Below are positions 1-64,000 of a DNA stretch of 64,000 nucleotides, piece by piece. The DNA is from an uncultured Candidatus Peribacteria bacterium (GTDB lineage Bacteria > Patescibacteriota > Gracilibacteria > RBG-16-42-10), in the NCBI GenBank assembly GCA_964514565.1, contig CAZERA010000001.1, positions 434,001-498,000 of the forward strand, read 5' to 3'. The notes beneath the pieces are model-generated. The model saw nothing but the letters and a program-made list of their open reading frames with translations, was not told where the DNA came from and ran no database searches. How positions within the stretch are numbered: position 1 is the stretch's first letter; the number at the start of each line of letters is the position of its first letter. The position numbers were made by a program, and so were the translations under genes.

Positions 1-7
1 TGGATAT

Positions 8-457
8 GTGAATAGTACTGCTGCTGACTTGTTGATGGATGTTCCTGCCAGATGTCGGCATTTGCATAAAGATACCGAACTGCTTTTCCATTTGAGTACT
101 GGCGCTAGAGTTGATGCGGCCCATACGCTCAGCACCGAAAAGATGGCTGAAGCTAGAGCTACTGAACTGGCTAGTATGAAGGAAATGTTTAGGCGGGCTA
201 CTTATCATCCTGATCATGCCCAGTATGTGGTTGATTTGGTGGATCGAGCTAGTCTGAAACCGGCAATTGGTGAAGATGTAGAGGTAGTATTTAGTGCCGC
301 TGAGACACAACTGCTTTGGCATGTCGGTTGTCACAGCGGACCTGATTTGCTTTGGCATTATCTGCGAAACCTGAAGCCAAGAACCAAAAGCAGTACGTTG
401 GAAAAGTTTATCAGCCTACCTGATGCTCGACCGATTGCTAAATTTTTTGGTTTGTAA
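8..457 (+). CDS. Hypothetical protein, possibly 5'-truncated by the window edge
   Basis: 149-aa ORF; frame is open back to the window start; no recognisable motif. Confidence 0.5.
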   Translation: MNSTAADLLMDVPARCRHLHKDTELLFHLSTGARVDAAHTLSTEKMAEARATELASMKEMFRRATYHPDHAQYVVDLVDRASLKPAIGEDVEVVFSAAETQLLWHVGCHSGPDLLWHYLRNLKPRTKSSTLEKFISLPDARPIAKFFGL

Positions 458-460
458 TTA

Positions 461-504
461 AAAAGATGAGAAGCTTAGTTGGTCCTAAGACATTCTCACC
501 TTTT
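461..504. terminator. Probable bidirectional intrinsic terminator between convergent genes
   Basis: Imperfect hairpin AAAAG-a-TGAGAA-g-CTTAG...CTAAG-aca-TTCTCA-c-CTTTT between the stops at 457 (+) and 534 (-). Confidence 0.5.
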
Positions 505-533
505 GAGAAACCATTGATTTGAATCGAACAGTC

Positions 534-3500
534 TTACTTGGTAAGCGCTAGGAGTTGTTTGCGGTAAACGAATGCGGCGCTAGCTAGGATACTGAGAGTG
601 AAGACTACCATCACACCGACTGGACCTGTAGTAGGTAATTCGACGAAGGCTACTGCGTAGGCACCTGTATCGAGAGTGGCTGTGTTGGGTGCTAGTGACA
701 CTGTCTTGCTACTAGCGTCTGGTTCTCCAGAAGCTGTGTAGGTAATCACTACGCGACCGTTGCCTGGAATAGTGAAGGTGAGACCTTCAGCATTACCGAT
801 AGTACCACTGCTATAGAGTGCACCGTCTACGCGGAGTGAGTCTGGATTGAAGCGTACGAGACCACCGCTTTGACCAGGCACTACACCGTTGTTGAGACCG
901 ATAGTATCCACTACACGATGAGTTTCTGCCTCAGCATTTGGATTGCTGATGACTATAGTATAGTTGGCAATCTCACCACGTTTTACTTTGCCAGGAGTAA
1001 CAGTCTTTTCAATACCGATTGGTTGCGCTGGAGGAGGAGGAATAACCATTCCTACCACTTGGACTGAAGCATCAGCTTCATCACGGATGTTGACGTTTGG
1101 AGTGTCATCACGGAGAGATGCAGTGTTGTCTACAGTGACGATGTCGCTACCAGTGAGTCCTGGAGCACTGACACGGACACGGTAAGTAATACGGATATCA
1201 TCATCTGCACCGACATCTTCACAAGTGATACCATCTGAGTCATTCATCTCACCACTACAGTCACCATCACCACTCACGCGGATCTTGGTGCTATTGCGGA
1301 CATAAGTGAATTTGACGCCCTTGTCTCCACTCAATGTACCATCATCATTGATATCATCAGTGATCAGTAAAGTAAGATTAGCAATCTCATCATTGGTACC
1401 TCTTGGTGAAACACGGATAGTATAAGTCACTTCGTCTCCATCATGTACCAATTGAGGTGAAGCATCCTTGCGGATACGGAAGTCAGTATGGAGTGTAGCT
1501 GTACCACGCACTTGCACTACAGCAGGATTGCTAACTGGAGCAGCATTGCTTGGAGTAGCGGTAGCTGTGTTGCGGTTATAGCCACTATCTGTGGTGCCAC
1601 TATTGGTACCAGTTGCACTATAGCTGAGTGTGGCACTTTGACCCGCCGCAAGATTGAATGTACGAGCAGCAAGATCAGCACCGAGATTGGTCACAGTACA
1701 AGGAGTAGCGATTACACAAGCCCCAGTAGGAGTAATCAAACGAATATTGCTTACATTGCTCACGTTTGGAAGACCACTGACTAATGTGTCACTGAGGACG
1801 ATATTAGTCACATCAACTGTGCTGGTATTGCGGACGGTAATCAAGTAATTGAGAGTAGTCCCATTGTTTACAACTACTGCACTAGCATCAGTATCAGCAG
1901 CTTGGCTGTTGACGTCTTTTGTAATAGTAATAGTAGGAGTGATTGGTGTAGTACCAGTGACAATGACAACTGCAGGATTAGTTACAGGACCTGTCTCAGT
2001 ACTAGTCACAGTCGCTGTATTGATGTTTGGAGTACTGTCAGTAGCAGTAGTATTGATACCTACAGCGTCATAACTAAGTGTAGCGCTTTGACCTGCGGCC
2101 AATGTGAAACTTTGCGCAGCAAGAGCTGAGCCAAGGTTGGCAATAGGACAAGGTGTAGCTGTGACACATGAACCAGTAGGAGTGATCAAACGAATGTTGC
2201 TCACGCTATTTACATTTGGTAAGCCAGCCAACATGTTGTCACTAATGTGTACATTGGTAAGAGTTACGCTGCCATTGGCTGAAGGCGCTCCCACAGTAAT
2301 CAAATAATGAAGAGCTGTGTTGTTTGGTACACGGACTGCATGTCCAGCATCATCAGCTGGTTGACCATTGACGTCTTTGGTAATAGTGACATTGACTGTA
2401 CCAGGACGATCAGAAGAGAAGGCGATATCACGGCTACCAGGTGTACAACCAGTAGTAGCAATTGGGAAACAAACATACACTTCGTTGCGATGGTAACCAG
2501 TACCAGTAGGACGAGTGCCGCTAGTAGGATTGACTAATACATTGTAATAGAAGGCGATAGTCTGACCAGCTCCGACTGAAGGAATAGTGAAACGGATAGC
2601 ATTAGTTGTGCTGCCGGCACCTACATAGGTGACACGACTGCTACCGGTGAGAGCAGTTTCATTTGAACCACTAACAGTATAAGTACCATCGAGCAAAGTA
2701 CCGTTGGCTAAAGTAGAACCAGCAGAGTCCACTACATTTTGAGCATTGATAACAGTGTCATTGCGAAGGAAGAATTGATCCTCTAGCGCGAGATTGTTTA
2801 GCGGAGCAGTGCCTGTATTGCTAACAGTAACACGGTAATAAGTAATATAAGGATTGTTTTGTGCACCAAAGTCTGCTGCGCTACCAGTAGTAGCAGTCTC
2901 ACCGTCTACAAATGAGCTTGGAATAGCAGCACCTGTACTTGGACGTACTGCAGTAGAAACATATTTCTTCACTGTAGGTGGTACTGGAGGTTGACTCATG
3001 ATATGAGCATCATCACAGAAGTTTTCAGTAGCACAGTTGGCAACAGTGACAGCATTGTCAGGAATACTAGGTACAGAAGTAAAACTACCTTCACCGAAGT
3101 TTTGATAGCTATAGCTAACTACTCTAGCACGATTGAAACTATTTTCAGCAGCAGTTTGGCTTGGAGCTGGCAAAGTAGCTTGGTAGCTAAAAAGTACTTC
3201 TTGTAATCTGCCATCAAATGGAGCAGAAATCGCTAATGGAGCCGTAATAGTTGATGCAGCTGCAATCGCTGTATTTGGGATTGTAACCAATGCACCGATT
3301 AAAGCTTGTGCTCCAGTATTGAAGCGTAAGTTGCCACCACTTGTTGATGATGTAACACGGAATGGATCACCAGCGCTATTTGAATTGAGTTGAATCGCTA
3401 CTGTTCTAGCTGGCGTTGTAGAATTGTCTTGTAATTTGAGGTAAGTAGTGACAGATCCGGCTACAAGTGTTGGAGTAGTGCGGGCTGCGGCATCATATGC

Positions 3501-5453
3501 TGTACGAGCTTTATAATAACTATCATCGACACTAATAGTAGATAAGAATGAAGTATCACTAGTACGAACAGCTTTTTGCAATTTTACTAAATAGTTGCCA
3601 GGGAAAGTAGTACTTGGCAGGGTGCCGTCAGCATTGAAACGAACTGCTTGTGCGCTCAAATCTGCATCTTGGTAGAGGCTGATGCTTGAACGATCTACAG
3701 CATTATTGGAAGCTAAATCTTGAAGCAAGTTGGCAGCAGTAGGAGCTTGGTTAGTAACGTATTTCTCAACATCTACAATAGGTGTAGGTAATACCTGACT
3801 AGCTAATATATAAGCAGGATCTTGTTGTGAAGGTAGGCCACAGAATGCAGTTTGTGCACAGCTTACGATTCTGGCATTGTTTCTATTATATACTGTGCCA
3901 GATACTGGATGAGGAATGACTGCATCATAGTAAAATACGATAGTTCTATGTGCTTGTAATCTAGGTAAGCTGAAATTGATATGATTACCGTCAGTATTAA
4001 CAAAATTAACTGTTTGTAGCGTTGTATCACCACTAGCTAATGGATCTTCACTGGTTGTTCCATTGGTGAAGAATGTCGGCAACGCAGCTGATGTCGTAAG
4101 CGGTGTAGTCGTGCCGTATTGTACAATCGCTGGAGCTTGGGCTGTAGATTCATTGCCTGGGAAAAATGTGTCGGAGATCACTAAGTTGGTCAGGTCGCTG
4201 TCGCTTTCGTTGCTCAATGTCACACGGTAATGAGCAGGGAAGTCAGTAGTACGTTGAGCGAAATCTACGGCTTGATCTGTGCTGTTGGCATCAAAGAATT
4301 GACCATTTATAGTTGATTGAGCTTGTGAACCTGTAGCACGAGTTGTTGTTGAAACAAACTTTTTAATTTGAGGTGCTGTTGCTGTTGGCTCAGGGATTAC
4401 GTTAGCTAAGAAAGTGAGGTAGCCAGAGTTTTGGAAACAACCAATAATAGTACCCTCAGGAGTGATTGTGATGCCGTTACCATTTTGAGTACTGGTTAAT
4501 GGCATACCTTTATTCAAGCCTGTACCAGTTGGATTGAAGAAACTATTAGCGCTACCTTCGCTGGTAGTGAGAGCTCTAGGCGCATTGAACTCTAATTCAT
4601 TGATACTAGGTATACGGGTTGATGTATGTTCAATAAATTGAAGTGAACTAACCTCTGGATCAAGCATGAAGCGGTTCTGAGTATCAGCAAAGTGACCACC
4701 ATTGGTAAGATGTACTACTACGTCATTGCTAATAGTCTTATCTGCTAAAGCCGTTTGGCTAGCAAATTGGTCATTGGCAAGGTTCATATTGTTATAATAT
4801 GAAACATTGTCTGCACTGATATAACCAGTCACTTTTGGTGATTGTTGGAAATCAGTAGGAATATTTACATAAACACGAGTGTTGTTTGCTTGTTGACCAA
4901 ATGCTGTACCAGTAGTTTCTGGTGGTTGACCGTCATTGTGGACATACAAATAGAAACGTACTTTGACGTTGGTATATGGAGTACCAGCAGTGGTGGTACC
5001 AGTAAGATTGTTCTTATTCAAGATCAAAGGATCTTGAGCATATTCAAGATCACGTGAGGTTGTACCATTTCCTGGGCCAATATTGTCATTGTCAGGAATA
5101 GCATTATCACCAATCTGTACATCAGGACGTGCAGATAAAAATTGTCTCTCGTCACCAATGACATCAGAGCTACGACGTACATCATCAAATGAATTGTCTC
5201 TCACCAAGATACGACGTCCTTCTAAGGTACGTAAATTCTCATAGTTATTGAATGTAGCAAATGGGAAAGCATAGTAGCTTACGTTGCCATTGCTAGCCAC
5301 AACAGGCTGTCTGCCTAGTCGATTGGGCAAAAAAGTTGATGTGTCACCAGCATTGGCCGAGGTAGACAGAAAAGTGGTCGGCATGACGGTTGATACCAAA
5401 ATACCAACAGCTAAAGCTAACGAGAGAAGTTTGTATGGTGAGGACTTGGACAT
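534..5453 (-). CDS. Large secreted surface protein with tandem DUF11/Cna-like Ig domains and a C-terminal LPXTG-type sorting signal
   Basis: N-terminal signal peptide (ending ...SANA); repeated IxK...Y(T/L/R)(I/V)T(V/L)xN...SD...NTA modules; C-terminus LPTTG + hydrophobic helix + YRKQ...K tail. Confidence 0.85.
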   Translation of the reverse strand: MSKSSPYKLLSLALAVGILVSTVMPTTFLSTSANAGDTSTFLPNRLGRQPVVASNGNVSYYAFPFATFNNYENLRTLEGRRILVRDNSFDDVRRSSDVIGDERQFLSARPDVQIGDNAIPDNDNIGPGNGTTSRDLEYAQDPLILNKNNLTGTTTAGTPYTNVKVRFYLYVHNDGQPPETTGTAFGQQANNTRVYVNIPTDFQQSPKVTGYISADNVSYYNNMNLANDQFASQTALADKTISNDVVVHLTNGGHFADTQNRFMLDPEVSSLQFIEHTSTRIPSINELEFNAPRALTTSEGSANSFFNPTGTGLNKGMPLTSTQNGNGITITPEGTIIGCFQNSGYLTFLANVIPEPTATAPQIKKFVSTTTRATGSQAQSTINGQFFDANSTDQAVDFAQRTTDFPAHYRVTLSNESDSDLTNLVISDTFFPGNESTAQAPAIVQYGTTTPLTTSAALPTFFTNGTTSEDPLASGDTTLQTVNFVNTDGNHINFSLPRLQAHRTIVFYYDAVIPHPVSGTVYNRNNARIVSCAQTAFCGLPSQQDPAYILASQVLPTPIVDVEKYVTNQAPTAANLLQDLASNNAVDRSSISLYQDADLSAQAVRFNADGTLPSTTFPGNYLVKLQKAVRTSDTSFLSTISVDDSYYKARTAYDAAARTTPTLVAGSVTTYLKLQDNSTTPARTVAIQLNSNSAGDPFRVTSSTSGGNLRFNTGAQALIGALVTIPNTAIAAASTITAPLAISAPFDGRLQEVLFSYQATLPAPSQTAAENSFNRARVVSYSYQNFGEGSFTSVPSIPDNAVTVANCATENFCDDAHIMSQPPVPPTVKKYVSTAVRPSTGAAIPSSFVDGETATTGSAADFGAQNNPYITYYRVTVSNTGTAPLNNLALEDQFFLRNDTVINAQNVVDSAGSTLANGTLLDGTYTVSGSNETALTGSSRVTYVGAGSTTNAIRFTIPSVGAGQTIAFYYNVLVNPTSGTRPTGTGYHRNEVYVCFPIATTGCTPGSRDIAFSSDRPGTVNVTITKDVNGQPADDAGHAVRVPNNTALHYLITVGAPSANGSVTLTNVHISDNMLAGLPNVNSVSNIRLITPTGSCVTATPCPIANLGSALAAQSFTLAAGQSATLSYDAVGINTTATDSTPNINTATVTSTETGPVTNPAVVIVTGTTPITPTITITKDVNSQAADTDASAVVVNNGTTLNYLITVRNTSTVDVTNIVLSDTLVSGLPNVSNVSNIRLITPTGACVIATPCTVTNLGADLAARTFNLAAGQSATLSYSATGTNSGTTDSGYNRNTATATPSNAAPVSNPAVVQVRGTATLHTDFRIRKDASPQLVHDGDEVTYTIRVSPRGTNDEIANLTLLITDDINDDGTLSGDKGVKFTYVRNSTKIRVSGDGDCSGEMNDSDGITCEDVGADDDIRITYRVRVSAPGLTGSDIVTVDNTASLRDDTPNVNIRDEADASVQVVGMVIPPPPAQPIGIEKTVTPGKVKRGEIANYTIVISNPNAEAETHRVVDTIGLNNGVVPGQSGGLVRFNPDSLRVDGALYSSGTIGNAEGLTFTIPGNGRVVITYTASGEPDASSKTVSLAPNTATLDTGAYAVAFVELPTTGPVGVMVVFTLSILASAAFVYRKQLLALTK

Positions 5454-5510
5454 AAAATAGAATAGTTTCTAGTAATTATTGATTGAAATTGCTTAATTGT
5501 CAACTTTGTT

Positions 5511-8500
5511 TTAGTAAGTATCTGGTGTGTTACCGACTGTAGATGAGCCTTGTGGCACTTGCACTGGTGGAATATTTGGCTGTGCTCCTGCGCCATTTGG
5601 CATTGCACCGGCTTCGTTTGGTGTTGGGCCAATAGGTCCATATGTGTCTGGTGTAGGACCAGCATTGGTGTTATTTGGTAAGTTTTCATTTCTCTCGGTG
5701 TTTACATTTCCACCTTCCATGTGGTCAGGTTCTTGTCCACCTTCGCGATGGTCAGCTTCAGGTTGTGGCGGAGAAGATTGAACTCCAAATGTGCCGCCGG
5801 CAGTAATACTAGTTCCATTATCTAAGGTTCCTTCACCTGTGCGACGCAGCTCAAGATCCATATGCATTGGGCGAGTACCAACAGCAACAACTTCACCATT
5901 TTGAGTCAACGTGAGGTTTACTTGTGAGAAAACGAATTCGTTACCACAGTGACCGACATTTGGATGTGTGTCTTTGTTGGCATCAGCTACATAGATACCG
6001 CGAGTGACGCGAGCGTGTAGATTGATTGTGTATACACGATCGCCTGGCATGGTTACTGTGAAGCTGCGTACGCCGCGTTCGAGTTGGGTGCGAACGTTGG
6101 TAGCGAAGGCTGCTTCATTGGCAGTCAGACGAGTGTATTCAGCACCATGAATCAATGCTTGGTAAGCGGCATTGTGTTCTAATGCACCAGCAACAGCAGC
6201 TTGTCTTGCTGCATGAGTGCTACTAGCAGGCATTCTACCTAAAGTATCTGTTTGGATAGTATGACGCATAGTCTCAGCACTACTAAGTACTGCACGTTCA
6301 GTTGGTGAAAGCATGTTGAGGTAAAGAGCATTGCTTTGTACCAATGCATCTCTTTGATTGTATGTCTCACGCAAGAACATTCTGGCCATTGCTGTTTCGC
6401 TCGCAGTCATAGCTGTACCGTCACGATGGCTGCTTTGGAGATCATAGTGCTCAGCGAGAGTAATGATGGCTGCACCACCAGGAACCTGACGGCGAGTAAA
6501 TCCACCATGTTCACTACCCACTACGATATAACCTGCTGTACCAGCTGGAGTTCTCTCCAAATGACGAGGTGCCAAAGTTGCTTCAGTGTATTCAGTGAGA
6601 CCAGCAACTGCTGATTCACCAATACGAGTAGTCATAGTACCTGCAGCTGCGCGCATACGGGTATTTGATTCACGGATACCAGCTAGAGCGGCAGCATCAC
6701 CCGATGGATGGATAGAAGCAAAGTTGTTGCTACTGAGTCCAACACGTCTTGCTACTGCAGCACGTTGTTGAGCAAGTGAGCGATGTGAAATATCAGTTAA
6801 ATTGGCTGCATCAGTCAATTCATCAAGTAATCGCTCCATATCGTAGCGAAGAGTAAATTCGTGCCCATGCAAAGGGAAATCTGCTTGGTTGAGTAAATGG
6901 TGGATTACTTGGAGACGAGCTGCTTCTAATGTCGCAGGATCAGCGGTCCCAACATCTGAACGGTTGCGGAATGTACTAAGATGATTGGGATGATTGATAA
7001 TGTAGTTGTATACAGCTGATTCTAGAGCAAGATCCTGAGGTGTGGCATGGGCATCAAGCGCATTGAGGTCGCCCATTTCGGCATCGGTCAAAGCACTGTC
7101 TCGGTTGGCTGTAGGTAAGTCACTACTAGCTACTGGAGCAGTTTGAGCTGGTGTAGCAGAAGCTACTGCAGCTTGTTGACGAGTGTCATATTGACCAGTC
7201 GTAAAGCGGGTTGGTTGACCAGTCAGGTGTTCGATCGCTACAAAGTCACGAGTGCGTAAGGTAGCTTCTTCAGCCATTGCTTCCATTTCACTTGTAGGCA
7301 TATCCGCAGGACAGAACATGATGATTTCACGTTCTGTTTGGTTGACAGCGTTGGCCTCTAATCCACGAGCGTGGATGCGCACGATATTGAAATTGTTGTT
7401 GGCAGGTAAAGTCAAAGTCGCACTATTACCATCGCTGGCTGCTGCTAGAGTCAAACCAGGGACATTAGCATTTACGATACGATACTCGACATTGTCGATT
7501 GGATTTTCGATGCTGATTCTATTTCCTTCGAGGCGTAAGTGTGAACCACTCATAGCGGCAAGTACTGCACGTTCACGAGCTGCTGCATCAGTCACACCAC
7601 CCAATACTGTTTCACGGATATGACCAGTGCCACTAATCACGTGAGCTTGGCCAGCATGATCAGTACCTACTTGTGGAGCGACTACTTCACGACTCATACG
7701 GGTCACTACCGTGGTAGTGCCACTTTCAGATTGATTGAGTGAGGCTTCACGCACAGCTTCTTGGAATGCATTGTGGAAAGCAGTATGAAGCTCACCATTT
7801 GGTGCGCGACGGATTTCATAATACATACCAGCGCCAAAGGTGAGGCGAATATATGGACCAAAGGTAGGAACACCATTGATCATACCGATACCGACACCAC
7901 CACCAGTAATACCATTGCGGACTGAGTGTTCTAAACTAGTATCTTCTAATGCAGCAAATACTAAAGCATAACGGCGCTCTACTTCTGCACGGTTAGCTAA
8001 AATAGCTGCACGGTTTTCTTCTGGAGCAATACCATATTGGGCTACTACTCTATTTTGCATTTCCACTGGGGCACCGTCTTCAGGACGGACTGTCGCTCCC
8101 ACTTCTTGTTGGAGATCACGCATCATACCTTCAAAGGCATGAGTGGCATTGTATTGGAGACCTAGAATCGCTCCATAACTAAAGCCGGCAACAGTAATAC
8201 TACCGTTGACCATAGCGACAACATCTACACTATTACTGATACGTGCACGGACGCCGGCATACACACCAGCTGCGACTCCAGGAGTAAGATTAGCAGTACC
8301 GACACCTGCTACAGCGCCGACCATCAAATCAACACCACGAGTGACACGGAAAGTATAATTAGCATGTGCACCACCACCGACACCGACACCATCTGGAGAA
8401 CCAGCGACACCGAAGTCTAAACCGACTGTGAAGTTGTGGCGGCCATTGTCAGATGGGAAAGAGAATTCCTTGCTGATACCGACACCAGCACCTTGAAATG

Positions 8501-11500
8501 TGGTGTTGTGGAAAGCAGCTCCTGCACCGAAGTGGAGAAGTTGTTCACGAATGCGTGCTGCAGAAACAGCCATTTCGGGATTGTTTTGATGAGCAGCATT
8601 GATACGATTGGCGATATCTTGGGCAATTGGATCAGCGTTTGTAGTCAACAATTCACGTTCAGCAGCAATGGCCATGATGCGACCAAGTAATGGCAACTCA
8701 GAGGTAGGTACAGAACGACCAGCCTGAGTAGCTGCATTGATACGATCACGTAAGTGCGTTTCTAATTGATGAAGTTGTTCAACTGAATAAGCTTGTAAAT
8801 CAGCTTGTTCTGGAATACTACCTACTACCTCGTGTAATGTTGCTCTTTCAGCAGCAGAGAGTGTAGTGGTGAGTTGGCCATTGGCATGAGGAGCCGCTTC
8901 TCTAGCAGCTACTTCACGTAAACCAGCTACTGCACGTACGATTGGTGTGCCGCGCTCGACAGCGAGTGCCATACCATAACGAATGGCCATACGTTGTCTA
9001 TTATCCAAGGTAGCGTCTAATGTCTCGCCTAAAATGACTGGACTATTGCGACCTTCTGGAATCTCTAAGCGTTGTGAACGAGCACGATTACTATTTAAAT
9101 ACCTTTCACCGGATTGACGGAGAAGCTCTACATCAGCCAAGAAGGCATTGTCATCAAATGTACCTGGTGCTGTGGTGTGATTGCGACGTAAATCATCGAG
9201 ACGACCGCGGATATCTGATTCAGTCAAAATAGTATTGAGATTGGTACGAACGATCTGATCTGATTCAATATGGCTAGCATCTCTAGGTGTAGTGATAGTT
9301 TCATCGCTATCAATATCCGCTAGAGAGTGAATAACTGCAGTAGTGCGTTGGGCACCACCTTGCTCGTATGTGTCTTCAGGATCTGTAATTTCTACTTCGC
9401 TATGCGCTACACGACGATCTTCAGTTTGATCTCCAGACTCGCTATTGCTAGCAAATTGAGGATTAAGTTTTAAATGTAATCCAGCGTATTCAGCAATTTC
9501 ACGAAGTGGATGCAAGAATGTCTGCATCTCAGGTGAAGTAGTATCATCGCCAGAAGGTATACCTAGGCTCTCAGTTAAATCTTTTGTGCTGAGGGTGCCA
9601 TCTTCTTTCAATGCTGCTACTACTGCGCGTAATACACGTTCTTCACTGATACCTCTTGCCCAGGGGTATTGGTCAAAAGAAACACGACGATTGTTGTGTG
9701 CTGTAGCTACGAATGCTCTGATTTGATCCATCAAATAACCTGAACCCAATAAATCTGAGCGAACTGTAGCGATGCGAGTTTCTTGATTGACGTTGTCTAA
9801 CCAAGCTCCCACTGCATGAGAATCAGCATTGCTGAACTCGTGGTCTAGTTCTGTGCGAGTTACTATGCCTTGAAAATGCACTGCATTTTGAGCTGCTTCT
9901 CGTTCGCTGGAATATGCTTCAGTGTGTGCGCGTACGACGCTGCTAATGACAGATGTATCATTGCCAGCACGAATTGCGGTTGCACTTTCTGGAGCAATAC
10001 GCTCACTCAATATTGCTAGTACTTCACGTAGTGGGCGATTGGCTACAGCTGTATTGAGGTGGGCGACTGTATCAGAGAAACCAGTACCATTGATACCTAC
10101 TACCCTTATAACCCGTAAAGACCCATCCGCATTGGGATGAGTCATTAGGGTAACGTCGTCATGTGCATTGGGCCCAGTACCTTGGATTAGAATTCCTCCA
10201 CTGGGATTGACCCGAGCGGAAAGCCGCAGATGGTCATTGACCGCGGCTTCATTATTATATGCTTCTATCACTGCATGCCTAATATTGTATGAGGCTGGAT
10301 GATTGATTTCACCTGGCTCGACTGGTGGTCGAGTAGCTACTGCTTCAGGATGAGCAGCATCAGCTTGGCGTTCTACTAACGTGTGTTGTTCTCCGGCTTG
10401 TGCCGCAGCTGCGGCAGGAGGTGTAGCGCTTGGAGCAGCTACACGTGCGCCTCTTACTTCTGCTCTTGGAGCTGTTCTACCTGCATTGCCACTTGTCCCA
10501 CCTGAGCTACCTGTACCTGTTGGTCTTTGGGGACCTGAGGTTGGGCCTGCTGTAGGACCAGTTGGTTCATCATCATCACCGGTCAAAGGAACATCACCGT
10601 CTAAGCCGTCGAAAGCGTGTGCATCTAAGCCATTGCCTGAACCTGTATCAGTAGTGCGAGTGCCAGCTACTTGAGCGCTTGGCGCTGGAGTAGGAGCTGG
10701 TCTTGCTGCTGCTGGAGTTGGTGCAGGTGCAGCTGCTGGATGATTGTCATTGGCACCGAGACTACCTAATACATTGTGGACAGAGGCAACAGGATCAGCG
10801 ACTGCGGCAGTCACTGGAGCGGCTGCGCTAGCTACGGTTGCTGCTGGGTTGGTAACTGTCTGTCTTGCTGTTTGAGCTACTGTTGCTGCTGGAGCAGCAG
10901 GTGCTGCACTAGGAGTCGGTGCTGGATTTACTGTAGGAGCTGCTGCTGGAGCGGCGTTGGCTACAGGTGTTGTAGTACTTGCTGTACTGTTTTCCACTAC
11001 TTCAGTGCCTTCTTCGTTGTAATATGAACGAATTTGACTAACGATGTTGTTGGAAACTTCGCGAGTAGCATCAGTGACCTGAGGTAAATAAATGATATGT
11101 TTACCATCTGCATCAGTAGCAACACGATATGTCAGTGTATGTGCTACATTTTGAGCATCAATGAAGCGTGCTTCTAGTTCACCAGCATTGCTGCCCGGTT
11201 CGATTACTAGTGCTCTTCTAGCTGCAGTAAGTTCAGTTTCTAAACGGGCACGATCAGCGGTTTCGCTAGCATCAGTTTCGAACAGATCTTGTCTGGTTGA
11301 GTCTATCGCATCATCATGTGATTCTTGAGAGTTTGAATTATCAATTGCGCCAAGTAAGTGATCTACTAATTCTTCACGGTCACCAGTTTCAATATTATTA
11401 GAAACTGTATTTGATGGAGCAATAGTAGGTGCCACACTATTTCTAATTGCTGATTCTACTTCACGCATTAGTGGTAGTGACTGTGCCTCAACTCCAGCTG

Positions 11501-14500
11501 GGACTGTTGTATACACAGCACTATTGTTGTCTCTTTGAGTGATTTGGAATACGGCTGTGCGAGCTGCATTGGTGCTATCACGGTACATTACTTGGATTTC
11601 ATTTGGCTTGTCTGTTGCTCCAAATGATACGCCTGTTCTCTGCACATTGCGGAGACGTTCGAGTACAGTATGACGAGTAGCATACACCTGGATAATGCGG
11701 CTATTTACTGCTGTCAGTGCTGCTTCAGCTACTGCATCATGATCTGGCATGCCGATTACACGAGTATCAGCATTACCTGTTGCTGCATGATATTGGACGT
11801 CGATTGTAAATGTACGAGCAGGTGAACCGTAGTGTACTTCTACACGACCAGGTTGATTAGCAACTGGAGCCATAGTGATATTGGCAGTGGTAACAGCAGT
11901 ACGTAAGTATCCTAGTAAATTGGTAGTAGCTTCATTGCTGAGAGTATCAGCAGTTGCTGCTACTTGATCCGCTGCTACTCGTTCTGCTTCAGGATGTTGG
12001 GCACTAGGGGCCTGAGGTTGTTCGTGTCCACCAGTATGTCCATTTGATGAACCACCATGACGACCATGATGTCCATTTCCTGAGCCATGATGACGATTAC
12101 CATGTGCTGTTGGAGTCGTGCTTGCCTGTCCGGCGGCACTTGGTGCTGGAGTAGCTACGGGAGCTGTCACTCCTGCTGCTGGTGCATGACCGAGTACTTG
12201 GGTGAGCTGAGTACGATCAGCGGCGTTGAGATGAGCATTACCTAATAATTGAGCAAGTGGTACACGAGCTACAGCTGTGCTTTCGGCATGACCATGTCCG
12301 GCTGGACGATGGAAACGGACGAGCATGTCTGATCCATCTACCTGAGTATCGATTTGATCTCCTGGTAAACTATGACCTTGATGTGCTGCATCACGAGCAG
12401 CGGCTACAGCAGCGTTGTTTTGTAATGAGTTTGCAATGTAGTTGCGTTGATGATCAGTAAGGTCTCCATAACGAGCATCTAATACTGCCATCATACGACC
12501 TTCACGACCACGACCGCTATTTTCTCTAGTCACAGTACCAGCATCGAGGTAACTACCATCAGCGACAGCAGGAGCTGTAGCTGGGTGTTCGCCTGGAGCA
12601 CCAGGTACCGGGGCTGGTTGGCCAGGAGTGTCATGACCTCCAGCACCAGGAGTACCTGGTACAGAAGGATGATCACCACCTGTGCTTGGAGCAGCAGGGT
12701 GTCCACCGGCAGTGTTTGGTAATGTGCTATTTGGATCAATTGCACCAGGATTTCCTGGAGTGGTAGTAGCAGTAGGTGCTACAGGAGCATGACCAGCAAC
12801 TTGGGCTACTGGGGCACCTGGGTGACGTACTTGGGCTACATCCACAGCAATTTGATGACCGATTTCACGTAATACTTGCATTGGGCTAGCATCACGAGCA
12901 GGCACTGGTTGACCAGTCAATCTGTCGAGACCACGAGCTGCAGTATCAAATCCTATTGAACCGATCAAATGTGCTGGAGCTTTAGCGATGTTGAGCATAC
13001 CTTCATAGGCAGCAGCCAAACGAGGTGCGTCTAGGTGGATATGAGTCATTGGAACGTTGACACCTGTTGTCATAGCATGTTCGATACCACGAGTAACATG
13101 ATCTACAATCCAGCCATCGACAGCCATTGCCTGATTCATGTAGACCTCAGTAGCACCGATTTGGAAACCAGTTTCAAGTGGATTTAAAGCCATCTCTTTC
13201 AGACCACCTACTACAGCATTGAGACCAGCTTTGAATGCTTCACCAATACCAGCTTCTGCATTCGCACGTTCTTTACGAAGGCGAGTAGTATCAGCAGGAT
13301 TGAGTGTAGCTTCCAATGCTTGGAAATGAGCATAGAGTTTTTCTACTACTTGAGCACCATTACCACGAGCACTAATTGAACCAAATATATCTTCTTTGGC
13401 ACCGATTTGATTACGGCTCATGCCGGAAATGAAACGAGAAAGGATGAAAGCGACTGGTTGAGAGACACTAAGATACTCTCTCCATGTAGCAGGATCTTCA
13501 TGTGGCTCAGTAGTCGGTTGGTTTGGTACTAATGCTTTCAATTCATCTGCCAATTTGGTCAAACCTTGGCCGTCAACTACACTTGAAAGTGCACGTGAGA
13601 GCCATGCTTCCATTTGCTTGTCTGCTTTTTCAAGATTGCGAGTTGCTGGAGCATAGAGCTCGACAATTCCTTCAGGTACATTCATACCCATGAAAGTCTT
13701 TTTCGCAGCAATAGCGCCATAGAGATTCTTGACTAAAACAGTTTCCTTGTCTGCGTCATTGTGCAATGAGAACAAAGCATCACGGACACCTTCATGTACA
13801 CGAGCAGCAGCTATTTTGCCAGCGGCTGTTGAAGCAGCAGCTACAGCTAATACTGACAGACTTGGTGCGAATAAAGCAGCTTTTTTAGCTGCAGCTTTAC
13901 CAACCATGAGTGCAGCACGATCACTGATTGTGCGTCCAAGTTCTGAAAGACCACTTCGATCTAGACCAGTCATGACGCTACCAAGCCATTCACTACGGTT
14001 ATAGGTATCTACAGAACGATCACGAAGTGAAGAAATGTGTTCAGCCTCTCTGATAAATTTATGTTGTAAAGCCTCAAGGTGATTGAGCACTTCAACTGGC
14101 ATATCCATCGCTGGAGGAGTGATAGCTGCTAATGAAGCTGACAATGTGCGTACTAAGGTCTCTACCGCCTCGAAACGTTTTTCAGGAGTTTTCTGAGTAG
14201 TAATTTCTTTCAAGAAAGCGTCATATGCATTGATATTGCTTGCTACACAGCCTTCAGCTGCAGTAGTGAGAGCGGCTGTATTACTTGATTCAACAGTGGC
14301 ATGTTGCTCAATCGTATTTCTAGCTGCTAAGCCGTCTTTATATTTAGTGACTTGAGCTGCATCTGACTCACGAGTCCAACGATCCAAAGCGGCAGCTTTG
14401 AGACCAGCAGCGAATGGTTTAGCCGTAGCTTCAGCAATACCATATTTGTTTTTAAGCTCTGTTTCTACCATACCTTCAATGCTGTTGATCCATGCATTCA

Positions 14501-17327
14501 CAATTGTTTGAGCATTAGCTACCTTTGCAGCATCAGCTACATCGATATTCTGTTCATACATCTCAATATAGTGAGACAACATTTGATCGATAGAGATGGC
14601 AATATCCTTACGGAATTGTGCCTCTTTTGCTGCATCATTGATCTCAGTAAAGACTGCAGTAGCATATGGAGCAGCTGGCAACTCTACTTGTGCCTTGGTC
14701 CTTGCTTCAATCGCTGCTAACTCTTGTTCAGCTTGCGCAATATATTTATCAAATTCAGCTTCGATAGTAGTACTACCATTCACAATCACTGGATTTGATT
14801 TGAGTACTCTGAGTTGACCAATAAACTTGCTTACTTCATCCTGCGCCATTTCATATTCAGTTCTCACAACTACCGATCCGACTGTTGTTGAAGCACTAGG
14901 AGCAGAAGTATATTCAGCTGGAGTGAAGGTTTTTTGGGCAGTTACACGTAATTTTTCTAAAGCCCTTGCAAGACCTGGCAGCACATTATTCATAAGGTCT
15001 TTTGCTTCAGCATTGTCAGCTGGTACACGAGTGACGGCACTAGCTAAAGCTGGAGTGAGACGTGCTAGTAATGTAGGGTCATTGCTGAGCAATTTACGTA
15101 CATCACGAGCTTGTTCTACATTTTTGTTGCGACTAGAACGCAATGCTTCATCACTAAACTCCATTGCGATCTTGGTCATCTCTCTGCGCATCTCTGACTC
15201 ATGGAAAGCATTTTCATGCTCAGCCATATCTACACGACGAGCAGCATCGAAACGATCAGCGAGCGCATCAGTTTTGATTACCAATTCCTTTACTGCACGA
15301 CCAATACTTGGGTCAAATAAGAAATCTTGGCGAATATGTTGGTCCTTGTCCCGGATAAATTTACCGTCAGCATCATATTGAGGTTCACGACGGAAGAAGA
15401 GGTCACGAGTCAGTGCCATGTTGGCAAAACCAGGGAAACGGAGCTTAAATGGTCCCACCATCAAGCCCTCGTTGCCATTGGTAAAGAATTCAGCAAATCT
15501 ACCTCTGCCAGTTGCGAAACGTTTAGCTACACCTTTAGTATGAAGTTTGTCGAAATTAGTCAGAAGAGTAAATTCACGTTCTGGACTATGTTCCTCATCC
15601 CATTCTTGTTTAGCTTGGGTGCGACGCATTTCATTGCTCTTTTCTTGTAATTGACGGAGTAAGTTCATCTGCGCCTGAGGATCTACTTTGCCTAATGTTT
15701 CGTAGACATCGCTAATCTGTTTGTTCTCTGGTTTAGCTAAAAACTCTTTAATATTAAACACTGCTTCAAGATGCTTCTTCTTGCCTTCTTTACCGAAGAA
15801 GCCACCCAATACGCCCTTGAGTGCAAGATCTTTGACTGAATTGACACCCAGTCTCAAAAGATATGAACCAAGGACACCGGTCACTCTAGGTAGAGTACCA
15901 GCAATACCAAGTACGATATGGGCACCTTCACCGATTGTATAAGCAGCTGCACGCCCTGCAATTCTGCCTAAACGTGACTCACGGCTCTCAGCAAATGACC
16001 ATAAACCTTCGCGAATCTTTTCGCCAAGTTCATTGATTCTTTTACCTGCCTCAGCCAACAAACTAAAAGATACTGCATCTACACCAGCAGTAATACCACT
16101 AGCAACTGTATCTAATTTGCTCCAGAATCCAACGCTATTGGTCCATTTTGATTTCAAACTTTCAAAAATACCTTTTTCAGGTCCTTTGATATAAGCACGT
16201 TGTTTTTCAACAGTATTAAACTCACCTGGATTAGCAGCTACATATGCTTCACGTTCTTGACGGGTATTAGCTGTGCGTACTTCTTCGCCAGATGGGCGCA
16301 AGAATGGGTCAAGATTAGCGACATTTTCACGAGCAAGATTGAGTGTCTCACGCAAACTAGCACGAGTAGTAGTTCTAACTTTAGACTCAGCTTCTACAAT
16401 GTCTGGCTTAGTATTGATTGCTTCTTTTGGTTCACTTGGTTTGTGAATATACAAGCTAACATTGAGTGGTTTATCTTTGAGAGCTGATACACCGGTTCCA
16501 TCGATATTCTTATGAGCAGCTAAAAGTTTAGCCATCACAATACAGAGATTTCCGCCTGCTTCCTGCACTGCTTTGCTGATTACATCAGCTTTGAGATCAC
16601 CATCTAACACTACTACTACCTGATTTTCTTTGAGATCAAGTGGTGGCAGTGATGTCACATCACCGTTTTTCTTGGTAATTGCTTTTTTATCGCGAGACAA
16701 TCTTCCTGCTTTTGTGCTTTGAGCGACTGTGCCATCTGGATTCAAGATATAAACCACACATTTTTCGCCTGCTTGGTCGATATGCAAAGTATTTTCTTTG
16801 ATATCACAAGCAATGAAACTTACTTCTTCTTTTTTATCGAGATTTTTTTGTAACTCCACCCCAGCTTTAGTTGCACGGACTACAGGATCTTTCTCAGCAT
16901 CTTTGTCTACCAATAATTTTGCTCCATCTACTGCGTTCTTTAGTGATTCAGCTGTCTTGGCTTTGTCACCCCCATTTGAATGTGTCATTACAATGCTATA
17001 GCTGCCTTCTCTTCCATCAAGAGCGCCTGCCATAGTATGAGTATTGTCATACAAGCTACTTTGGATAGCTACACCATGAGCCAAGATACCTACTTTAAAT
17101 ATAGCAGGATTGTTGGCCAAGATTTCTGGACCTTTGCCAACCATGTCCAAAGCTACGTGCGTAGTAGTACGCATTGCTTCGAGCTCGGCTTTGGCAGCAG
17201 TGAGATCAATGCCAGTAAGCGCTTTGCGAGCGCCACTAGCTAGAGCTTCCCAGTGTGGTTTTTGTAACTTATCAATCTCTTCAGGATGACTAGTTGTTGG
17301 AATACTTGATGGTGCTTTGGTAGACAT
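5511..17327 (-). CDS. Giant (3938 aa) Ala/Thr-rich protein of unknown function
   Basis: Uninterrupted 11.8-kb ORF; no classical signal peptide; helical N-terminal third, Pro/Ala/His-rich linkers, Gly-rich amphipathic beta region. Confidence 0.9.
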   Translation of the reverse strand: MSTKAPSSIPTTSHPEEIDKLQKPHWEALASGARKALTGIDLTAAKAELEAMRTTTHVALDMVGKGPEILANNPAIFKVGILAHGVAIQSSLYDNTHTMAGALDGREGSYSIVMTHSNGGDKAKTAESLKNAVDGAKLLVDKDAEKDPVVRATKAGVELQKNLDKKEEVSFIACDIKENTLHIDQAGEKCVVYILNPDGTVAQSTKAGRLSRDKKAITKKNGDVTSLPPLDLKENQVVVVLDGDLKADVISKAVQEAGGNLCIVMAKLLAAHKNIDGTGVSALKDKPLNVSLYIHKPSEPKEAINTKPDIVEAESKVRTTTRASLRETLNLARENVANLDPFLRPSGEEVRTANTRQEREAYVAANPGEFNTVEKQRAYIKGPEKGIFESLKSKWTNSVGFWSKLDTVASGITAGVDAVSFSLLAEAGKRINELGEKIREGLWSFAESRESRLGRIAGRAAAYTIGEGAHIVLGIAGTLPRVTGVLGSYLLRLGVNSVKDLALKGVLGGFFGKEGKKKHLEAVFNIKEFLAKPENKQISDVYETLGKVDPQAQMNLLRQLQEKSNEMRRTQAKQEWDEEHSPEREFTLLTNFDKLHTKGVAKRFATGRGRFAEFFTNGNEGLMVGPFKLRFPGFANMALTRDLFFRREPQYDADGKFIRDKDQHIRQDFLFDPSIGRAVKELVIKTDALADRFDAARRVDMAEHENAFHESEMRREMTKIAMEFSDEALRSSRNKNVEQARDVRKLLSNDPTLLARLTPALASAVTRVPADNAEAKDLMNNVLPGLARALEKLRVTAQKTFTPAEYTSAPSASTTVGSVVVRTEYEMAQDEVSKFIGQLRVLKSNPVIVNGSTTIEAEFDKYIAQAEQELAAIEARTKAQVELPAAPYATAVFTEINDAAKEAQFRKDIAISIDQMLSHYIEMYEQNIDVADAAKVANAQTIVNAWINSIEGMVETELKNKYGIAEATAKPFAAGLKAAALDRWTRESDAAQVTKYKDGLAARNTIEQHATVESSNTAALTTAAEGCVASNINAYDAFLKEITTQKTPEKRFEAVETLVRTLSASLAAITPPAMDMPVEVLNHLEALQHKFIREAEHISSLRDRSVDTYNRSEWLGSVMTGLDRSGLSELGRTISDRAALMVGKAAAKKAALFAPSLSVLAVAAASTAAGKIAAARVHEGVRDALFSLHNDADKETVLVKNLYGAIAAKKTFMGMNVPEGIVELYAPATRNLEKADKQMEAWLSRALSSVVDGQGLTKLADELKALVPNQPTTEPHEDPATWREYLSVSQPVAFILSRFISGMSRNQIGAKEDIFGSISARGNGAQVVEKLYAHFQALEATLNPADTTRLRKERANAEAGIGEAFKAGLNAVVGGLKEMALNPLETGFQIGATEVYMNQAMAVDGWIVDHVTRGIEHAMTTGVNVPMTHIHLDAPRLAAAYEGMLNIAKAPAHLIGSIGFDTAARGLDRLTGQPVPARDASPMQVLREIGHQIAVDVAQVRHPGAPVAQVAGHAPVAPTATTTPGNPGAIDPNSTLPNTAGGHPAAPSTGGDHPSVPGTPGAGGHDTPGQPAPVPGAPGEHPATAPAVADGSYLDAGTVTRENSGRGREGRMMAVLDARYGDLTDHQRNYIANSLQNNAAVAAARDAAHQGHSLPGDQIDTQVDGSDMLVRFHRPAGHGHAESTAVARVPLAQLLGNAHLNAADRTQLTQVLGHAPAAGVTAPVATPAPSAAGQASTTPTAHGNRHHGSGNGHHGRHGGSSNGHTGGHEQPQAPSAQHPEAERVAADQVAATADTLSNEATTNLLGYLRTAVTTANITMAPVANQPGRVEVHYGSPARTFTIDVQYHAATGNADTRVIGMPDHDAVAEAALTAVNSRIIQVYATRHTVLERLRNVQRTGVSFGATDKPNEIQVMYRDSTNAARTAVFQITQRDNNSAVYTTVPAGVEAQSLPLMREVESAIRNSVAPTIAPSNTVSNNIETGDREELVDHLLGAIDNSNSQESHDDAIDSTRQDLFETDASETADRARLETELTAARRALVIEPGSNAGELEARFIDAQNVAHTLTYRVATDADGKHIIYLPQVTDATREVSNNIVSQIRSYYNEEGTEVVENSTASTTTPVANAAPAAAPTVNPAPTPSAAPAAPAATVAQTARQTVTNPAATVASAAAPVTAAVADPVASVHNVLGSLGANDNHPAAAPAPTPAAARPAPTPAPSAQVAGTRTTDTGSGNGLDAHAFDGLDGDVPLTGDDDEPTGPTAGPTSGPQRPTGTGSSGGTSGNAGRTAPRAEVRGARVAAPSATPPAAAAAQAGEQHTLVERQADAAHPEAVATRPPVEPGEINHPASYNIRHAVIEAYNNEAAVNDHLRLSARVNPSGGILIQGTGPNAHDDVTLMTHPNADGSLRVIRVVGINGTGFSDTVAHLNTAVANRPLREVLAILSERIAPESATAIRAGNDTSVISSVVRAHTEAYSSEREAAQNAVHFQGIVTRTELDHEFSNADSHAVGAWLDNVNQETRIATVRSDLLGSGYLMDQIRAFVATAHNNRRVSFDQYPWARGISEERVLRAVVAALKEDGTLSTKDLTESLGIPSGDDTTSPEMQTFLHPLREIAEYAGLHLKLNPQFASNSESGDQTEDRRVAHSEVEITDPEDTYEQGGAQRTTAVIHSLADIDSDETITTPRDASHIESDQIVRTNLNTILTESDIRGRLDDLRRNHTTAPGTFDDNAFLADVELLRQSGERYLNSNRARSQRLEIPEGRNSPVILGETLDATLDNRQRMAIRYGMALAVERGTPIVRAVAGLREVAAREAAPHANGQLTTTLSAAERATLHEVVGSIPEQADLQAYSVEQLHQLETHLRDRINAATQAGRSVPTSELPLLGRIMAIAAERELLTTNADPIAQDIANRINAAHQNNPEMAVSAARIREQLLHFGAGAAFHNTTFQGAGVGISKEFSFPSDNGRHNFTVGLDFGVAGSPDGVGVGGGAHANYTFRVTRGVDLMVGAVAGVGTANLTPGVAAGVYAGVRARISNSVDVVAMVNGSITVAGFSYGAILGLQYNATHAFEGMMRDLQQEVGATVRPEDGAPVEMQNRVVAQYGIAPEENRAAILANRAEVERRYALVFAALEDTSLEHSVRNGITGGGVGIGMINGVPTFGPYIRLTFGAGMYYEIRRAPNGELHTAFHNAFQEAVREASLNQSESGTTTVVTRMSREVVAPQVGTDHAGQAHVISGTGHIRETVLGGVTDAAARERAVLAAMSGSHLRLEGNRISIENPIDNVEYRIVNANVPGLTLAAASDGNSATLTLPANNNFNIVRIHARGLEANAVNQTEREIIMFCPADMPTSEMEAMAEEATLRTRDFVAIEHLTGQPTRFTTGQYDTRQQAAVASATPAQTAPVASSDLPTANRDSALTDAEMGDLNALDAHATPQDLALESAVYNYIINHPNHLSTFRNRSDVGTADPATLEAARLQVIHHLLNQADFPLHGHEFTLRYDMERLLDELTDAANLTDISHRSLAQQRAAVARRVGLSSNNFASIHPSGDAAALAGIRESNTRMRAAAGTMTTRIGESAVAGLTEYTEATLAPRHLERTPAGTAGYIVVGSEHGGFTRRQVPGGAAIITLAEHYDLQSSHRDGTAMTASETAMARMFLRETYNQRDALVQSNALYLNMLSPTERAVLSSAETMRHTIQTDTLGRMPASSTHAARQAAVAGALEHNAAYQALIHGAEYTRLTANEAAFATNVRTQLERGVRSFTVTMPGDRVYTINLHARVTRGIYVADANKDTHPNVGHCGNEFVFSQVNLTLTQNGEVVAVGTRPMHMDLELRRTGEGTLDNGTSITAGGTFGVQSSPPQPEADHREGGQEPDHMEGGNVNTERNENLPNNTNAGPTPDTYGPIGPTPNEAGAMPNGAGAQPNIPPVQVPQGSSTVGNTPDTY

Positions 17328-17368
17328 ATACAGGGGTAAAGGTAAAGATGGATTTTAAAATAGATGGA

Positions 17369-17713
17369 CTAATTGAATTTTTTGCTCACACTCACAAACA
17401 ACTGATCGAAGAAAGTAACCAACTCGGCGTTGAGGTTCGGGATTTGTTCTTTTAGGTAATTGGTAATTAAATTTTGAGGTGCTTCAGTCGCCATTAGCAG
17501 ATAGAGCTTTTGAATCGCTTCAGCAGAAAGGTGTTCTAAAACAAAAACATCTAGTTTCTCACTAGTATTAGCAAGGAGCGCATTATAGTACTCAGCACTG
17601 ATCTCCATATCGAGACCTTGGGCTGCAAATACACGGCGGACAAAGCTTGCTGCTAGGTCGTCACCGAGAAAACTATAAAGCTTGGGAGTTGTGGACACTG
17701 TGGGAGAAGCCAT
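17369..17713 (-). CDS. Small helical protein, DUF5663-like
   Basis: 114 aa; ...VLEHLSAEA...NYLKEQIPNLNAEL resembles the CPR DUF5663 pattern (recalled, not searched). Confidence 0.55.
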   Translation of the reverse strand: MASPTVSTTPKLYSFLGDDLAASFVRRVFAAQGLDMEISAEYYNALLANTSEKLDVFVLEHLSAEAIQKLYLLMATEAPQNLITNYLKEQIPNLNAELVTFFDQLFVSVSKKFN

Positions 17714-17954
17714 AGAGATTTTTAAGTAATCATGTAATTATAAATCACTTTGATTCTCTTAGCAAGCCACTTAGAGAAAGATAATAAATAAGAGGGAAGA
17801 GGTAAGAAGTATTGTGGCTTTAGGGTGACGAAAGAGCCCTTCTAAAATTGCAAGAACTCCACCGGTTCATGAATACCTAGGCGCGTCGAAATGGCCTTGT
17901 CCGCATTGGCGGACAAGTTGCCCATACCATTTTTTACCTCTTCCATTTTACCTT

Positions 17955-18812
17955 TTACTTCCTGATAAACACTTTCTCTGGGATACGTAGGTCTATATAT
18001 TTGATTTTAACTAAATCTTTTTGAATTTGGCCGTAGATGTCCATCAGTTTGCCGACCTGAGTGTCTACTGTAAGCTCGGTGTCGAACCATAAAGATAAGC
18101 CTTTGTCTGTTTCGAAATGGATTTCTTTAGCCATGGGATGCCAAGTGGCTTGCGTAATTGTAAAGCCGATTTTCTCTTCCAATAATGCTTTACCTACTAT
18201 GAAGTATAAAATCTGATCTGGTGAGAAAAGCTGTTGATTGACATAGAAAGTCTCCAGTGTGGTCGTATCATCTGGTTTTACTAATACCTTGAAAAGGGGA
18301 CTGTCCAGGGTAGGCACAGTCTTTACTACTACGCCGTCTTCATTGACCAGGCCAAACATATCTTTGCCAGGCAGGGCTAGGACAATTGCTTTCTCGGCTA
18401 CATTTACTCGTACCGTCTCTGGGTAGATCATGTCTACCTGTACATCTTTGAGCCTAGGAATGGCACTGAAACCAAAATTACGAATGCTGTGTGATGTATA
18501 GAGCAAAATATTTTTGCCTACCAATGACTGAAAGGTTTGTTCTACTACGTGCTGATCGAGAGAGGTGATACTACTACTATTGGTGACGATCACTTCTTTG
18601 ATCTTGAAAAGAGGCGACAAGAAAAGCGTATAGCCTGCAATAGCTAGTGAAATCGATACCAAAACTAAACCAAAAACAAACTGTCGGGATTTGCGTTTGG
18701 CTGGATCACTTTTGGCGGCGCTATCAGTGACTTGCTTCAACTGATGCTTACGAAACAGTGAACTACGGGAAATTCTTTTTTGCGATTTTTTACGAGAAAA
18801 AAAAGCTTTCAT
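17955..18812 (-). CDS. ftsQ: Cell division protein FtsQ/DivIB
   Basis: Basic N-terminus, single TM helix, POTRA-like FKIKEVIV...YPETVRVNVAE, C-terminal YIDLR. Confidence 0.85.
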   Translation of the reverse strand: MKAFFSRKKSQKRISRSSLFRKHQLKQVTDSAAKSDPAKRKSRQFVFGLVLVSISLAIAGYTLFLSPLFKIKEVIVTNSSSITSLDQHVVEQTFQSLVGKNILLYTSHSIRNFGFSAIPRLKDVQVDMIYPETVRVNVAEKAIVLALPGKDMFGLVNEDGVVVKTVPTLDSPLFKVLVKPDDTTTLETFYVNQQLFSPDQILYFIVGKALLEEKIGFTITQATWHPMAKEIHFETDKGLSLWFDTELTVDTQVGKLMDIYGQIQKDLVKIKYIDLRIPEKVFIRK

Positions 18813-19204
18813 GAATGAAGTGATTGCAAGTAAGACTCTAATATATACCCTGCTGCTGCGCTATCATCGTCGAAATTTTGACGTTGTTTCTTTTTGAGTC
18901 CTAGGGTCCAAACCAATTCTTTGGCTTGTTGGGTACTATTGTCCTCAGCAAAAAAGACCACCGGCATATTGCATTTCTTTTCAATTGCTTTGGCTAGTTT
19001 CTCACTAGCTAGGCGGACCTCTAGACTACTAGATCTGCCCATCACGATCATGCCTATTTTCTCTACCGCGATGAGTTGATTGAGTTTGTTGAATACCGTC
19101 TCAGTGTTGGGCAAGGCTTCACGAGCAAATACAAACGACTGAGTATCATCGCTAATAGCGGTGCCGATTTTGCTAAGTCCGAAATCAAGAGCGAGGAGCT
19201 TCAT
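18809..19204 (-). CDS. ruvX: YqgF/RuvX family nuclease (putative pre-16S rRNA nuclease)
   Basis: LLALDFGLSKIGTAISD, IVMG, EDNST, DSAAAGYILESYL motifs. Confidence 0.9.
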   Translation of the reverse strand: MKLLALDFGLSKIGTAISDDTQSFVFAREALPNTETVFNKLNQLIAVEKIGMIVMGRSSSLEVRLASEKLAKAIEKKCNMPVVFFAEDNSTQQAKELVWTLGLKKKQRQNFDDDSAAAGYILESYLQSLHS

Positions 19205-20752
19205 CTAATTGGTTTGTACTACTAAATTGATATTACTCTTGAGGCCAGGGATACTATTGACCCAAAATGGCCAGCTGCTTACTTTTGCTTCGGCTATAGA
19301 ATCAAGACTATTGAGGTATTTTTCTGTTTCAGCCAAGGTCATACCTGTGATCTGAGACTTGAGTCTGGTGAGGAAGTCAGGCTTAAACATATATTCTAAA
19401 CGATAGGGCATAGTAACATTGACCTTGATCTTTTGGGCTCGGGCATCTTGCTCTACATACTGTACTTCTAGATTGGAGTTGTCGACAAAGGCGATGCGCA
19501 TGTCTGGATTGATCATGCTGCTCAGTTTGCGATCCAAGATCTTCATAATATCTTTTTGATCAAAGGCTACTGTGCTTACTTTTACTTTGGCATAGGCTTG
19601 GAAACTATCTCGAACATCTTTTGGTTTTACATTCTCTAATATTTGGACCTGGATCACGGTAGTTTTTACTACTTTGTCATTTTCTAATAAAACCAATGAT
19701 TTGTTCTGGCTAGCGTTTTCTTGGCCGATTCGCTCCCGCAATTTGGTGATCGCGATCTTTTGGATCTCTACTACGATGTCTTTATTGGCACTATCAATAT
19801 CCTGATCAGCTACGGAACGGATTGCATTGGTCACGCCACCAGTAAAAGGTTGGTCATTGGTACCGTAGATGAGATTTTTATAGGTACCTTGTAGTGCTGG
19901 TAAGGTAAAGCGAAGATTAGCTGCTAAATTACCATTACTGCCGGTTACTTGGCCTTTGTCATCGACAGGGTCAGCTATTACCTGAGCATTGATAGTTCCT
20001 TTGGCTGGTACACTGACAGCAGCTTGGGTACGGAAAACATAACCATCTGGCGAACGGAAACGAGTACGAGCGATCAGAAGTTGTACTTGTTCACCATCAT
20101 TGTGAATAGTCATGGTTCCCTGGGCATTGGTGCCACTCGAGGTGATACCGGTGGTGCTGTAAGTTTTGGTGAGTTCCACTTCAGTGTCTACTGGCACGCT
20201 GCCGATCATATCACCGTTACTAAGTGCAATCTCGGCGCTATTTCTGGTGCTGTCGGCAATCGTAACTCTTTCCAATGGTTTCTCTACTTTAGTTTCTGGC
20301 GTGATGCGAATGGTCACCGTTGGTAGTACAAAATAGGCAATCAAGATAAATACAAAAGCTGATACGCCAAAAAATAGGCCGATGACGCGCTTGCCTGGGG
20401 CAGGCATCATAAAGGTCGTGCTATCAATCTTTTCGGTCATATTCATAGTCGACTTTTTGTGTTTTGGCTTTTTCTTCTCGTTTGGAGTTTCATTTTCTTT
20501 GCGAATCTCAGTGGGAAAACCAGTATTGGCCGCTAATGTCAGACCTGCTTCATTGCTGGAAGCAATCGTTAGTACCTTTTCTAAGACTATTGCTTCTTTG
20601 TAAAGTAGTTTCAAATGTATCTGACTTTGAAATAGTTTTGCTTGGGCAGGGATAATAAGTAAAAGCTCTTTCTCTTCGTGTTTCTTGATTCGTTCGAGAA
20701 TGCTCGTGACTTCTTCGTCTGAAGCGATAAAAAGTTGTTGGGAGTTGTCCAT
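19205..20752 (-). CDS. Membrane-anchored protein with baseplate J/gp47-like extracellular domain
   Basis: Cytoplasmic N-domain (EEVTSILERI), one TM helix, AQGTMTIHN...TRFRSPDGYVFRT...VIAD...GSNGNL...FTGG pattern; ATG at 20752 preferred over the TTG at 20761. Confidence 0.65.
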   Translation of the reverse strand: MDNSQQLFIASDEEVTSILERIKKHEEKELLLIIPAQAKLFQSQIHLKLLYKEAIVLEKVLTIASSNEAGLTLAANTGFPTEIRKENETPNEKKKPKHKKSTMNMTEKIDSTTFMMPAPGKRVIGLFFGVSAFVFILIAYFVLPTVTIRITPETKVEKPLERVTIADSTRNSAEIALSNGDMIGSVPVDTEVELTKTYSTTGITSSGTNAQGTMTIHNDGEQVQLLIARTRFRSPDGYVFRTQAAVSVPAKGTINAQVIADPVDDKGQVTGSNGNLAANLRFTLPALQGTYKNLIYGTNDQPFTGGVTNAIRSVADQDIDSANKDIVVEIQKIAITKLRERIGQENASQNKSLVLLENDKVVKTTVIQVQILENVKPKDVRDSFQAYAKVKVSTVAFDQKDIMKILDRKLSSMINPDMRIAFVDNSNLEVQYVEQDARAQKIKVNVTMPYRLEYMFKPDFLTRLKSQITGMTLAETEKYLNSLDSIAEAKVSSWPFWVNSIPGLKSNINLVVQTN

Positions 20753-20764
20753 AGAAACCAAAGG

Positions 20765-22072
20765 TTAATTGCGCATAATTTTGAGGGTCTTGCGGAGTAA
20801 ACGGTCGATCAGCTTTTCTTCGCCTGCCAAATCCAAAGCCAGGTGAGCGAGGGCCAGTACCGTCACATCTTGAGGATCAGATAATTCACCAGTGTCGTCT
20901 GTGAAGGCGTCAATGTCGCTACAGCGTACTTTCATAATAGAGGGTTTGTCTAAGAAGTGAAGATCTTTAAACCATGATTCTTCTTCAAGCACTAGACTAA
21001 TCTGTGGTAGCAGGCTACCTCCTCCACAGAGATAAATATTGGCTGGGAGGGGAGTGTCTTGATTAAATTCTTCTAAAGTCAGTACTATGCCACTTCGCCA
21101 TACTTTGGCATCTTGGAGCAACATTTGCTTGAGCTTGGTCAGCTCACTTCTTTCTAAAGGCTTTTCTTCCAAACTAAGCTTGATTCGTTCAGCTTCATAA
21201 TAAGAGCAGTTTTGCAGTTGTTCGATCCGTTTGGTGACACCTTGCCCTCCTAGTGCGAACATCTTGGTCCCTTCTAATACACCATTGCGGACCACAGCAA
21301 TATCAGTAGTACCGCCACCAATATCAATAATAATGCCACTCCAGGTGTTGTTATTGGTGTCATTGAGCGCTTTGGCGATGCTATATGGTTCAGCTGTAAT
21401 TGCTAACAAGTCAAAGGCGAGAGCATCAGCAATGGTTCTCAAGCTACTAAAGTGAATCAGAGGAGCAAAAGCATTGAAGACACTGAGAGTAATATATTTG
21501 CCTTGGAATCCAAGTGGGTTGGCTACTGGAAAGCTATCGATGCTGACTTCTGTAATGGCAGCATTGATCAGCTTCACATCAATTTCCGGATAGCCTGTCT
21601 CAATCGAGAGTTGCTTGCGTACACGATCAAATGCCTTCCATTGTACTCGATGTACGATTTCTTTGAGTTCGGTCAGGCTTATAGGACTATGTGGATTGGG
21701 TCTTTCGTATTGAATAGTAGTACTAGCTCCTTTGACTAGTTCACCCCCGATACCCACAATCATTTGTTCGGGCTCGACATTGGCCATGATCATTGCTTCG
21801 TTGATCCCTTCATTACACTTCTCAGCTACGCGACTAATATTAATCACCGCACCACCATTCATGTCACCGTATTCTTGTTTGATATGAGAAATTCCGACGA
21901 TATGGACTTTGTGATCACGGTCATAGTGGGTACGAAAAATCACTGTCTTGATACATTCAGTACCAATATCTAGTGCGATAGCATATTCACCCCGCGCTTT
22001 TCTCTCCTCAAAAGCAACTGGTTGGCGTTTGGTATTTGCCCAAAATTTACGAAGTTTTTCAATCAAAACCAT
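20765..22072 (-). CDS. FtsA-like actin-fold ATPase
   Basis: IALDIGTE, AEP, IIDIGGGTTD, EAERIK and LCGGGS actin-fold motifs; lacks a typical long FtsA C-terminal tail. Confidence 0.8.
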   Translation of the reverse strand: MVLIEKLRKFWANTKRQPVAFEERKARGEYAIALDIGTECIKTVIFRTHYDRDHKVHIVGISHIKQEYGDMNGGAVINISRVAEKCNEGINEAMIMANVEPEQMIVGIGGELVKGASTTIQYERPNPHSPISLTELKEIVHRVQWKAFDRVRKQLSIETGYPEIDVKLINAAITEVSIDSFPVANPLGFQGKYITLSVFNAFAPLIHFSSLRTIADALAFDLLAITAEPYSIAKALNDTNNNTWSGIIIDIGGGTTDIAVVRNGVLEGTKMFALGGQGVTKRIEQLQNCSYYEAERIKLSLEEKPLERSELTKLKQMLLQDAKVWRSGIVLTLEEFNQDTPLPANIYLCGGGSLLPQISLVLEEESWFKDLHFLDKPSIMKVRCSDIDAFTDDTGELSDPQDVTVLALAHLALDLAGEEKLIDRLLRKTLKIMRN

Positions 22073-22081
22073 ACATGCATA

Positions 22082-24250
22082 TTAGGTGGGCATATCCTGA
22101 GGGATAGTATAGTACTTCAATAGATAATCACAGATTTTACTGAAGAGCGGACCAGCAGTTCCTTCGCCCCATTCGGAAGAAAGTGGTCTATTCATTTTTA
22201 CGATGATGGCAAAGTCAGGGTGTAGGGCTGGAAAACCGACGATAGAACCAATTGTACTACCAGGTCCTTTTTCATAACCCATACCATTTGGTAAAGCAAT
22301 TTGGGCAGTACCAGTTTTAGCTGCAATCACGTAGCCAGGAATTTTAACTGTGTTGGCATATGACTTTTGGGCCGTAGACACCATCATCGCCCGTACTTTT
22401 GCAGCTGTTTCTGGTTTGATCACGCGTCTAATTTCTTGCGGTAAAATCTCAGTAGTACGACCAGTGATTTTGTCAGTATAACTATCTATTAGGTGAGTTT
22501 TCATCAAAATGCCATCATTGGCGACTGTACCAATAGCAGTAATTACTTGCAGAGGTGTAGCACCTAAGCCTTGTCCAAAGGCCGCTGTGGCTAAATCGAT
22601 ATCTGCCCATTTTTCAGGAGCAGAAACCCAACCAGTTGATTGATTGTCTACCTCAATTGGATTTGGTGTACCAAAACCAAAGTTTCTAATGTACTGATAG
22701 AACAAGGTACGACCAAGCTTTTGAGCAACGGTTAAGGTCGTTAGATTACTTGATACCTCAAGGGCACGAGTCATAGTGATACAACCATAAGCCTTGAGAC
22801 TAGAATTGCGGATTGGATAATTATCAAGATAAATCGTATTTTCAGTCTCACAGTTGATGGAGTCAGGTGTGATTTCGCCACTATCGATACCCGCAGACAT
22901 GGTAATTACTTTGAATACTGAGCCTGGCTCATACATGTCAGAAACAGCACGGTTGAGAAAAGCTTGTGGACCAATTTTGTTTTTGTATTCACCAGCATGT
23001 ATACCTTCCTGCCATTTCTCATAGCTTTCCCAGTAGGTATTGGGATCAAAGGTGGGATAGTTGGCCATTGCGATCACCGCACCTGTTTTAGGATTGATCA
23101 CTACTACTTGGCCACTTTCTGCTTGGGCTGCTTTTACTTGTTTTGCTAATTCATCTTCCACGAACTTCTGCACAACGCGATCGATGGTCAAAGTAATGTC
23201 AGTACCATCTTGGGCTGGTGTGACAATCTTGTCTCCTACTACGATTTGGTTTCCCTGAGGATCACGATCGATGAGCAGTTTGCCATTGATACCAGCTAGC
23301 TTGATATTATTGTTCATATCCTCAAATTGACTTTCCAATCCATACTGACCCTTTTTATCATTGCCAATAAACCCGACAATTTGAGCAGCTAAACTACCCT
23401 CTGGATAATAACGCCATTGCTCAGGGATGATACCGACGCCAGGTAGGCGTTTGCCGTTTTTTAGCCGTAAGTTTTTAATTTTATCTGATGTCTCTGGTTC
23501 TAGCTTGTGCTTGAGTGGGACATAACGAATTGGGGTCCTTGTCAGCATCTTGATCAAGGTAGGACGAGGCAGGTCAAAGAAACTACTGATTTCACCGGCA
23601 ATCTGGGCAGGATTATCAATAATAGTAGGATCACAGTAAATCTCATCTTCACTAGTATATATACCACGAATATTGAGAGCATCTATTTTTTGACGAAGGT
23701 CAGGCGTCTTTTCTTTGAAGTCTTTGATCAATGTGCGATGCGTGACCTCTTTCTTTTGCAATTTTTTGAGAATGCTATCTTTGTACGCACCTAGCAGAGT
23801 TTCATATGTTTCTTTTACTTCTACCTGTGGCTTGAGGATTGGAATGCTATTGGCTACTTCCTCGACTGGAACACCTGTTTCATCCAATGCAGCATCGGTA
23901 GTTTGAGTCTCTTGCAGCAAAGCCTTCTCACTCTCTTGATCAGTCGGCATCTCAAATAACAAGGGGGCTAGTAAATCTACAATCTCAGTATCGTTTTCAT
24001 TGGTAATCAAAGAGGGATCGATGAATACTAGGTCCAATGCGCTGTCAGTAGCTAGTAGGGCGGGATCACCAGACTTGTCAGTCAAATAGATATTGCCTCG
24101 TTTGGATTGTAGTTCGATTACTCCTTTGTGCTGTTGTTCGGCGAGTGCTTGATAGTATGAACCGTCTACCAATTGCAAAAAGCCTAGTCTGATTACTAGC
24201 GTACTCATAATCAGGACCAGGAATAAGCGCAAGGCTTGAAAACGATTCAT
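22082..24250 (-). CDS. ftsI: Class B penicillin-binding protein (FtsI/PBP3 type)
   Basis: RGNI, RYYP, GLE dimerisation motifs; transpeptidase motifs SVFK, SSN, KTGTAQ. Confidence 0.9.
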   Translation of the reverse strand: MNRFQALRLFLVLIMSTLVIRLGFLQLVDGSYYQALAEQQHKGVIELQSKRGNIYLTDKSGDPALLATDSALDLVFIDPSLITNENDTEIVDLLAPLLFEMPTDQESEKALLQETQTTDAALDETGVPVEEVANSIPILKPQVEVKETYETLLGAYKDSILKKLQKKEVTHRTLIKDFKEKTPDLRQKIDALNIRGIYTSEDEIYCDPTIIDNPAQIAGEISSFFDLPRPTLIKMLTRTPIRYVPLKHKLEPETSDKIKNLRLKNGKRLPGVGIIPEQWRYYPEGSLAAQIVGFIGNDKKGQYGLESQFEDMNNNIKLAGINGKLLIDRDPQGNQIVVGDKIVTPAQDGTDITLTIDRVVQKFVEDELAKQVKAAQAESGQVVVINPKTGAVIAMANYPTFDPNTYWESYEKWQEGIHAGEYKNKIGPQAFLNRAVSDMYEPGSVFKVITMSAGIDSGEITPDSINCETENTIYLDNYPIRNSSLKAYGCITMTRALEVSSNLTTLTVAQKLGRTLFYQYIRNFGFGTPNPIEVDNQSTGWVSAPEKWADIDLATAAFGQGLGATPLQVITAIGTVANDGILMKTHLIDSYTDKITGRTTEILPQEIRRVIKPETAAKVRAMMVSTAQKSYANTVKIPGYVIAAKTGTAQIALPNGMGYEKGPGSTIGSIVGFPALHPDFAIIVKMNRPLSSEWGEGTAGPLFSKICDYLLKYYTIPQDMPT

Positions 24251-24256
24251 ATGTTT

Positions 24257-24622
24257 TTATTTTAGCGCTAGATCGCGATTGCTCGTAACGATAATAGGGT
24301 GGTCAACAATAGCCATCCGGCTTACAGTCTCACTTTGTTCAAGATTAGCAAGTGAGCGTCTCTTGGCGATTTCCATTGTCAGTGACTTGTTGGTATTGAG
24401 GAGTTCACCACGTTCTTGTTCAATTTTTTTGATTTGATAGCCTGCTGCTTGGATTTTGCTGGTATGACGAAGAGAGGCAAAGCTCAAAATACTGATGAGA
24501 CCAATCAAGGTGAAACTCAAAGTAACGACACCCACTTTTACTTCTGATGACACTGTATGTCTACGTCTGGGGAGAGCTGAAGATGTGAACGATGCTTGGC
24601 GGGGGAGGACGTGGACGGTCAT
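24257..24622 (-). CDS. FtsL-like protein
   Basis: TM helix followed by a coiled coil; lies between rsmH and ftsI. Confidence 0.6.
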   Translation of the reverse strand: MTVHVLPRQASFTSSALPRRRHTVSSEVKVGVVTLSFTLIGLISILSFASLRHTSKIQAAGYQIKKIEQERGELLNTNKSLTMEIAKRRSLANLEQSETVSRMAIVDHPIIVTSNRDLALK

Positions 24623-24664
24623 TTGGTAGAGGGGGGAGCGTTAGGAGATAATGAGTGAGACAAA

Positions 24665-25591
24665 CTAATCGTTTTTTTGATATTCCTTTTTGGAATGAGG
24701 GGTATTTTCGATAATACGGAGGAAACTACTGCGAGCCCTGGGGTTTTCACGTTTTTCTGTCCATTGTGGTTTGACCACTTTTTTATTGACTAGGGTCATG
24801 GTGCCTGACTGATGCCATGCTTTGAATGTGTTCTTGACTAGTCTGTCTTCCAAAGAGTGAAAGGTGATCACTGCGAGGCGACCGGCTGGATTCAGCAACG
24901 CTGGAATTTGATCAAGCATAGTTTGCAACGTGCCGAGTTCGTCGTTGACGTACATCCGCAATGCTTGGAATACCTGAGTGGCAGCATGAATCTTTTTATT
25001 TTTGCGTCTTTTGGCATGAGTCACTATCTCTGCGAGGTCAGTACCAGTAGTGATTGCTTTGGTTGCTCTGCGAGTAACAATTGCTTGGGCAATACCGCGA
25101 GATTCTGGCTCTTCACCGAGTCTGAAGAATATATCAGCCAACTCTTCTTCACTCAGGGTAGCTATAATGGTAGCTGCTGAAGGATCGGAAGAGTTGGGGT
25201 CAAGACGCATATCGAGAGCTGTGTCACTCTGGAAAGAAAATCCACGGTTGTGGTCCAGGAGTTGCACAGTGGACAAGCCTAAGTCGGCATAAATACGATC
25301 TACTTTTTTGATCTTGTTAGCACTCAGTAATGTACTGATCATAGCGAAATTGCCTTGAATCAGTGTGACTGGCACAGTGGAAGTTTTGAACTGTTCCTGT
25401 GCATAAGCTATCTGCATGGGGTCGGCATCGATACCAATCAAATGACCTTTTTCAGAAAGTTGATTGAGTACTAATTGTGCGTGACCACTGCGACCTAAAG
25501 TGAGATCGACGACAGTGTGATGGGGCTCGAGTTGTAAAAGAGCAAGGAGTTCTGCGGCTAAAACTGGGATGTGATGATCTTTGATGTTCAT
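24665..25591 (-). CDS. rsmH: 16S rRNA m4C1402 methyltransferase
   Basis: HIPVL, DLTLGRSGH, DLGLS, LDMR, FQALRMYVNDEL, TFHSLEDR, NPRARS. Confidence 0.97.
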   Translation of the reverse strand: MNIKDHHIPVLAAELLALLQLEPHHTVVDLTLGRSGHAQLVLNQLSEKGHLIGIDADPMQIAYAQEQFKTSTVPVTLIQGNFAMISTLLSANKIKKVDRIYADLGLSTVQLLDHNRGFSFQSDTALDMRLDPNSSDPSAATIIATLSEEELADIFFRLGEEPESRGIAQAIVTRRATKAITTGTDLAEIVTHAKRRKNKKIHAATQVFQALRMYVNDELGTLQTMLDQIPALLNPAGRLAVITFHSLEDRLVKNTFKAWHQSGTMTLVNKKVVKPQWTEKRENPRARSSFLRIIENTPHSKKEYQKND

Positions 25592-25913
25592 GTGTAAATC
25601 TCCAGTTTGTTGTGTAAAACTCTCTCTTCACTGTTTCCACTGTAGAAAATACTGCATCCAAAAGCAATCCAGCGTTTTACACTTTTTATTGACACAGTGT
25701 AAAAGAAAAACCTAGTGATGGATTTTTAAAAAATAATCCTTTCTATGAGCCAAAATAATTATTGTGCATAACTTTATTTTGTTCAAAAGACCAAGGCCTA
25801 TCTATATAAGCCTAGCTTGTATGGTGAGTGGATTTAAAAAGGTTTTATGCTCCAGTAACAACACTAAAACCACTATCAGAACAACTAAAACAACCTCACA
25901 ATCAACCAACCAC

Positions 25914-25947
25914 AACTGTTAATTGTAGATTGTCACTTGTTAATTAA
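25914..25947 (+). repeat. 34-bp AT-rich element, inverted copy of 41627-41660
   Basis: AACTGTTAATTGTAGATTGTCACTTGTTAATTAA; its reverse complement matches 41627-41660 with one mismatch. Confidence 0.85.
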
Positions 25948-25961
25948 CTCTATCACCTAAC

Positions 25962-26600
25962 TTACACTTGTTTGCTTGGGCATAGATCAACCAATACACA
26001 TTCGGCACATTTAGGCTTGATCGCCTTACACGTTTCGCGACCATGAAAAATAAAATAATGGTGAGCATTGGTCCAAATATGCTCAGGTAACAACTTCATG
26101 ATGTCTTGTTCCACTTGCTCCGGATTCTTACCTTTGGTGAGCCCTAATCGGTGAGTTACTCTGAATACATGCGTATCGACAGCGAAGGCGGGAATACCGA
26201 AGGCATTGGATAGCACAACATTGGCTGTTTTTCTGCCAACACCAGGTAATGCTTCCAAATCTTCACGATTATTTGGTACCTGGCTAGCGTGTTTATCTAT
26301 CAAGATCTGACAAAGAGCAAAGATGTTTTTCGATTTGGTTTGATAGAGTCCTACGGTTTGAATCAATTTCTGAAAAGCGGGCAAACCTAAACTGACTAGT
26401 TTTTCTGGTGTGTCGTTGGCTGGGAAAAATTGTGCTGTTACTATATTTACTCTTTTGTCTGTGGACTGGGCAGACATCACAGTGGCAATCAATAACTCAA
26501 ATGGATTATTGTGATTGAGTGCTGTCTTGGGATCCGGATATTTTTGGGCCAAGCGATCTACTATTTCTGCGGCGCGTTGTTTTAATGCTGTGGTTTTCAT
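25962..26600 (-). CDS. nth: Endonuclease III
   Basis: FELLIATVMSAQSTD, HhH LPGVGRKTANV, VDTH, C-x6-C-x2-C-x5-C Fe-S motif. Confidence 0.97.
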   Translation of the reverse strand: MKTTALKQRAAEIVDRLAQKYPDPKTALNHNNPFELLIATVMSAQSTDKRVNIVTAQFFPANDTPEKLVSLGLPAFQKLIQTVGLYQTKSKNIFALCQILIDKHASQVPNNREDLEALPGVGRKTANVVLSNAFGIPAFAVDTHVFRVTHRLGLTKGKNPEQVEQDIMKLLPEHIWTNAHHYFIFHGRETCKAIKPKCAECVLVDLCPSKQV

Positions 26601-27136
26601 ATTTGGGCTGCCTTAATTGCTTGAAGGCACACTTGAAATGTCTCTTCGATACTGAGCTGATCAGTGTCTACTACTAGATTATTCCAACTATTTTGTTGGT
26701 CAATAGAGATTTGGTAAAGCTTATAGTATCTTGCCCAATCCTGCTGGTCTCTGTACCTGACATCAGCAAGGGATTGCTCATAGTCAGTTTTTTCGCGTTC
26801 ACTAATCCGTCGGGCCTGAACCTCTGGCGAAGCTGTCAGTAAAATTCTAAAACTAGGAATTGCTGATTGCCAGGCTTGATAACTAGCCAGCCGCCCTTCC
26901 ACGACCATAGCACTATGTGCATGCATCAATTTGAGTAGCTCAGTCTGAATATACTGATCAATAGTTAGATCCTGCTCAGCAGCAGCGATGACCTCTAGCA
27001 AAGAGATCCCTTTGCTTTCAGCTAGTTTACGAAAAAGCGCCCCCGCATGATAATACGGTAGTGCTAAGGTCGTGCTTAATTTTTTGGCTAAAGTAGTAGT
27101 GCCGGTACCAGCATCACCACTGATGGTGATAATCAT
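26597..27136 (-). CDS. cmk: Cytidylate kinase, short archaeal-like type
   Basis: ITISGDAGTGTTT P-loop, AGALFR, VVEGRLA, R..YYKLY; ATG at 27136. Confidence 0.8.
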   Translation of the reverse strand: MIITISGDAGTGTTTLAKKLSTTLALPYYHAGALFRKLAESKGISLLEVIAAAEQDLTIDQYIQTELLKLMHAHSAMVVEGRLASYQAWQSAIPSFRILLTASPEVQARRISEREKTDYEQSLADVRYRDQQDWARYYKLYQISIDQQNSWNNLVVDTDQLSIEETFQVCLQAIKAAQI

Positions 27137-28091
27137 AATCAGCAAAAGAAAAAGAGGGGATTTTGTACTTTTTGTTGGTAAGTGTGCCTAGCAGTGCTCT
27201 GAAATCATAAGGCAGAGGAGCAACAATCTCGATCGGTTTCTTGGTCACAGGATGAATAAAGCTGACTTGGTAGGCATGGAGCATTTGGCGCTCAGCTTTG
27301 AGCAGCTTGGAGATGGCAAAACTTTGGTCATTGCTATAAGTATCGTCACCGATCACAGGATGCCCAATGCTGTGCATGTGGACACGAATTTGATGGGTGC
27401 GACCGGTATGTAGTCGGACTGCTAGTAAACTACTTTTATCAAAAAAATCGATTACTTGATAAGCGGTAAGTGCTTGGCGAGATGTATGGCTAGCTGATAC
27501 AGCAAACTTTTGACGATCATGCGTAGCACGATCGATCGGAGCGTCGATATAGCCTTTGATGTCTTTTGGTACACCACTAATAAGTGCTAGATAAATCTTT
27601 TCTAACTTTCTTTTTTCAAATAAGTCAGTAAACAAGGCATAGCTACTTTCTGACTTGCTAACCAATAGCACTCCAGAAGTATCTTTATCTAAGCGATGGA
27701 GAAGGCGGAGTTGATCAAGCTTGTTTTTCTCTTGATAGTCAGCAAGTGCATGGACCAGAGTGCCACTATGATGACCTACACCCGGATGCACTACTATGCC
27801 TGGTTTTTTGTTGATCGCGATCAAATGGTCGTCCTCGTACAAAATATCAAAAGGAATATGTTCTGGGATAATCCGGTTGCGGTCTTCAGGCAGATTGGTG
27901 ACAGCTAAGACGAGGTTATTACTTTTGAGGATATGACCTGGCTTGGTCAAAACACGATCATCACAAAGTACGGCTCGCTCAGCAATTAATTTGCGGACTT
28001 GGCTGCGGCTGAGCTGGGTCAGGGTAGCTAAAACTACATCTACGCGTTGGCCATAATGCGTACTGTCGATTGTAAACTGGATTGGTGTCAT
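27114..28091 (-). CDS. RluA/RluD family 23S rRNA pseudouridine synthase
   Basis: S4-like N-terminus, NKKPGIVVHP, HRLDKDTSG, TGRTHQIRVH, LHA. Confidence 0.95.
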   Translation of the reverse strand: MTPIQFTIDSTHYGQRVDVVLATLTQLSRSQVRKLIAERAVLCDDRVLTKPGHILKSNNLVLAVTNLPEDRNRIIPEHIPFDILYEDDHLIAINKKPGIVVHPGVGHHSGTLVHALADYQEKNKLDQLRLLHRLDKDTSGVLLVSKSESSYALFTDLFEKRKLEKIYLALISGVPKDIKGYIDAPIDRATHDRQKFAVSASHTSRQALTAYQVIDFFDKSSLLAVRLHTGRTHQIRVHMHSIGHPVIGDDTYSNDQSFAISKLLKAERQMLHAYQVSFIHPVTKKPIEIVAPLPYDFRALLGTLTNKKYKIPSFSFADYDYHHQW

Positions 28092-28780
28092 TGCCATTCT
28101 TTAGTAGTGAGAGCGATACGGGCAGCTGCTTGTTCTGCTTGTTGTTTACTTGATCCTTGGCCGGTCGCTAGGAGTTCATCATTGATGTATGCGCCCATAA
28201 TAAACAGTCGGTCGTGAGCTGGGCCACTTTCTTGAATTACTTTGTAGGTAGGTGTGATGCCAACACTAGCTTGTGCTTTTTCTTGCAGCGATGATTTTGC
28301 ATCGATATGAAGATTCTCTTTCAAAATTGTGTCTAGCGTCGGTAGTAAAAACTGTAGGATCATTTTTTCACCAGCTTCATAACCTTGATCGACATAAATC
28401 GCTCCGATCAACGCTTCAAATGTATTAGCCAACAAATAGTTTTTTTCACGACCACCAGATTTTTCTTCGCCTTTACTCAAGAAAATAAATTGACCGAGAT
28501 TGAGGGTCTTGGCTACACCAGCTAAATTATCTTTCTTTACTAAAGCGGAGCGAAGCAGAGTAAGCTCACCCTCAGGTAAAGGAAAATTGTGATACAAATA
28601 CTGGGTAACTGCTAATTCTAAAACAGCATCACCTAAAAATTCTAAGCGTTCATTGTGAGTGGCAGCCTCGTCATGCTCGTTGACATAGGACCGGTGGACC
28701 AGTGCTTCGTTGAGCGTGGCTAGGTTCTTGAAAGTGATACCTAGCAATGTTTGTAATTCAGACAACGCTAGGGCTGACAT
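28088..28780 (-). CDS. rnc: Ribonuclease III
   Basis: [30 protein letters not shown]-terminal dsRBD; ATG at 28780 preferred. Confidence 0.97.
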
Positions 28781-29207
28781 TGAGCTCGTTCTTAAATATA
28801 GATGACAAGACACCATTGATAAATTTACCACTATTGTCTGTACCAAACTCTTTGGCTAATTCCACTGCTTCATTGATTACAACAAGTGGTGGTACATCTT
28901 CTTTACAATAAAACAATTCAAAGACCGCTATTTTGAGAATAGATTGGTCAACATATGCCAATTCATGAAAAGGCCAAGTAGGAGCATACTTAGCGACTAG
29001 CTCGGCAGTATAGGGTTTGTGTGCTAGTGCCCCATCAAATAATCTCTTGGCAAAAGTCTGGCCCGCTTCATCGAGGGTGCCTTTCTTGCCAAGAGTATCA
29101 TTGAGGTTTCGTTGTAAAATATCTTCAGGCAAAAGTAGAGGGCGAAAACAGCTCTCAAACAAGCTCTGCATGACCAGAATTCGCAATAGGTGACGATTGG
29201 CGCTCAT
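28758..29207 (-). CDS. nusB: Transcription antitermination factor NusB
   Basis: [32 protein letters not shown]. Confidence 0.95.
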
Positions 29208-29219
29208 GCCTGTAAAAAA

Positions 29220-29525
29220 TTAAGCTTCGCTATCTGTACTTTCTTCTTTAGCTTTTTTAGGAGTCTTTGGCGCAGCAGCTTTCTTACTTGGTTTAGCTGC
29301 TGTTTTGCTAGCTTTAACTTCAGTAGATACTGCAGTCTTCACATTTTTGCGTTTGCGATTATCTTCACCATCATCGAGGTAGATGTGAGCAGGTTTGAGC
29401 TCATTACCACGACCATAAGGTACCAAGACAAGAGCATCAGATAATCTCCTTTGTTCTTTCATTACCCATGTACGGTAGCGGCGGTTTGTGCGTGTTTTTG
29501 ACGTTTTTTTCTTTGGTACTGCCAT
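29220..29525 (-). CDS. rpmF: 50S ribosomal protein L32 with Lys/Ala-rich C-terminal extension
   Basis: MAVPKKKTSKTRTNRR; downstream of yceD. Confidence 0.9.
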   Translation of the reverse strand: MAVPKKKTSKTRTNRRYRTWVMKEQRRLSDALVLVPYGRGNELKPAHIYLDDGEDNRKRKNVKTAVSTEVKASKTAAKPSKKAAAPKTPKKAKEESTDSEA

Positions 29526-29549
29526 AGAATAAAAAGAATAAGGTTATAA

Positions 29550-30071
29550 CTATTTAGGTGGGAATATAGATTTCAACTGGCTAAAGGGATTGTCTGTCTC
29601 GCGTTGTTTTTCACAGTCACAAGATTTTTTGTTCAGGTTGCAACCACAGCTGGGACAGAGTCCTAGACAATCTTCTTTGCAGAGTGGATTGCTAGCAGCG
29701 CTCAGGTGGAATTCTTGTTCTACTAACGGCGTAATATCTAGTACTGCACCATCTTTCTCCTGTTGCAAAAGACTAAAGTCATTTTCTGCGGGAGTATGCA
29801 AAGAAAAGCTTTCCAAAGCCGCGTCAATACTAGTGATTTGCTTACACTCTGTCAAACAACGCACGCAAGCATGGGTATAGGTGAAAAGGTCACTGTCAAA
29901 GCTAATCAACAAAGTCTCATCCAAGTAGGTAATGGTGCCATTGAGACTGGTTTCTCCGTCGAATGTTACTTGAGGAATAGTGAAGTCATTTAAATCAAAA
30001 TCGAATTCGTGCATTGATCCTATTTCACTATCGAGTAACTTCTGGATGGGGATGATAAATTTATTGTTCAT
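29550..30071 (-). CDS. yceD: YceD/DUF177 family protein
   Basis: CVRCL and PLCKEDCLGLCPSCGCNLN...C.C...NPFSQL; upstream of rpmF. Confidence 0.9.
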   Translation of the reverse strand: MNNKFIIPIQKLLDSEIGSMHEFDFDLNDFTIPQVTFDGETSLNGTITYLDETLLISFDSDLFTYTHACVRCLTECKQITSIDAALESFSLHTPAENDFSLLQQEKDGAVLDITPLVEQEFHLSAASNPLCKEDCLGLCPSCGCNLNKKSCDCEKQRETDNPFSQLKSIFPPK

Positions 30072-31401
30072 GGGAGTCGGTTTCAATGATTTGAGCATAT
30101 TGTTGGGCTAGCAGGAGTGCTTCCGCTTTAGTTTCCAGTTTGTGATCGAGTTGAGCTTCGTACACATGAGCCAGTATTTTACCTAGCTTTGGTCCCGGTT
30201 TCAAATGAAGTTCTCGAATGAGATCGTTGCCCGTGAGCAGATGCTCAGGTTGATCAGGGTATTTGGTTTCAATATCTTTTACTACAGCTTCAATTTCGTG
30301 ATAGAGGCTCAGGTCTAATGGTCTTGAGCCACTGGCATCTGCTTTGAAGAGGGCGAGCAGGTTAGCAAAGCGGGAGTCATGAATCCATTTGCGTTTGCGA
30401 TTGTCGGGCATATCCCGCAAAGCCACCCACATCATGTGATGTATTACTAGATAGCAGATTTCTTCAGTGAAGTTTTTGGGGAAACGTAAGCGAGTGAGTG
30501 CCGCTTTAGCAAAGACAGCAGAGTGTTCGGCATGGCTATCAAAGCGAATTCTTTCAGCAATATGAAATGTATTAACTTTGCCACTATCGTGTAAGAGGGT
30601 CGCCCATACTAGGGTGAGATTGTCAGTTGGTCCGATACTTTCTAGAGCGGTCAAAGTGTGTTCGAATACATCTCCTTCAGTATGATACTCAAAGGGTTGG
30701 GTAATCCCTCGCATTGCTTCTATCTCTGGCAACAGTAATGCTAAAAGCCCAAACTCATGCAAATCTCGGATTGCTTCACTACGATTGGTATCCAGCAGCA
30801 GCATATTGAGCTCATCGCGAATTCGTTCTACGCTTATTCGTTCAATGGAAGGGGCTAGCTTGTGAAGTGCAGTATACGTATCTGGATGATAGCGAAAGCC
30901 TAAACGGTTTTTGAATCGAATTGCGCGTAAGATTCGAAGAGCATCTTCTTCAATCCTAGCGACAGGGTCGCCAATAAAGCGAATCAGTTTTTCTTTGATA
31001 TCGATCTGGCCATTTACGTAGTCCAGCACTTGTTCTTTGAATGGATCATAAAATAAACCATTGATAGTAAAATCTCTTCTTTTGGCGTCCTCTTCAGCTG
31101 AGGTGAATGTGACATAGTCTGGTCTGCGGCCATCGGTGTAACCACTATCAGATCTAAATGTAGCAATCTCAAAATGATGCTTGTTGTGATTTACTAACAT
31201 CACCCCAAAGTGCTTGCCGATCGCTACTGTTTGAGGAAAGAGTTCTTCAATCTGCTCAGGCACAGCGTTGGTGACAATGTCATAATCCTTGGCTGGCCTT
31301 TTGAGCAACATATCCCGTACACAGCCACCGGCTAGATAAGCTTCAAAGCCCGCTTTATGTAAAACTTCTAAGATTTGGAGAGCAGTGCTATACATAATCA
31401 A
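30061..31401 (-). CDS. CCA tRNA nucleotidyltransferase / poly(A) polymerase family with HD domain
   Basis: GGCVRD, DYDIVT, RRDFTING, EDALRILRAIRF, HTEGDVFEHT, LLHDSGK. Confidence 0.95.
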   Translation of the reverse strand: MIMYSTALQILEVLHKAGFEAYLAGGCVRDMLLKRPAKDYDIVTNAVPEQIEELFPQTVAIGKHFGVMLVNHNKHHFEIATFRSDSGYTDGRRPDYVTFTSAEEDAKRRDFTINGLFYDPFKEQVLDYVNGQIDIKEKLIRFIGDPVARIEEDALRILRAIRFKNRLGFRYHPDTYTALHKLAPSIERISVERIRDELNMLLLDTNRSEAIRDLHEFGLLALLLPEIEAMRGITQPFEYHTEGDVFEHTLTALESIGPTDNLTLVWATLLHDSGKVNTFHIAERIRFDSHAEHSAVFAKAALTRLRFPKNFTEEICYLVIHHMMWVALRDMPDNRKRKWIHDSRFANLLALFKADASGSRPLDLSLYHEIEAVVKDIETKYPDQPEHLLTGNDLIRELHLKPGPKLGKILAHVYEAQLDHKLETKAEALLLAQQYAQIIETDSHEQ

Positions 31402-33158
31402 TGGCGCTTAAAATGATGGTTGATCTCAGTGAACTTCATAGACAAACGGAATGGTCGCCCATGCGGACAAGTGTAAATACCGGGTAGGTAAGCTACATCA
31501 TCAATTAGTCTCTGTAGTTCACTCATAGTGAGACTATCATTGAATTTTACCGCTGCTTTGCAGGCCATAGTATGCAGCATGTCATCCTCTAGATGGTGAA
31601 TATCTTGCTTGGTAGTTTGATCAGGATTTTCGCTGAGGCTATTTTGTAATATTTGCGCCCAATCCATTTTTTCACCATGCACAATTGCGGGTACTGAGGT
31701 TATCGCCCAGGTAGTAGGGCTGACTTGTTCAAGTACAATGCCCAGCTCTTGGTAAAGGGCTAGTCGCTCACTAATCATCACACTTTGATCAGCTGATATA
31801 GTGAAATTAATGCTGACTAACAGCGGTTGGGTAGCATGGGTGAGGCGAGCTTGTTTGAATTGTTCATAGAGAAGCCGTTCGTGAGCAGCATGTTGATCAA
31901 ATACCAATAAAGTTTCTTGGTCGACGGCGAGAATATAAGAATTACTAATCTGGCTCAGTACGCGAATTGGTTTAGTTTCATTGCTGGCAAACAAAGCTTT
32001 AGGCAGGTCTAGATCTAGTCTTGGCGCTTGGTTCGGAGCAGTGGTCAGGTCAAACTGCTGGGTTAAATAATTGTTGATTGGTTGGTGAACGCTGTATTGC
32101 TGAGGATAGGATGGAAAGGAATGCTGACTAGTGGTTTGCGATTGATAATTGGGACTGACGGCAAACTGTTGAGAACTTAAGAACTCACGAATCTGTCTAT
32201 ATAAGAAACTATAGATTTGATCGGGAGTACTAAAACGTACTTCACTTTTACGTGGGTGGACATTGACGTCGACACTATCAGGCGCGATCTGAAGGTGAAT
32301 GAAGAAGATAGGATATTCGTTGCCTAGTAAGAACCCCTGGTAGGCATCACTGACAATTTTGTTGAGCCGGAAGTCTTGGATCACTCGACCATTGATACTG
32401 AGCATTTGTTGGCTGCGATTGGTGCGTTTGATCACTGGGGAAGAAATGACAAAATCAGCACTAATACCGTCTTCGTCAGCTTTGAAATAGTGCATCTTGC
32501 CAGCAAGTTCTTTGCTCATCAATTGGTAAAACTTTTCTAGTAGAGATGTCTCAGCAGGTGTATTGATGAGCTCTTTATTTTCATGATAGAGCTCAAAGTG
32601 AATGTGAGGAAAGGTGAGAGCTACTTCCTGAATCAGTCGAGTAATGGCACTTAATTCCTGGCGATCACTTTTAAGGAATTTACGGCGGGCAGGGACTTTA
32701 GCAAAAAGATGTTCGACTCGAATGGTAGTGCCGGGCTGGCGGCTAATAGTAGTTTCTTCGATTACTTCTCCATGATTGAGGACCAAAGTCTTTCCTTCAG
32801 GAGCACCAGACTGCGTACTGGTCTCGACAGTAACCATGCTGACAGAAGCAATACTGGCCAATGCTTCACCGCGAAAGCCTAAGCTTAGTAAACTGTCCAA
32901 GTCACTAAGCTCGGTGATTTTGCTAGTAGCATGACGCAAAAAAGCTTTTTTGATTTCGTCCTGAGCAATACCGGAACCATTGTCAGTAATTTCAATTAAC
33001 GACTTTCCACCACTACGTAATTGGATCACAATATGATCTGCTCCAGCATCGATGCTATTTTCCAGTAGCTCTTTTACAATCGAAGCCGGGCGCTCGACTA
33101 CCTCACCAGCAGCGATTTGATTGATGACCGTTTCTGGTAGGACTTTAATTGTTGCCAT
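31398..33158 (-). CDS. mutL: DNA mismatch repair protein MutL
   Basis: IAAGEVVERP, GFRGEAL, DVNVHPRK, endonuclease DQHAAHER, ACK and CPHGRP. Confidence 0.97.
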   Translation of the reverse strand: MATIKVLPETVINQIAAGEVVERPASIVKELLENSIDAGADHIVIQLRSGGKSLIEITDNGSGIAQDEIKKAFLRHATSKITELSDLDSLLSLGFRGEALASIASVSMVTVETSTQSGAPEGKTLVLNHGEVIEETTISRQPGTTIRVEHLFAKVPARRKFLKSDRQELSAITRLIQEVALTFPHIHFELYHENKELINTPAETSLLEKFYQLMSKELAGKMHYFKADEDGISADFVISSPVIKRTNRSQQMLSINGRVIQDFRLNKIVSDAYQGFLLGNEYPIFFIHLQIAPDSVDVNVHPRKSEVRFSTPDQIYSFLYRQIREFLSSQQFAVSPNYQSQTTSQHSFPSYPQQYSVHQPINNYLTQQFDLTTAPNQAPRLDLDLPKALFASNETKPIRVLSQISNSYILAVDQETLLVFDQHAAHERLLYEQFKQARLTHATQPLLVSINFTISADQSVMISERLALYQELGIVLEQVSPTTWAITSVPAIVHGEKMDWAQILQNSLSENPDQTTKQDIHHLEDDMLHTMACKAAVKFNDSLTMSELQRLIDDVAYLPGIYTCPHGRPFRLSMKFTEINHHFKRH

Positions 33159-33237
33159 GTTGTGGCGAGGTAAGAAGTAAAAGGGAAGAGGGAAGAAATG
33201 AAAATAGGTCAGAGGTCAGAGCGGCGAGGGCAGGGGT

Positions 33238-35760
33238 TTATTTTGAATTTTTTATTGCTTCTTGTAGTTTTTTTAGGGTCATGAGGGCGTCAAAGGGAGT
33301 TAGTCTGTCGCAATCTAGGTTACCTAGATCTTTGATGTAGGCGGGGATTTGTGGCTCGGAGGTTGGTTGGGAAAAGAGGTTGGGTTCGGTTGGTTGATGG
33401 TTGTTGGCTTCGGCGTCTTTTTGTTCTAATTGTTTGAGGATAGTTTTGGCTCCTTCGATCAGGGTGTTTGGTAGGCCTGCTCTTCTGGCTACTTCTAGAC
33501 CATAACTTTTGCCAATGCCCCCGGGGATGATTTTGTACAAGAATGTCACAGTGTCGCCATGTTGAGCAATCGCTACACTGGCGTTCTGAGCTTTGGCTAG
33601 ATGCTCTACTACACTGATTAGTTCATGGTAATGGGTAGCAAAAAGAGTTTTGGCTTGGGTGATGTGGACTAAATGTTCACATAAAGCCCAGGCGATACTG
33701 AGTCCGTCATAGGTGGAGGTACCGCGACCGATTTCATCTAGAATGATCAAGCTTTTACTAGTAGCTGTCTTGAGGATATTGGCAGTCTCGCTCATTTCTA
33801 CCATAAAAGTAGACATACCACGTAATAAATAATCTTGGGCACCAATACGGGTAAAGATGCGGTCGACAATTGGTAGTCTGGCTTTAGTAGCTGGCACAAA
33901 ACTACCGATCAAAAAGAGAATCTCGATCAAAGCTACCTGACGCAAGTAAGTACTTTTACCACCCATATTGGGACCGGTGATCAGCAATAGTTGCTGTTTT
34001 TCATGGTCCAAGTAAGTATCATTGGGGATAAAAGACTTGGCCAGTTTTTTGGCAATAATAGGATGTCTACCGCCCTCAATCATTAAGCTTTCATCAGTGC
34101 TGATTTGCGGACGAACAAAGTGATAAAGTACGGCTATCTCAGCTAGACCAATCCAGACATCTAGCTCAGCTAAGTGTTGCGCTAGTTTTTGTAAAGCATC
34201 CTTTTGTTCGACTAACTTCTGACAGATTTGTTCAAATAAAGCACACTGACGAGCTTGTGACTTTTGTTCAGCACTCAAATAAACCGCTTCAAATTCGTGC
34301 AGCGCAGCAGAAGAGAAGCGTTCAGCATTAACTAAAGTTTGTTTGCGCACCAAGTGGGCAATCTTTTCTACTGGAATCGTGCGCAAATTTGCTTTAGAGA
34401 TTTCAATAAAGAAGCCGGTAATATTATTGAAGCGAACTTTGAGACCATCAATACTAGTCTTTTCTTTCTCCTTGCTTTCGTATGTACTTAGCCATGTAGC
34501 ACTTTCAGATACTGTACTGCGAATAGTATCTAGTTCGTTATCAAAACCAGGCTGAATCCATTGTCCTTCACCTGCAGTCAGTGGCAAGGTGTCGGCCATA
34601 TTGAGGGCAAGCTGGAGGAGCTCAGCGATTGTTTGTGGCGCTTGGAAATGTTGTGCTAAAGATTGGATAGCCGGAGCTTGATGGTTTTGTAGTAGCACCT
34701 GTAATTCAGGCAACAATGTTAAGGTTTGATGCAGGTTTCCTAGGTCACGAGGCGTACCACTACGCAATACAATTTTGGCAATAATCTTTTCGATATCACT
34801 ACTTTTCTTGAGCTGGGTTTGTAATTGACTGCGAAGTTGGCCGCTTTGGCTAAAGCTTTCTACTAAGTCTAAGCGTTGTTCAATATGGGGTTTGCTGGTG
34901 AGTGGGTGAAGCAACATCGCATGTAAGAACCGATACCCTGCAGCTGTCACTGTGGCATTGATGCTGTCGAGTAGTGAACCATACACTTTGCCGTCATGGG
35001 CATTGCGTACTAGCTCTAGATTTCGCACTGTCATTTCATCCAACAGTACAGTAGGAATAGTACTTTGTTGGTCTTGGAATAAATGTTTTGCTTCACTTTG
35101 CTGGGTATGGGCAATGTAGTGAGCAATCATCATCTCTGGTGCCTGACCTTGAGGAACTACAGTCAAGATTGTGGGCAGGTTGCTTTGTTCTAATAGTGGC
35201 TCCAAGGAGTTTTTACCGGACTCGGTCACCAATACTTCTTGCGGAAAACGAATGCGGATTTGATCGATGATATCAGGTAGAGTTTGGCCATGACCAGGAC
35301 TGATCTCACCAGTACTGACATTACAAAACATAATGCTCCAGAAACCTTGTTGTTGATTGATTGCTGCCAGTAAACGAATCTGCTGGTCGTCAGCATCACT
35401 CAAGAGCGTGCCTGGTGTCACTATTCTAGTGACGGCTCGTTCTACAATACCTGGCAAGCTGGGATCACTAGTCTGATCACAAATTGCTACTTTGTGGCCA
35501 GCTTTAATTAGTTTTCTAATGTATTGTTCAGCACTAAAATGTGGAAATCCACACATTGCGATTTCATTTTCGCTGCCCTTGTGTCTAGCGGTGAGGGCGA
35601 TGTGCAGGATGCTACTAGCAATCTCCGCATCACTACCAAACATTTCGTAGAAATCTCCTAGCCGAAAAAGCAAGATACAATCAGGCTGTGCAGCCTTGAT
35701 TGTATAGTACTGGCGCAGCATCGGAGTGAGTTTTTTGGAGTCAGATGGAGTGGGGGACAT
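33238..35760 (-). CDS. mutS: DNA mismatch repair protein MutS
   Basis: TPMLRQY, GDFYEMF, GPNMGGKST, STFMVEM, DEIGRGTST, FATHY, SYG; ATG at 35760 preferred. Confidence 0.97.
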   Translation of the reverse strand: MSPTPSDSKKLTPMLRQYYTIKAAQPDCILLFRLGDFYEMFGSDAEIASSILHIALTARHKGSENEIAMCGFPHFSAEQYIRKLIKAGHKVAICDQTSDPSLPGIVERAVTRIVTPGTLLSDADDQQIRLLAAINQQQGFWSIMFCNVSTGEISPGHGQTLPDIIDQIRIRFPQEVLVTESGKNSLEPLLEQSNLPTILTVVPQGQAPEMMIAHYIAHTQQSEAKHLFQDQQSTIPTVLLDEMTVRNLELVRNAHDGKVYGSLLDSINATVTAAGYRFLHAMLLHPLTSKPHIEQRLDLVESFSQSGQLRSQLQTQLKKSSDIEKIIAKIVLRSGTPRDLGNLHQTLTLLPELQVLLQNHQAPAIQSLAQHFQAPQTIAELLQLALNMADTLPLTAGEGQWIQPGFDNELDTIRSTVSESATWLSTYESKEKEKTSIDGLKVRFNNITGFFIEISKANLRTIPVEKIAHLVRKQTLVNAERFSSAALHEFEAVYLSAEQKSQARQCALFEQICQKLVEQKDALQKLAQHLAELDVWIGLAEIAVLYHFVRPQISTDESLMIEGGRHPIIAKKLAKSFIPNDTYLDHEKQQLLLITGPNMGGKSTYLRQVALIEILFLIGSFVPATKARLPIVDRIFTRIGAQDYLLRGMSTFMVEMSETANILKTATSKSLIILDEIGRGTSTYDGLSIAWALCEHLVHITQAKTLFATHYHELISVVEHLAKAQNASVAIAQHGDTVTFLYKIIPGGIGKSYGLEVARRAGLPNTLIEGAKTILKQLEQKDAEANNHQPTEPNLFSQPTSEPQIPAYIKDLGNLDCDRLTPFDALMTLKKLQEAIKNSK

Positions 35761-35818
35761 AGTGCTTACACTGATCGTGCGGTTATGGTATCTTCTCAAC
35801 AGATTCGCTGCAAGATCT

Positions 35819-36493
35819 ATGCCCAAGCATCCTCTATCCCAGATCATCGAGCAAGGACAATTTTTTCATGTTTACCTCCTCAGTGGAGAACATGGTCTTT
35901 CGCTGGAACAAGAATTGCAGGAAGTGCTCACGGATATTCAAGCAATCAATGGGCATCAGAGCCTCGATATTCATAGTCTCAAGCCAGAGGAAGGGACAAT
36001 CGATGTAGAAACTGTAAAGAAGTTTCGGCAGATTTTTACTATGCAAGCAGTCAGCAAGATCCGAGTAGGCATGATAGAGCATATTGATTTGATGACTATT
36101 CCAGCACAACAAATGCTTCTCAAGCTTTTAGAAGAGGCTCCACCCAAGAGCATTTTCTTGCTCACAACTACTCGACTCAAGTCAATTAGTAAGCCGATTC
36201 TTTCCCGTACTGCTGTATATAGGCTGGCTACTAAACCACATACGATTGAGTCACCTTATCAAGACTGGTTTGCTAATTTGTTTGATACCAGGGCATTGAT
36301 GATCGATAAACAGCTTCTGATCGACCAAATCGAAAAAGAAACCAGCTGGGCCCAGTTTAGTTTTGAGCTGTCGCATTATCTTTACAAAACGCATGCTAGC
36401 CCTAGCACTATTCAGAAATGGCTGTTTACATTATCATTGGCCCAACAAAGTGCTAAGATGAAGCCTCTTTTGGAATATTTCTTTTTTACTTGA
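35819..36493 (+). CDS. DNA polymerase III delta-prime-like subunit (short form)
   Basis: HVYLLSG, IDVETVK, MTIPAQQMLLKLLEEAP, ILSR; divergent from mutS; ATG at 35819. Confidence 0.7.
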   Translation: MPKHPLSQIIEQGQFFHVYLLSGEHGLSLEQELQEVLTDIQAINGHQSLDIHSLKPEEGTIDVETVKKFRQIFTMQAVSKIRVGMIEHIDLMTIPAQQMLLKLLEEAPPKSIFLLTTTRLKSISKPILSRTAVYRLATKPHTIESPYQDWFANLFDTRALMIDKQLLIDQIEKETSWAQFSFELSHYLYKTHASPSTIQKWLFTLSLAQQSAKMKPLLEYFFFT

Positions 36494-36494
36494 T

Positions 36495-37094
36495 ATGGAA
36501 AGTTTTTGGCTCTATATAGCCGGCTTTAGCTGGATTGCTATCGCTATCATTGCTGCTCGTAGACTAGTACTGCGCTACCAAGGTGTGAGATTACCGATTC
36601 ATGAGGAGTTCAAAACTCACGACCAAATTAGTGAACAAGCGATTACGATTGAAAGAATGTTTCAGAGCAATTTGCATGACATGTCTTTCTCTGAGCTTTT
36701 GACTATGGCTGACAAGCTCAATAAAAAACAAGATTTTCGTAAAGTAGTAAAATACCTCGAAGAGGCCCTCCATCGTGATTTGCCACCGGATCATTATGTC
36801 GATATCCATGTAAAACTGATCGATGCTTACTTGGCTTTGAATGATTATCCTAGAGCGCTTGTGGTTGTTAATAAGCTACTTTTTCATTTCCCTAATGAAG
36901 CAATCTGGCAAGAGAAGGCAGCTAAGATTCAAATCTTGGCAGGTAGATATGAAGAAGCGGTAAAGACTTTAGAAGCATTGATCGATATGCATCCTCAAAA
37001 AACTTACCTAGAGCTTTTGGCTAAAGCTTATCGTAAGCTTAAGTTGCATGATAAGGCGAGGGATATTTACCAAGATATACACCGTTTTCGCTAG
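36495..37094 (+). CDS. Membrane-anchored TPR-repeat protein
   Basis: N-terminal TM helix then TPR-like helices (GRYEEAVKTLEALI, LAKAYRKL...KARDIY). Confidence 0.75.
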   Translation: MESFWLYIAGFSWIAIAIIAARRLVLRYQGVRLPIHEEFKTHDQISEQAITIERMFQSNLHDMSFSELLTMADKLNKKQDFRKVVKYLEEALHRDLPPDHYVDIHVKLIDAYLALNDYPRALVVVNKLLFHFPNEAIWQEKAAKIQILAGRYEEAVKTLEALIDMHPQKTYLELLAKAYRKLKLHDKARDIYQDIHRFR

Positions 37095-37096
37095 AT

Positions 37097-37118
37097 ATCC
37101 TTCGACTAAACTCAGGAT
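37097..37118. repeat. Small REP-like hairpin between convergent genes
   Basis: ATCCT-TCGACTAAACTC-AGGAT; resembles the TTCGCTTCGCTCAG motif after the tRNA-Ser copies. Confidence 0.35.
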
Positions 37119-37157
37119 GATTAGTGAAGAAGGAAGAGGTAAAAAGTTATTGTAGGT

Positions 37158-37853
37158 TTAGGGTGATATTACAATTCCTTTGTAAGCGAAGAACTTTTTG
37201 AATTGTTTGTTGCTTAGAGCAACATTACTTTGGTTTTTAGTAGTCCCTCCACTTGGGTTGTGGAAATACAGTGTTTTTGTTTTTTTGTTGTAACCAAATA
37301 GTAGGATTAAGTGACCACCTTTACTGGTTGGTGTGCTATCTGGATCACGAATGGCTGGATTTACCGAGGCGATTACGTAACCTCCCTGGCCAATAGTATT
37401 GATTATCTCTGTAATAGTAAGGGCTGTGACTGGTCTTGCTTGAAGCTGGTATTCTGCCGCGACAAAAGTACAGAAAGGTTTGTAAAAGAGACCGGGTGAA
37501 TCTTGGAGTGGTTCTTGATAGCCACCATAACTTAAACATTGTTTGGCTAGTGTCACTAAAGGCACCTTTAGTGCCTGTTTGTGTTGCAGCAACATTTTTA
37601 AACAAGCCATGCCACATGCATTCCAACTCCATAGTTCGTATTCTGCTGGTGTCACAGCACCAGAGTTTTGCCAAAGAGGATCAGCAGAAGCAAGTATTTT
37701 ACCTGTCAGTATCGCACTAGTCAGCTCAGGTGATTCCCACTGACTATAGTAAGGAACATCTTGATGACTAAAACTCTCAGGAATTTTCTTATTCACAAAA
37801 AACCACTTGAGGTACTGAACCAACAAGAGTGCTTTTTGTTTGAGTAAAACCAT
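37158..37853 (-). CDS. Peptidase C39-like (papain-fold) protein
   Basis: VPYYSQW, ACGMACLKM (Cys), GGHLILLFG (His), YFHNP. Confidence 0.8.
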   Translation of the reverse strand: MVLLKQKALLLVQYLKWFFVNKKIPESFSHQDVPYYSQWESPELTSAILTGKILASADPLWQNSGAVTPAEYELWSWNACGMACLKMLLQHKQALKVPLVTLAKQCLSYGGYQEPLQDSPGLFYKPFCTFVAAEYQLQARPVTALTITEIINTIGQGGYVIASVNPAIRDPDSTPTSKGGHLILLFGYNKKTKTLYFHNPSGGTTKNQSNVALSNKQFKKFFAYKGIVISP

Positions 37854-37878
37854 GGTGACTCTAGTGAAAAATGAATGA

Positions 37879-37947
37879 TGAATAGTGAATAACTGAGGAT
37901 CCTCTACAAAGTCGCTAAACTTTTCATTATTTGTTATTCACTATTCA
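37879..37947. repeat. 15-bp perfect inverted repeat downstream of rpoD
   Basis: TGAATAGTGAATAAC (37879-37893) and GTTATTCACTATTCA (37933-37947) enclose the palindrome GAGGATCCTC. Confidence 0.7.
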
Positions 37948-37962
37948 CTCCTAGTCCTAAAA

Positions 37963-39870
37963 CTAACTTTTTTTACCAGACTTTCTTTTCTTCTCCAATC
38001 CAAACCCTTCAAGCCTATCGCTCAAAGTAGTGTAAACATCATCTTCGTGTTCATCAGCATTGATACTGATCAACTTACCCATTTTCTCGTAGAGAGAAAC
38101 AATTGGTGCTGTCTCTTGATAGTAGTTGCTAAGGCGAAGCTTCATGCCGACGATATTGTCTTCTTTGACTAGTTTGAGATCATTGTCACACTTCTCACAA
38201 GTTTCAGCGATGGAGTCAGCTGAATAAACTGATTGGCAATAACTACAAATCTTTTTCTTGGTGATACGAGTGAGGGCATGATCGTCACCGACATTGAACA
38301 GTACAGCCACAAAATTACGTTTGTACTGACTAATCAAGCGGTTGAAGAAGTCTGCTTGGGCGAGGTTCTTGGGGAAACCGTCAAAAATAATTGGTTTCTC
38401 AGTGCTGACATTTTTGATGAAAGCCTCGACGATTTGTTGCAAGATATCGCTAGGCACTACTTGTCCTGCTGTCAGGAGTTGTTTTACTTTGCGACCAAGC
38501 TGATTGTCTTGTTTCATGGTTTTCTGAAGCTCGTAGTGGAGATCAAAAATAGCCATGTCGTAGATCTTGGTCAGCTTCATCGCTTGGCAAGTCTTGCCAG
38601 AGCCTGGAGGACCAAAGAATACTAAATCAGGGAAATAGTTGAAGCTCATGCTGCTAGCCAAGAAATTGATATCGTTGTCTTGGGCTTGTTCAGCTTTACT
38701 GAGATTGATACGCACGCTATCTGGATGCTCGCGTAGTTTGACCAGAGCTTTGGCTTCGATCTGACGAATACGTTCACGGGTGACACCAAATTCTTGACCT
38801 ACTTCTTCCAAAGTGTGTCCGATACCATCATCCAAACCGAAACGCATACGGATGATTTTTTGTTCACGTGGAGTCAGAGAATCAAGCAGTCTATGCACAT
38901 CTTCCTTGAGCAATTGGCGAGCAGCTTGAGAAGATGGACTGAGGGTCACATCATCTTCAATAAAGTCACCAAGCTTACCAGAATTGTCACCATCAGAACC
39001 GACTGGTGCTTCTAGAGAGACGATATCTTGAGAGATTTTCTTGATATACCGAATCTTCTTCACATCCATATCCATTTCAGAAGCAATTTCTTCGATCAAT
39101 GGTTCACGACCCAGCTCTTGTACAAGGCGACGTTGGGTATGCGTAAATTTGTTGATTGTCTCCACCATGTGCACAGGAATACGAATGGTACGAGCTTGAT
39201 CAGCAATCGCGCGTGTAATTGCCTGACGAATCCACCAAGTAGCATAGGTAGAGAATTTGAAACCTTTGCGGTAATCAAATTTTTCTACAGCACGAAACAA
39301 ACCGATATTACCCTCTTGAATTAAATCCAAAAGCGAAAGTCCACGACCAACATATTTTTTAGCGATACTAACTACCAAACGAAGATTAGCTTCAGCCAAT
39401 TGACGCTTGGCCACTGGATCATTTTTGGTGATGCGTTTGGCGAGCATTACTTCTTCTTCAGCATTGAGTAGTTCAACACGACCTATTTCACGTAGATACA
39501 TGCGGATAGAGTCTCCGGCTATGTCACCGAGGGCGAAGTTCTTTTTGTTGGTAGAAAGAAATTTATCTCGTAGTTTTTCTTCTGAAGTTTTTAGAGTAGG
39601 ATTAGCTTTTTCTTTTTCTTTGGCAACAGTTTTTTGTTGGTTTTGCCAAATGAATTCTTGTTGAGAGTCAACGATTTCAATACCGTGTTCTAGAAACTGT
39701 ACCATCACATCTTCTACTACGCCCAGATTACTTTCGAATTCTGGGATAGCATGCATGACTTCTTGTTGAGTCACGAATCCTTGCTCTTTACCTTTCTTGA
39801 TTAATAAGCGCACCTCTGGGCTATACTTTGCCAACGAATCTTGTTCGCGTTTGATACTTTTTTTTCCCAC
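37963..39870 (-). CDS. rpoD: Primary sigma factor RpoD fused to a C-terminal adenylate-kinase-like domain
   Basis: Region 1.1-like N-terminus, [58 protein letters not shown]; then [12 protein letters not shown] and a CxxC...CxxC lid; follows dnaG. Confidence 0.95.
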
Positions 39871-39880
39871 TAGGCTGATG

Positions 39881-41626
39881 TTAAGTATGTAGCTGTAGTA
39901 TACGAGCGGTGGCAGCTAAAATTTGTTGTTCTTCTAGTTTGTTTCCTTCGACTCTGGCTTTTTTCAATGCTCCTTGCAAGTTACGAATAGCTTCTTGTTT
40001 AAGATGGTCTTTGAGACGCTGGAAAAGCTTGGTTTTCTCAGCTAGTAGACGTTCTTGATCGTAGTCTTGACACTGTTCTTCGGTGCGAAGTAGTTGGAGA
40101 GAAAATTGATCTGAAGAGATCTGAGGTGGGAATTGACTAGTAAGTAAGCTGATATCGCTTGATACTCGTGGGGCACTATAGTACTCATATCCGTTTCTGT
40201 AAATGTCTCGAAAATCGGCAGGAAGAAGTTCTATGAGCCCTGGATCCTGGAGTGCGTCGATGAATTGGGGATAGAGTACACAGAAAGCCAGACTGACTAG
40301 CAATAAATCAGTTTGGGCTGAGCTCGGAATGGTCGGTAGGGTACGTTCGACATGGTGGGACTGGAGGGTCTTATAAATCAGCGTTTCACTCTTGTGTAGA
40401 ATATCTGCTAGTTTTTTGACATAAATATCTTGATCTAGCGGGTGAGCTAGGCGTTTGACCAGTGGAATAGTCACTTTCAAAACATCCTTTTGATCTTCGA
40501 TAAAGTTGAGATCTTTATCAGCAAAAAATGCCAACATAATATAATCAAACCAATCCAAGTGTTTTTCAATCTGCTGCATATAGAGAGCAGGATCTTGTTT
40601 GATCACAGAATCGGGATCTTGGCCTTCTCCCAAAAGGACAAAACGGGCTTGCGTTTCAGGTAAAGCGACCAGATCAGGCATAATACGTAGCGCTGCATTC
40701 TTGCCGGCTTGATCACCGTCAAAAATAAAGATAAGTGTATCTGCTTGGCGACGTAATATTTCTAAATGGCGAGGTGTAAAAGCAGTACCAGAGACTGCTA
40801 CTGTATTTAGTATGCCGGCTTGCACACTAGTAAGACAATCAACCTGGCCTTCAACAATATGTACTCGTCTAGCGGCTTTGATGCTGGACTTGGCTTGGTA
40901 TAAACCGTAAATGAACGAGCTTTTGTGAAACAAGACTGTCTCAGGAGAGTTGAGATACTTTGGTTGATTTTCATTGGTGAGGGCTCGCCCAGTGAAACCA
41001 ATCACATCGCCTCGATCACCATAAAAAGGGAAAATAATGCGGTCACGAAATTTGTCATGGCCACTTGCTTCTTTGTCACCTTGAATACTGACACCGGCCG
41101 CTAATTGCTCAGCCAGTGAGAAGCCGGATTTGAGGAGATGATCATGCAATAACTGCCAGCTATCAGGTGCATAACCTAAGCCGAACTGAGCGATGATACT
41201 CGCGCTAATGTTTCTTTGGTTGAGATAAGCTTGTGCTGTAGTAGCTGTAGCTGTTTGTTTCTGAAAAAAGCTTTGAGCTTCTCTGAGCAGTGCCCGCAGT
41301 TTTTCTTTTTCATCTTTCTGGGCTGAACTGTAAGCAGCTGATTTTTGATCAATGCTTAGTCCCACCCGGTCCGCCAAATCATGAATAGCTTCCCCAAAGT
41401 CTACCTTCTCAACTGTCATGTAGAACTTAAAAATGTCCCCCCCTTGATGGCAGCCAAAACAATAAGCAATGCCCTTGTCTGGACTAACCATGAAGGATGG
41501 TGTCTTTTCTTGATGAAATGGGCAAAGACCTTTGTAATTGCGACCAGAACGTTTGAGCGTCACATAGTCTTTGACCAAATCTTCAATACTGAGCCGGGAT
41601 TTTATTTCTACGACGGGGTCTAGCAT
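39881..41626 (-). CDS. dnaG: DNA primase
   Basis: [11 protein letters not shown]...CFGC zinc finger, [31 protein letters not shown]. Confidence 0.97.
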
Positions 41627-41660
41627 TTAATTAACAAGTGACAATTTACAATTAACAGTT
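41627..41660 (-). repeat. 34-bp AT-rich element directly abutting the dnaG start codon
   Basis: Plus strand TTAATTAACAAGTGACAATTTACAATTAACAGTT; inverted copy at 25914-25947. Confidence 0.85.
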
Positions 41661-41682
41661 TTTTGGGGGGAGAAAAGGGGGC

Positions 41683-42315
41683 TTACTTTCGGATAATTAT
41701 GTCGCTTGCAGGGAAGCGGACTTTTGCTAGTTTGCTAGTTGCGTCACTGTCTTTACGGAAACCAACTGGACAGATTACTGTTGATTCGATGTTGTATTCA
41801 CTGAGACCCAGTATTTCGTCAAAGCCGGCATTGTTGAAACCTTCCATTGGACAAGCATCGATTTTTTCTAATGCACAAGTAGTCAGGAGTACGCCCAAAG
41901 CGATGTAAACTTGTTTCTTTGACCATGTCCTTACTGCTTCTGCATCTTTGCCATTGATTACACTCATCATCATTTGATGGAAACCATCGAGCTTCTCACG
42001 AGGAATATTGCGTTCTTTTGCGGTGAGCTCTACGTATTTATCTACATAAGTTTGGTCGAGATTCTTGAGTGAACAAAGTACAACCAAGTGTGATGAACTA
42101 ATGATTTGTGGTTGTCCCCATGCTTGTTCACTAAGCTTAGCTTTGATAGCTGGATCAGTAACGATCACGAACTTCCAAGGTTGGAGACCAAAAGAAGAAG
42201 GAGCTAAACGGAGAGCTTCGGTGATAGTGTGTTCTTGTTCAGCGCTTAGTTTTTTGTCCGCATCGAATTCTTTTGTTGCATAACGCCATTGTAATTGTGA
42301 AAGTATGTCAGACAT
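41683..42315 (-). CDS. NAD(P)H-dependent nitroreductase (NfsB-like)
   Basis: WRYATKEFD, APSSFGLQPW, DACPMEGF, KVR. Confidence 0.92.
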   Translation of the reverse strand: MSDILSQLQWRYATKEFDADKKLSAEQEHTITEALRLAPSSFGLQPWKFVIVTDPAIKAKLSEQAWGQPQIISSSHLVVLCSLKNLDQTYVDKYVELTAKERNIPREKLDGFHQMMMSVINGKDAEAVRTWSKKQVYIALGVLLTTCALEKIDACPMEGFNNAGFDEILGLSEYNIESTVICPVGFRKDSDATSKLAKVRFPASDIIIRK

Positions 42316-42394
42316 GAAAATTTATTATTGTCTGGGGGAGTATAACAGATGAGTCAAGGGTAGGTCAGAGGGCAGAGGTGCGAGGGCAGAGGTT

Positions 42395-42865
42395 TTATTT
42401 GGAGGTTTTTTCGTGGTTGAGGAGCCATTCTTTGCGCCAGAGTTCGCCGGCGTATCCGGTTAGTTTTCCGTTTTTACCTACTACTCGGTGGCAGGGGACT
42501 ATGATAGCGATGGGGTTTTTGCTGTTGGCATGACCGATGGCTCTTACTGCCTTGATGTTACCGATTTTTGCAGCTTGTTCTCCATATGAAATTGTTTGGC
42601 CATGAGGAATTTTTTGTAGAGCTATCCAAGCTTGTTTTTGGAAGTCTGTGCCTTTGGGTTGTAAGGGGAGATCAAAAGATTTTCTTTTGCCGGCAAAATA
42701 TTGGTTGAGTTGGTCGATGCAAGTTTGAGCAAGCTTGGATATTTTATTATCTACAGCAATCTTTGTTTCCGGCTTACAAAAATCTAGGCCAACAATGTAC
42801 TCTGCATCGGTAATGATCTTGAGTACTCCTACCGGAGAATCAATATAAGTAGTCTCAGTAGACAT
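42395..42865 (-). CDS. ogt: Methylated-DNA--protein-cysteine methyltransferase
   Basis: GTDFQ, RAIG, NPIAIIVPCHRV, LTGYAG. Confidence 0.95.
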   Translation of the reverse strand: MSTETTYIDSPVGVLKIITDAEYIVGLDFCKPETKIAVDNKISKLAQTCIDQLNQYFAGKRKSFDLPLQPKGTDFQKQAWIALQKIPHGQTISYGEQAAKIGNIKAVRAIGHANSKNPIAIIVPCHRVVGKNGKLTGYAGELWRKEWLLNHEKTSK

Positions 42866-42874
42866 AAGGAATAA

Positions 42875-43270
42875 TTAAGCTGCTTTTTTGTCTTCAGTAG
42901 CGGGCACAAAGTCTAACGCTAGTGAATTGATACAGTATCTTTGGCCACTTGGTTTTGGGCCATCATTGAAGACGTGACCTAAGTGAGCGTCGCAGGTGGC
43001 ACACTGGACTTCGGTCCTACTCATCCCATGAGTCTCGTCTACCGTTTGTTTGATATTAGCTTGGTACATTGGGTCCCAGAAGCTAGGCCAACCGGTGCCG
43101 GAGTCAAATTTGGTATCGGAAGAAAAGAGGGGAGTTTTGCAGGCTACACAGATATAAGTACCAGCTGCTTTGTTTTTGTAATATTTGCCACTAAAAGGAG
43201 GCTCGGTGCCTTTGAGAAAGCAGACATTGTATTGTTCTGGTGATAGTTTCTGAGAAAAATCTTCTTTCAT
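42875..43270 (-). CDS. msrB: Peptide-methionine (R)-S-oxide reductase
   Basis: [33 protein letters not shown]. Confidence 0.97.
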
Positions 43271-43331
43271 AGTCAGGCAATTAGTAGGTCAATTATCTAG
43301 CAAGTGAGAATAGGTGGCAAGGTGAGTGGAG

Positions 43332-44459
43332 TTATAAAACTATTGGCATTGCTTCACGTTTTGGTTCGAATCGGACAGTAGGGAATTCAGTGGCTAAAAG
43401 AATCGCTTCTCTAGTGAGTTTATGTATGTCTCGGAGTGCACGTTTAGCATCAGCATTGAAGCTCTGAGGAAACGTTGGTTCTTTGGTGGGATTGGCTGGA
43501 ATCACGTGAATTCTTTTTTTGATACCACTAACCATGCGGTCAGCACTCATTCGGCTAACCTCAATTCCATAATCCAATTGCCATATAGGCGTAGATTTGT
43601 CTCTCCAAACTAGCTTGCGACTAGATGCTCTCATGCGTAATGCCTTTGCTTGTTTGCGATCTTCTCCTAGATATTCATGGACAATAGAGCCAATTACTTC
43701 ATCAAGGTGCAGATGCTCTTCGCGTAGATAGTTCTTGGGCATACCCCCTTTGCGTTCTTCCATAGGAACGAGTACTCGTTCGCCTTCATAGTCAAAGAAG
43801 GTTGGGCGTATGTAGACAGGTTGTTTGAGTGTACTGAGAAGAGTGCCAGTTCGTTTGAATTCTGCAAATAAACGGTGGAGAAAGTCTCTTACTCCAGGTA
43901 CGTAATCTAAAGTGTCAAAATTATTAGAATCTATCCAGGTAAACTTAGGATGTTCTAGGGCTTCTTCGGGAGAAATAGAAAACTTTTTAGCATTTGGTAA
44001 TGGAGCAGCATATCTATTAACAAGTAACCCTGCTCGGTTGTCTCTTACAACGCCGAAGCTTTCAATATGTATTGGAGTTGCTGCAATTGTTGCATTGATT
44101 TCTTGTCTTAACTCAAGGACCAATCGTTCTTCAATGCTGTCGTCACCAGTTTCAACCTTTCCGCCCACTAATTCATGCTTTCCTGGATGTGCTTTTGCAT
44201 TAGCTGAACGTTCCAGACTCACTATTCTATCTAATAAAGGGTCAAAGGCAGCTACTGTTACTACTGGCTGAATTTGGTGCTCGAGGTCCATAAGTAAATT
44301 ACTTAAGTGAGGGTTAATCTTTACACCTAGCGGTTGTATACTGTCAAAATAAACTGGTTCATATGTTTGGGGAAGCTGCTGATGTTCATTGGGTACATTG
44401 TTGACTGAGATATCTCCGCTGCTGCTGCAGCGTTCGATATGACGGAGGGAGCGGCTCAT
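43332..44459 (-). CDS. Protein with a degenerate Nudix domain; start uncertain
   Basis: HPGKHELVGGKVETGDDSIEERLVLELRQEI resembles a Nudix box; called ATG lies inside the heptamer repeat. Confidence 0.6.
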   Translation of the reverse strand: MSRSLRHIERCSSSGDISVNNVPNEHQQLPQTYEPVYFDSIQPLGVKINPHLSNLLMDLEHQIQPVVTVAAFDPLLDRIVSLERSANAKAHPGKHELVGGKVETGDDSIEERLVLELRQEINATIAATPIHIESFGVVRDNRAGLLVNRYAAPLPNAKKFSISPEEALEHPKFTWIDSNNFDTLDYVPGVRDFLHRLFAEFKRTGTLLSTLKQPVYIRPTFFDYEGERVLVPMEERKGGMPKNYLREEHLHLDEVIGSIVHEYLGEDRKQAKALRMRASSRKLVWRDKSTPIWQLDYGIEVSRMSADRMVSGIKKRIHVIPANPTKEPTFPQSFNADAKRALRDIHKLTREAILLATEFPTVRFEPKREAMPIVL

Positions 44460-44687
44460 GGCTCATGGCCCATGGCTCATGGCTCATGGCTCATGGCTCA
44501 TGGCTCATGGCTCATGGCTCATGGCTCATGGCNNNNNNNNNNNNNNNNNNNNNNNNNNNNNNNNNNNNNNNNNNNNNNNNNNNNNNNNNNNNNNNNNNNN
44601 NNNNNNNNNNNNNNNNNNNNNNNNNNNNNNNNATGGCTCATGGCTCATGGCTCATGGCTCATGGCTCATGGCTCATGGCTCATGGCT
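44453..44687. repeat. Heptamer tandem repeat (ATGGCTC)n interrupted by an assembly gap
   Basis: Near-perfect GGCTCAT units on both sides of the N run; one GGCCCAT variant. Confidence 0.97.
44533..44632. other. Assembly gap of 100 N; true length unknown
   Basis: Run of N. Confidence 1.
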
Positions 44688-44809
44688 GACAACCATATAG
44701 ACGACTACTTTTTTCTCCTCAAATCTGTCCCTGCCCCATTTCTTACCTCTTCCTTCTTACCTTTTACCTCGTTTGCCCAACAAGCATTTGTAGTCCTAAA
44801 AAAACACGG

Positions 44810-44838
44810 TTGACGGATCCATAATATCTTTATAGAGT
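44810..44838 (+). promoter_or_regulatory. Putative sigma70 promoter of tRNA-Tyr
   Basis: TTGACG-17 nt-TAGAGT, with an A-tract upstream, ending 17 nt before the tRNA. Confidence 0.6.
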
Positions 44839-44855
44839 GGTGGCGCTCGATAATT

Positions 44856-44941
44856 GGGTCGGTACCGAAGTGGACAAACGGGGCAGACTGTAAATCTGCT
44901 GGCTTACGCCTTCGACGGTTCGAATCTGTCCCGACCCACCA
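44856..44941 (+). tRNA. tRNA-Tyr (GTA)
   Basis: Acceptor stem GGGTCGG/CCGACCC, anticodon arm GCAGA-CTGTAAA-TCTGC, long variable arm, TTCGAAT T-loop, encoded CCA. Confidence 0.97.
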
Positions 44942-45107
44942 CCCGAGCACCTCGTATGCGGAGCGGAGGGCTTATTTTTATCCTCATCCTCACTTAGCCT
45001 ATTAGGCTTATTTTTGGTGCTCGAAGGATTAAGATAAGGATCAGAACGTGATAGGCTAATACAGATTTCATTTTTAAAGTCGTAATGTATTAGAAATAAA
45101 CACCTGC

Positions 45108-45371
45108 ATGTTTTTTCTCTATATTATTCAAAGTGGTCGGACCAAACGATTTTATATCGGAGTCACTACGAATCTTGCAAATCGTATCAAACAACATAAT
45201 AATGGCCACACAAAATCTACTAGAGCCTATCGGCCATGGATTTTGATTTATACTGAAACCTTTCTAGATAAAGGCTCAGCATACAAAAGAGAATATTACC
45301 TCAAGCATCCTAAGGGGTATCTAGAAAAGAAAGATATTGTACAAAAATATCAGCATGGAGGGATCGCATAG
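45108..45371 (+). CDS. Small GIY-YIG nuclease
   Basis: FLYII...FYIGVT.NL.NRI.QHN.G..KST..YRPW.LIY.E...AYKRE..LK; last 15 nt overlap the tRNA-Ser 5' end. Confidence 0.92.
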   Translation: MFFLYIIQSGRTKRFYIGVTTNLANRIKQHNNGHTKSTRAYRPWILIYTETFLDKGSAYKREYYLKHPKGYLEKKDIVQKYQHGGIA

Positions 45372-45446
45372 TGGTCTAGTGCACACGCTTGGAAAGCGTG
45401 CAGCCTCGCAAGGGGCTCGAGAGTTCAAATCTCTCTCCCTCCGCCA
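45357..45446 (+). tRNA. tRNA-Ser (GGA)
   Basis: Acceptor stem GGAGGGA/TCCCTCC, anticodon arm CACGC-TTGGAAA-GCGTG, long variable arm, G discriminator, CCA. Confidence 0.97.
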
Positions 45447-45563
45447 CCTATTCACTTTGCTCAGGGTAGGTCCAATAGAGTAGCTAAAAAAACAATAGTT
45501 TCGTATTACCCATGAGAAAACCAATAGTAATTTTCAAGGTTCATTGTTGACGAACAAAGTAAA

Positions 45564-45659
45564 GGTCTAGCCCCGAAGGGTCCCCTTCGGGTTGCACACG
45601 CTTGGAAAGCGTGCAGTCTCGCAAGGGACTCGAGAGTTCAAATCTCTCTCCCTCCGCCA
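45564..45659 (+). pseudogene. 5'-truncated tRNA-Ser copy with a 22-nt hairpin inserted in the D arm
   Basis: GGTCTAG-[CCCCGAAGGGTCCCCTTCGGGT]-TGCACACG...CCGCCA; no 5' acceptor strand. Confidence 0.85.
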
Positions 45660-45774
45660 CCCATTCGCTTCGTTCAGGGTAGATTCAATAGAGTAACTAA
45701 AGGACAATAGTTTCGTACTACCTACGCGAAAACCAACAGTAATTTTCAAGGTTCATTGTTAAGAACAAAGTAAA

Positions 45775-45870
45775 GGTCTAGCCCCGAAGGGGACCCTTCG
45801 GGTTGCACACGCTTGGAAAGCGTGCAGCCTCGCAAGGGGCTCGAGAGTTCAAATCTCTCTCCCTCCGCCA
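45775..45870 (+). pseudogene. Second 5'-truncated tRNA-Ser copy with hairpin insertion
   Basis: GGTCTAG-[CCCCGAAGGGGACCCTTCGGGT]-TGCACACG...CCGCCA. Confidence 0.85.
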
Positions 45871-45952
45871 CCCATTCGCTTCGCTCAGTGAAGGTCCAAT
45901 AGAGTAACTAACGGACAATATTTTCGTATAGTTCAATAGCTAATTACATTTC

Positions 45953-46417
45953 ATGAAACCTTCTAGGAAACCGCTTGACCGTGAAGAAAAAATCAAGGTA
46001 AAGACGCTTTGTATATTTCATCACGAGGGCAGGATCCTGGCATCGAGAGAAATTAACAAAGTGACCAGCAAAGTATTCTATCGATTGCTTGGTGGTGGTT
46101 TAGACTTCTTTGAAAAAGGTGAAGTTGGTATTCGACGTGAGATTGAGGAAGAGCTGCATAGTGAAATTGAGAATCTGCAGTTTATTGAGGTGATAGAAAA
46201 CATTTTTAGTCATGAAGATTGGCGTGGACATGAGATTATCTTCCTTTATTCAGGTGACCTTGTACGCAAAGAATTGTATGAACAACAAATTATTACAATC
46301 GAAGAAGAGACATATCAGTTTGAAGCTGAGTGGATTGCTGTCTCTGATGTACTCAATAAAAAAAAGATTTTATTTCCAGCGTTAGAATGGGATAAGCTGC
46401 TGCTAAATATGATGTAG
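45953..46417 (+). CDS. Nudix hydrolase
   Basis: YRLLGGGLDFFEKGEVGIRREIEEEL Nudix box; ENIF...HEIIFLY. Confidence 0.9.
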   Translation: MKPSRKPLDREEKIKVKTLCIFHHEGRILASREINKVTSKVFYRLLGGGLDFFEKGEVGIRREIEEELHSEIENLQFIEVIENIFSHEDWRGHEIIFLYSGDLVRKELYEQQIITIEEETYQFEAEWIAVSDVLNKKKILFPALEWDKLLLNMM

Positions 46418-46502
46418 TATATTGGACTCCTGGATTGGGTTTTCAAGAAATACCAAGGGATTATTGGTGTTGATTTTAGCTGATGCTAATTTGGCAAGAT
46501 TA

Positions 46503-46511
46503 TGTTATAAT
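46503..46511 (+). promoter_or_regulatory. Putative extended -10 promoter of the helicase gene
   Basis: TGTTATAAT (TGn-TATAAT) ending 23 nt before the ATG at 46535. Confidence 0.45.
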
Positions 46512-46534
46512 AATAGTCTTGTGGTTAATAAATT

Positions 46535-49342
46535 ATGATTGATAGAATAGAGACTTTGGAGTCTCTCAAGCCAACCTTATTTGCTGCTGAAAAACTAGAT
46601 TTGGCTGCTAAAATCAAAGGATTTCTTGATACTACTGCTGAAATTAATTTAGGAGATATTGGTACTTTGTATCCTAATCAGCTTACTGCAATTAATAAAC
46701 TGTATCAGTTTTTGGTTAAACCAGATGCAGATGATATTGGTTATATAGTGCAGCCAACTGGTTCCGGTAAGACATTAATAATGGCTTTGATTGTAAAGCT
46801 TTTTGATGTTGATACCCTGATGCTAGTACCTCGAATTAATTTATTAGAATATACAAAAAGGGAATTAATTAGTTTGGGCATTGCAGCTGAAGATATTGGT
46901 ATAGTTGGTGGCGGCTACAATGAAGTTGGTAGGAAGATTACTTTAAGCACTTATCAGAGTCATCTCAATCGGGTAAACGATGCTGCGTATCAGCAACATA
47001 ACCAAGAAAAGAAATTTATTGTTTGTGATGAGGCTCATACTGCCTTGGGTGATAAAACTAGGGCTTCAATTAGTCAGATTTTAACTGCTGACAATGATGT
47101 CGAGCTTGATGATATTGCTGATGAAGAAGAGCTGAGAGCGCAAGAAGCGGGATTGACTCAGGTGACTACTGATTACCATGGGAAGGCTTTTATTTTGGGA
47201 TTTACAGCTACCCCGCAACTCGCTGGCAAGCATGTAAAAGCTTATTTTAAAAATGAAATTGCGCGAGAGGGAATTGTGAACCTGATGAAAGGTGGAATAC
47301 TGGCAAAGCTACGAGTAGCGCAATTATCAGGCGATATTCAAAGAGGCGTAGAAATAAATGGCAAAAAGATTACACAGGATCAACAAGAAAAGATTCTTAC
47401 TCGAAATGATGCCTATAAAAAGCTTTTGGATGAGTATGAAAAAATATTTCAAGCAATGCTTGAAGAAGATCAAATACCAAGAGCTGTAGCACGGTGCTCA
47501 AATATCAAAGAAGCTGGTAAATTTGTCGATCTTTTGATAGCACGTGGTTTCAAAGCAGAGCTGTGTACTAGTAAAGATGAAGACGCCAAGACCTCCCAGC
47601 AACAAAGAAAGAAGTTGGAGGCTCTTGAGGAAGCAATGTTGGATGGTAAGTTGGATGTAATTGTTACTGTAGACAAACTGGCGATGGGCTGGAATTTCCC
47701 TTTGGCCAATATAGCTATTGATGCCACGGCTTCGGCCAGTGCTGCAAAGATTATTCAATTTGTAGGTAGAATCTTGAGAAGAGCGAAAAATAAGCAGTAT
47801 GCTACTTTGATTTGTATGTCATGGTTGGTTCAAAGAGCTAAGCAGCGAAATCCAAATGATGAAGGGGCTGCTCTCAATGAATCACCGTCTGATTCAGGAG
47901 CTGACGCTGATGAAGGAGAAGCTACTAGTAGAGGACAACTGTATGATTTTTTTCGTGCTTTACAAGATAGCGGTGAAGATCTGGATGAGATGCTGAGTGT
48001 TTTAGCTGATGCTTCTGGTAGGAAAGTGATTTATGATCGAGACAATAGAGATGATATGAAGGAGCTAGGGGCTCGCTATTTTTCTTCAGTAGAAAACATT
48101 GCTGCTGATTTAAAAAAATATGCTGATATCGGTGGTGTGAGCGTCACAGAGTGTTCTACCAGAACACCTGATGTCGCTCTTGCAGTAATATGCGCTAATG
48201 GCGAACCAGTGAAGTGGGCTACTTATTTAAAGTATGCATCAATAGCTTTTGGTCTAGAATCACTGGCAGCAACATTGCTAAAACTGAAAAAGCTCATTGG
48301 TCTGGTAGTGAAAGAGTATGAGATGGACGAGGTTTATTTTAAGTGTGCTGCTTGTGTAAAAAGTGATCTTCAAAAATTTGTTGATACAGCTGGAATACCA
48401 GTTGCTAAAGCAAATACTCGAACACCAGATGTGAGAGCCACTGTGGTATGTTCTAATGGAGACACTATAAAATGGGAAAATTACTTAAATATTGCTGCGC
48501 GAGTGTGGGGAGAAAGCTCACCCAAAGTTGCATTAGACCGGTTGAAGAGCATAGCACTGGAAGTTAAAGAGCCAGATAAATTAGATGCGAAGTATTTTGC
48601 ACAAAGTTCAAATGTCTTACATGACTTGAGTGCTTTTGCTAAAGGCTTTGGATTAACTACTGACACATTAACTACTACCTCAAATAATACTTTGTTAGTA
48701 ACATGTGCTAATGGTGAGGTGTTCAAATGGACTTCTTATTTGAGACAAGCTGCGAAGGCATTAGGTTTAGAATCATTGTTAGCTACATTGTTGCGATTAA
48801 AAAAAATGATTGGTTTGGAGGTGAAAGAAATTGAGATGGACGAGATGTACTTCAGATGTGCAGATTGTGTTCGGAACGATTTTCAGAGGTATGCCAAAGC
48901 TGCAGGTATACCGGTGGAGCAGATTAATACGAGGACTCCGGATGTGGCTATGTCAGTGATATGCTCAAATGGAGATACTGTCAGGTGGCAACGATACTTT
49001 AGTACTGCAAAAAAAACTTTACGTGTGGATTCAGATGTAGCTGCAATTGCTCAATTAAAGACTTTAATTGGACTTGAAGTGAAACAATACGATCCATTAG
49101 ACGCGAAATATTTCGCTCAAAAATCAAATGTCTTACATGATTTGAGTGCTTTTGCTAATACTGCAGATGTGACTATTGGCGAATGTACTACCAGAACTCC
49201 AGATAATAAAGTAAAGATCGTCTGTGCGAATGGTGAGCCCGTGAGCTGGGATAGATACCTCATGAAAGCTGGAAAGGCTTTGGGGATCAATGGCCAAGCG
49301 CAGACACTAGTGTATCTGAAAAGCTTCGTACTTGATGAATAG
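46535..49342 (+). CDS. SF2 DExH helicase (ResIII-like) with five C-terminal ~86-aa repeats
   Basis: QPTGSGKT, LVP, STYQS, DEAH, GFTATP, LAMGWNFP, QFVGRILR; repeats YF...DL...C(A/S)NG(E/D)...W..Y. Confidence 0.9.
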   Translation: MIDRIETLESLKPTLFAAEKLDLAAKIKGFLDTTAEINLGDIGTLYPNQLTAINKLYQFLVKPDADDIGYIVQPTGSGKTLIMALIVKLFDVDTLMLVPRINLLEYTKRELISLGIAAEDIGIVGGGYNEVGRKITLSTYQSHLNRVNDAAYQQHNQEKKFIVCDEAHTALGDKTRASISQILTADNDVELDDIADEEELRAQEAGLTQVTTDYHGKAFILGFTATPQLAGKHVKAYFKNEIAREGIVNLMKGGILAKLRVAQLSGDIQRGVEINGKKITQDQQEKILTRNDAYKKLLDEYEKIFQAMLEEDQIPRAVARCSNIKEAGKFVDLLIARGFKAELCTSKDEDAKTSQQQRKKLEALEEAMLDGKLDVIVTVDKLAMGWNFPLANIAIDATASASAAKIIQFVGRILRRAKNKQYATLICMSWLVQRAKQRNPNDEGAALNESPSDSGADADEGEATSRGQLYDFFRALQDSGEDLDEMLSVLADASGRKVIYDRDNRDDMKELGARYFSSVENIAADLKKYADIGGVSVTECSTRTPDVALAVICANGEPVKWATYLKYASIAFGLESLAATLLKLKKLIGLVVKEYEMDEVYFKCAACVKSDLQKFVDTAGIPVAKANTRTPDVRATVVCSNGDTIKWENYLNIAARVWGESSPKVALDRLKSIALEVKEPDKLDAKYFAQSSNVLHDLSAFAKGFGLTTDTLTTTSNNTLLVTCANGEVFKWTSYLRQAAKALGLESLLATLLRLKKMIGLEVKEIEMDEMYFRCADCVRNDFQRYAKAAGIPVEQINTRTPDVAMSVICSNGDTVRWQRYFSTAKKTLRVDSDVAAIAQLKTLIGLEVKQYDPLDAKYFAQKSNVLHDLSAFANTADVTIGECTTRTPDNKVKIVCANGEPVSWDRYLMKAGKALGINGQAQTLVYLKSFVLDE

Positions 49343-49397
49343 TAAGCTTAGTATGCGAGAATGATGGTCGATAAAAAACATGTACTTCACACTTTAA

Positions 49398-50345
49398 CTA
49401 CAGGATATCGCCGTTCATGATTCTCCAGTTTTCTTTATCTAAAAAAGTTGGTTGGTACAGCGATTGGTTGTGAATCTTTATAGTAAAATAGCAGTCGGCT
49501 ACTTGCTCTTTTCTACGCCAATATCTTTTTAGTACTTTTTGCCAGAAGGTGTTTTCTAGGACATAAAAGACTACTATTTTGCACTTGTGGTCCTTTGCGG
49601 TTTTCTCAATGGTGGCAAGAATTTCTGGCCATTGGCTTGTGTCGTCTCCGCTAATAATGTCACAGACATAACACTTTTTGTTGAGGAACTTGAGCACAAT
49701 ATAACCAATACACTTGGTATCAGATAAAGCTTTATAAACCACATATTGATTATTTGGTTTGTCATAGTAGCGCCAAGCCAAATATGCTTTTTCCTTATGA
49801 ATATGAAGGTAAGAGCTATTGGTATCTATCTCCATCTCGTCATTGATAATAGTAATAGGTATTAACCTAATATTTGATTGAGGAGCAAATAGACAATACT
49901 TATAATAGGTGACAAAGTTTCCTACTACTTGGTAGTGATAGTTTGACGCGAACTTGTCTACCACTACACCAGCCGTATTGGAAAAGCCGATACTGAGATC
50001 TCGAGTACCAGTAGTTTGAATAACTTTATATACTTGTTGAGATAGTGAACTGATCAGTCCCTTTCTTCTATGCTGTACCGCTGTAGCCATATCAGTACAA
50101 ATCATGGCTGGATAAGTATGTGAGCCGTTTTGAATTTGAATTGGCACATTAGAATATTGTGCTACCACTTGATCCTCTTCATCAAGGGCTACATACATCA
50201 CAGTAGCTTCTTTCAGGTACGGTGCAAAAAACTTCCACTGCACCAAAGCTTCCTTGCTAGGATTTTGAATATGGAAGGCCTGATCCAAGAGCCGAGTCAA
50301 ACCGGCAAGATGGTGTGGAGAGTAAGGAATGATTTTGTAGCTCAT
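49398..50345 (-). CDS. GNAT family N-acetyltransferase (two-domain)
   Basis: DMATAVQHRRKGLISSL acetyl-CoA motif, GFSN, YLAWRY, terminal GD; ATG at 50345 preferred. Confidence 0.8.
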   Translation of the reverse strand: MSYKIIPYSPHHLAGLTRLLDQAFHIQNPSKEALVQWKFFAPYLKEATVMYVALDEEDQVVAQYSNVPIQIQNGSHTYPAMICTDMATAVQHRRKGLISSLSQQVYKVIQTTGTRDLSIGFSNTAGVVVDKFASNYHYQVVGNFVTYYKYCLFAPQSNIRLIPITIINDEMEIDTNSSYLHIHKEKAYLAWRYYDKPNNQYVVYKALSDTKCIGYIVLKFLNKKCYVCDIISGDDTSQWPEILATIEKTAKDHKCKIVVFYVLENTFWQKVLKRYWRRKEQVADCYFTIKIHNQSLYQPTFLDKENWRIMNGDIL

Positions 50346-50346
50346 A

Positions 50347-51453
50347 CTATTTGTCGGTCTGTGTGATCTCTGGTGCCAAGTGAAGCTCTGCGTTTGGAGT
50401 TGCTGAAAAGTTGATACTGAAACCAGGTACAACACATTCACCAAACCCTGGTCGATCGTATTTGATCAATCGTTTGCTGGTGTAATGAGCGGGATCATTG
50501 TAGACATCAGCAATACTTTTTACTGATGTGCCAGGAATGCCTAAGATCATGAGCTGTTTTTCCAAGTCTGCTGTGGTCCACTGACTAAATACTTTATCTA
50601 TGAGTATTGTAAGCTCGTCAGCATGCATTAGTCTTAGCTGGTTGGTATGAAACTTTTCTTGGTCAAATGGAATACTTTGCGTCATGAAGTTTGCTAGTTT
50701 TAACCACATGTTATTGTTGCCGATAGCTAGAGCAATTGAGCTGTCTTTTGTTTTATAAACACCAAATGGGGCTACTTGATTGTCTTGATTGCCAGTACGT
50801 TCGGGATTTTTCTGACTGGTGGAATACTCAATCAAATTACTTTCTAACAAGTTCATAGCACAGCCGAGCATCGATACATCAATGTACTGCCCCTTGCCTG
50901 TTTTTTCTCGATAGTACAAAGCACTGGATATAGCAAAAGCTAGAGTCATCCCTGAAAAAGTATCGACGATTGGTGGGCCGATTTTGAGAGGTGCTTCGGC
51001 AAAACCATTGAGTGACATTAAGCCAGATTCTGCTTGGGCGATCATGTCGTAATACTTTCTGTCATTATCTTGGCCGAGACCTGAGAGGGATGCATAAATT
51101 AGAGCCGGATTGATCAGTCGGAGCGTGTCATAATCTACTTTTAATTTATGCTTACTCTTTGGTGTCATGTTCTCTACTACTACATCAGCATCTTGTACTA
51201 AGCGATAAAATCTTTGTAAATCGATCGGATCGGATAGCTTGAGGTTGATTGATTTTTTGTTGCGGTTGAGTACCTCAAAGTAACCACTCCAATTATTCAC
51301 CAAAGGCGGAAAATCTCTAGCGTCATCATAGTGTTCAAGACTCTCAATTTTGATTACTTCAGCTCCATAATCAGCAAACATTCGAGTAGCCAATGGCCCA
51401 CTGAGTACTTTGGTGAGGTCAAGGATACGTAGTTTTTTAAAGATTGTTTCCAT
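50347..51453 (-). CDS. Family III CoA-transferase (CaiB/BaiF)
   Basis: ILDLTKVLSGP, GAEVIKIE, NRNKKS, ADVVVEN, YDMIAQAESG, candidate catalytic Asp in PIVD, GQYIDVSM. Confidence 0.95.
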   Translation of the reverse strand: METIFKKLRILDLTKVLSGPLATRMFADYGAEVIKIESLEHYDDARDFPPLVNNWSGYFEVLNRNKKSINLKLSDPIDLQRFYRLVQDADVVVENMTPKSKHKLKVDYDTLRLINPALIYASLSGLGQDNDRKYYDMIAQAESGLMSLNGFAEAPLKIGPPIVDTFSGMTLAFAISSALYYREKTGKGQYIDVSMLGCAMNLLESNLIEYSTSQKNPERTGNQDNQVAPFGVYKTKDSSIALAIGNNNMWLKLANFMTQSIPFDQEKFHTNQLRLMHADELTILIDKVFSQWTTADLEKQLMILGIPGTSVKSIADVYNDPAHYTSKRLIKYDRPGFGECVVPGFSINFSATPNAELHLAPEITQTDK

Positions 51454-51478
51454 ACGGAATTAGTTGGATAGCAACAGT

Positions 51479-52366
51479 TTATAAAACTAACATAATCCCA
51501 ATGATAGTGGTAGCAAAAAGGAAGATTTTTTTGAAAATGTTCTTACGATCAACTTGTTCGCGGAAGATGTGTGGGTATTTCTTACCTAATACCAAGGCGT
51601 AGAATAAGACAAAGAACGGTAGAGAGGAACTAATAGCGGCTGAGATTGTGACAGGAATCAAAGTAATGACATATGTGGCAATTGCAGTACCTCCGAAGCT
51701 AAAGAGTTCTTGAAGGAAAAATAAAGGTGAATTGGTGAGAAAGGTGCTGAACTGAGCCCGGACATCGTGTCGTGTCTTTGGCGATATTAGAAATACTAAT
51801 CCAAACAATGCCGATAGGGCTGTAGTCCATACAAAACCGGTACTCCAGGTGACAGTAGCAAAGAGATATTTGTAGATGACTAATTCTAGCGCTAAGAGAA
51901 AGGAACATCCTGCCATGTAGAAAAAAGCACGATTGAGCTTGAGCTTTTGTTTATGGTTGAAGGTCAAAGCGGCACTACTGCTGATAATAATGAGAAAGCC
52001 AATCTGTTGGCTAATCTGCAATCTTTCACCTACCAAGAAGAAGGCCAAAACAGGCACAAATATTTTTCCTAATGAAAACAAGGCTGCAATGATGGAGGTG
52101 TCATCTTGCTCAAGGGCCTTGTAATATGGATACAGATAGGCGATCTCCAGGATACCGATCAGTACAAAATATGGCAGCAAATTGATCGGCGGCAAACTAG
52201 GGATTTGCACTAACAGAACTATCGGTAAAAAGAGGATATTGAATGCTGTACTATAAAAACTCAAAGTCCAGACATTTTTGAATATGCGATTGGTGAGATT
52301 GCTATCTAGAATATTGGCAATGGCGTAAAACATTGGAGAAAGCACTGCGAGGACGATCCACCCCAT
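51479..52366 (-). CDS. EamA/DMT family transporter
   Basis: About ten hydrophobic helices; YKAL...S.I, LAFFLVGE motifs. Confidence 0.85.
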   Translation of the reverse strand: MGWIVLAVLSPMFYAIANILDSNLTNRIFKNVWTLSFYSTAFNILFLPIVLLVQIPSLPPINLLPYFVLIGILEIAYLYPYYKALEQDDTSIIAALFSLGKIFVPVLAFFLVGERLQISQQIGFLIIISSSAALTFNHKQKLKLNRAFFYMAGCSFLLALELVIYKYLFATVTWSTGFVWTTALSALFGLVFLISPKTRHDVRAQFSTFLTNSPLFFLQELFSFGGTAIATYVITLIPVTISAAISSSLPFFVLFYALVLGKKYPHIFREQVDRKNIFKKIFLFATTIIGIMLVL

Positions 52367-52443
52367 ACATGGTTTTTACAGAAGTATCTGCATGCTAGAG
52401 AAAAGTAGGTAGTACTTAAAGATCAATAGTAAACTGATCTTTC

Positions 52444-53418
52444 CTACTTCAAAAGCTTGATATTGGTGACCAGCTTGCTGTGTTGGAAAAACTCTATTTC
52501 AAATTGATGATGATCATCTACTAGCATAAATTCACCTTCTAGTACTGAGAAATCTTGGTTTTCAACGGTAAATTTTACATATGCTTCACCACGACGCCTT
52601 CGATTGATATTCCTGTAAGGGATCACAATATTAGTAGGTGTGCCAGAGAGAGTAGCTAGCTGCCGGCTACTAATATCCTTGATAATTTTGTCAGCACCTG
52701 GCAGACGGCGGTCAAGCCGGATAAAGATAGCAGCTGCCAAACTAAGAGCTGTCAAAATACTAATGCTTTTTGCTGGGGCATGGACTAACTGTGCTAATCC
52801 ACTGAGTAAACTGGCTAGCATGTAAAATTCAAAAAACTGGACTACGAATATCCAGCCGAGCATTTGCCATAATGTTTTTACTTTTCTGTTTTGGATATTG
52901 GGGAGTTGCTGTACCTCTGATAAATTTGCTAAAGGGTCACGTCCGATAATAAATTGGGTGCTAGGTAATACATAGCGAACTCCGGGACGAGTGTCGTGAA
53001 TGTAGAGTGAATATAGCAATGTAATATTTCCTTGTCCCTCTACCCACCAGCTATAAAAATTCTTGAGAATAACTGGTGCAACAATGTCAGCTTGAAGATC
53101 TTTATTTAGTTTTTTAATTAAAGTCCAGGTCATCAACCAGACACCAAAGAGGCCAAAAGTAAGCATAAAAAATAGAGATCCAGTGACTTGGGTAGCCAAG
53201 GGAAATAACACATTCACAAGCATGAGCAAAACAAGAGCGCCAAAAGATATGCCAAGTAATTGAAGGTTCTTACGTTTCAGCTGATTAATTAAATCTGCTA
53301 AGAAAACCTTTTGCTGCGGGCTTAGCTTGAGTTGCTTATTGTAGGTCCGATCTTCATCACTAATATCTGGCGGTAAGACCGTGGGTAGCTTTATAAAAAA
53401 TGGTATTGCCATGGGCAT
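52444..53418 (-). CDS. Hypothetical membrane protein
   Basis: Two TM hairpins, each followed by a soluble segment starting KKLNKDL / KIIKDIS. Confidence 0.65.
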   Translation of the reverse strand: MPMAIPFFIKLPTVLPPDISDEDRTYNKQLKLSPQQKVFLADLINQLKRKNLQLLGISFGALVLLMLVNVLFPLATQVTGSLFFMLTFGLFGVWLMTWTLIKKLNKDLQADIVAPVILKNFYSWWVEGQGNITLLYSLYIHDTRPGVRYVLPSTQFIIGRDPLANLSEVQQLPNIQNRKVKTLWQMLGWIFVVQFFEFYMLASLLSGLAQLVHAPAKSISILTALSLAAAIFIRLDRRLPGADKIIKDISSRQLATLSGTPTNIVIPYRNINRRRRGEAYVKFTVENQDFSVLEGEFMLVDDHHQFEIEFFQHSKLVTNIKLLK

Positions 53419-53475
53419 GCTTAAATACGTATATCAAGACTTTAGGTGAGTTTGTGTACGGATGCAAAATCGCAT

Positions 53476-54390
53476 TCAGGTGGCGTTGGTGACAAACACA
53501 CAGTCATCAAGTGCGTTGTATTTGAAGTGATCATGCAGGTCTAGGCTCTCACCTGCGTCTACTCGTTTTTTCATTATTCGATGGAATTGATCTCGACTCA
53601 TATTTTGGAGGGGCCCGTCTGTAGTGAGTATCCATCGGTCATCCTCATCTACTGAGCACTCCAGATAACCACCCAGTAATTTATTGGGATCACTCACTGG
53701 TAGGCCCTGTGAGCTAGCGCTGAATTGTTCTGGATAATCGGAAAATGACATGCCAAGTGCGTAGCGGTGTCCATACTGCGGATGATAAATACCAAAGATG
53801 CCGTCGCCAATTATTGCTACATAGATACGGTTATTTATTTCTACTACAATATTGAGCGTGGCTCCAGCTACACTTTTGTTATTTTGAATATGATCTTTTA
53901 GCTTTGCTTTTTGTTTGAAGTTGGGGTGATCCAGTAAATCCTGATAGGGATAAAACCTTGCTTGAAAATATCTAGGTATTTTTTTTGCAGCCTCAATTAT
54001 AGTCGCAATAATCGCTTTTTGGCTTATTTTATGGTGACCAGCTAATCTTGTTAATTTAGTACCCACTTCGTTTACTAGCAAACGTGCATAAGTAATGGCG
54101 CAGGGAGTGCCTGATACACCATCAGCTTGTACTACAATCTTTACTTTAGTCCCTTCAGTATAGGTGGTTAGAAAATACACTGCGTCCTCACAGCTGACCA
54201 AGTTCTTTTCGGGACCGGCATAGATCCCACCGAGCAAACCATCACCCACTAGTTGCTGATGAAACTCTGATAGACCTGCGATAGGAAGTTTCTCCGGCAT
54301 ATTCACTACTGGTTGGCCTAAAATATGATGTAGCTTTGCTCTGCTCACCAGATCAATAGGAGCTACAGCCGCGGCTAATTTCTCATGCAC
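53476..54390 (-). CDS. PP2C/PPM-family phosphatase-like protein
   Basis: CEDA, ADGVSG, GATL, IGDG, TDG and DDCVFV motifs in PPM order. Confidence 0.75.
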   Translation of the reverse strand: MHEKLAAAVAPIDLVSRAKLHHILGQPVVNMPEKLPIAGLSEFHQQLVGDGLLGGIYAGPEKNLVSCEDAVYFLTTYTEGTKVKIVVQADGVSGTPCAITYARLLVNEVGTKLTRLAGHHKISQKAIIATIIEAAKKIPRYFQARFYPYQDLLDHPNFKQKAKLKDHIQNNKSVAGATLNIVVEINNRIYVAIIGDGIFGIYHPQYGHRYALGMSFSDYPEQFSASSQGLPVSDPNKLLGGYLECSVDEDDRWILTTDGPLQNMSRDQFHRIMKKRVDAGESLDLHDHFKYNALDDCVFVTNAT

Positions 54391-54524
54391 TGAAGAAAAG
54401 ACGTCTGCCAGATACTTTGCTTAAAGAGGCGATGATAGAACAATCGCTCTCTGATCACAAGTATATACATGGCGTTAGACACGTGAAGAAAAGTGCTATA
54501 GGTTTTGGTTAGTTAATAGCGATT

Positions 54525-55241
54525 ATGATCAACAAATCTAAAAAGTTAGCATCTCTTTTTGCAACAGTCTTATTTTGTGCTGGTTGCGGTCCAGTTTCTC
54601 CCGCTCCAACAACAGTTGATCGTCCAGTCCTGACTCAAGGGACTTATTTTGAGTTTAAGGTTGATACTCGAAAAGTCGATGCTGATTTGGTGAAGAGTGC
54701 TCCAATGATCGACACTATTCAAAACCTGGTTAGTCAGCGGCTTGAAAAGCAGGGCATTACTACAGCTCAGGTCAGTAAATCTTGGTTAGATCCTACTATT
54801 GTGACTGTTAAGCTAGGATCACCAAATACTCTTTCCCCAGCTCAAGCTCTAGAGCTAGTGAAACCGCTACAATTAAGTTTTAAGGAACATACAACTAATG
54901 ATGATACGATTTGGCAAGATACAGGTTTGACTGGGAAACAATTAGAAAGAGCATTTGTTAGTGCAACTTTTGGCAATTCACCAGGGGACTTTAATATTAC
55001 CTTAGAGTTTAATACTGAAGGGAAAGCTCTTTTCTCTGCAGTTACTAAACGTAATATCAACAAATCGATCGGCATATTTTTGGATGATGTTTTAGTATCA
55101 AATCCAATGGTTCAGGGCGAGATTACCCAAGGTGAAGCTGTAATTAACGGGGCAATGTCTCTCAAAGAAATGCAGCAACTAACAAATGGACTGAATTTAG
55201 GAGTACTAGATATTCCAATTACTTTACAGAAAGCGAGCTAG
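54525..55241 (+). CDS. Lipoprotein made of a SecD-like periplasmic domain
   Basis: Lipobox-like LFCAGC; TGLTGKQLERA...LEFNTEGKALF..VT..NI.K.IGIFLD...S.P.VQ..I..G.AVING...LNLG.L; no SecD TM domain. Confidence 0.75.
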   Translation: MINKSKKLASLFATVLFCAGCGPVSPAPTTVDRPVLTQGTYFEFKVDTRKVDADLVKSAPMIDTIQNLVSQRLEKQGITTAQVSKSWLDPTIVTVKLGSPNTLSPAQALELVKPLQLSFKEHTTNDDTIWQDTGLTGKQLERAFVSATFGNSPGDFNITLEFNTEGKALFSAVTKRNINKSIGIFLDDVLVSNPMVQGEITQGEAVINGAMSLKEMQQLTNGLNLGVLDIPITLQKAS

Positions 55242-56905
55242 TAAACAGTTTCTAAATAGCATTTTTCGCAATAGAGAATCTCTTTTCTACTTTCGTTGTA
55301 AGTGGTACGAATAGGGGCCTGGCAATGAGCACAATTACGATCCCAAAGTACCCAGCTATTTTTCCAAGCAAGGCGTTCACGATGACGGCAGTCAAAACAC
55401 TGTTGTGGTAGCGCTAAGTTTTGTTGGCGGTAAAATTTGAGCTCTTGTTGGATGATACGGTATTGCTTGGTACAAGAAGTGCAGGTGAGAATTTGTTTGG
55501 TGATATCGTCTGTGACCGCCTTGATCTGATCAGGTGCATGCTGCTCTTGACCATAATGTTTAGAAGTCACAGTGTCTTGTTTCCATTTAGCCCCAATACT
55601 CAAAGCTCGTTCTTTGGTCAGTGGAAAGTAATCATAAGCAGAGGTTTCGTTGTAAGCAAAAGGGGAGAGTTGGATCGGAAAGAATTCGCCATATTCACCA
55701 GTACTTTTCATATGAGCAATAATTCGGGGTAGCAACTCTTCATAATCTTCTTTGGAGTATTGCTTGTTGAGTATGCAATATTCTTTGTGACGCAAGCTGA
55801 TACAACCAAAACAATTCTGGCAGTTGTTCATACAAGTATCGGTGTACCAAAGGTTGCTACCAGTATAACTATTGAGATTGAAAGCTGATTGAAAAGGTAC
55901 TGGTGCACATTCACAATTCTCATAGCCAAACTCACCAATCACAAAGCAACAGTTTTGCAGATCCTTGGCATCGAGCGCGCTCTGGACATACATGCAGTCT
56001 TTTCCCCGCACGATATCAAAACACTCCCGACAGTTTTCAGTATCCGTGAGCATGTTGCCAGTAGAATTATTGACTCTGCCGGTGCGCTGCATAAAGAGGC
56101 GGGGGAAATTGAGCAAGATATCGAAGAATTTCTGTTTGGTGTTTTGGAGGCCTTGGTGAGAGCCTAAATCATAACTTTTTAGTTTTTCTTCATACTCTTC
56201 TTTGCTATATGCTTTATTCTCTATGTAATACTGCTTGTTTCGTAAGCCTACTGACAAGAAGCAGTTGCTGCAGCTTTTACAGTCAGAAAGAAAGGCAGAG
56301 TCACGACACTGAGATGAGTTGAGAATAAAGCTACTATTGTAGATGTGTTGAGAAAAGAAAGAGTTGTAGGTGAGGCTACAATTATCCACTGATAAATTGT
56401 CTACACTGTCTTTGGAATTCTCTACCCAGACACCATAGAGACAGTCTTGATTGTAATCTGCGGTGAAGAGTAAATAACAGTTTTTGAGGTAAGAAACATA
56501 ATTGGTATAAGCACTGTTTTCATTCATCATACTGACCATACCTAGACGCGGAATGGCTCTTTGTAGATCAGCAAACTGTTCGAAGAATGGTCGTGAGAAA
56601 TCATAGTCTCTTCCGTACTGGAGTGGTTCCCATGCATCGCTCCACCAGGCAGATGGTTCATATACTTTATATTGTGAGTCAGCTGGATAGATAGAGATGA
56701 ATTCATGGCCTGACAGATCGCATTTGCGATGATAAAGGGCGTGTTCGTTTCTAAAAGTACAGCGCCGCATGCTCCGACAGCGAGAGCACATTGTCGGTGG
56801 ATTGAACACATACTTAGTGCCTGTGATCGTGGGAGATATTCGCTCTACAAAGTCTGTCTCAGCTGTTGAAATTGTGAATGTCTGGGCGCAAAGAGTGCAT
56901 TGCAT
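55238..56905 (-). CDS. Cys-rich protein, paralog 1 (zinc-ribbon ends, repetitive core)
   Basis: 33 Cys by manual count; FRNE..LY.RKC, GRDYDFSRPFFEQ, CFGC...YCILNKQY, GEFFP..SPFAYNET, YCEKCY. Confidence 0.9.
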   Translation of the reverse strand: MQCTLCAQTFTISTAETDFVERISPTITGTKYVFNPPTMCSRCRSMRRCTFRNEHALYHRKCDLSGHEFISIYPADSQYKVYEPSAWWSDAWEPLQYGRDYDFSRPFFEQFADLQRAIPRLGMVSMMNENSAYTNYVSYLKNCYLLFTADYNQDCLYGVWVENSKDSVDNLSVDNCSLTYNSFFSQHIYNSSFILNSSQCRDSAFLSDCKSCSNCFLSVGLRNKQYYIENKAYSKEEYEEKLKSYDLGSHQGLQNTKQKFFDILLNFPRLFMQRTGRVNNSTGNMLTDTENCRECFDIVRGKDCMYVQSALDAKDLQNCCFVIGEFGYENCECAPVPFQSAFNLNSYTGSNLWYTDTCMNNCQNCFGCISLRHKEYCILNKQYSKEDYEELLPRIIAHMKSTGEYGEFFPIQLSPFAYNETSAYDYFPLTKERALSIGAKWKQDTVTSKHYGQEQHAPDQIKAVTDDITKQILTCTSCTKQYRIIQQELKFYRQQNLALPQQCFDCRHRERLAWKNSWVLWDRNCAHCQAPIRTTYNESRKEILYCEKCYLETVY

Positions 56906-56998
56906 GCTGGTGTATTACTAATTGGTAATTACTGAGCATACTAAAGTGATATGCAGTATGGTACAATACTTGTTGAAGAGCTTCGACAACAAAATCAT

Positions 56999-57757
56999 AT
57001 GCTTAAAGACGATCTAGTACATTTAGGAATGACAAAGCCGGAGTCATCTGTCTACTTGGCTATACTAGAACTGGGCGGTGCAACAGTAAGTACTATTGCT
57101 CAAAAAGCCAAAGTAAATCGTGTCACTACCTACAATACTTTAGGTAATTTAGTGAAGAAAGGATATATAACCACTAGCATTCGCAAAAATGTGCAGTTTT
57201 ATACAGCTGAGTCACCCAGTATTTTGGTAAGTAAGCTGGAAGAGAAGTACCACATTGCTGAAAAAGTCTTGCCTGAGCTAATAGCTCTCCAGAATGCGGC
57301 TGGTTTTGCGCCGAGGATCCGCTACTACGAAGAGAAAGAAAGCATCACCAGTATCTTTGATGATATGGCGCATGCCCATGGCGAAGTATTGGGGTATACA
57401 AATTTTTCTCCATTGGCTGAGCTCTTTCCCCAGCTTCTCGCAAAGTTTGCATACACGATTGGAAAAAATGAGAAGAAAGTGCGATTCCTGGCGCCTTTTG
57501 ATAGTGAGAATGAAAGACTGATTAAACAAAATTTTCAGGCAGTAGTGAAACTGGGACTGATGGAAGTCTTTACCGTCGATACGACGCAATTTCCTTTCCA
57601 GAATGGGGTGTTTTTTTATGATGACAAGATGGCCATTATTTCATATGACAAACAGGAGCTTCTGGGGGTAATTATTCAGAGTGCCGTAAATACCCAAACG
57701 CAGAAGGCGATGTTTGATTTGGCATGGCTGGGTGCTACTAGTTTTATAGTTGGCTAA
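56999..57757 (+). CDS. TrmB-family transcriptional regulator
   Basis: LGMT..E..VYLAILELG..TV..IA...VNR.TTY..L..LV.KG winged HTH; PRIRYYE and YDDKMAIISY...GVIIQS...KAMFDLAW C-domain; ATG at 56999 (alternative 56951). Confidence 0.9.
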   Translation: MLKDDLVHLGMTKPESSVYLAILELGGATVSTIAQKAKVNRVTTYNTLGNLVKKGYITTSIRKNVQFYTAESPSILVSKLEEKYHIAEKVLPELIALQNAAGFAPRIRYYEEKESITSIFDDMAHAHGEVLGYTNFSPLAELFPQLLAKFAYTIGKNEKKVRFLAPFDSENERLIKQNFQAVVKLGLMEVFTVDTTQFPFQNGVFFYDDKMAIISYDKQELLGVIIQSAVNTQTQKAMFDLAWLGATSFIVG

Positions 57758-59421
57758 ATTTCTGTAGTTTTCCAGTTTGAATAGCAGTTATTACAATAAA
57801 CAATTTCTGGCCGGCTTGGTGCGTATGGCGTTTTAATGGTCTGAGCGCACTTTTGGCACGTGCGGTCAAATAGCTTATGAGGGACCTTTAGGGCTAGTCT
57901 TTGTTTGTGTCGACAATCTAAACAGTGAGCTGGTACTGGAATGATTTGCTGCCGGTAAAATTCCAACTCCTGAGGAATTACTTTGTAGTTTTTGTCACAT
58001 AGTACACAGGTCAAAATTTGTTTGAGGATAGCATCATCAATACTAGTAATATTGTCCTCTACAATTATTTGGGGGCCTTCATACCGGTGTACCAATGTAT
58101 TGTCTTGCCATCTCAGACCTTTACTAAGTACAGTGTCTTTATCCCAAGGGAAATACTCTTGGGCGACAGTTTCATTATAGGCGAAAGGGGAGGTCCACAT
58201 TGGGAAGAAGGCAGACCATTCATTGTTATCAATCATATGTGCCACAATTCTGGGGACCAGCTCTTCGTATTGTTCTTTGGTATATTGTTTGTTCAAGATG
58301 CAATAACTTTTTTGTTTGAGCCCTACGCAACCAAAGAGATGGTCTACATTGAAGCTCTGAACAGTATAGAGTGAGTCTTTGATATCTGCACAATGCGAAG
58401 CAAAAAGTACTTGGTAGGGTTTCATAGTGGATGTGACCTGATAGCTCAGCTCTGACCATCCCACCGCACTAAGGTCTTGGCTGTCTTTGATGTACGCACA
58501 AATCATCAGATCTTTGGCATCTTGGCCTTCTTCGATGTTAAAAGCATTGTGTATATTCTTGCAGCTAAAAAGCATATCTCCGTCACTGTCTTCTGAGTTG
58601 TGCATTTTGGTAGCCTCATGAGGAAAGCGCAGGAAGTGCTGCTGAGCGTTTTGATTAAACTCTGCTCTTTTGCTTCTGCTTGGCAAAATACTTTTTATTT
58701 TTTCTTCGTATGTTTCTTTAGTGAGCTGCTCATTGAAGTAACAATATTGTTTATGACTGAGGCCATAACAACCAAAACAATTTTCGCAACTTTTACATTC
58801 GGTACAGTAGTGGCTATCTCGGACATTGGAACAATTTTGTAGGTAAGTACTGTTGTAGCAAACATCACAATGGACACACATGTAGCAAAGCTCGCAACTA
58901 AAGAGCCAGTAGTTGTCTACATTGTTTTTACCTTGATGGGAGTAGGTATTGTAGTAACAATCTTGGTTGAAATGGCCACCAGCATTGAGGTAACAATTCT
59001 TGTCATCTGTCTCTTGATTAACATAGTCGCTATTTACATTGTTCTTGCCAAAAAGGGCCAGAATAGGAGCTGCTTTGAGTAGGTCAGAGAATTGTTCAAA
59101 AAAGCTTTTTGTGAAGTCAAAATCTCTTCCAGAAGAGGTGCAATCCCAATTGTCACCCCACCAGCAGTTGTGACAATAGACAGCATTTGGTTTGTCAGGT
59201 GAATACACTGAAATTATTTCTTTTTTACACAGATCACATTTTCTTTGATACAACTTTTTCTCATTGCGAAAAGCAATTCGGTTTTGATCTCTACATGCAC
59301 TACATAATGTAGATGGTGTGAGAGCTAGTTTTTTACCAGCAATTACTGGAGATACTTTATCCAAGAATTGTAAGTCTTCACTTGTGATTTCGTATGACGC
59401 AAAGCAATTTGAGCAATTCAT
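57754..59421 (-). CDS. Cys-rich protein, paralog 2
   Basis: Same motif set as 55238-56905; 555 aa. Confidence 0.9.
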   Translation of the reverse strand: MNCSNCFASYEITSEDLQFLDKVSPVIAGKKLALTPSTLCSACRDQNRIAFRNEKKLYQRKCDLCKKEIISVYSPDKPNAVYCHNCWWGDNWDCTSSGRDFDFTKSFFEQFSDLLKAAPILALFGKNNVNSDYVNQETDDKNCYLNAGGHFNQDCYYNTYSHQGKNNVDNYWLFSCELCYMCVHCDVCYNSTYLQNCSNVRDSHYCTECKSCENCFGCYGLSHKQYCYFNEQLTKETYEEKIKSILPSRSKRAEFNQNAQQHFLRFPHEATKMHNSEDSDGDMLFSCKNIHNAFNIEEGQDAKDLMICAYIKDSQDLSAVGWSELSYQVTSTMKPYQVLFASHCADIKDSLYTVQSFNVDHLFGCVGLKQKSYCILNKQYTKEQYEELVPRIVAHMIDNNEWSAFFPMWTSPFAYNETVAQEYFPWDKDTVLSKGLRWQDNTLVHRYEGPQIIVEDNITSIDDAILKQILTCVLCDKNYKVIPQELEFYRQQIIPVPAHCLDCRHKQRLALKVPHKLFDRTCQKCAQTIKTPYAPSRPEIVYCNNCYSNWKTTEI

Positions 59422-59460
59422 AGTGGCAAGGTTGATCCCACGTGGGTGAGAACGAATAAG

Positions 59461-61131
59461 TTATTTGTATACATTAGCTAAATAACATTGTTCGCAGTAA
59501 ACGATGGTTGGATCGTCTGGTTTGTAAGTAGTCTCGATCTGTTTGCTGCACTTTGAGCACGTTCTACTGAATAATTGGAACTGATAATGATTCTTTGTAC
59601 GATCCTTGTAGCGGCAATCAATACAGTGGTGGGGTAAGGCTATTTGGTGTGTACGGTAAAAATCTAATTCTTGGCGAATAATTTTGTAGTGCTTTTCACA
59701 GCTTTCACAGGTAAGAATCTTTTCTAGAATCGTATCCGCAACTTCATCAATCTGGTTGGGAATAATCACTCTTTCACCTTGATAACTACTACCGAGAGGA
59801 TCTTGATGCCATGGCCAGTTTTGTTGGGTAGCTTCTAGCTGAGTTTGGGGAAAGGCGTCTTGGGCCAAGGTTTCATTGTAGGCAAAAGGAGATAGGGAGA
59901 TTGGGAAAAACTCGCCCCATTCTTTAGACTTGGTCATATGCTCAATTATTCTTGGGACCAAGGCTTCATATACTTCTTTTGTATACTGTTTGTTCAAGAT
60001 ACAGTATTGGTTTCCCTTGAGCCCGATACAGCCAAAAAGATTATTGGAGTTGTGACATAGATCACAGTACCAGATGGAGTTGTTGTCATAGCAGGCATTG
60101 CAGAAGCCCATATACTTGGAACGATTGCAGGCATGCGTATCTATTTGCATTTCACATTCCATGCCGGCTTCATAAACATCATAGCCATCAGTTATACCAA
60201 GGGCGTTGTAGCAATACTTGGTATCCTGTGAGTCATAGATATAGAAACACTGCTCACAATTCTTACTATTGGTGATGTTCTGCCCATGACAACTTTCACT
60301 ATTGGTAATAAACAGTGCACGGTGGGGCGTAGTGCTGAGGAGCTTGGTAAACTGTTGTTGGAGAGCAACTATTTGCTCATGTGAAGCCAAAGAAAATTGT
60401 TTCACTTTTTCTTGGTACACTTCCTTGGAATATTGTTGGTTGAGTATGCAATACGATTGATTGCGTAGACCAGCACAAAGCAGTGAATTTGTGACGCCTT
60501 TGCAGTCATAGAGAAAACGACTGTCAGTACAATTGTCAGAGTGCCATAAGTATTGGCAGTTGTAGCATTTGGTACAATACGTATTTTGATAAGCTAGTTC
60601 ACAGCCATCTACATACGAACAATCAATACAGTCTCGACAGTTCACTAGCCAATTAGCATAAAAACAATTTTCTGCTAAGCCGCCATTCATCACTAAATAA
60701 CAATTCTTGAGCTGATCAGCATGGTTGGTATAGTCGCTATTCTCATTGTTTTTACCAAAAAGGGAGAGGCGAGGGACAGCTAATTGGAGTTCTTGCCATT
60801 GCTCAAAAAAAGACCGGGTAAAGTCGAAGTCACGACCATATTGCAAACCATCAAAATCATCGCTCCACCATACTTTGCTTTCATACACTTTGAATGGTTT
60901 GTCGGGCGAAACAATCGAAATAATAGGCCGGCCTGAAAAGTCACACTTGCGATTGTAGAGCTTACGTTCATTACGAAAACTCATTCGGCGTTGCTGTCTA
61001 CAGAGTGGACATAATGTTGGACTAGGAACTGGAAACTGTTTCCCATTGAAGGTAGGTCCCACTTTCTGATAGAAAGCTTCGTCATTAGCAGTCACTTCGA
61101 ACGGTAATTTGCACTTCAGACATTCACTCAT
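59461..61131 (-). CDS. Cys-rich protein, paralog 3
   Basis: Same motif set; 556 aa. Confidence 0.9.
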   Translation of the reverse strand: MSECLKCKLPFEVTANDEAFYQKVGPTFNGKQFPVPSPTLCPLCRQQRRMSFRNERKLYNRKCDFSGRPIISIVSPDKPFKVYESKVWWSDDFDGLQYGRDFDFTRSFFEQWQELQLAVPRLSLFGKNNENSDYTNHADQLKNCYLVMNGGLAENCFYANWLVNCRDCIDCSYVDGCELAYQNTYCTKCYNCQYLWHSDNCTDSRFLYDCKGVTNSLLCAGLRNQSYCILNQQYSKEVYQEKVKQFSLASHEQIVALQQQFTKLLSTTPHRALFITNSESCHGQNITNSKNCEQCFYIYDSQDTKYCYNALGITDGYDVYEAGMECEMQIDTHACNRSKYMGFCNACYDNNSIWYCDLCHNSNNLFGCIGLKGNQYCILNKQYTKEVYEALVPRIIEHMTKSKEWGEFFPISLSPFAYNETLAQDAFPQTQLEATQQNWPWHQDPLGSSYQGERVIIPNQIDEVADTILEKILTCESCEKHYKIIRQELDFYRTHQIALPHHCIDCRYKDRTKNHYQFQLFSRTCSKCSKQIETTYKPDDPTIVYCEQCYLANVYK

Positions 61132-61170
61132 AAAGTTTAAGATTTGCGATTTAGAATCTAAAATTTACAA

Positions 61171-62853
61171 TTAAAAGGTGAGCTTGAGATAACATGGTTC
61201 ACAGTAAATCTTCTCCACTCGATCAGGAGCATAGCTAGTTTGTAGTGCTGTCTTGCAAGCTGCACAAGATCGATCCCAAAGTCTCTGAGGATTCTTTTTG
61301 TTCATGCGACTTTCATGTCTGCAGTTGAAGCAATGGTTTGGTAACGGCAATTTTTGAGCCTGATAAAAGGCTAGTTCTTGAGCAATGATTTTGTAGTTCT
61401 TTTCACAACGGTCACAGGTCAAAATCTGTTTCAATATTTCATCAGTAGCATCTTTGATATGTGCAGGTACCGTGGTGCGTGGACCTTCGTATCTGCTGCC
61501 CAACTCATCTTCACGCCAAGTAGCCCCCAACGCTAAGGCTTGGTTTTTATTGAGAGGGAAATATTCGATTGCCGCACTTTCGTTGTAACTAAAAGGCGAG
61601 ATGCTCATTGGCCAAAACTCACCCCAAGCTTTTTCTTGACGCATTTGAGCAATGATTCTAGGCACTAGCTCTTCATATTCATCCTTACTGTATTGTTTAT
61701 TCAAAATGCAGTATTCGTTTTGTTTCAAAGCAACACAGCCGAAGCTGTTTTTACTTACTCGTGAGCCAAAATTGTATTGGAGATTGTAAGTATTGGTAGC
61801 ACAGACCTGACTAAATTGAATATCATAACAATTGATCCCAATCGAAGCTGAGTCATAGACTCTCTCAATCGTTTCACCAAAGGAAGAAACATCCATACAG
61901 TCTTTTGCTCGGTACAGTGAATCACAATACTTAAGATCTTCTGCATTACCAACCATAAAGCACTGCTCACAGTTTTTGACATTGATCATATAGTCACCAC
62001 TAGAGTTTTCTAGATTGACTCCATGAATATATTTGTGAGGTGCTGCTTTTACTAAAGCGTCAAATTGTTTTTGGAGATTCTCGATTGTCGCCCTGTCGCC
62101 CAAATCTAATTTAGCCATATAAGCTTCATACTCAGCCTGCGTATATTGTTTGTTGAGAATGCAATATTGCTTGTGTTGTTGATTGACGCAGAGCAGACAG
62201 TCTTTGCAATCAATACAATTTTTGAGGAAAAAGCTGTCACGACAGTTGGTACAATCCTCACTAAAGAATAAATGGTAGCAACCAGTGGAAACCATTACTT
62301 CATAACAAAGCTCGGAGGTTTGGAGATACGAACACTCCATACAGTTGCGAGAGTGCTTGAGCACATTGCAATAATAAGAGTCTTCGTTGAAATCAGCATC
62401 AAAGGTCAAATAGCAGTTTTTGCTGTTGCCGGCGAAGTTGATATACGAACAATTGTTTTCTTCAGCATCGGGAGAAGAGACCAAGGCAGGTAGCGGTACC
62501 TTTTTGAGCAACTCATCATATTGATCAAAAAAAGTACGACTAAAATCATAAGCTTGGCCAAACTGACTAGGATCATGGCTGCTATCCCACCAACAAGTCA
62601 GACAGTAGACTTGATAAGGTTTGTCAGCGGCATAAATCGAAATAATCTCTTTGTGACAGTGCTGACACTGACGGTGGTAGAGTTTGCGTTCATTACGCCA
62701 AGCATGGCGGCGTTGCTTGCGACAATCAGGACAAAGACTGGGAGGAGGGAGAAGCATCTTTTGCGTACCAATAGTTGGCGAAAGATTCTCCAGCTTCTGA
62801 ATATCATCAGGTGTAATTTCAAATGAGGTTTTGCAGTGTGCACAAGTAGTCAT
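61171..62853 (-). CDS. Cys-rich protein, paralog 4
   Basis: Same motif set; 560 aa. Confidence 0.9.
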   Translation of the reverse strand: MTTCAHCKTSFEITPDDIQKLENLSPTIGTQKMLLPPPSLCPDCRKQRRHAWRNERKLYHRQCQHCHKEIISIYAADKPYQVYCLTCWWDSSHDPSQFGQAYDFSRTFFDQYDELLKKVPLPALVSSPDAEENNCSYINFAGNSKNCYLTFDADFNEDSYYCNVLKHSRNCMECSYLQTSELCYEVMVSTGCYHLFFSEDCTNCRDSFFLKNCIDCKDCLLCVNQQHKQYCILNKQYTQAEYEAYMAKLDLGDRATIENLQKQFDALVKAAPHKYIHGVNLENSSGDYMINVKNCEQCFMVGNAEDLKYCDSLYRAKDCMDVSSFGETIERVYDSASIGINCYDIQFSQVCATNTYNLQYNFGSRVSKNSFGCVALKQNEYCILNKQYSKDEYEELVPRIIAQMRQEKAWGEFWPMSISPFSYNESAAIEYFPLNKNQALALGATWREDELGSRYEGPRTTVPAHIKDATDEILKQILTCDRCEKNYKIIAQELAFYQAQKLPLPNHCFNCRHESRMNKKNPQRLWDRSCAACKTALQTSYAPDRVEKIYCEPCYLKLTF

Positions 62854-62902
62854 AGGTCTTTAATTAATTTAAAATTTTAAATTGTAAATCTTGAATTTTA
62901 AA

Positions 62903-64000
62903 CTAAGTGGTTAGGTTTAAGTAACACGGCTCGCAGTAAATCTTTTCTGGTCTGTCTGGAGAGTATGTGGTTTGTAAGGCAGTTTGGCATTGGTTACAGT
63001 TTCTGGCATAGAGCTTTCTGCCATTTCTACTATTTACGCGGGATTGGTGGCGGCAGTTGAAGCATCTCTCTGGGGCTGGGATATTGAGGTTTCTGTAATA
63101 ACTTAGTTCTTGCTGAATCAATCGATAGTTTTTGCTACAGCTACTACAAGTTAGGATGTCTTTGGTGATGGTATCGCTAATATCTTTGATCTCTTTGGGT
63201 AAAGTGACCTTGGGGCCTTCATAACGATTGTGGCTAGCAATATCACGCCAAGCTAAGTGGTCATGCTCAATCTGTTCTTTGGACTGAGGATAATATTCTT
63301 GCGCTACTGTTTCGTTGTAGGCAAAAGGGGAGATCGTTGATGGGAAGAATTCACCCCACTCTTTGGTACCGATCATGTGCGTGATAATTTTGGGCACTAA
63401 AATTTCATACTGGTCTTTGGAATATTGTTTATTAAAGATGCAATACTGTTTGTTCCGCAGTCCGACACAGCCGAAACAATCCTGACATGACTGACAAAGA
63501 TCGCAGTAGATCAGACTGGTGCTACGTACCCAACAATTCATACTGAAAAGACAGTGGTAGACATTGGTGGCCACATTGGCTAGTTCATAGCCGAGCTGGC
63601 CATTGGTGCTATAAAAGGTCCAATCATAGGAGTCTTTGCAATCGACAATAAAGGAACTGTATTTACAGTTTTCTGCTTTGGAGATATCAAAACAGTTTTC
63701 TAAATTACGACTGTTTTGAATAAAGTCTCCTGTACAGTTTTCTGAGCTCAAGATATGTACTGCTTGGTGGGGAGATTGTAAGACGAGGGCTTGAAATTCT
63801 TCTTTGTATTGATCGATCTTTTGACAGAAGTTATTCAAGAACTCTGCTTTGAGTGCTTTGAATTCAGCTTCACTGTATTGTTTATTTTTGAAGCAAAAGC
63901 TTTTATTGCGCATGCCCATACACATGATCATGTCATGACAGCCAACACAGTCTTGAATGAAGTAAGAATCATAACAATTTGTCACACTTTTTCCCCAAAG
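62903..64000 (-). CDS. Cys-rich protein, paralog 5 (N-terminus outside the window)
   Basis: C-terminal two-thirds of the family; frame stays open to position 64000. Confidence 0.9.
   Translation of the reverse strand, partial: LWGKSVTNCYDSYFIQDCVGCHDMIMCMGMRNKSFCFKNKQYSEAEFKALKAEFLNNFCQKIDQYKEEFQALVLQSPHQAVHILSSENCTGDFIQNSRNLENCFDISKAENCKYSSFIVDCKDSYDWTFYSTNGQLGYELANVATNVYHCLFSMNCWVRSTSLIYCDLCQSCQDCFGCVGLRNKQYCIFNKQYSKDQYEILVPKIITHMIGTKEWGEFFPSTISPFAYNETVAQEYYPQSKEQIEHDHLAWRDIASHNRYEGPKVTLPKEIKDISDTITKDILTCSSCSKNYRLIQQELSYYRNLNIPAPERCFNCRHQSRVNSRNGRKLYARNCNQCQTALQTTYSPDRPEKIYCEPCYLNLTT

Follow-up and report, generated by a model that had tools for sequence, protein, structure and literature searches.

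A housekeeping sigma factor fused to an adenylate kinase-like domain in a family of CPR-type bacteria

The window analysed here is a stretch of 64,000 nucleotides from the 1.1-Mb, CPR-type genome of an uncultured bacterium, whose family is labelled Candidatus Abawacabacteria in our sources. On its reverse strand lies one uninterrupted ORF of 635 codons plus stop, which begins with GTG and has no internal stop (Table 1). The encoded protein is composed, in this order, of sigma-70 regions 1.1 to 4, a linker of 31 residues, a long-form adenylate kinase (Adk) fold with a zinc LID and a short basic tail. The primase gene dnaG lies directly upstream with a gap of 10 bases, which is the classical dnaG-rpoD arrangement.

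Table 1. Positions in the window of the fused gene, its parts and the neighbouring gene (res, residues of the 635-aa protein)
Feature	Position	Strand	Basis
Whole fused gene: primary sigma, linker, ADK-like domain, basic tail	37963..39870	-	ORF list; Pfam and NCBIfam scans; 11 orthologous clusters; 7 genomes
Sigma-70 region 1.1, res 16-87	39610..39825	-	PF03979, E 1.4e-13
Sigma-70 region 1.2, res 120-151	39418..39513	-	PF00140; single match in own genome
Sigma-70 region 2, res 158-228	39187..39399	-	PF04542, E 3.4e-24
Sigma-70 region 3, res 237-313	38932..39162	-	PF04539, E 1.4e-20
Sigma-70 region 4, res 328-381	38728..38889	-	PF04545, E 2.7e-19
Linker, res 385-415	38626..38718	-	Alignment; G001 RpoD; low model confidence, pLDDT 60-68; DNA sequence
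ADK-like domain (CORE, NMP-binding, Zn-LID), res 416-621	38008..38625	-	PF00406; PDB Adk matches; AF2 model; Foldseek; column table
P-loop GPPGSGKTC, res 420-428	38587..38613	-	Gly/Lys invariant; G14->T, T15->C/S/T
Cys4 zinc knuckle of the LID (C542, C545, C558, C561), preceded by KKK (res 538-540) in place of G-R-R	38188..38247	-	
Basic C-terminal tail, res 622-635	37966..38007	-	Net charge +5; low model confidence
dnaG (primase)	39881..41626	-	ORF; Pfam Zn_ribbon_DnaG, DNAG_N, Toprim, DnaB_bind

The sigma part is that of a primary sigma factor. Its five regions were found in order, each above its Pfam cut-off, and the C-terminal RpoD model TIGR02393 was passed (362.6, cut-off 354); the two full-length RpoD equivalog models scored below their cut-offs (NF004208, 493 vs 555; NF006666, 480 vs 572). 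In the genome, which is 92.7% complete, PF00140 has one match, the fusion, and the remaining three sigma-like frames span no more than 193-222 aa. The protein carrying the fusion is the only group-1 (housekeeping) sigma found in this genome. A sequence-only reading had described a complete RpoD in the canonical dnaG-rpoD position that continues in frame into an Adk fold, and had called for a search for this domain architecture. The five Pfam regions and the DnaG ORF upstream bear out the first part. The architecture itself recurs in one family, where all seven genomes in which rpoD was found carry it, across three genera, and it is present in 11 protein clusters from NCBI, JGI, ENA and Logan. 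Because of this recurrence in several sources, the fusion is confirmed as real and not an assembly artefact. The ADK-like domain is never free-standing: its single close match among 1.84 billion representatives is another fusion, and the others reach at most 34% identity.

Among the public sequencing runs found, none contained more than 0.30 of the sampled words. Four runs yielded short contigs only, most of them from relatives at 90-95%, and no indels were seen among the pieces listed. Two of the pieces (run X2) cover 38223-38636 and 38667-39142, and another (X3) covers 38647-39055; none of those listed spans the whole linker, so that they neither verify nor contradict the junction. One contig from an RNA library (39440-39690) falls within the sigma part only.

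The fold of the C-terminal domain was recognised by several methods. Residues 419-598 match Pfam ADK (PF00406) at 94.1 bits (cut-off 26.8; E 1.2e-26); with both NCBIfam models for adk the score stays below the cut-off (TIGR01351, 129.5 vs 168; NF001380, 129.4 vs 251). Searches with phmmer against Adks of the PDB gave E-values of 5.7e-28 to 1.2e-23 across about 205 residues. The AF2 model of the domain (pLDDT 89.7, pTM 0.82) retrieved only adenylate kinases among the Foldseek matches listed at ranks 1-50, the first 13 with a target-normalised TM of 0.72-0.84; for the match to Adk structures the TM is 0.79-0.84. The fold and the order of subdomains are those of the long-form zinc-LID Adks of the Bacillus type (1p3j, 1zin, 5g3y), with which the domain shares the P-loop Gly and Lys residues, D84, Q92, R119, R167 and the Cys4 LID, while it differs in being attached covalently to a sigma factor and in the substitutions described below. 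The full-length AF2 model (14-row alignment; pLDDT 59.5, pTM 0.33) was too poor to judge how the domains pack. Sigma regions 1.2-4 show only five substitutions specific to the lineage (positions 119, 275, 293, 316 and 331), and thus no clear co-adapted docking surface emerges, though this search is not conclusive.

Catalytic residues were compared in a column table of 9 fusion proteins and 63 ordinary Adks, using E. coli numbering as in PMC8297476. The five catalytic arginines R36, R88, R123, R156 and R167 are kept in 60, 62, 63, 63 and 63 of the ordinary enzymes, respectively. Among these, R167 is the only one kept in all nine fusions. All nine carry R36Q, R123K, R156V/I, D158E and G14T. R88 is replaced with a lysine in five, the window protein included, and is an arginine in four; since it is still Arg in three of the seven family genomes, it does not count as a fixed loss. 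The motif GKGT of the P-loop reads GKT followed by C, S or T in the fusions (G14 and T15 are kept in 61 and 60 of the 63 Adks), the AMP pocket is remodelled (T31L, a variable G32 and R36Q), and in the LID four arginines are swapped for six lysines. Unchanged in 9/9 fusions are G7, G10, G12, K13, G56, D84, Q92, R119, R167 and the four cysteines. The sequence-only reading had listed a P-loop GPPGSGKT, a CSYC...CEKC lid, the changes R36 to Q, R88 to K, GRR to KKK and R156 to V, and the retention of the P-loop lysine and R167. The two motifs are present, and every change and both retained residues were reproduced in alignments with the B. subtilis Adk 1p3j, the genome's own adk and the 63 Adks; D158E and G14T are further fixed changes that were absent from that list.

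According to PMC8297476, the E. coli Adk mutants R88A, R123A, R156K and R167A retain less than 1% of activity and R36A 17%. The KM for ATP of these mutants stays at 52-120 uM, and so single losses of this kind affect catalysis more than ATP binding.

A separate canonical adk near secY had been anticipated, and it was found in the same genome (G000:C1, locus L001, 1366..2082, minus strand), directly after secY (2222..3532, minus strand), with all catalytic arginines kept. A separate adk with all five arginines is present in 9/9 genomes of the order. The genome also encodes a RelA/SpoT homolog and Ndk; the ADK-like domain would therefore not be the sole nucleotide-linked control, and there is no obvious gap for it to fill. 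Two substitution scenarios were ruled out in the same way: the extension does not replace a missing (p)ppGpp system, because RelA/SpoT is present, nor a missing C-terminal domain of the RNAP alpha subunit, because alpha retains it.

Conservation is stronger in the fused domain than in the free enzyme. Its identity is higher in all 21 genome pairs (71-96% vs 49-84% for the free adk), and the NMP-binding lobe, CORE-2, the LID and CORE-3 all exceed their counterparts in the free adk, the NMP-binding lobe at 78% vs 61%. Conservation covers the whole surface of the domain and not the active site alone. In 21/21 pairs pS is saturated (0.6-0.9), and dN of the ADK part is 0.03-0.21; judged from these comparisons, purifying selection on the domain is strong. 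In the tree, a long stem (1.2-1.5 substitutions per site) leads to the fused clade, followed by very short branches. The nearest free relatives are Abawacabacteria Adks: the fused clade is weakly sister to P0141/P0221 (SH-aLRT 82), P0141 being an Adk from another Abawacabacteria MAG, and a clade uniting the fused domain with the family's own adk was not rejected (p-AU 0.60).

On this basis, the explanation we favour, with about even confidence, is that the ADK-like domain is a nucleotide-binding module of little or no catalytic activity, which tunes the housekeeping sigma. In sigma, region 4 engages the -35 element and the beta-flap. The domain would no longer be an efficient AMP:ATP phosphotransferase and would still bind an adenine nucleotide, most likely ATP or ADP, as an on-board ligand-binding module attached where region 4 ends on its C-terminal side. 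Depending on the nucleotide, the LID and NMP lobes would close or open and thereby change the packing of the module on sigma, on RNAP or on upstream DNA, and initiation by the housekeeping holoenzyme would be tuned to the cell's nucleotide state, as with the C-terminal sensor domains of some ECF sigmas. A stronger version, in which the housekeeping sigma is itself a metabolite sensor whose crippled Adk binds ATP or ADP and whose lid closing switches the contacts of region 4 with the -35 element, the beta-flap or the emerging 5' end of the RNA, is proposed only tentatively.

The inference in the sequence-only reading, of a pseudokinase that still binds a nucleotide and could tie global transcription to energy charge, is supported in part by the sequence evidence. 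Several observations qualify these proposals. The ATP-side residues (P-loop, D84, R119 and R167) are invariant in the aligned fusions, although the invariance of the P-loop could partly reflect the needs of folding. R123 and R156 also touch the gamma-phosphate of ATP and several changes are combined here, so the affinity for ATP may fall below that of the single mutants. Within the domain, the AMP site has been remodelled most, which makes AMP sensing the least likely and a response to energy charge through AMP doubtful. The presence of R88 as Arg in part of the family and of Lys for Arg at 123 leaves the inactivity of the domain a prediction from the alignment.

A structural role independent of nucleotides is possible, though we hold it to be rather unlikely. 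The ADK fold, tail and linker would then act as a spacer or tether, or offer a contact surface (for upstream DNA, the beta-flap and exit-channel area of RNAP, or another protein), with the nucleotide site as a relic. This would fit the conservation of the whole domain surface, the LID with its six lysines, and the tail, which is basic in all seven orthologs (net charge +2 to +5). It would also fit the RpoD of the sister family f2 (G001) and that of P0012, which carry a Lys-rich tail of about 220-235 aa at the same insertion point; the first residues of the linker, about 12, are common to these forms and the fusion. The tail of the sister family hints that the role of the extension may not be ligand sensing. 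However, the folded domain has a net charge of -3 to 0, comparable to that of the free adk, and would be a poor non-specific DNA binder; the alpha subunit keeps its CTD, so that there is no absent upstream-DNA contact to replace; and a relic site would not need the invariance of G7, G10, G12, K13, D84, Q92, R119 and R167. A decayed ADK domain as the origin of the sister family's Lys-rich tail was discarded, as no similarity was found (E 11).

It is improbable, in our estimation, that the domain is still an enzyme, such as a slow or re-specialised (d)NMP kinase or an ATPase beside RNAP, for instance in local nucleotide recycling. The Thr of a Walker-A GK[T] motif binds Mg in other P-loop NTPases, and G14T creates this classical motif here. 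The Pfam ADK score far above its cut-off, the lysines that keep the charge at 123 and 88, the arginine at position 88 in some genomes and the high conservation of the NMP-binding lobe point the same way. These features have to be set against the fixed changes at R156, R36 and D158, the first of which lowers the activity of E. coli Adk to less than 1% even as R156K (PMC8297476), against the NCBIfam scores of about 129.5 and against the canonical adk kept in every genome.

A redox or zinc switch, in which the Cys4 LID would act like a zinc-containing anti-sigma domain that releases or inhibits sigma upon oxidation, appears very unlikely. The four cysteines are indeed invariant in 9/9 fusions and the LID is highly conserved, but the same cysteines occur in 54-61 of the 63 ordinary Adks, the genome's free adk included, which identifies them as inherited structural zinc ligands and not as a new feature. 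Finally, the idea that a sequencing or assembly error merged two adjacent genes, or that a free ADK-like protein arises from an internal start, can be set aside for practical purposes: the unspanned linker in the four public runs stands against the same in-frame junction in seven independent assemblies and 11 clusters, a linker conserved as protein while synonymous sites are saturated, contigs free of indels among those listed, and an internal Met410 that has no SD-like motif before it in the DNA sequence and is Leu in genus g3.

The favoured nucleotide-binding module has its closest parallel in sigma factors of the ECF class. ECF41, ECF238 and ECF42 have C-terminal extensions that, according to PMC8999054, are built-in sensors which contact sigma2/sigma4, sense a ligand or partner and change the conformation of sigma; the protein described here likewise has a conserved domain after region 4. 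Unlike the group-4 ECF sigmas, which comprise sigma2 and sigma4 only and have small regulons, the carrier here is a housekeeping sigma, and its regions 1.1, 1.2 and 3 place it outside that group. The extension is folded and conserved throughout the clade, in 7/7 genomes with rpoD, and is under purifying selection. A P-loop nucleotide kinase fold is not among the ECF extensions named in the part of PMC8999054 at hand. Within the same class of bacteria, Lys-rich RpoD extensions follow region 4 in G001 and P0012 and are N-terminal in G078; they are of low complexity, contain no Pfam domain and have no similarity to the ADK-like domain.

Small nucleotide-sensing modules are found on some regulators, NrdR being one. 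The ATP-cone of ribonucleotide reductases (PMC11226230) is a works-like analogy only, in that a nucleotide-binding domain sets the activity of the protein to which it is attached. Both modules have an unrelated fold and are not on sigma factors, and binding is demonstrated there while it is only predicted for the fusion. A second candidate fusion, a 740-aa sigma-70 + TsaE cluster in Absconditibacteriota (score 0.82), was not confirmed in the sampled genomes. No TsaE was found in a real sigma-sized frame among 150 listed matches from 201 genomes of the class, and the single long TsaE frame (G132) is a spurious read-through. Matches to sigma region 2 lie far from TsaE in 5/5 code-25 genomes, TsaE is absent from the three primary-sigma loci inspected and from five f12 genomes, and none of 120 listed long RpoD-like proteins carries TsaE or ADK.

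Primary sigmas are among the most conserved bacterial proteins, and their regulation is usually external, through anti-sigmas, (p)ppGpp/DksA acting on RNAP or competition between sigmas. We know of no description of direct adenine-nucleotide control of any primary sigma. No paper on a sigma-adenylate kinase fusion was found in the literature searched, which lay mostly outside subscription journals, nor, as far as these searches reach, on a built-in sensor domain of a housekeeping sigma. If the sensor reading were true, the adenine-nucleotide pool would directly set global transcription initiation without a separate regulator. In the present case, a bacterial family has kept a former metabolic enzyme in its only primary sigma throughout its history. 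The domain changes more slowly than the genuine enzyme yet lacks catalytic arginines of that enzyme, and would represent a clear pseudoenzyme recruited to the core transcription machinery. The fusion also offers a testable case for nucleotide status acting directly on global transcription in cells that are very small, poor in regulators and probably symbiotic.

The organism is uncultivated, yet the fusion protein looks soluble and is of modest size, and in vitro tests are feasible without a culture.

The sequence-only reading had placed a complete RpoD and an Adk fold in one frame in the dnaG-rpoD position, and the ORF, the Pfam matches and DnaG bear this out. The fusion protein scored 362.6 with the NCBIfam RpoD C-terminal model (cut-off 354) and stayed below the cut-offs of both adk models (129.5 vs 168 and 129.4 vs 251). 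Database annotation calls such proteins only RpoD or "multifunctional fusion protein", the latter ("Multifunctional fusion protein") being the UniRef name of one cluster. The downstream Peptidase_C39_2 protein has a short Guanylate_cyc_2 match barely above cut-off (29.6 vs 28.1 bits), and this neighbor was not kept beside the fusion gene in a relative (G003).

Location of the fusion gene, its domains (residues of the fusion protein) and its neighbors (window positions)
Feature	Position	Strand	Remarks
sigma-ADK fusion gene	37963..39870	-	one 635-aa ORF, GTG start, no internal stop
sigma-70 region 1.1	residues 16-87		Pfam
sigma-70 region 1.2	residues 120-151		Pfam
sigma-70 region 2	residues 158-228		Pfam
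sigma-70 region 3	residues 237-313		Pfam
sigma-70 region 4	residues 328-381		Pfam
adenylate kinase PF00406	residues 419-598		Pfam, E 1.2e-26, 94.1 bits vs cut-off 26.8
dnaG	39881..41626	-	Pfam-confirmed; fusion gene follows after a 10-base gap
Peptidase_C39_2 protein gene	37158-37853	-	downstream of fusion gene; E 3.5e-15

The genome (1,117,677 bases, 7 contigs, 92.7% complete) has a single match to sigma region 1.2, the fusion gene itself, and its three other sigma-like frames are 193-222 aa long, so that the fusion is the only primary sigma found. The separate canonical adk that had been predicted near secY was located immediately following secY in another part of this contig. It encodes 238 aa with a canonical GSGKGT P-loop and a complete set of catalytic arginines, and shares 32% identity with the fused domain over 212 gap-free residues. 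Two simple accounts of the fusion were removed by genome context, as the RNAP alpha CTD is retained and both RelA/SpoT and Ndk are encoded.

To describe the active site, we aligned the linker and ADK-like part of the window protein with eight orthologous fusions and 63 Adks, the latter being the nearest single-domain representatives and the genome's own adk. Residue numbers are those of E. coli Adk as in PMC8297476, with columns placed by our own alignments. G7, G10, G12, K13, G56, D84, Q92, R119, R167 and the four LID cysteines are conserved in 9/9 fusions, which agrees with the retention of the P-loop lysine and R167 noted earlier. Six positions are changed in all nine: G14 to T (G in 61/63 Adks), G32 to H, P or Q (G in 62/63), R36 to Q (R in 60/63), R123 to K and R156 to V or I (R in 63/63 for both), and D158 to E (D in 63/63). 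Thus, the arginine losses first read from the window protein hold throughout for R36, R123 and R156 but not for R88, which is K in five fusions and still R in the other four (R in 62/63 Adks). In the mutant data cited from PMC8297476, E. coli Adk R88A, R123A, R156K and R167A have <1% activity left and R36A 17%, while the KM for ATP is 52-120 uM across mutants. From these data, the substitution set is expected to hurt phosphoryl transfer far more than ATP binding; transfer should be crippled in the fused domain and ATP binding much less affected.

An AF2 model of residues 386-635 built on this alignment gave a domain mean pLDDT of 89.7 and a pTM of 0.82, whereas the linker (60-68) and the C-terminal ten residues (65) were modeled with low confidence. 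In Foldseek, the model matched best to zinc-LID adenylate kinases, including 5g3y, 1zin and 1p3j (target-normalised TM 0.79-0.84). In the full-length model (pLDDT 59.5), docking of the domain on sigma is unreadable.

We favor, with about even confidence, a putative nucleotide-binding module with little or no catalytic activity, attached at the C-terminal end of region 4, because the protein is a single conserved polypeptide and the sole primary sigma, the ATP-side site is kept while catalytic residues are replaced, a separate adk exists and constraint is strong. The predicted module would hang from the end of region 4 which, in the holoenzyme, is the meeting place of -35 DNA, the beta-flap and class II activators. 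ECF-group sigma factors with built-in sensors are known, and so are pseudoenzymes recruited as regulators; no description of a housekeeping sigma with a conserved, catalytically degenerate adenylate kinase was found in the literature searched. What makes the fusion interesting is its clean and conserved architecture, which is open to direct tests in vitro; its function is a prediction, and it is limited to one small uncultivated family. The nearest working precedent for the candidate module is the group of ECF41, ECF238 and ECF42 sigmas which, as described in PMC8999054, have fused C-terminal sensor domains that touch sigma2/sigma4 and alter activity upon ligand or partner binding.

A structural or contact module acting independently of nucleotide is a possible but rather unlikely explanation: the sister family has a Lys-rich tail and the fusion protein a basic one, yet the folded domain is near-neutral (charge -3 to 0) and the nucleotide-site residues are invariant. 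We consider a slow or re-specialised enzyme improbable, and a zinc/redox switch much more so, as the LID cysteines are inherited from ordinary Adks. That the fusion is an artefact is hardly credible.

The fused form is present in 7 of the 9 genomes of the order that were examined, as open frames of 626-650 aa in three genera of one family; the one TAA flagged among these seven genes marks the normal end of an intact ORF of 624 aa. The assembly of the eighth genome of the family (85% complete, 180 contigs) lacks any rpoD, bringing the count to 7/7 where rpoD was detected. In the protein database, sigma and ADK domains occur together in 11 clusters of 627-634 aa that come from NCBI, JGI, ENA and Logan and are labeled Candidatus Abawacabacteria or Gracilibacteria by their sources. 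When the in-frame junction was checked in four public runs, no indel was listed, but the contigs were short ones from relatives and none listed spans the whole linker, so the reality of the fusion rests on independent assemblies. Internal Met410 has no SD-like motif upstream and is replaced by Leu in one genus. A 251-base wastewater metatranscriptome contig matches the sigma part (window 39440-39690) with zero differences, which weakly suggests that the organism, or a strain very close to it, was in that wastewater, perhaps with the fusion transcript; DNA carry-over is possible.

Evidence points to a fusion limited to a single lineage. When proteins of 349-1112 aa were scored with the ADK part alone, the 11 fusion clusters were the sole hits among 915 candidates. 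In an exhaustive HMMER search of 1.84 billion representatives, one close relative turned up, 88% identical and also a fusion, all other matches having <=34% identity; no free-standing form of the fused domain was seen in this search.

Synonymous sites are saturated in 21/21 pairs of the seven genomic copies (pS 0.6-0.9), with dN values of 0.03-0.21 for the ADK-like part, 0.045-0.16 for region 1.1 and 0.007-0.056 for sigma regions 1.2-4. Compared across these 21 genome pairs, the identity of the fused domain (71-96%) exceeds that of the free adk (49-84%) every time. By segment, fused vs free identities are 76 vs 78% (CORE-1), 78 vs 61% (NMP-binding), 82 vs 57% (CORE-2), 79 vs 62% (LID) and 80 vs 67% (CORE-3). 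In trees, the stem leading to the fused clade is long (1.2-1.5 substitutions per site) and the branches within the clade are very short, the pattern expected from rapid change at recruitment and then tight constraint. The clade falls inside a group containing the order's own adks (SH-aLRT 96), weakly sister (82) to clusters P0141 and P0221, P0141 being the Adk of another Abawacabacteria MAG; a tree uniting the fused domains with the family's own adks was not rejected and was slightly better (p-AU 0.60). An adk from the Abawacabacteria is therefore the probable source of the fused domain.

Among the matches listed, 108 of 109 other RpoD-like proteins are 388-446 aa long, and the exception, P0012 (595 aa), ends in a Lys-rich tail in place of the ADK-like domain. 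Likewise, RpoD of the sister-family genome G001 (608 aa, L023 1501..3327, + strand) carries, after region 4, a lysine-rich low-complexity tail of ~235 aa, at the same point as the ADK-like domain and preceded by a linker whose first stretch is similar; this tail has no Pfam domain and no similarity to the ADK-like domain. The 619-aa primary sigma of G078, a TGA-recoding (code 25) relative (L039 2601..4460, - strand), has a lysine-rich N-terminal extension of ~200 aa, and such extensions recur within the class at either end. Five single-member clusters (P0274, P0325, P0330, P0345 and P0360) join RpoD-like sequence to DnaG, RnfC-like or flavoprotein domains; with one contig each, they are more plausibly explained as joins made in gene calling or assembly than as conserved fusions. 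The ESM Atlas contains a 740-aa cluster (55 members, score 0.82) from a neighboring lineage, Absconditibacteriota, combining sigma-70 regions with TsaE, a P-loop ATPase, a fusion not found in the genomes and proteins sampled. Several families of the class have TsaE in open frames of ~340-440 aa, not ~150 aa (e.g., G086:C1:66376-66738 and G077:C41:21860-22240), which suggests that it is joined there to another domain.

Elsewhere in the window, ARAGORN found three tandem tRNA-Ser(GGA) genes (45357-45870, + strand), the first alone reaching the Rfam tRNA threshold. Copies 2 and 3 equal copy 1 from the anticodon stem to the CCA end, save two base changes in copy 2, and form no cloverleaf when folded. 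Their D-arm is replaced by a 5-base-shorter stretch complementary to their own 5' end, and they may be decayed duplicates or else tRNA-like elements lacking a D-arm.
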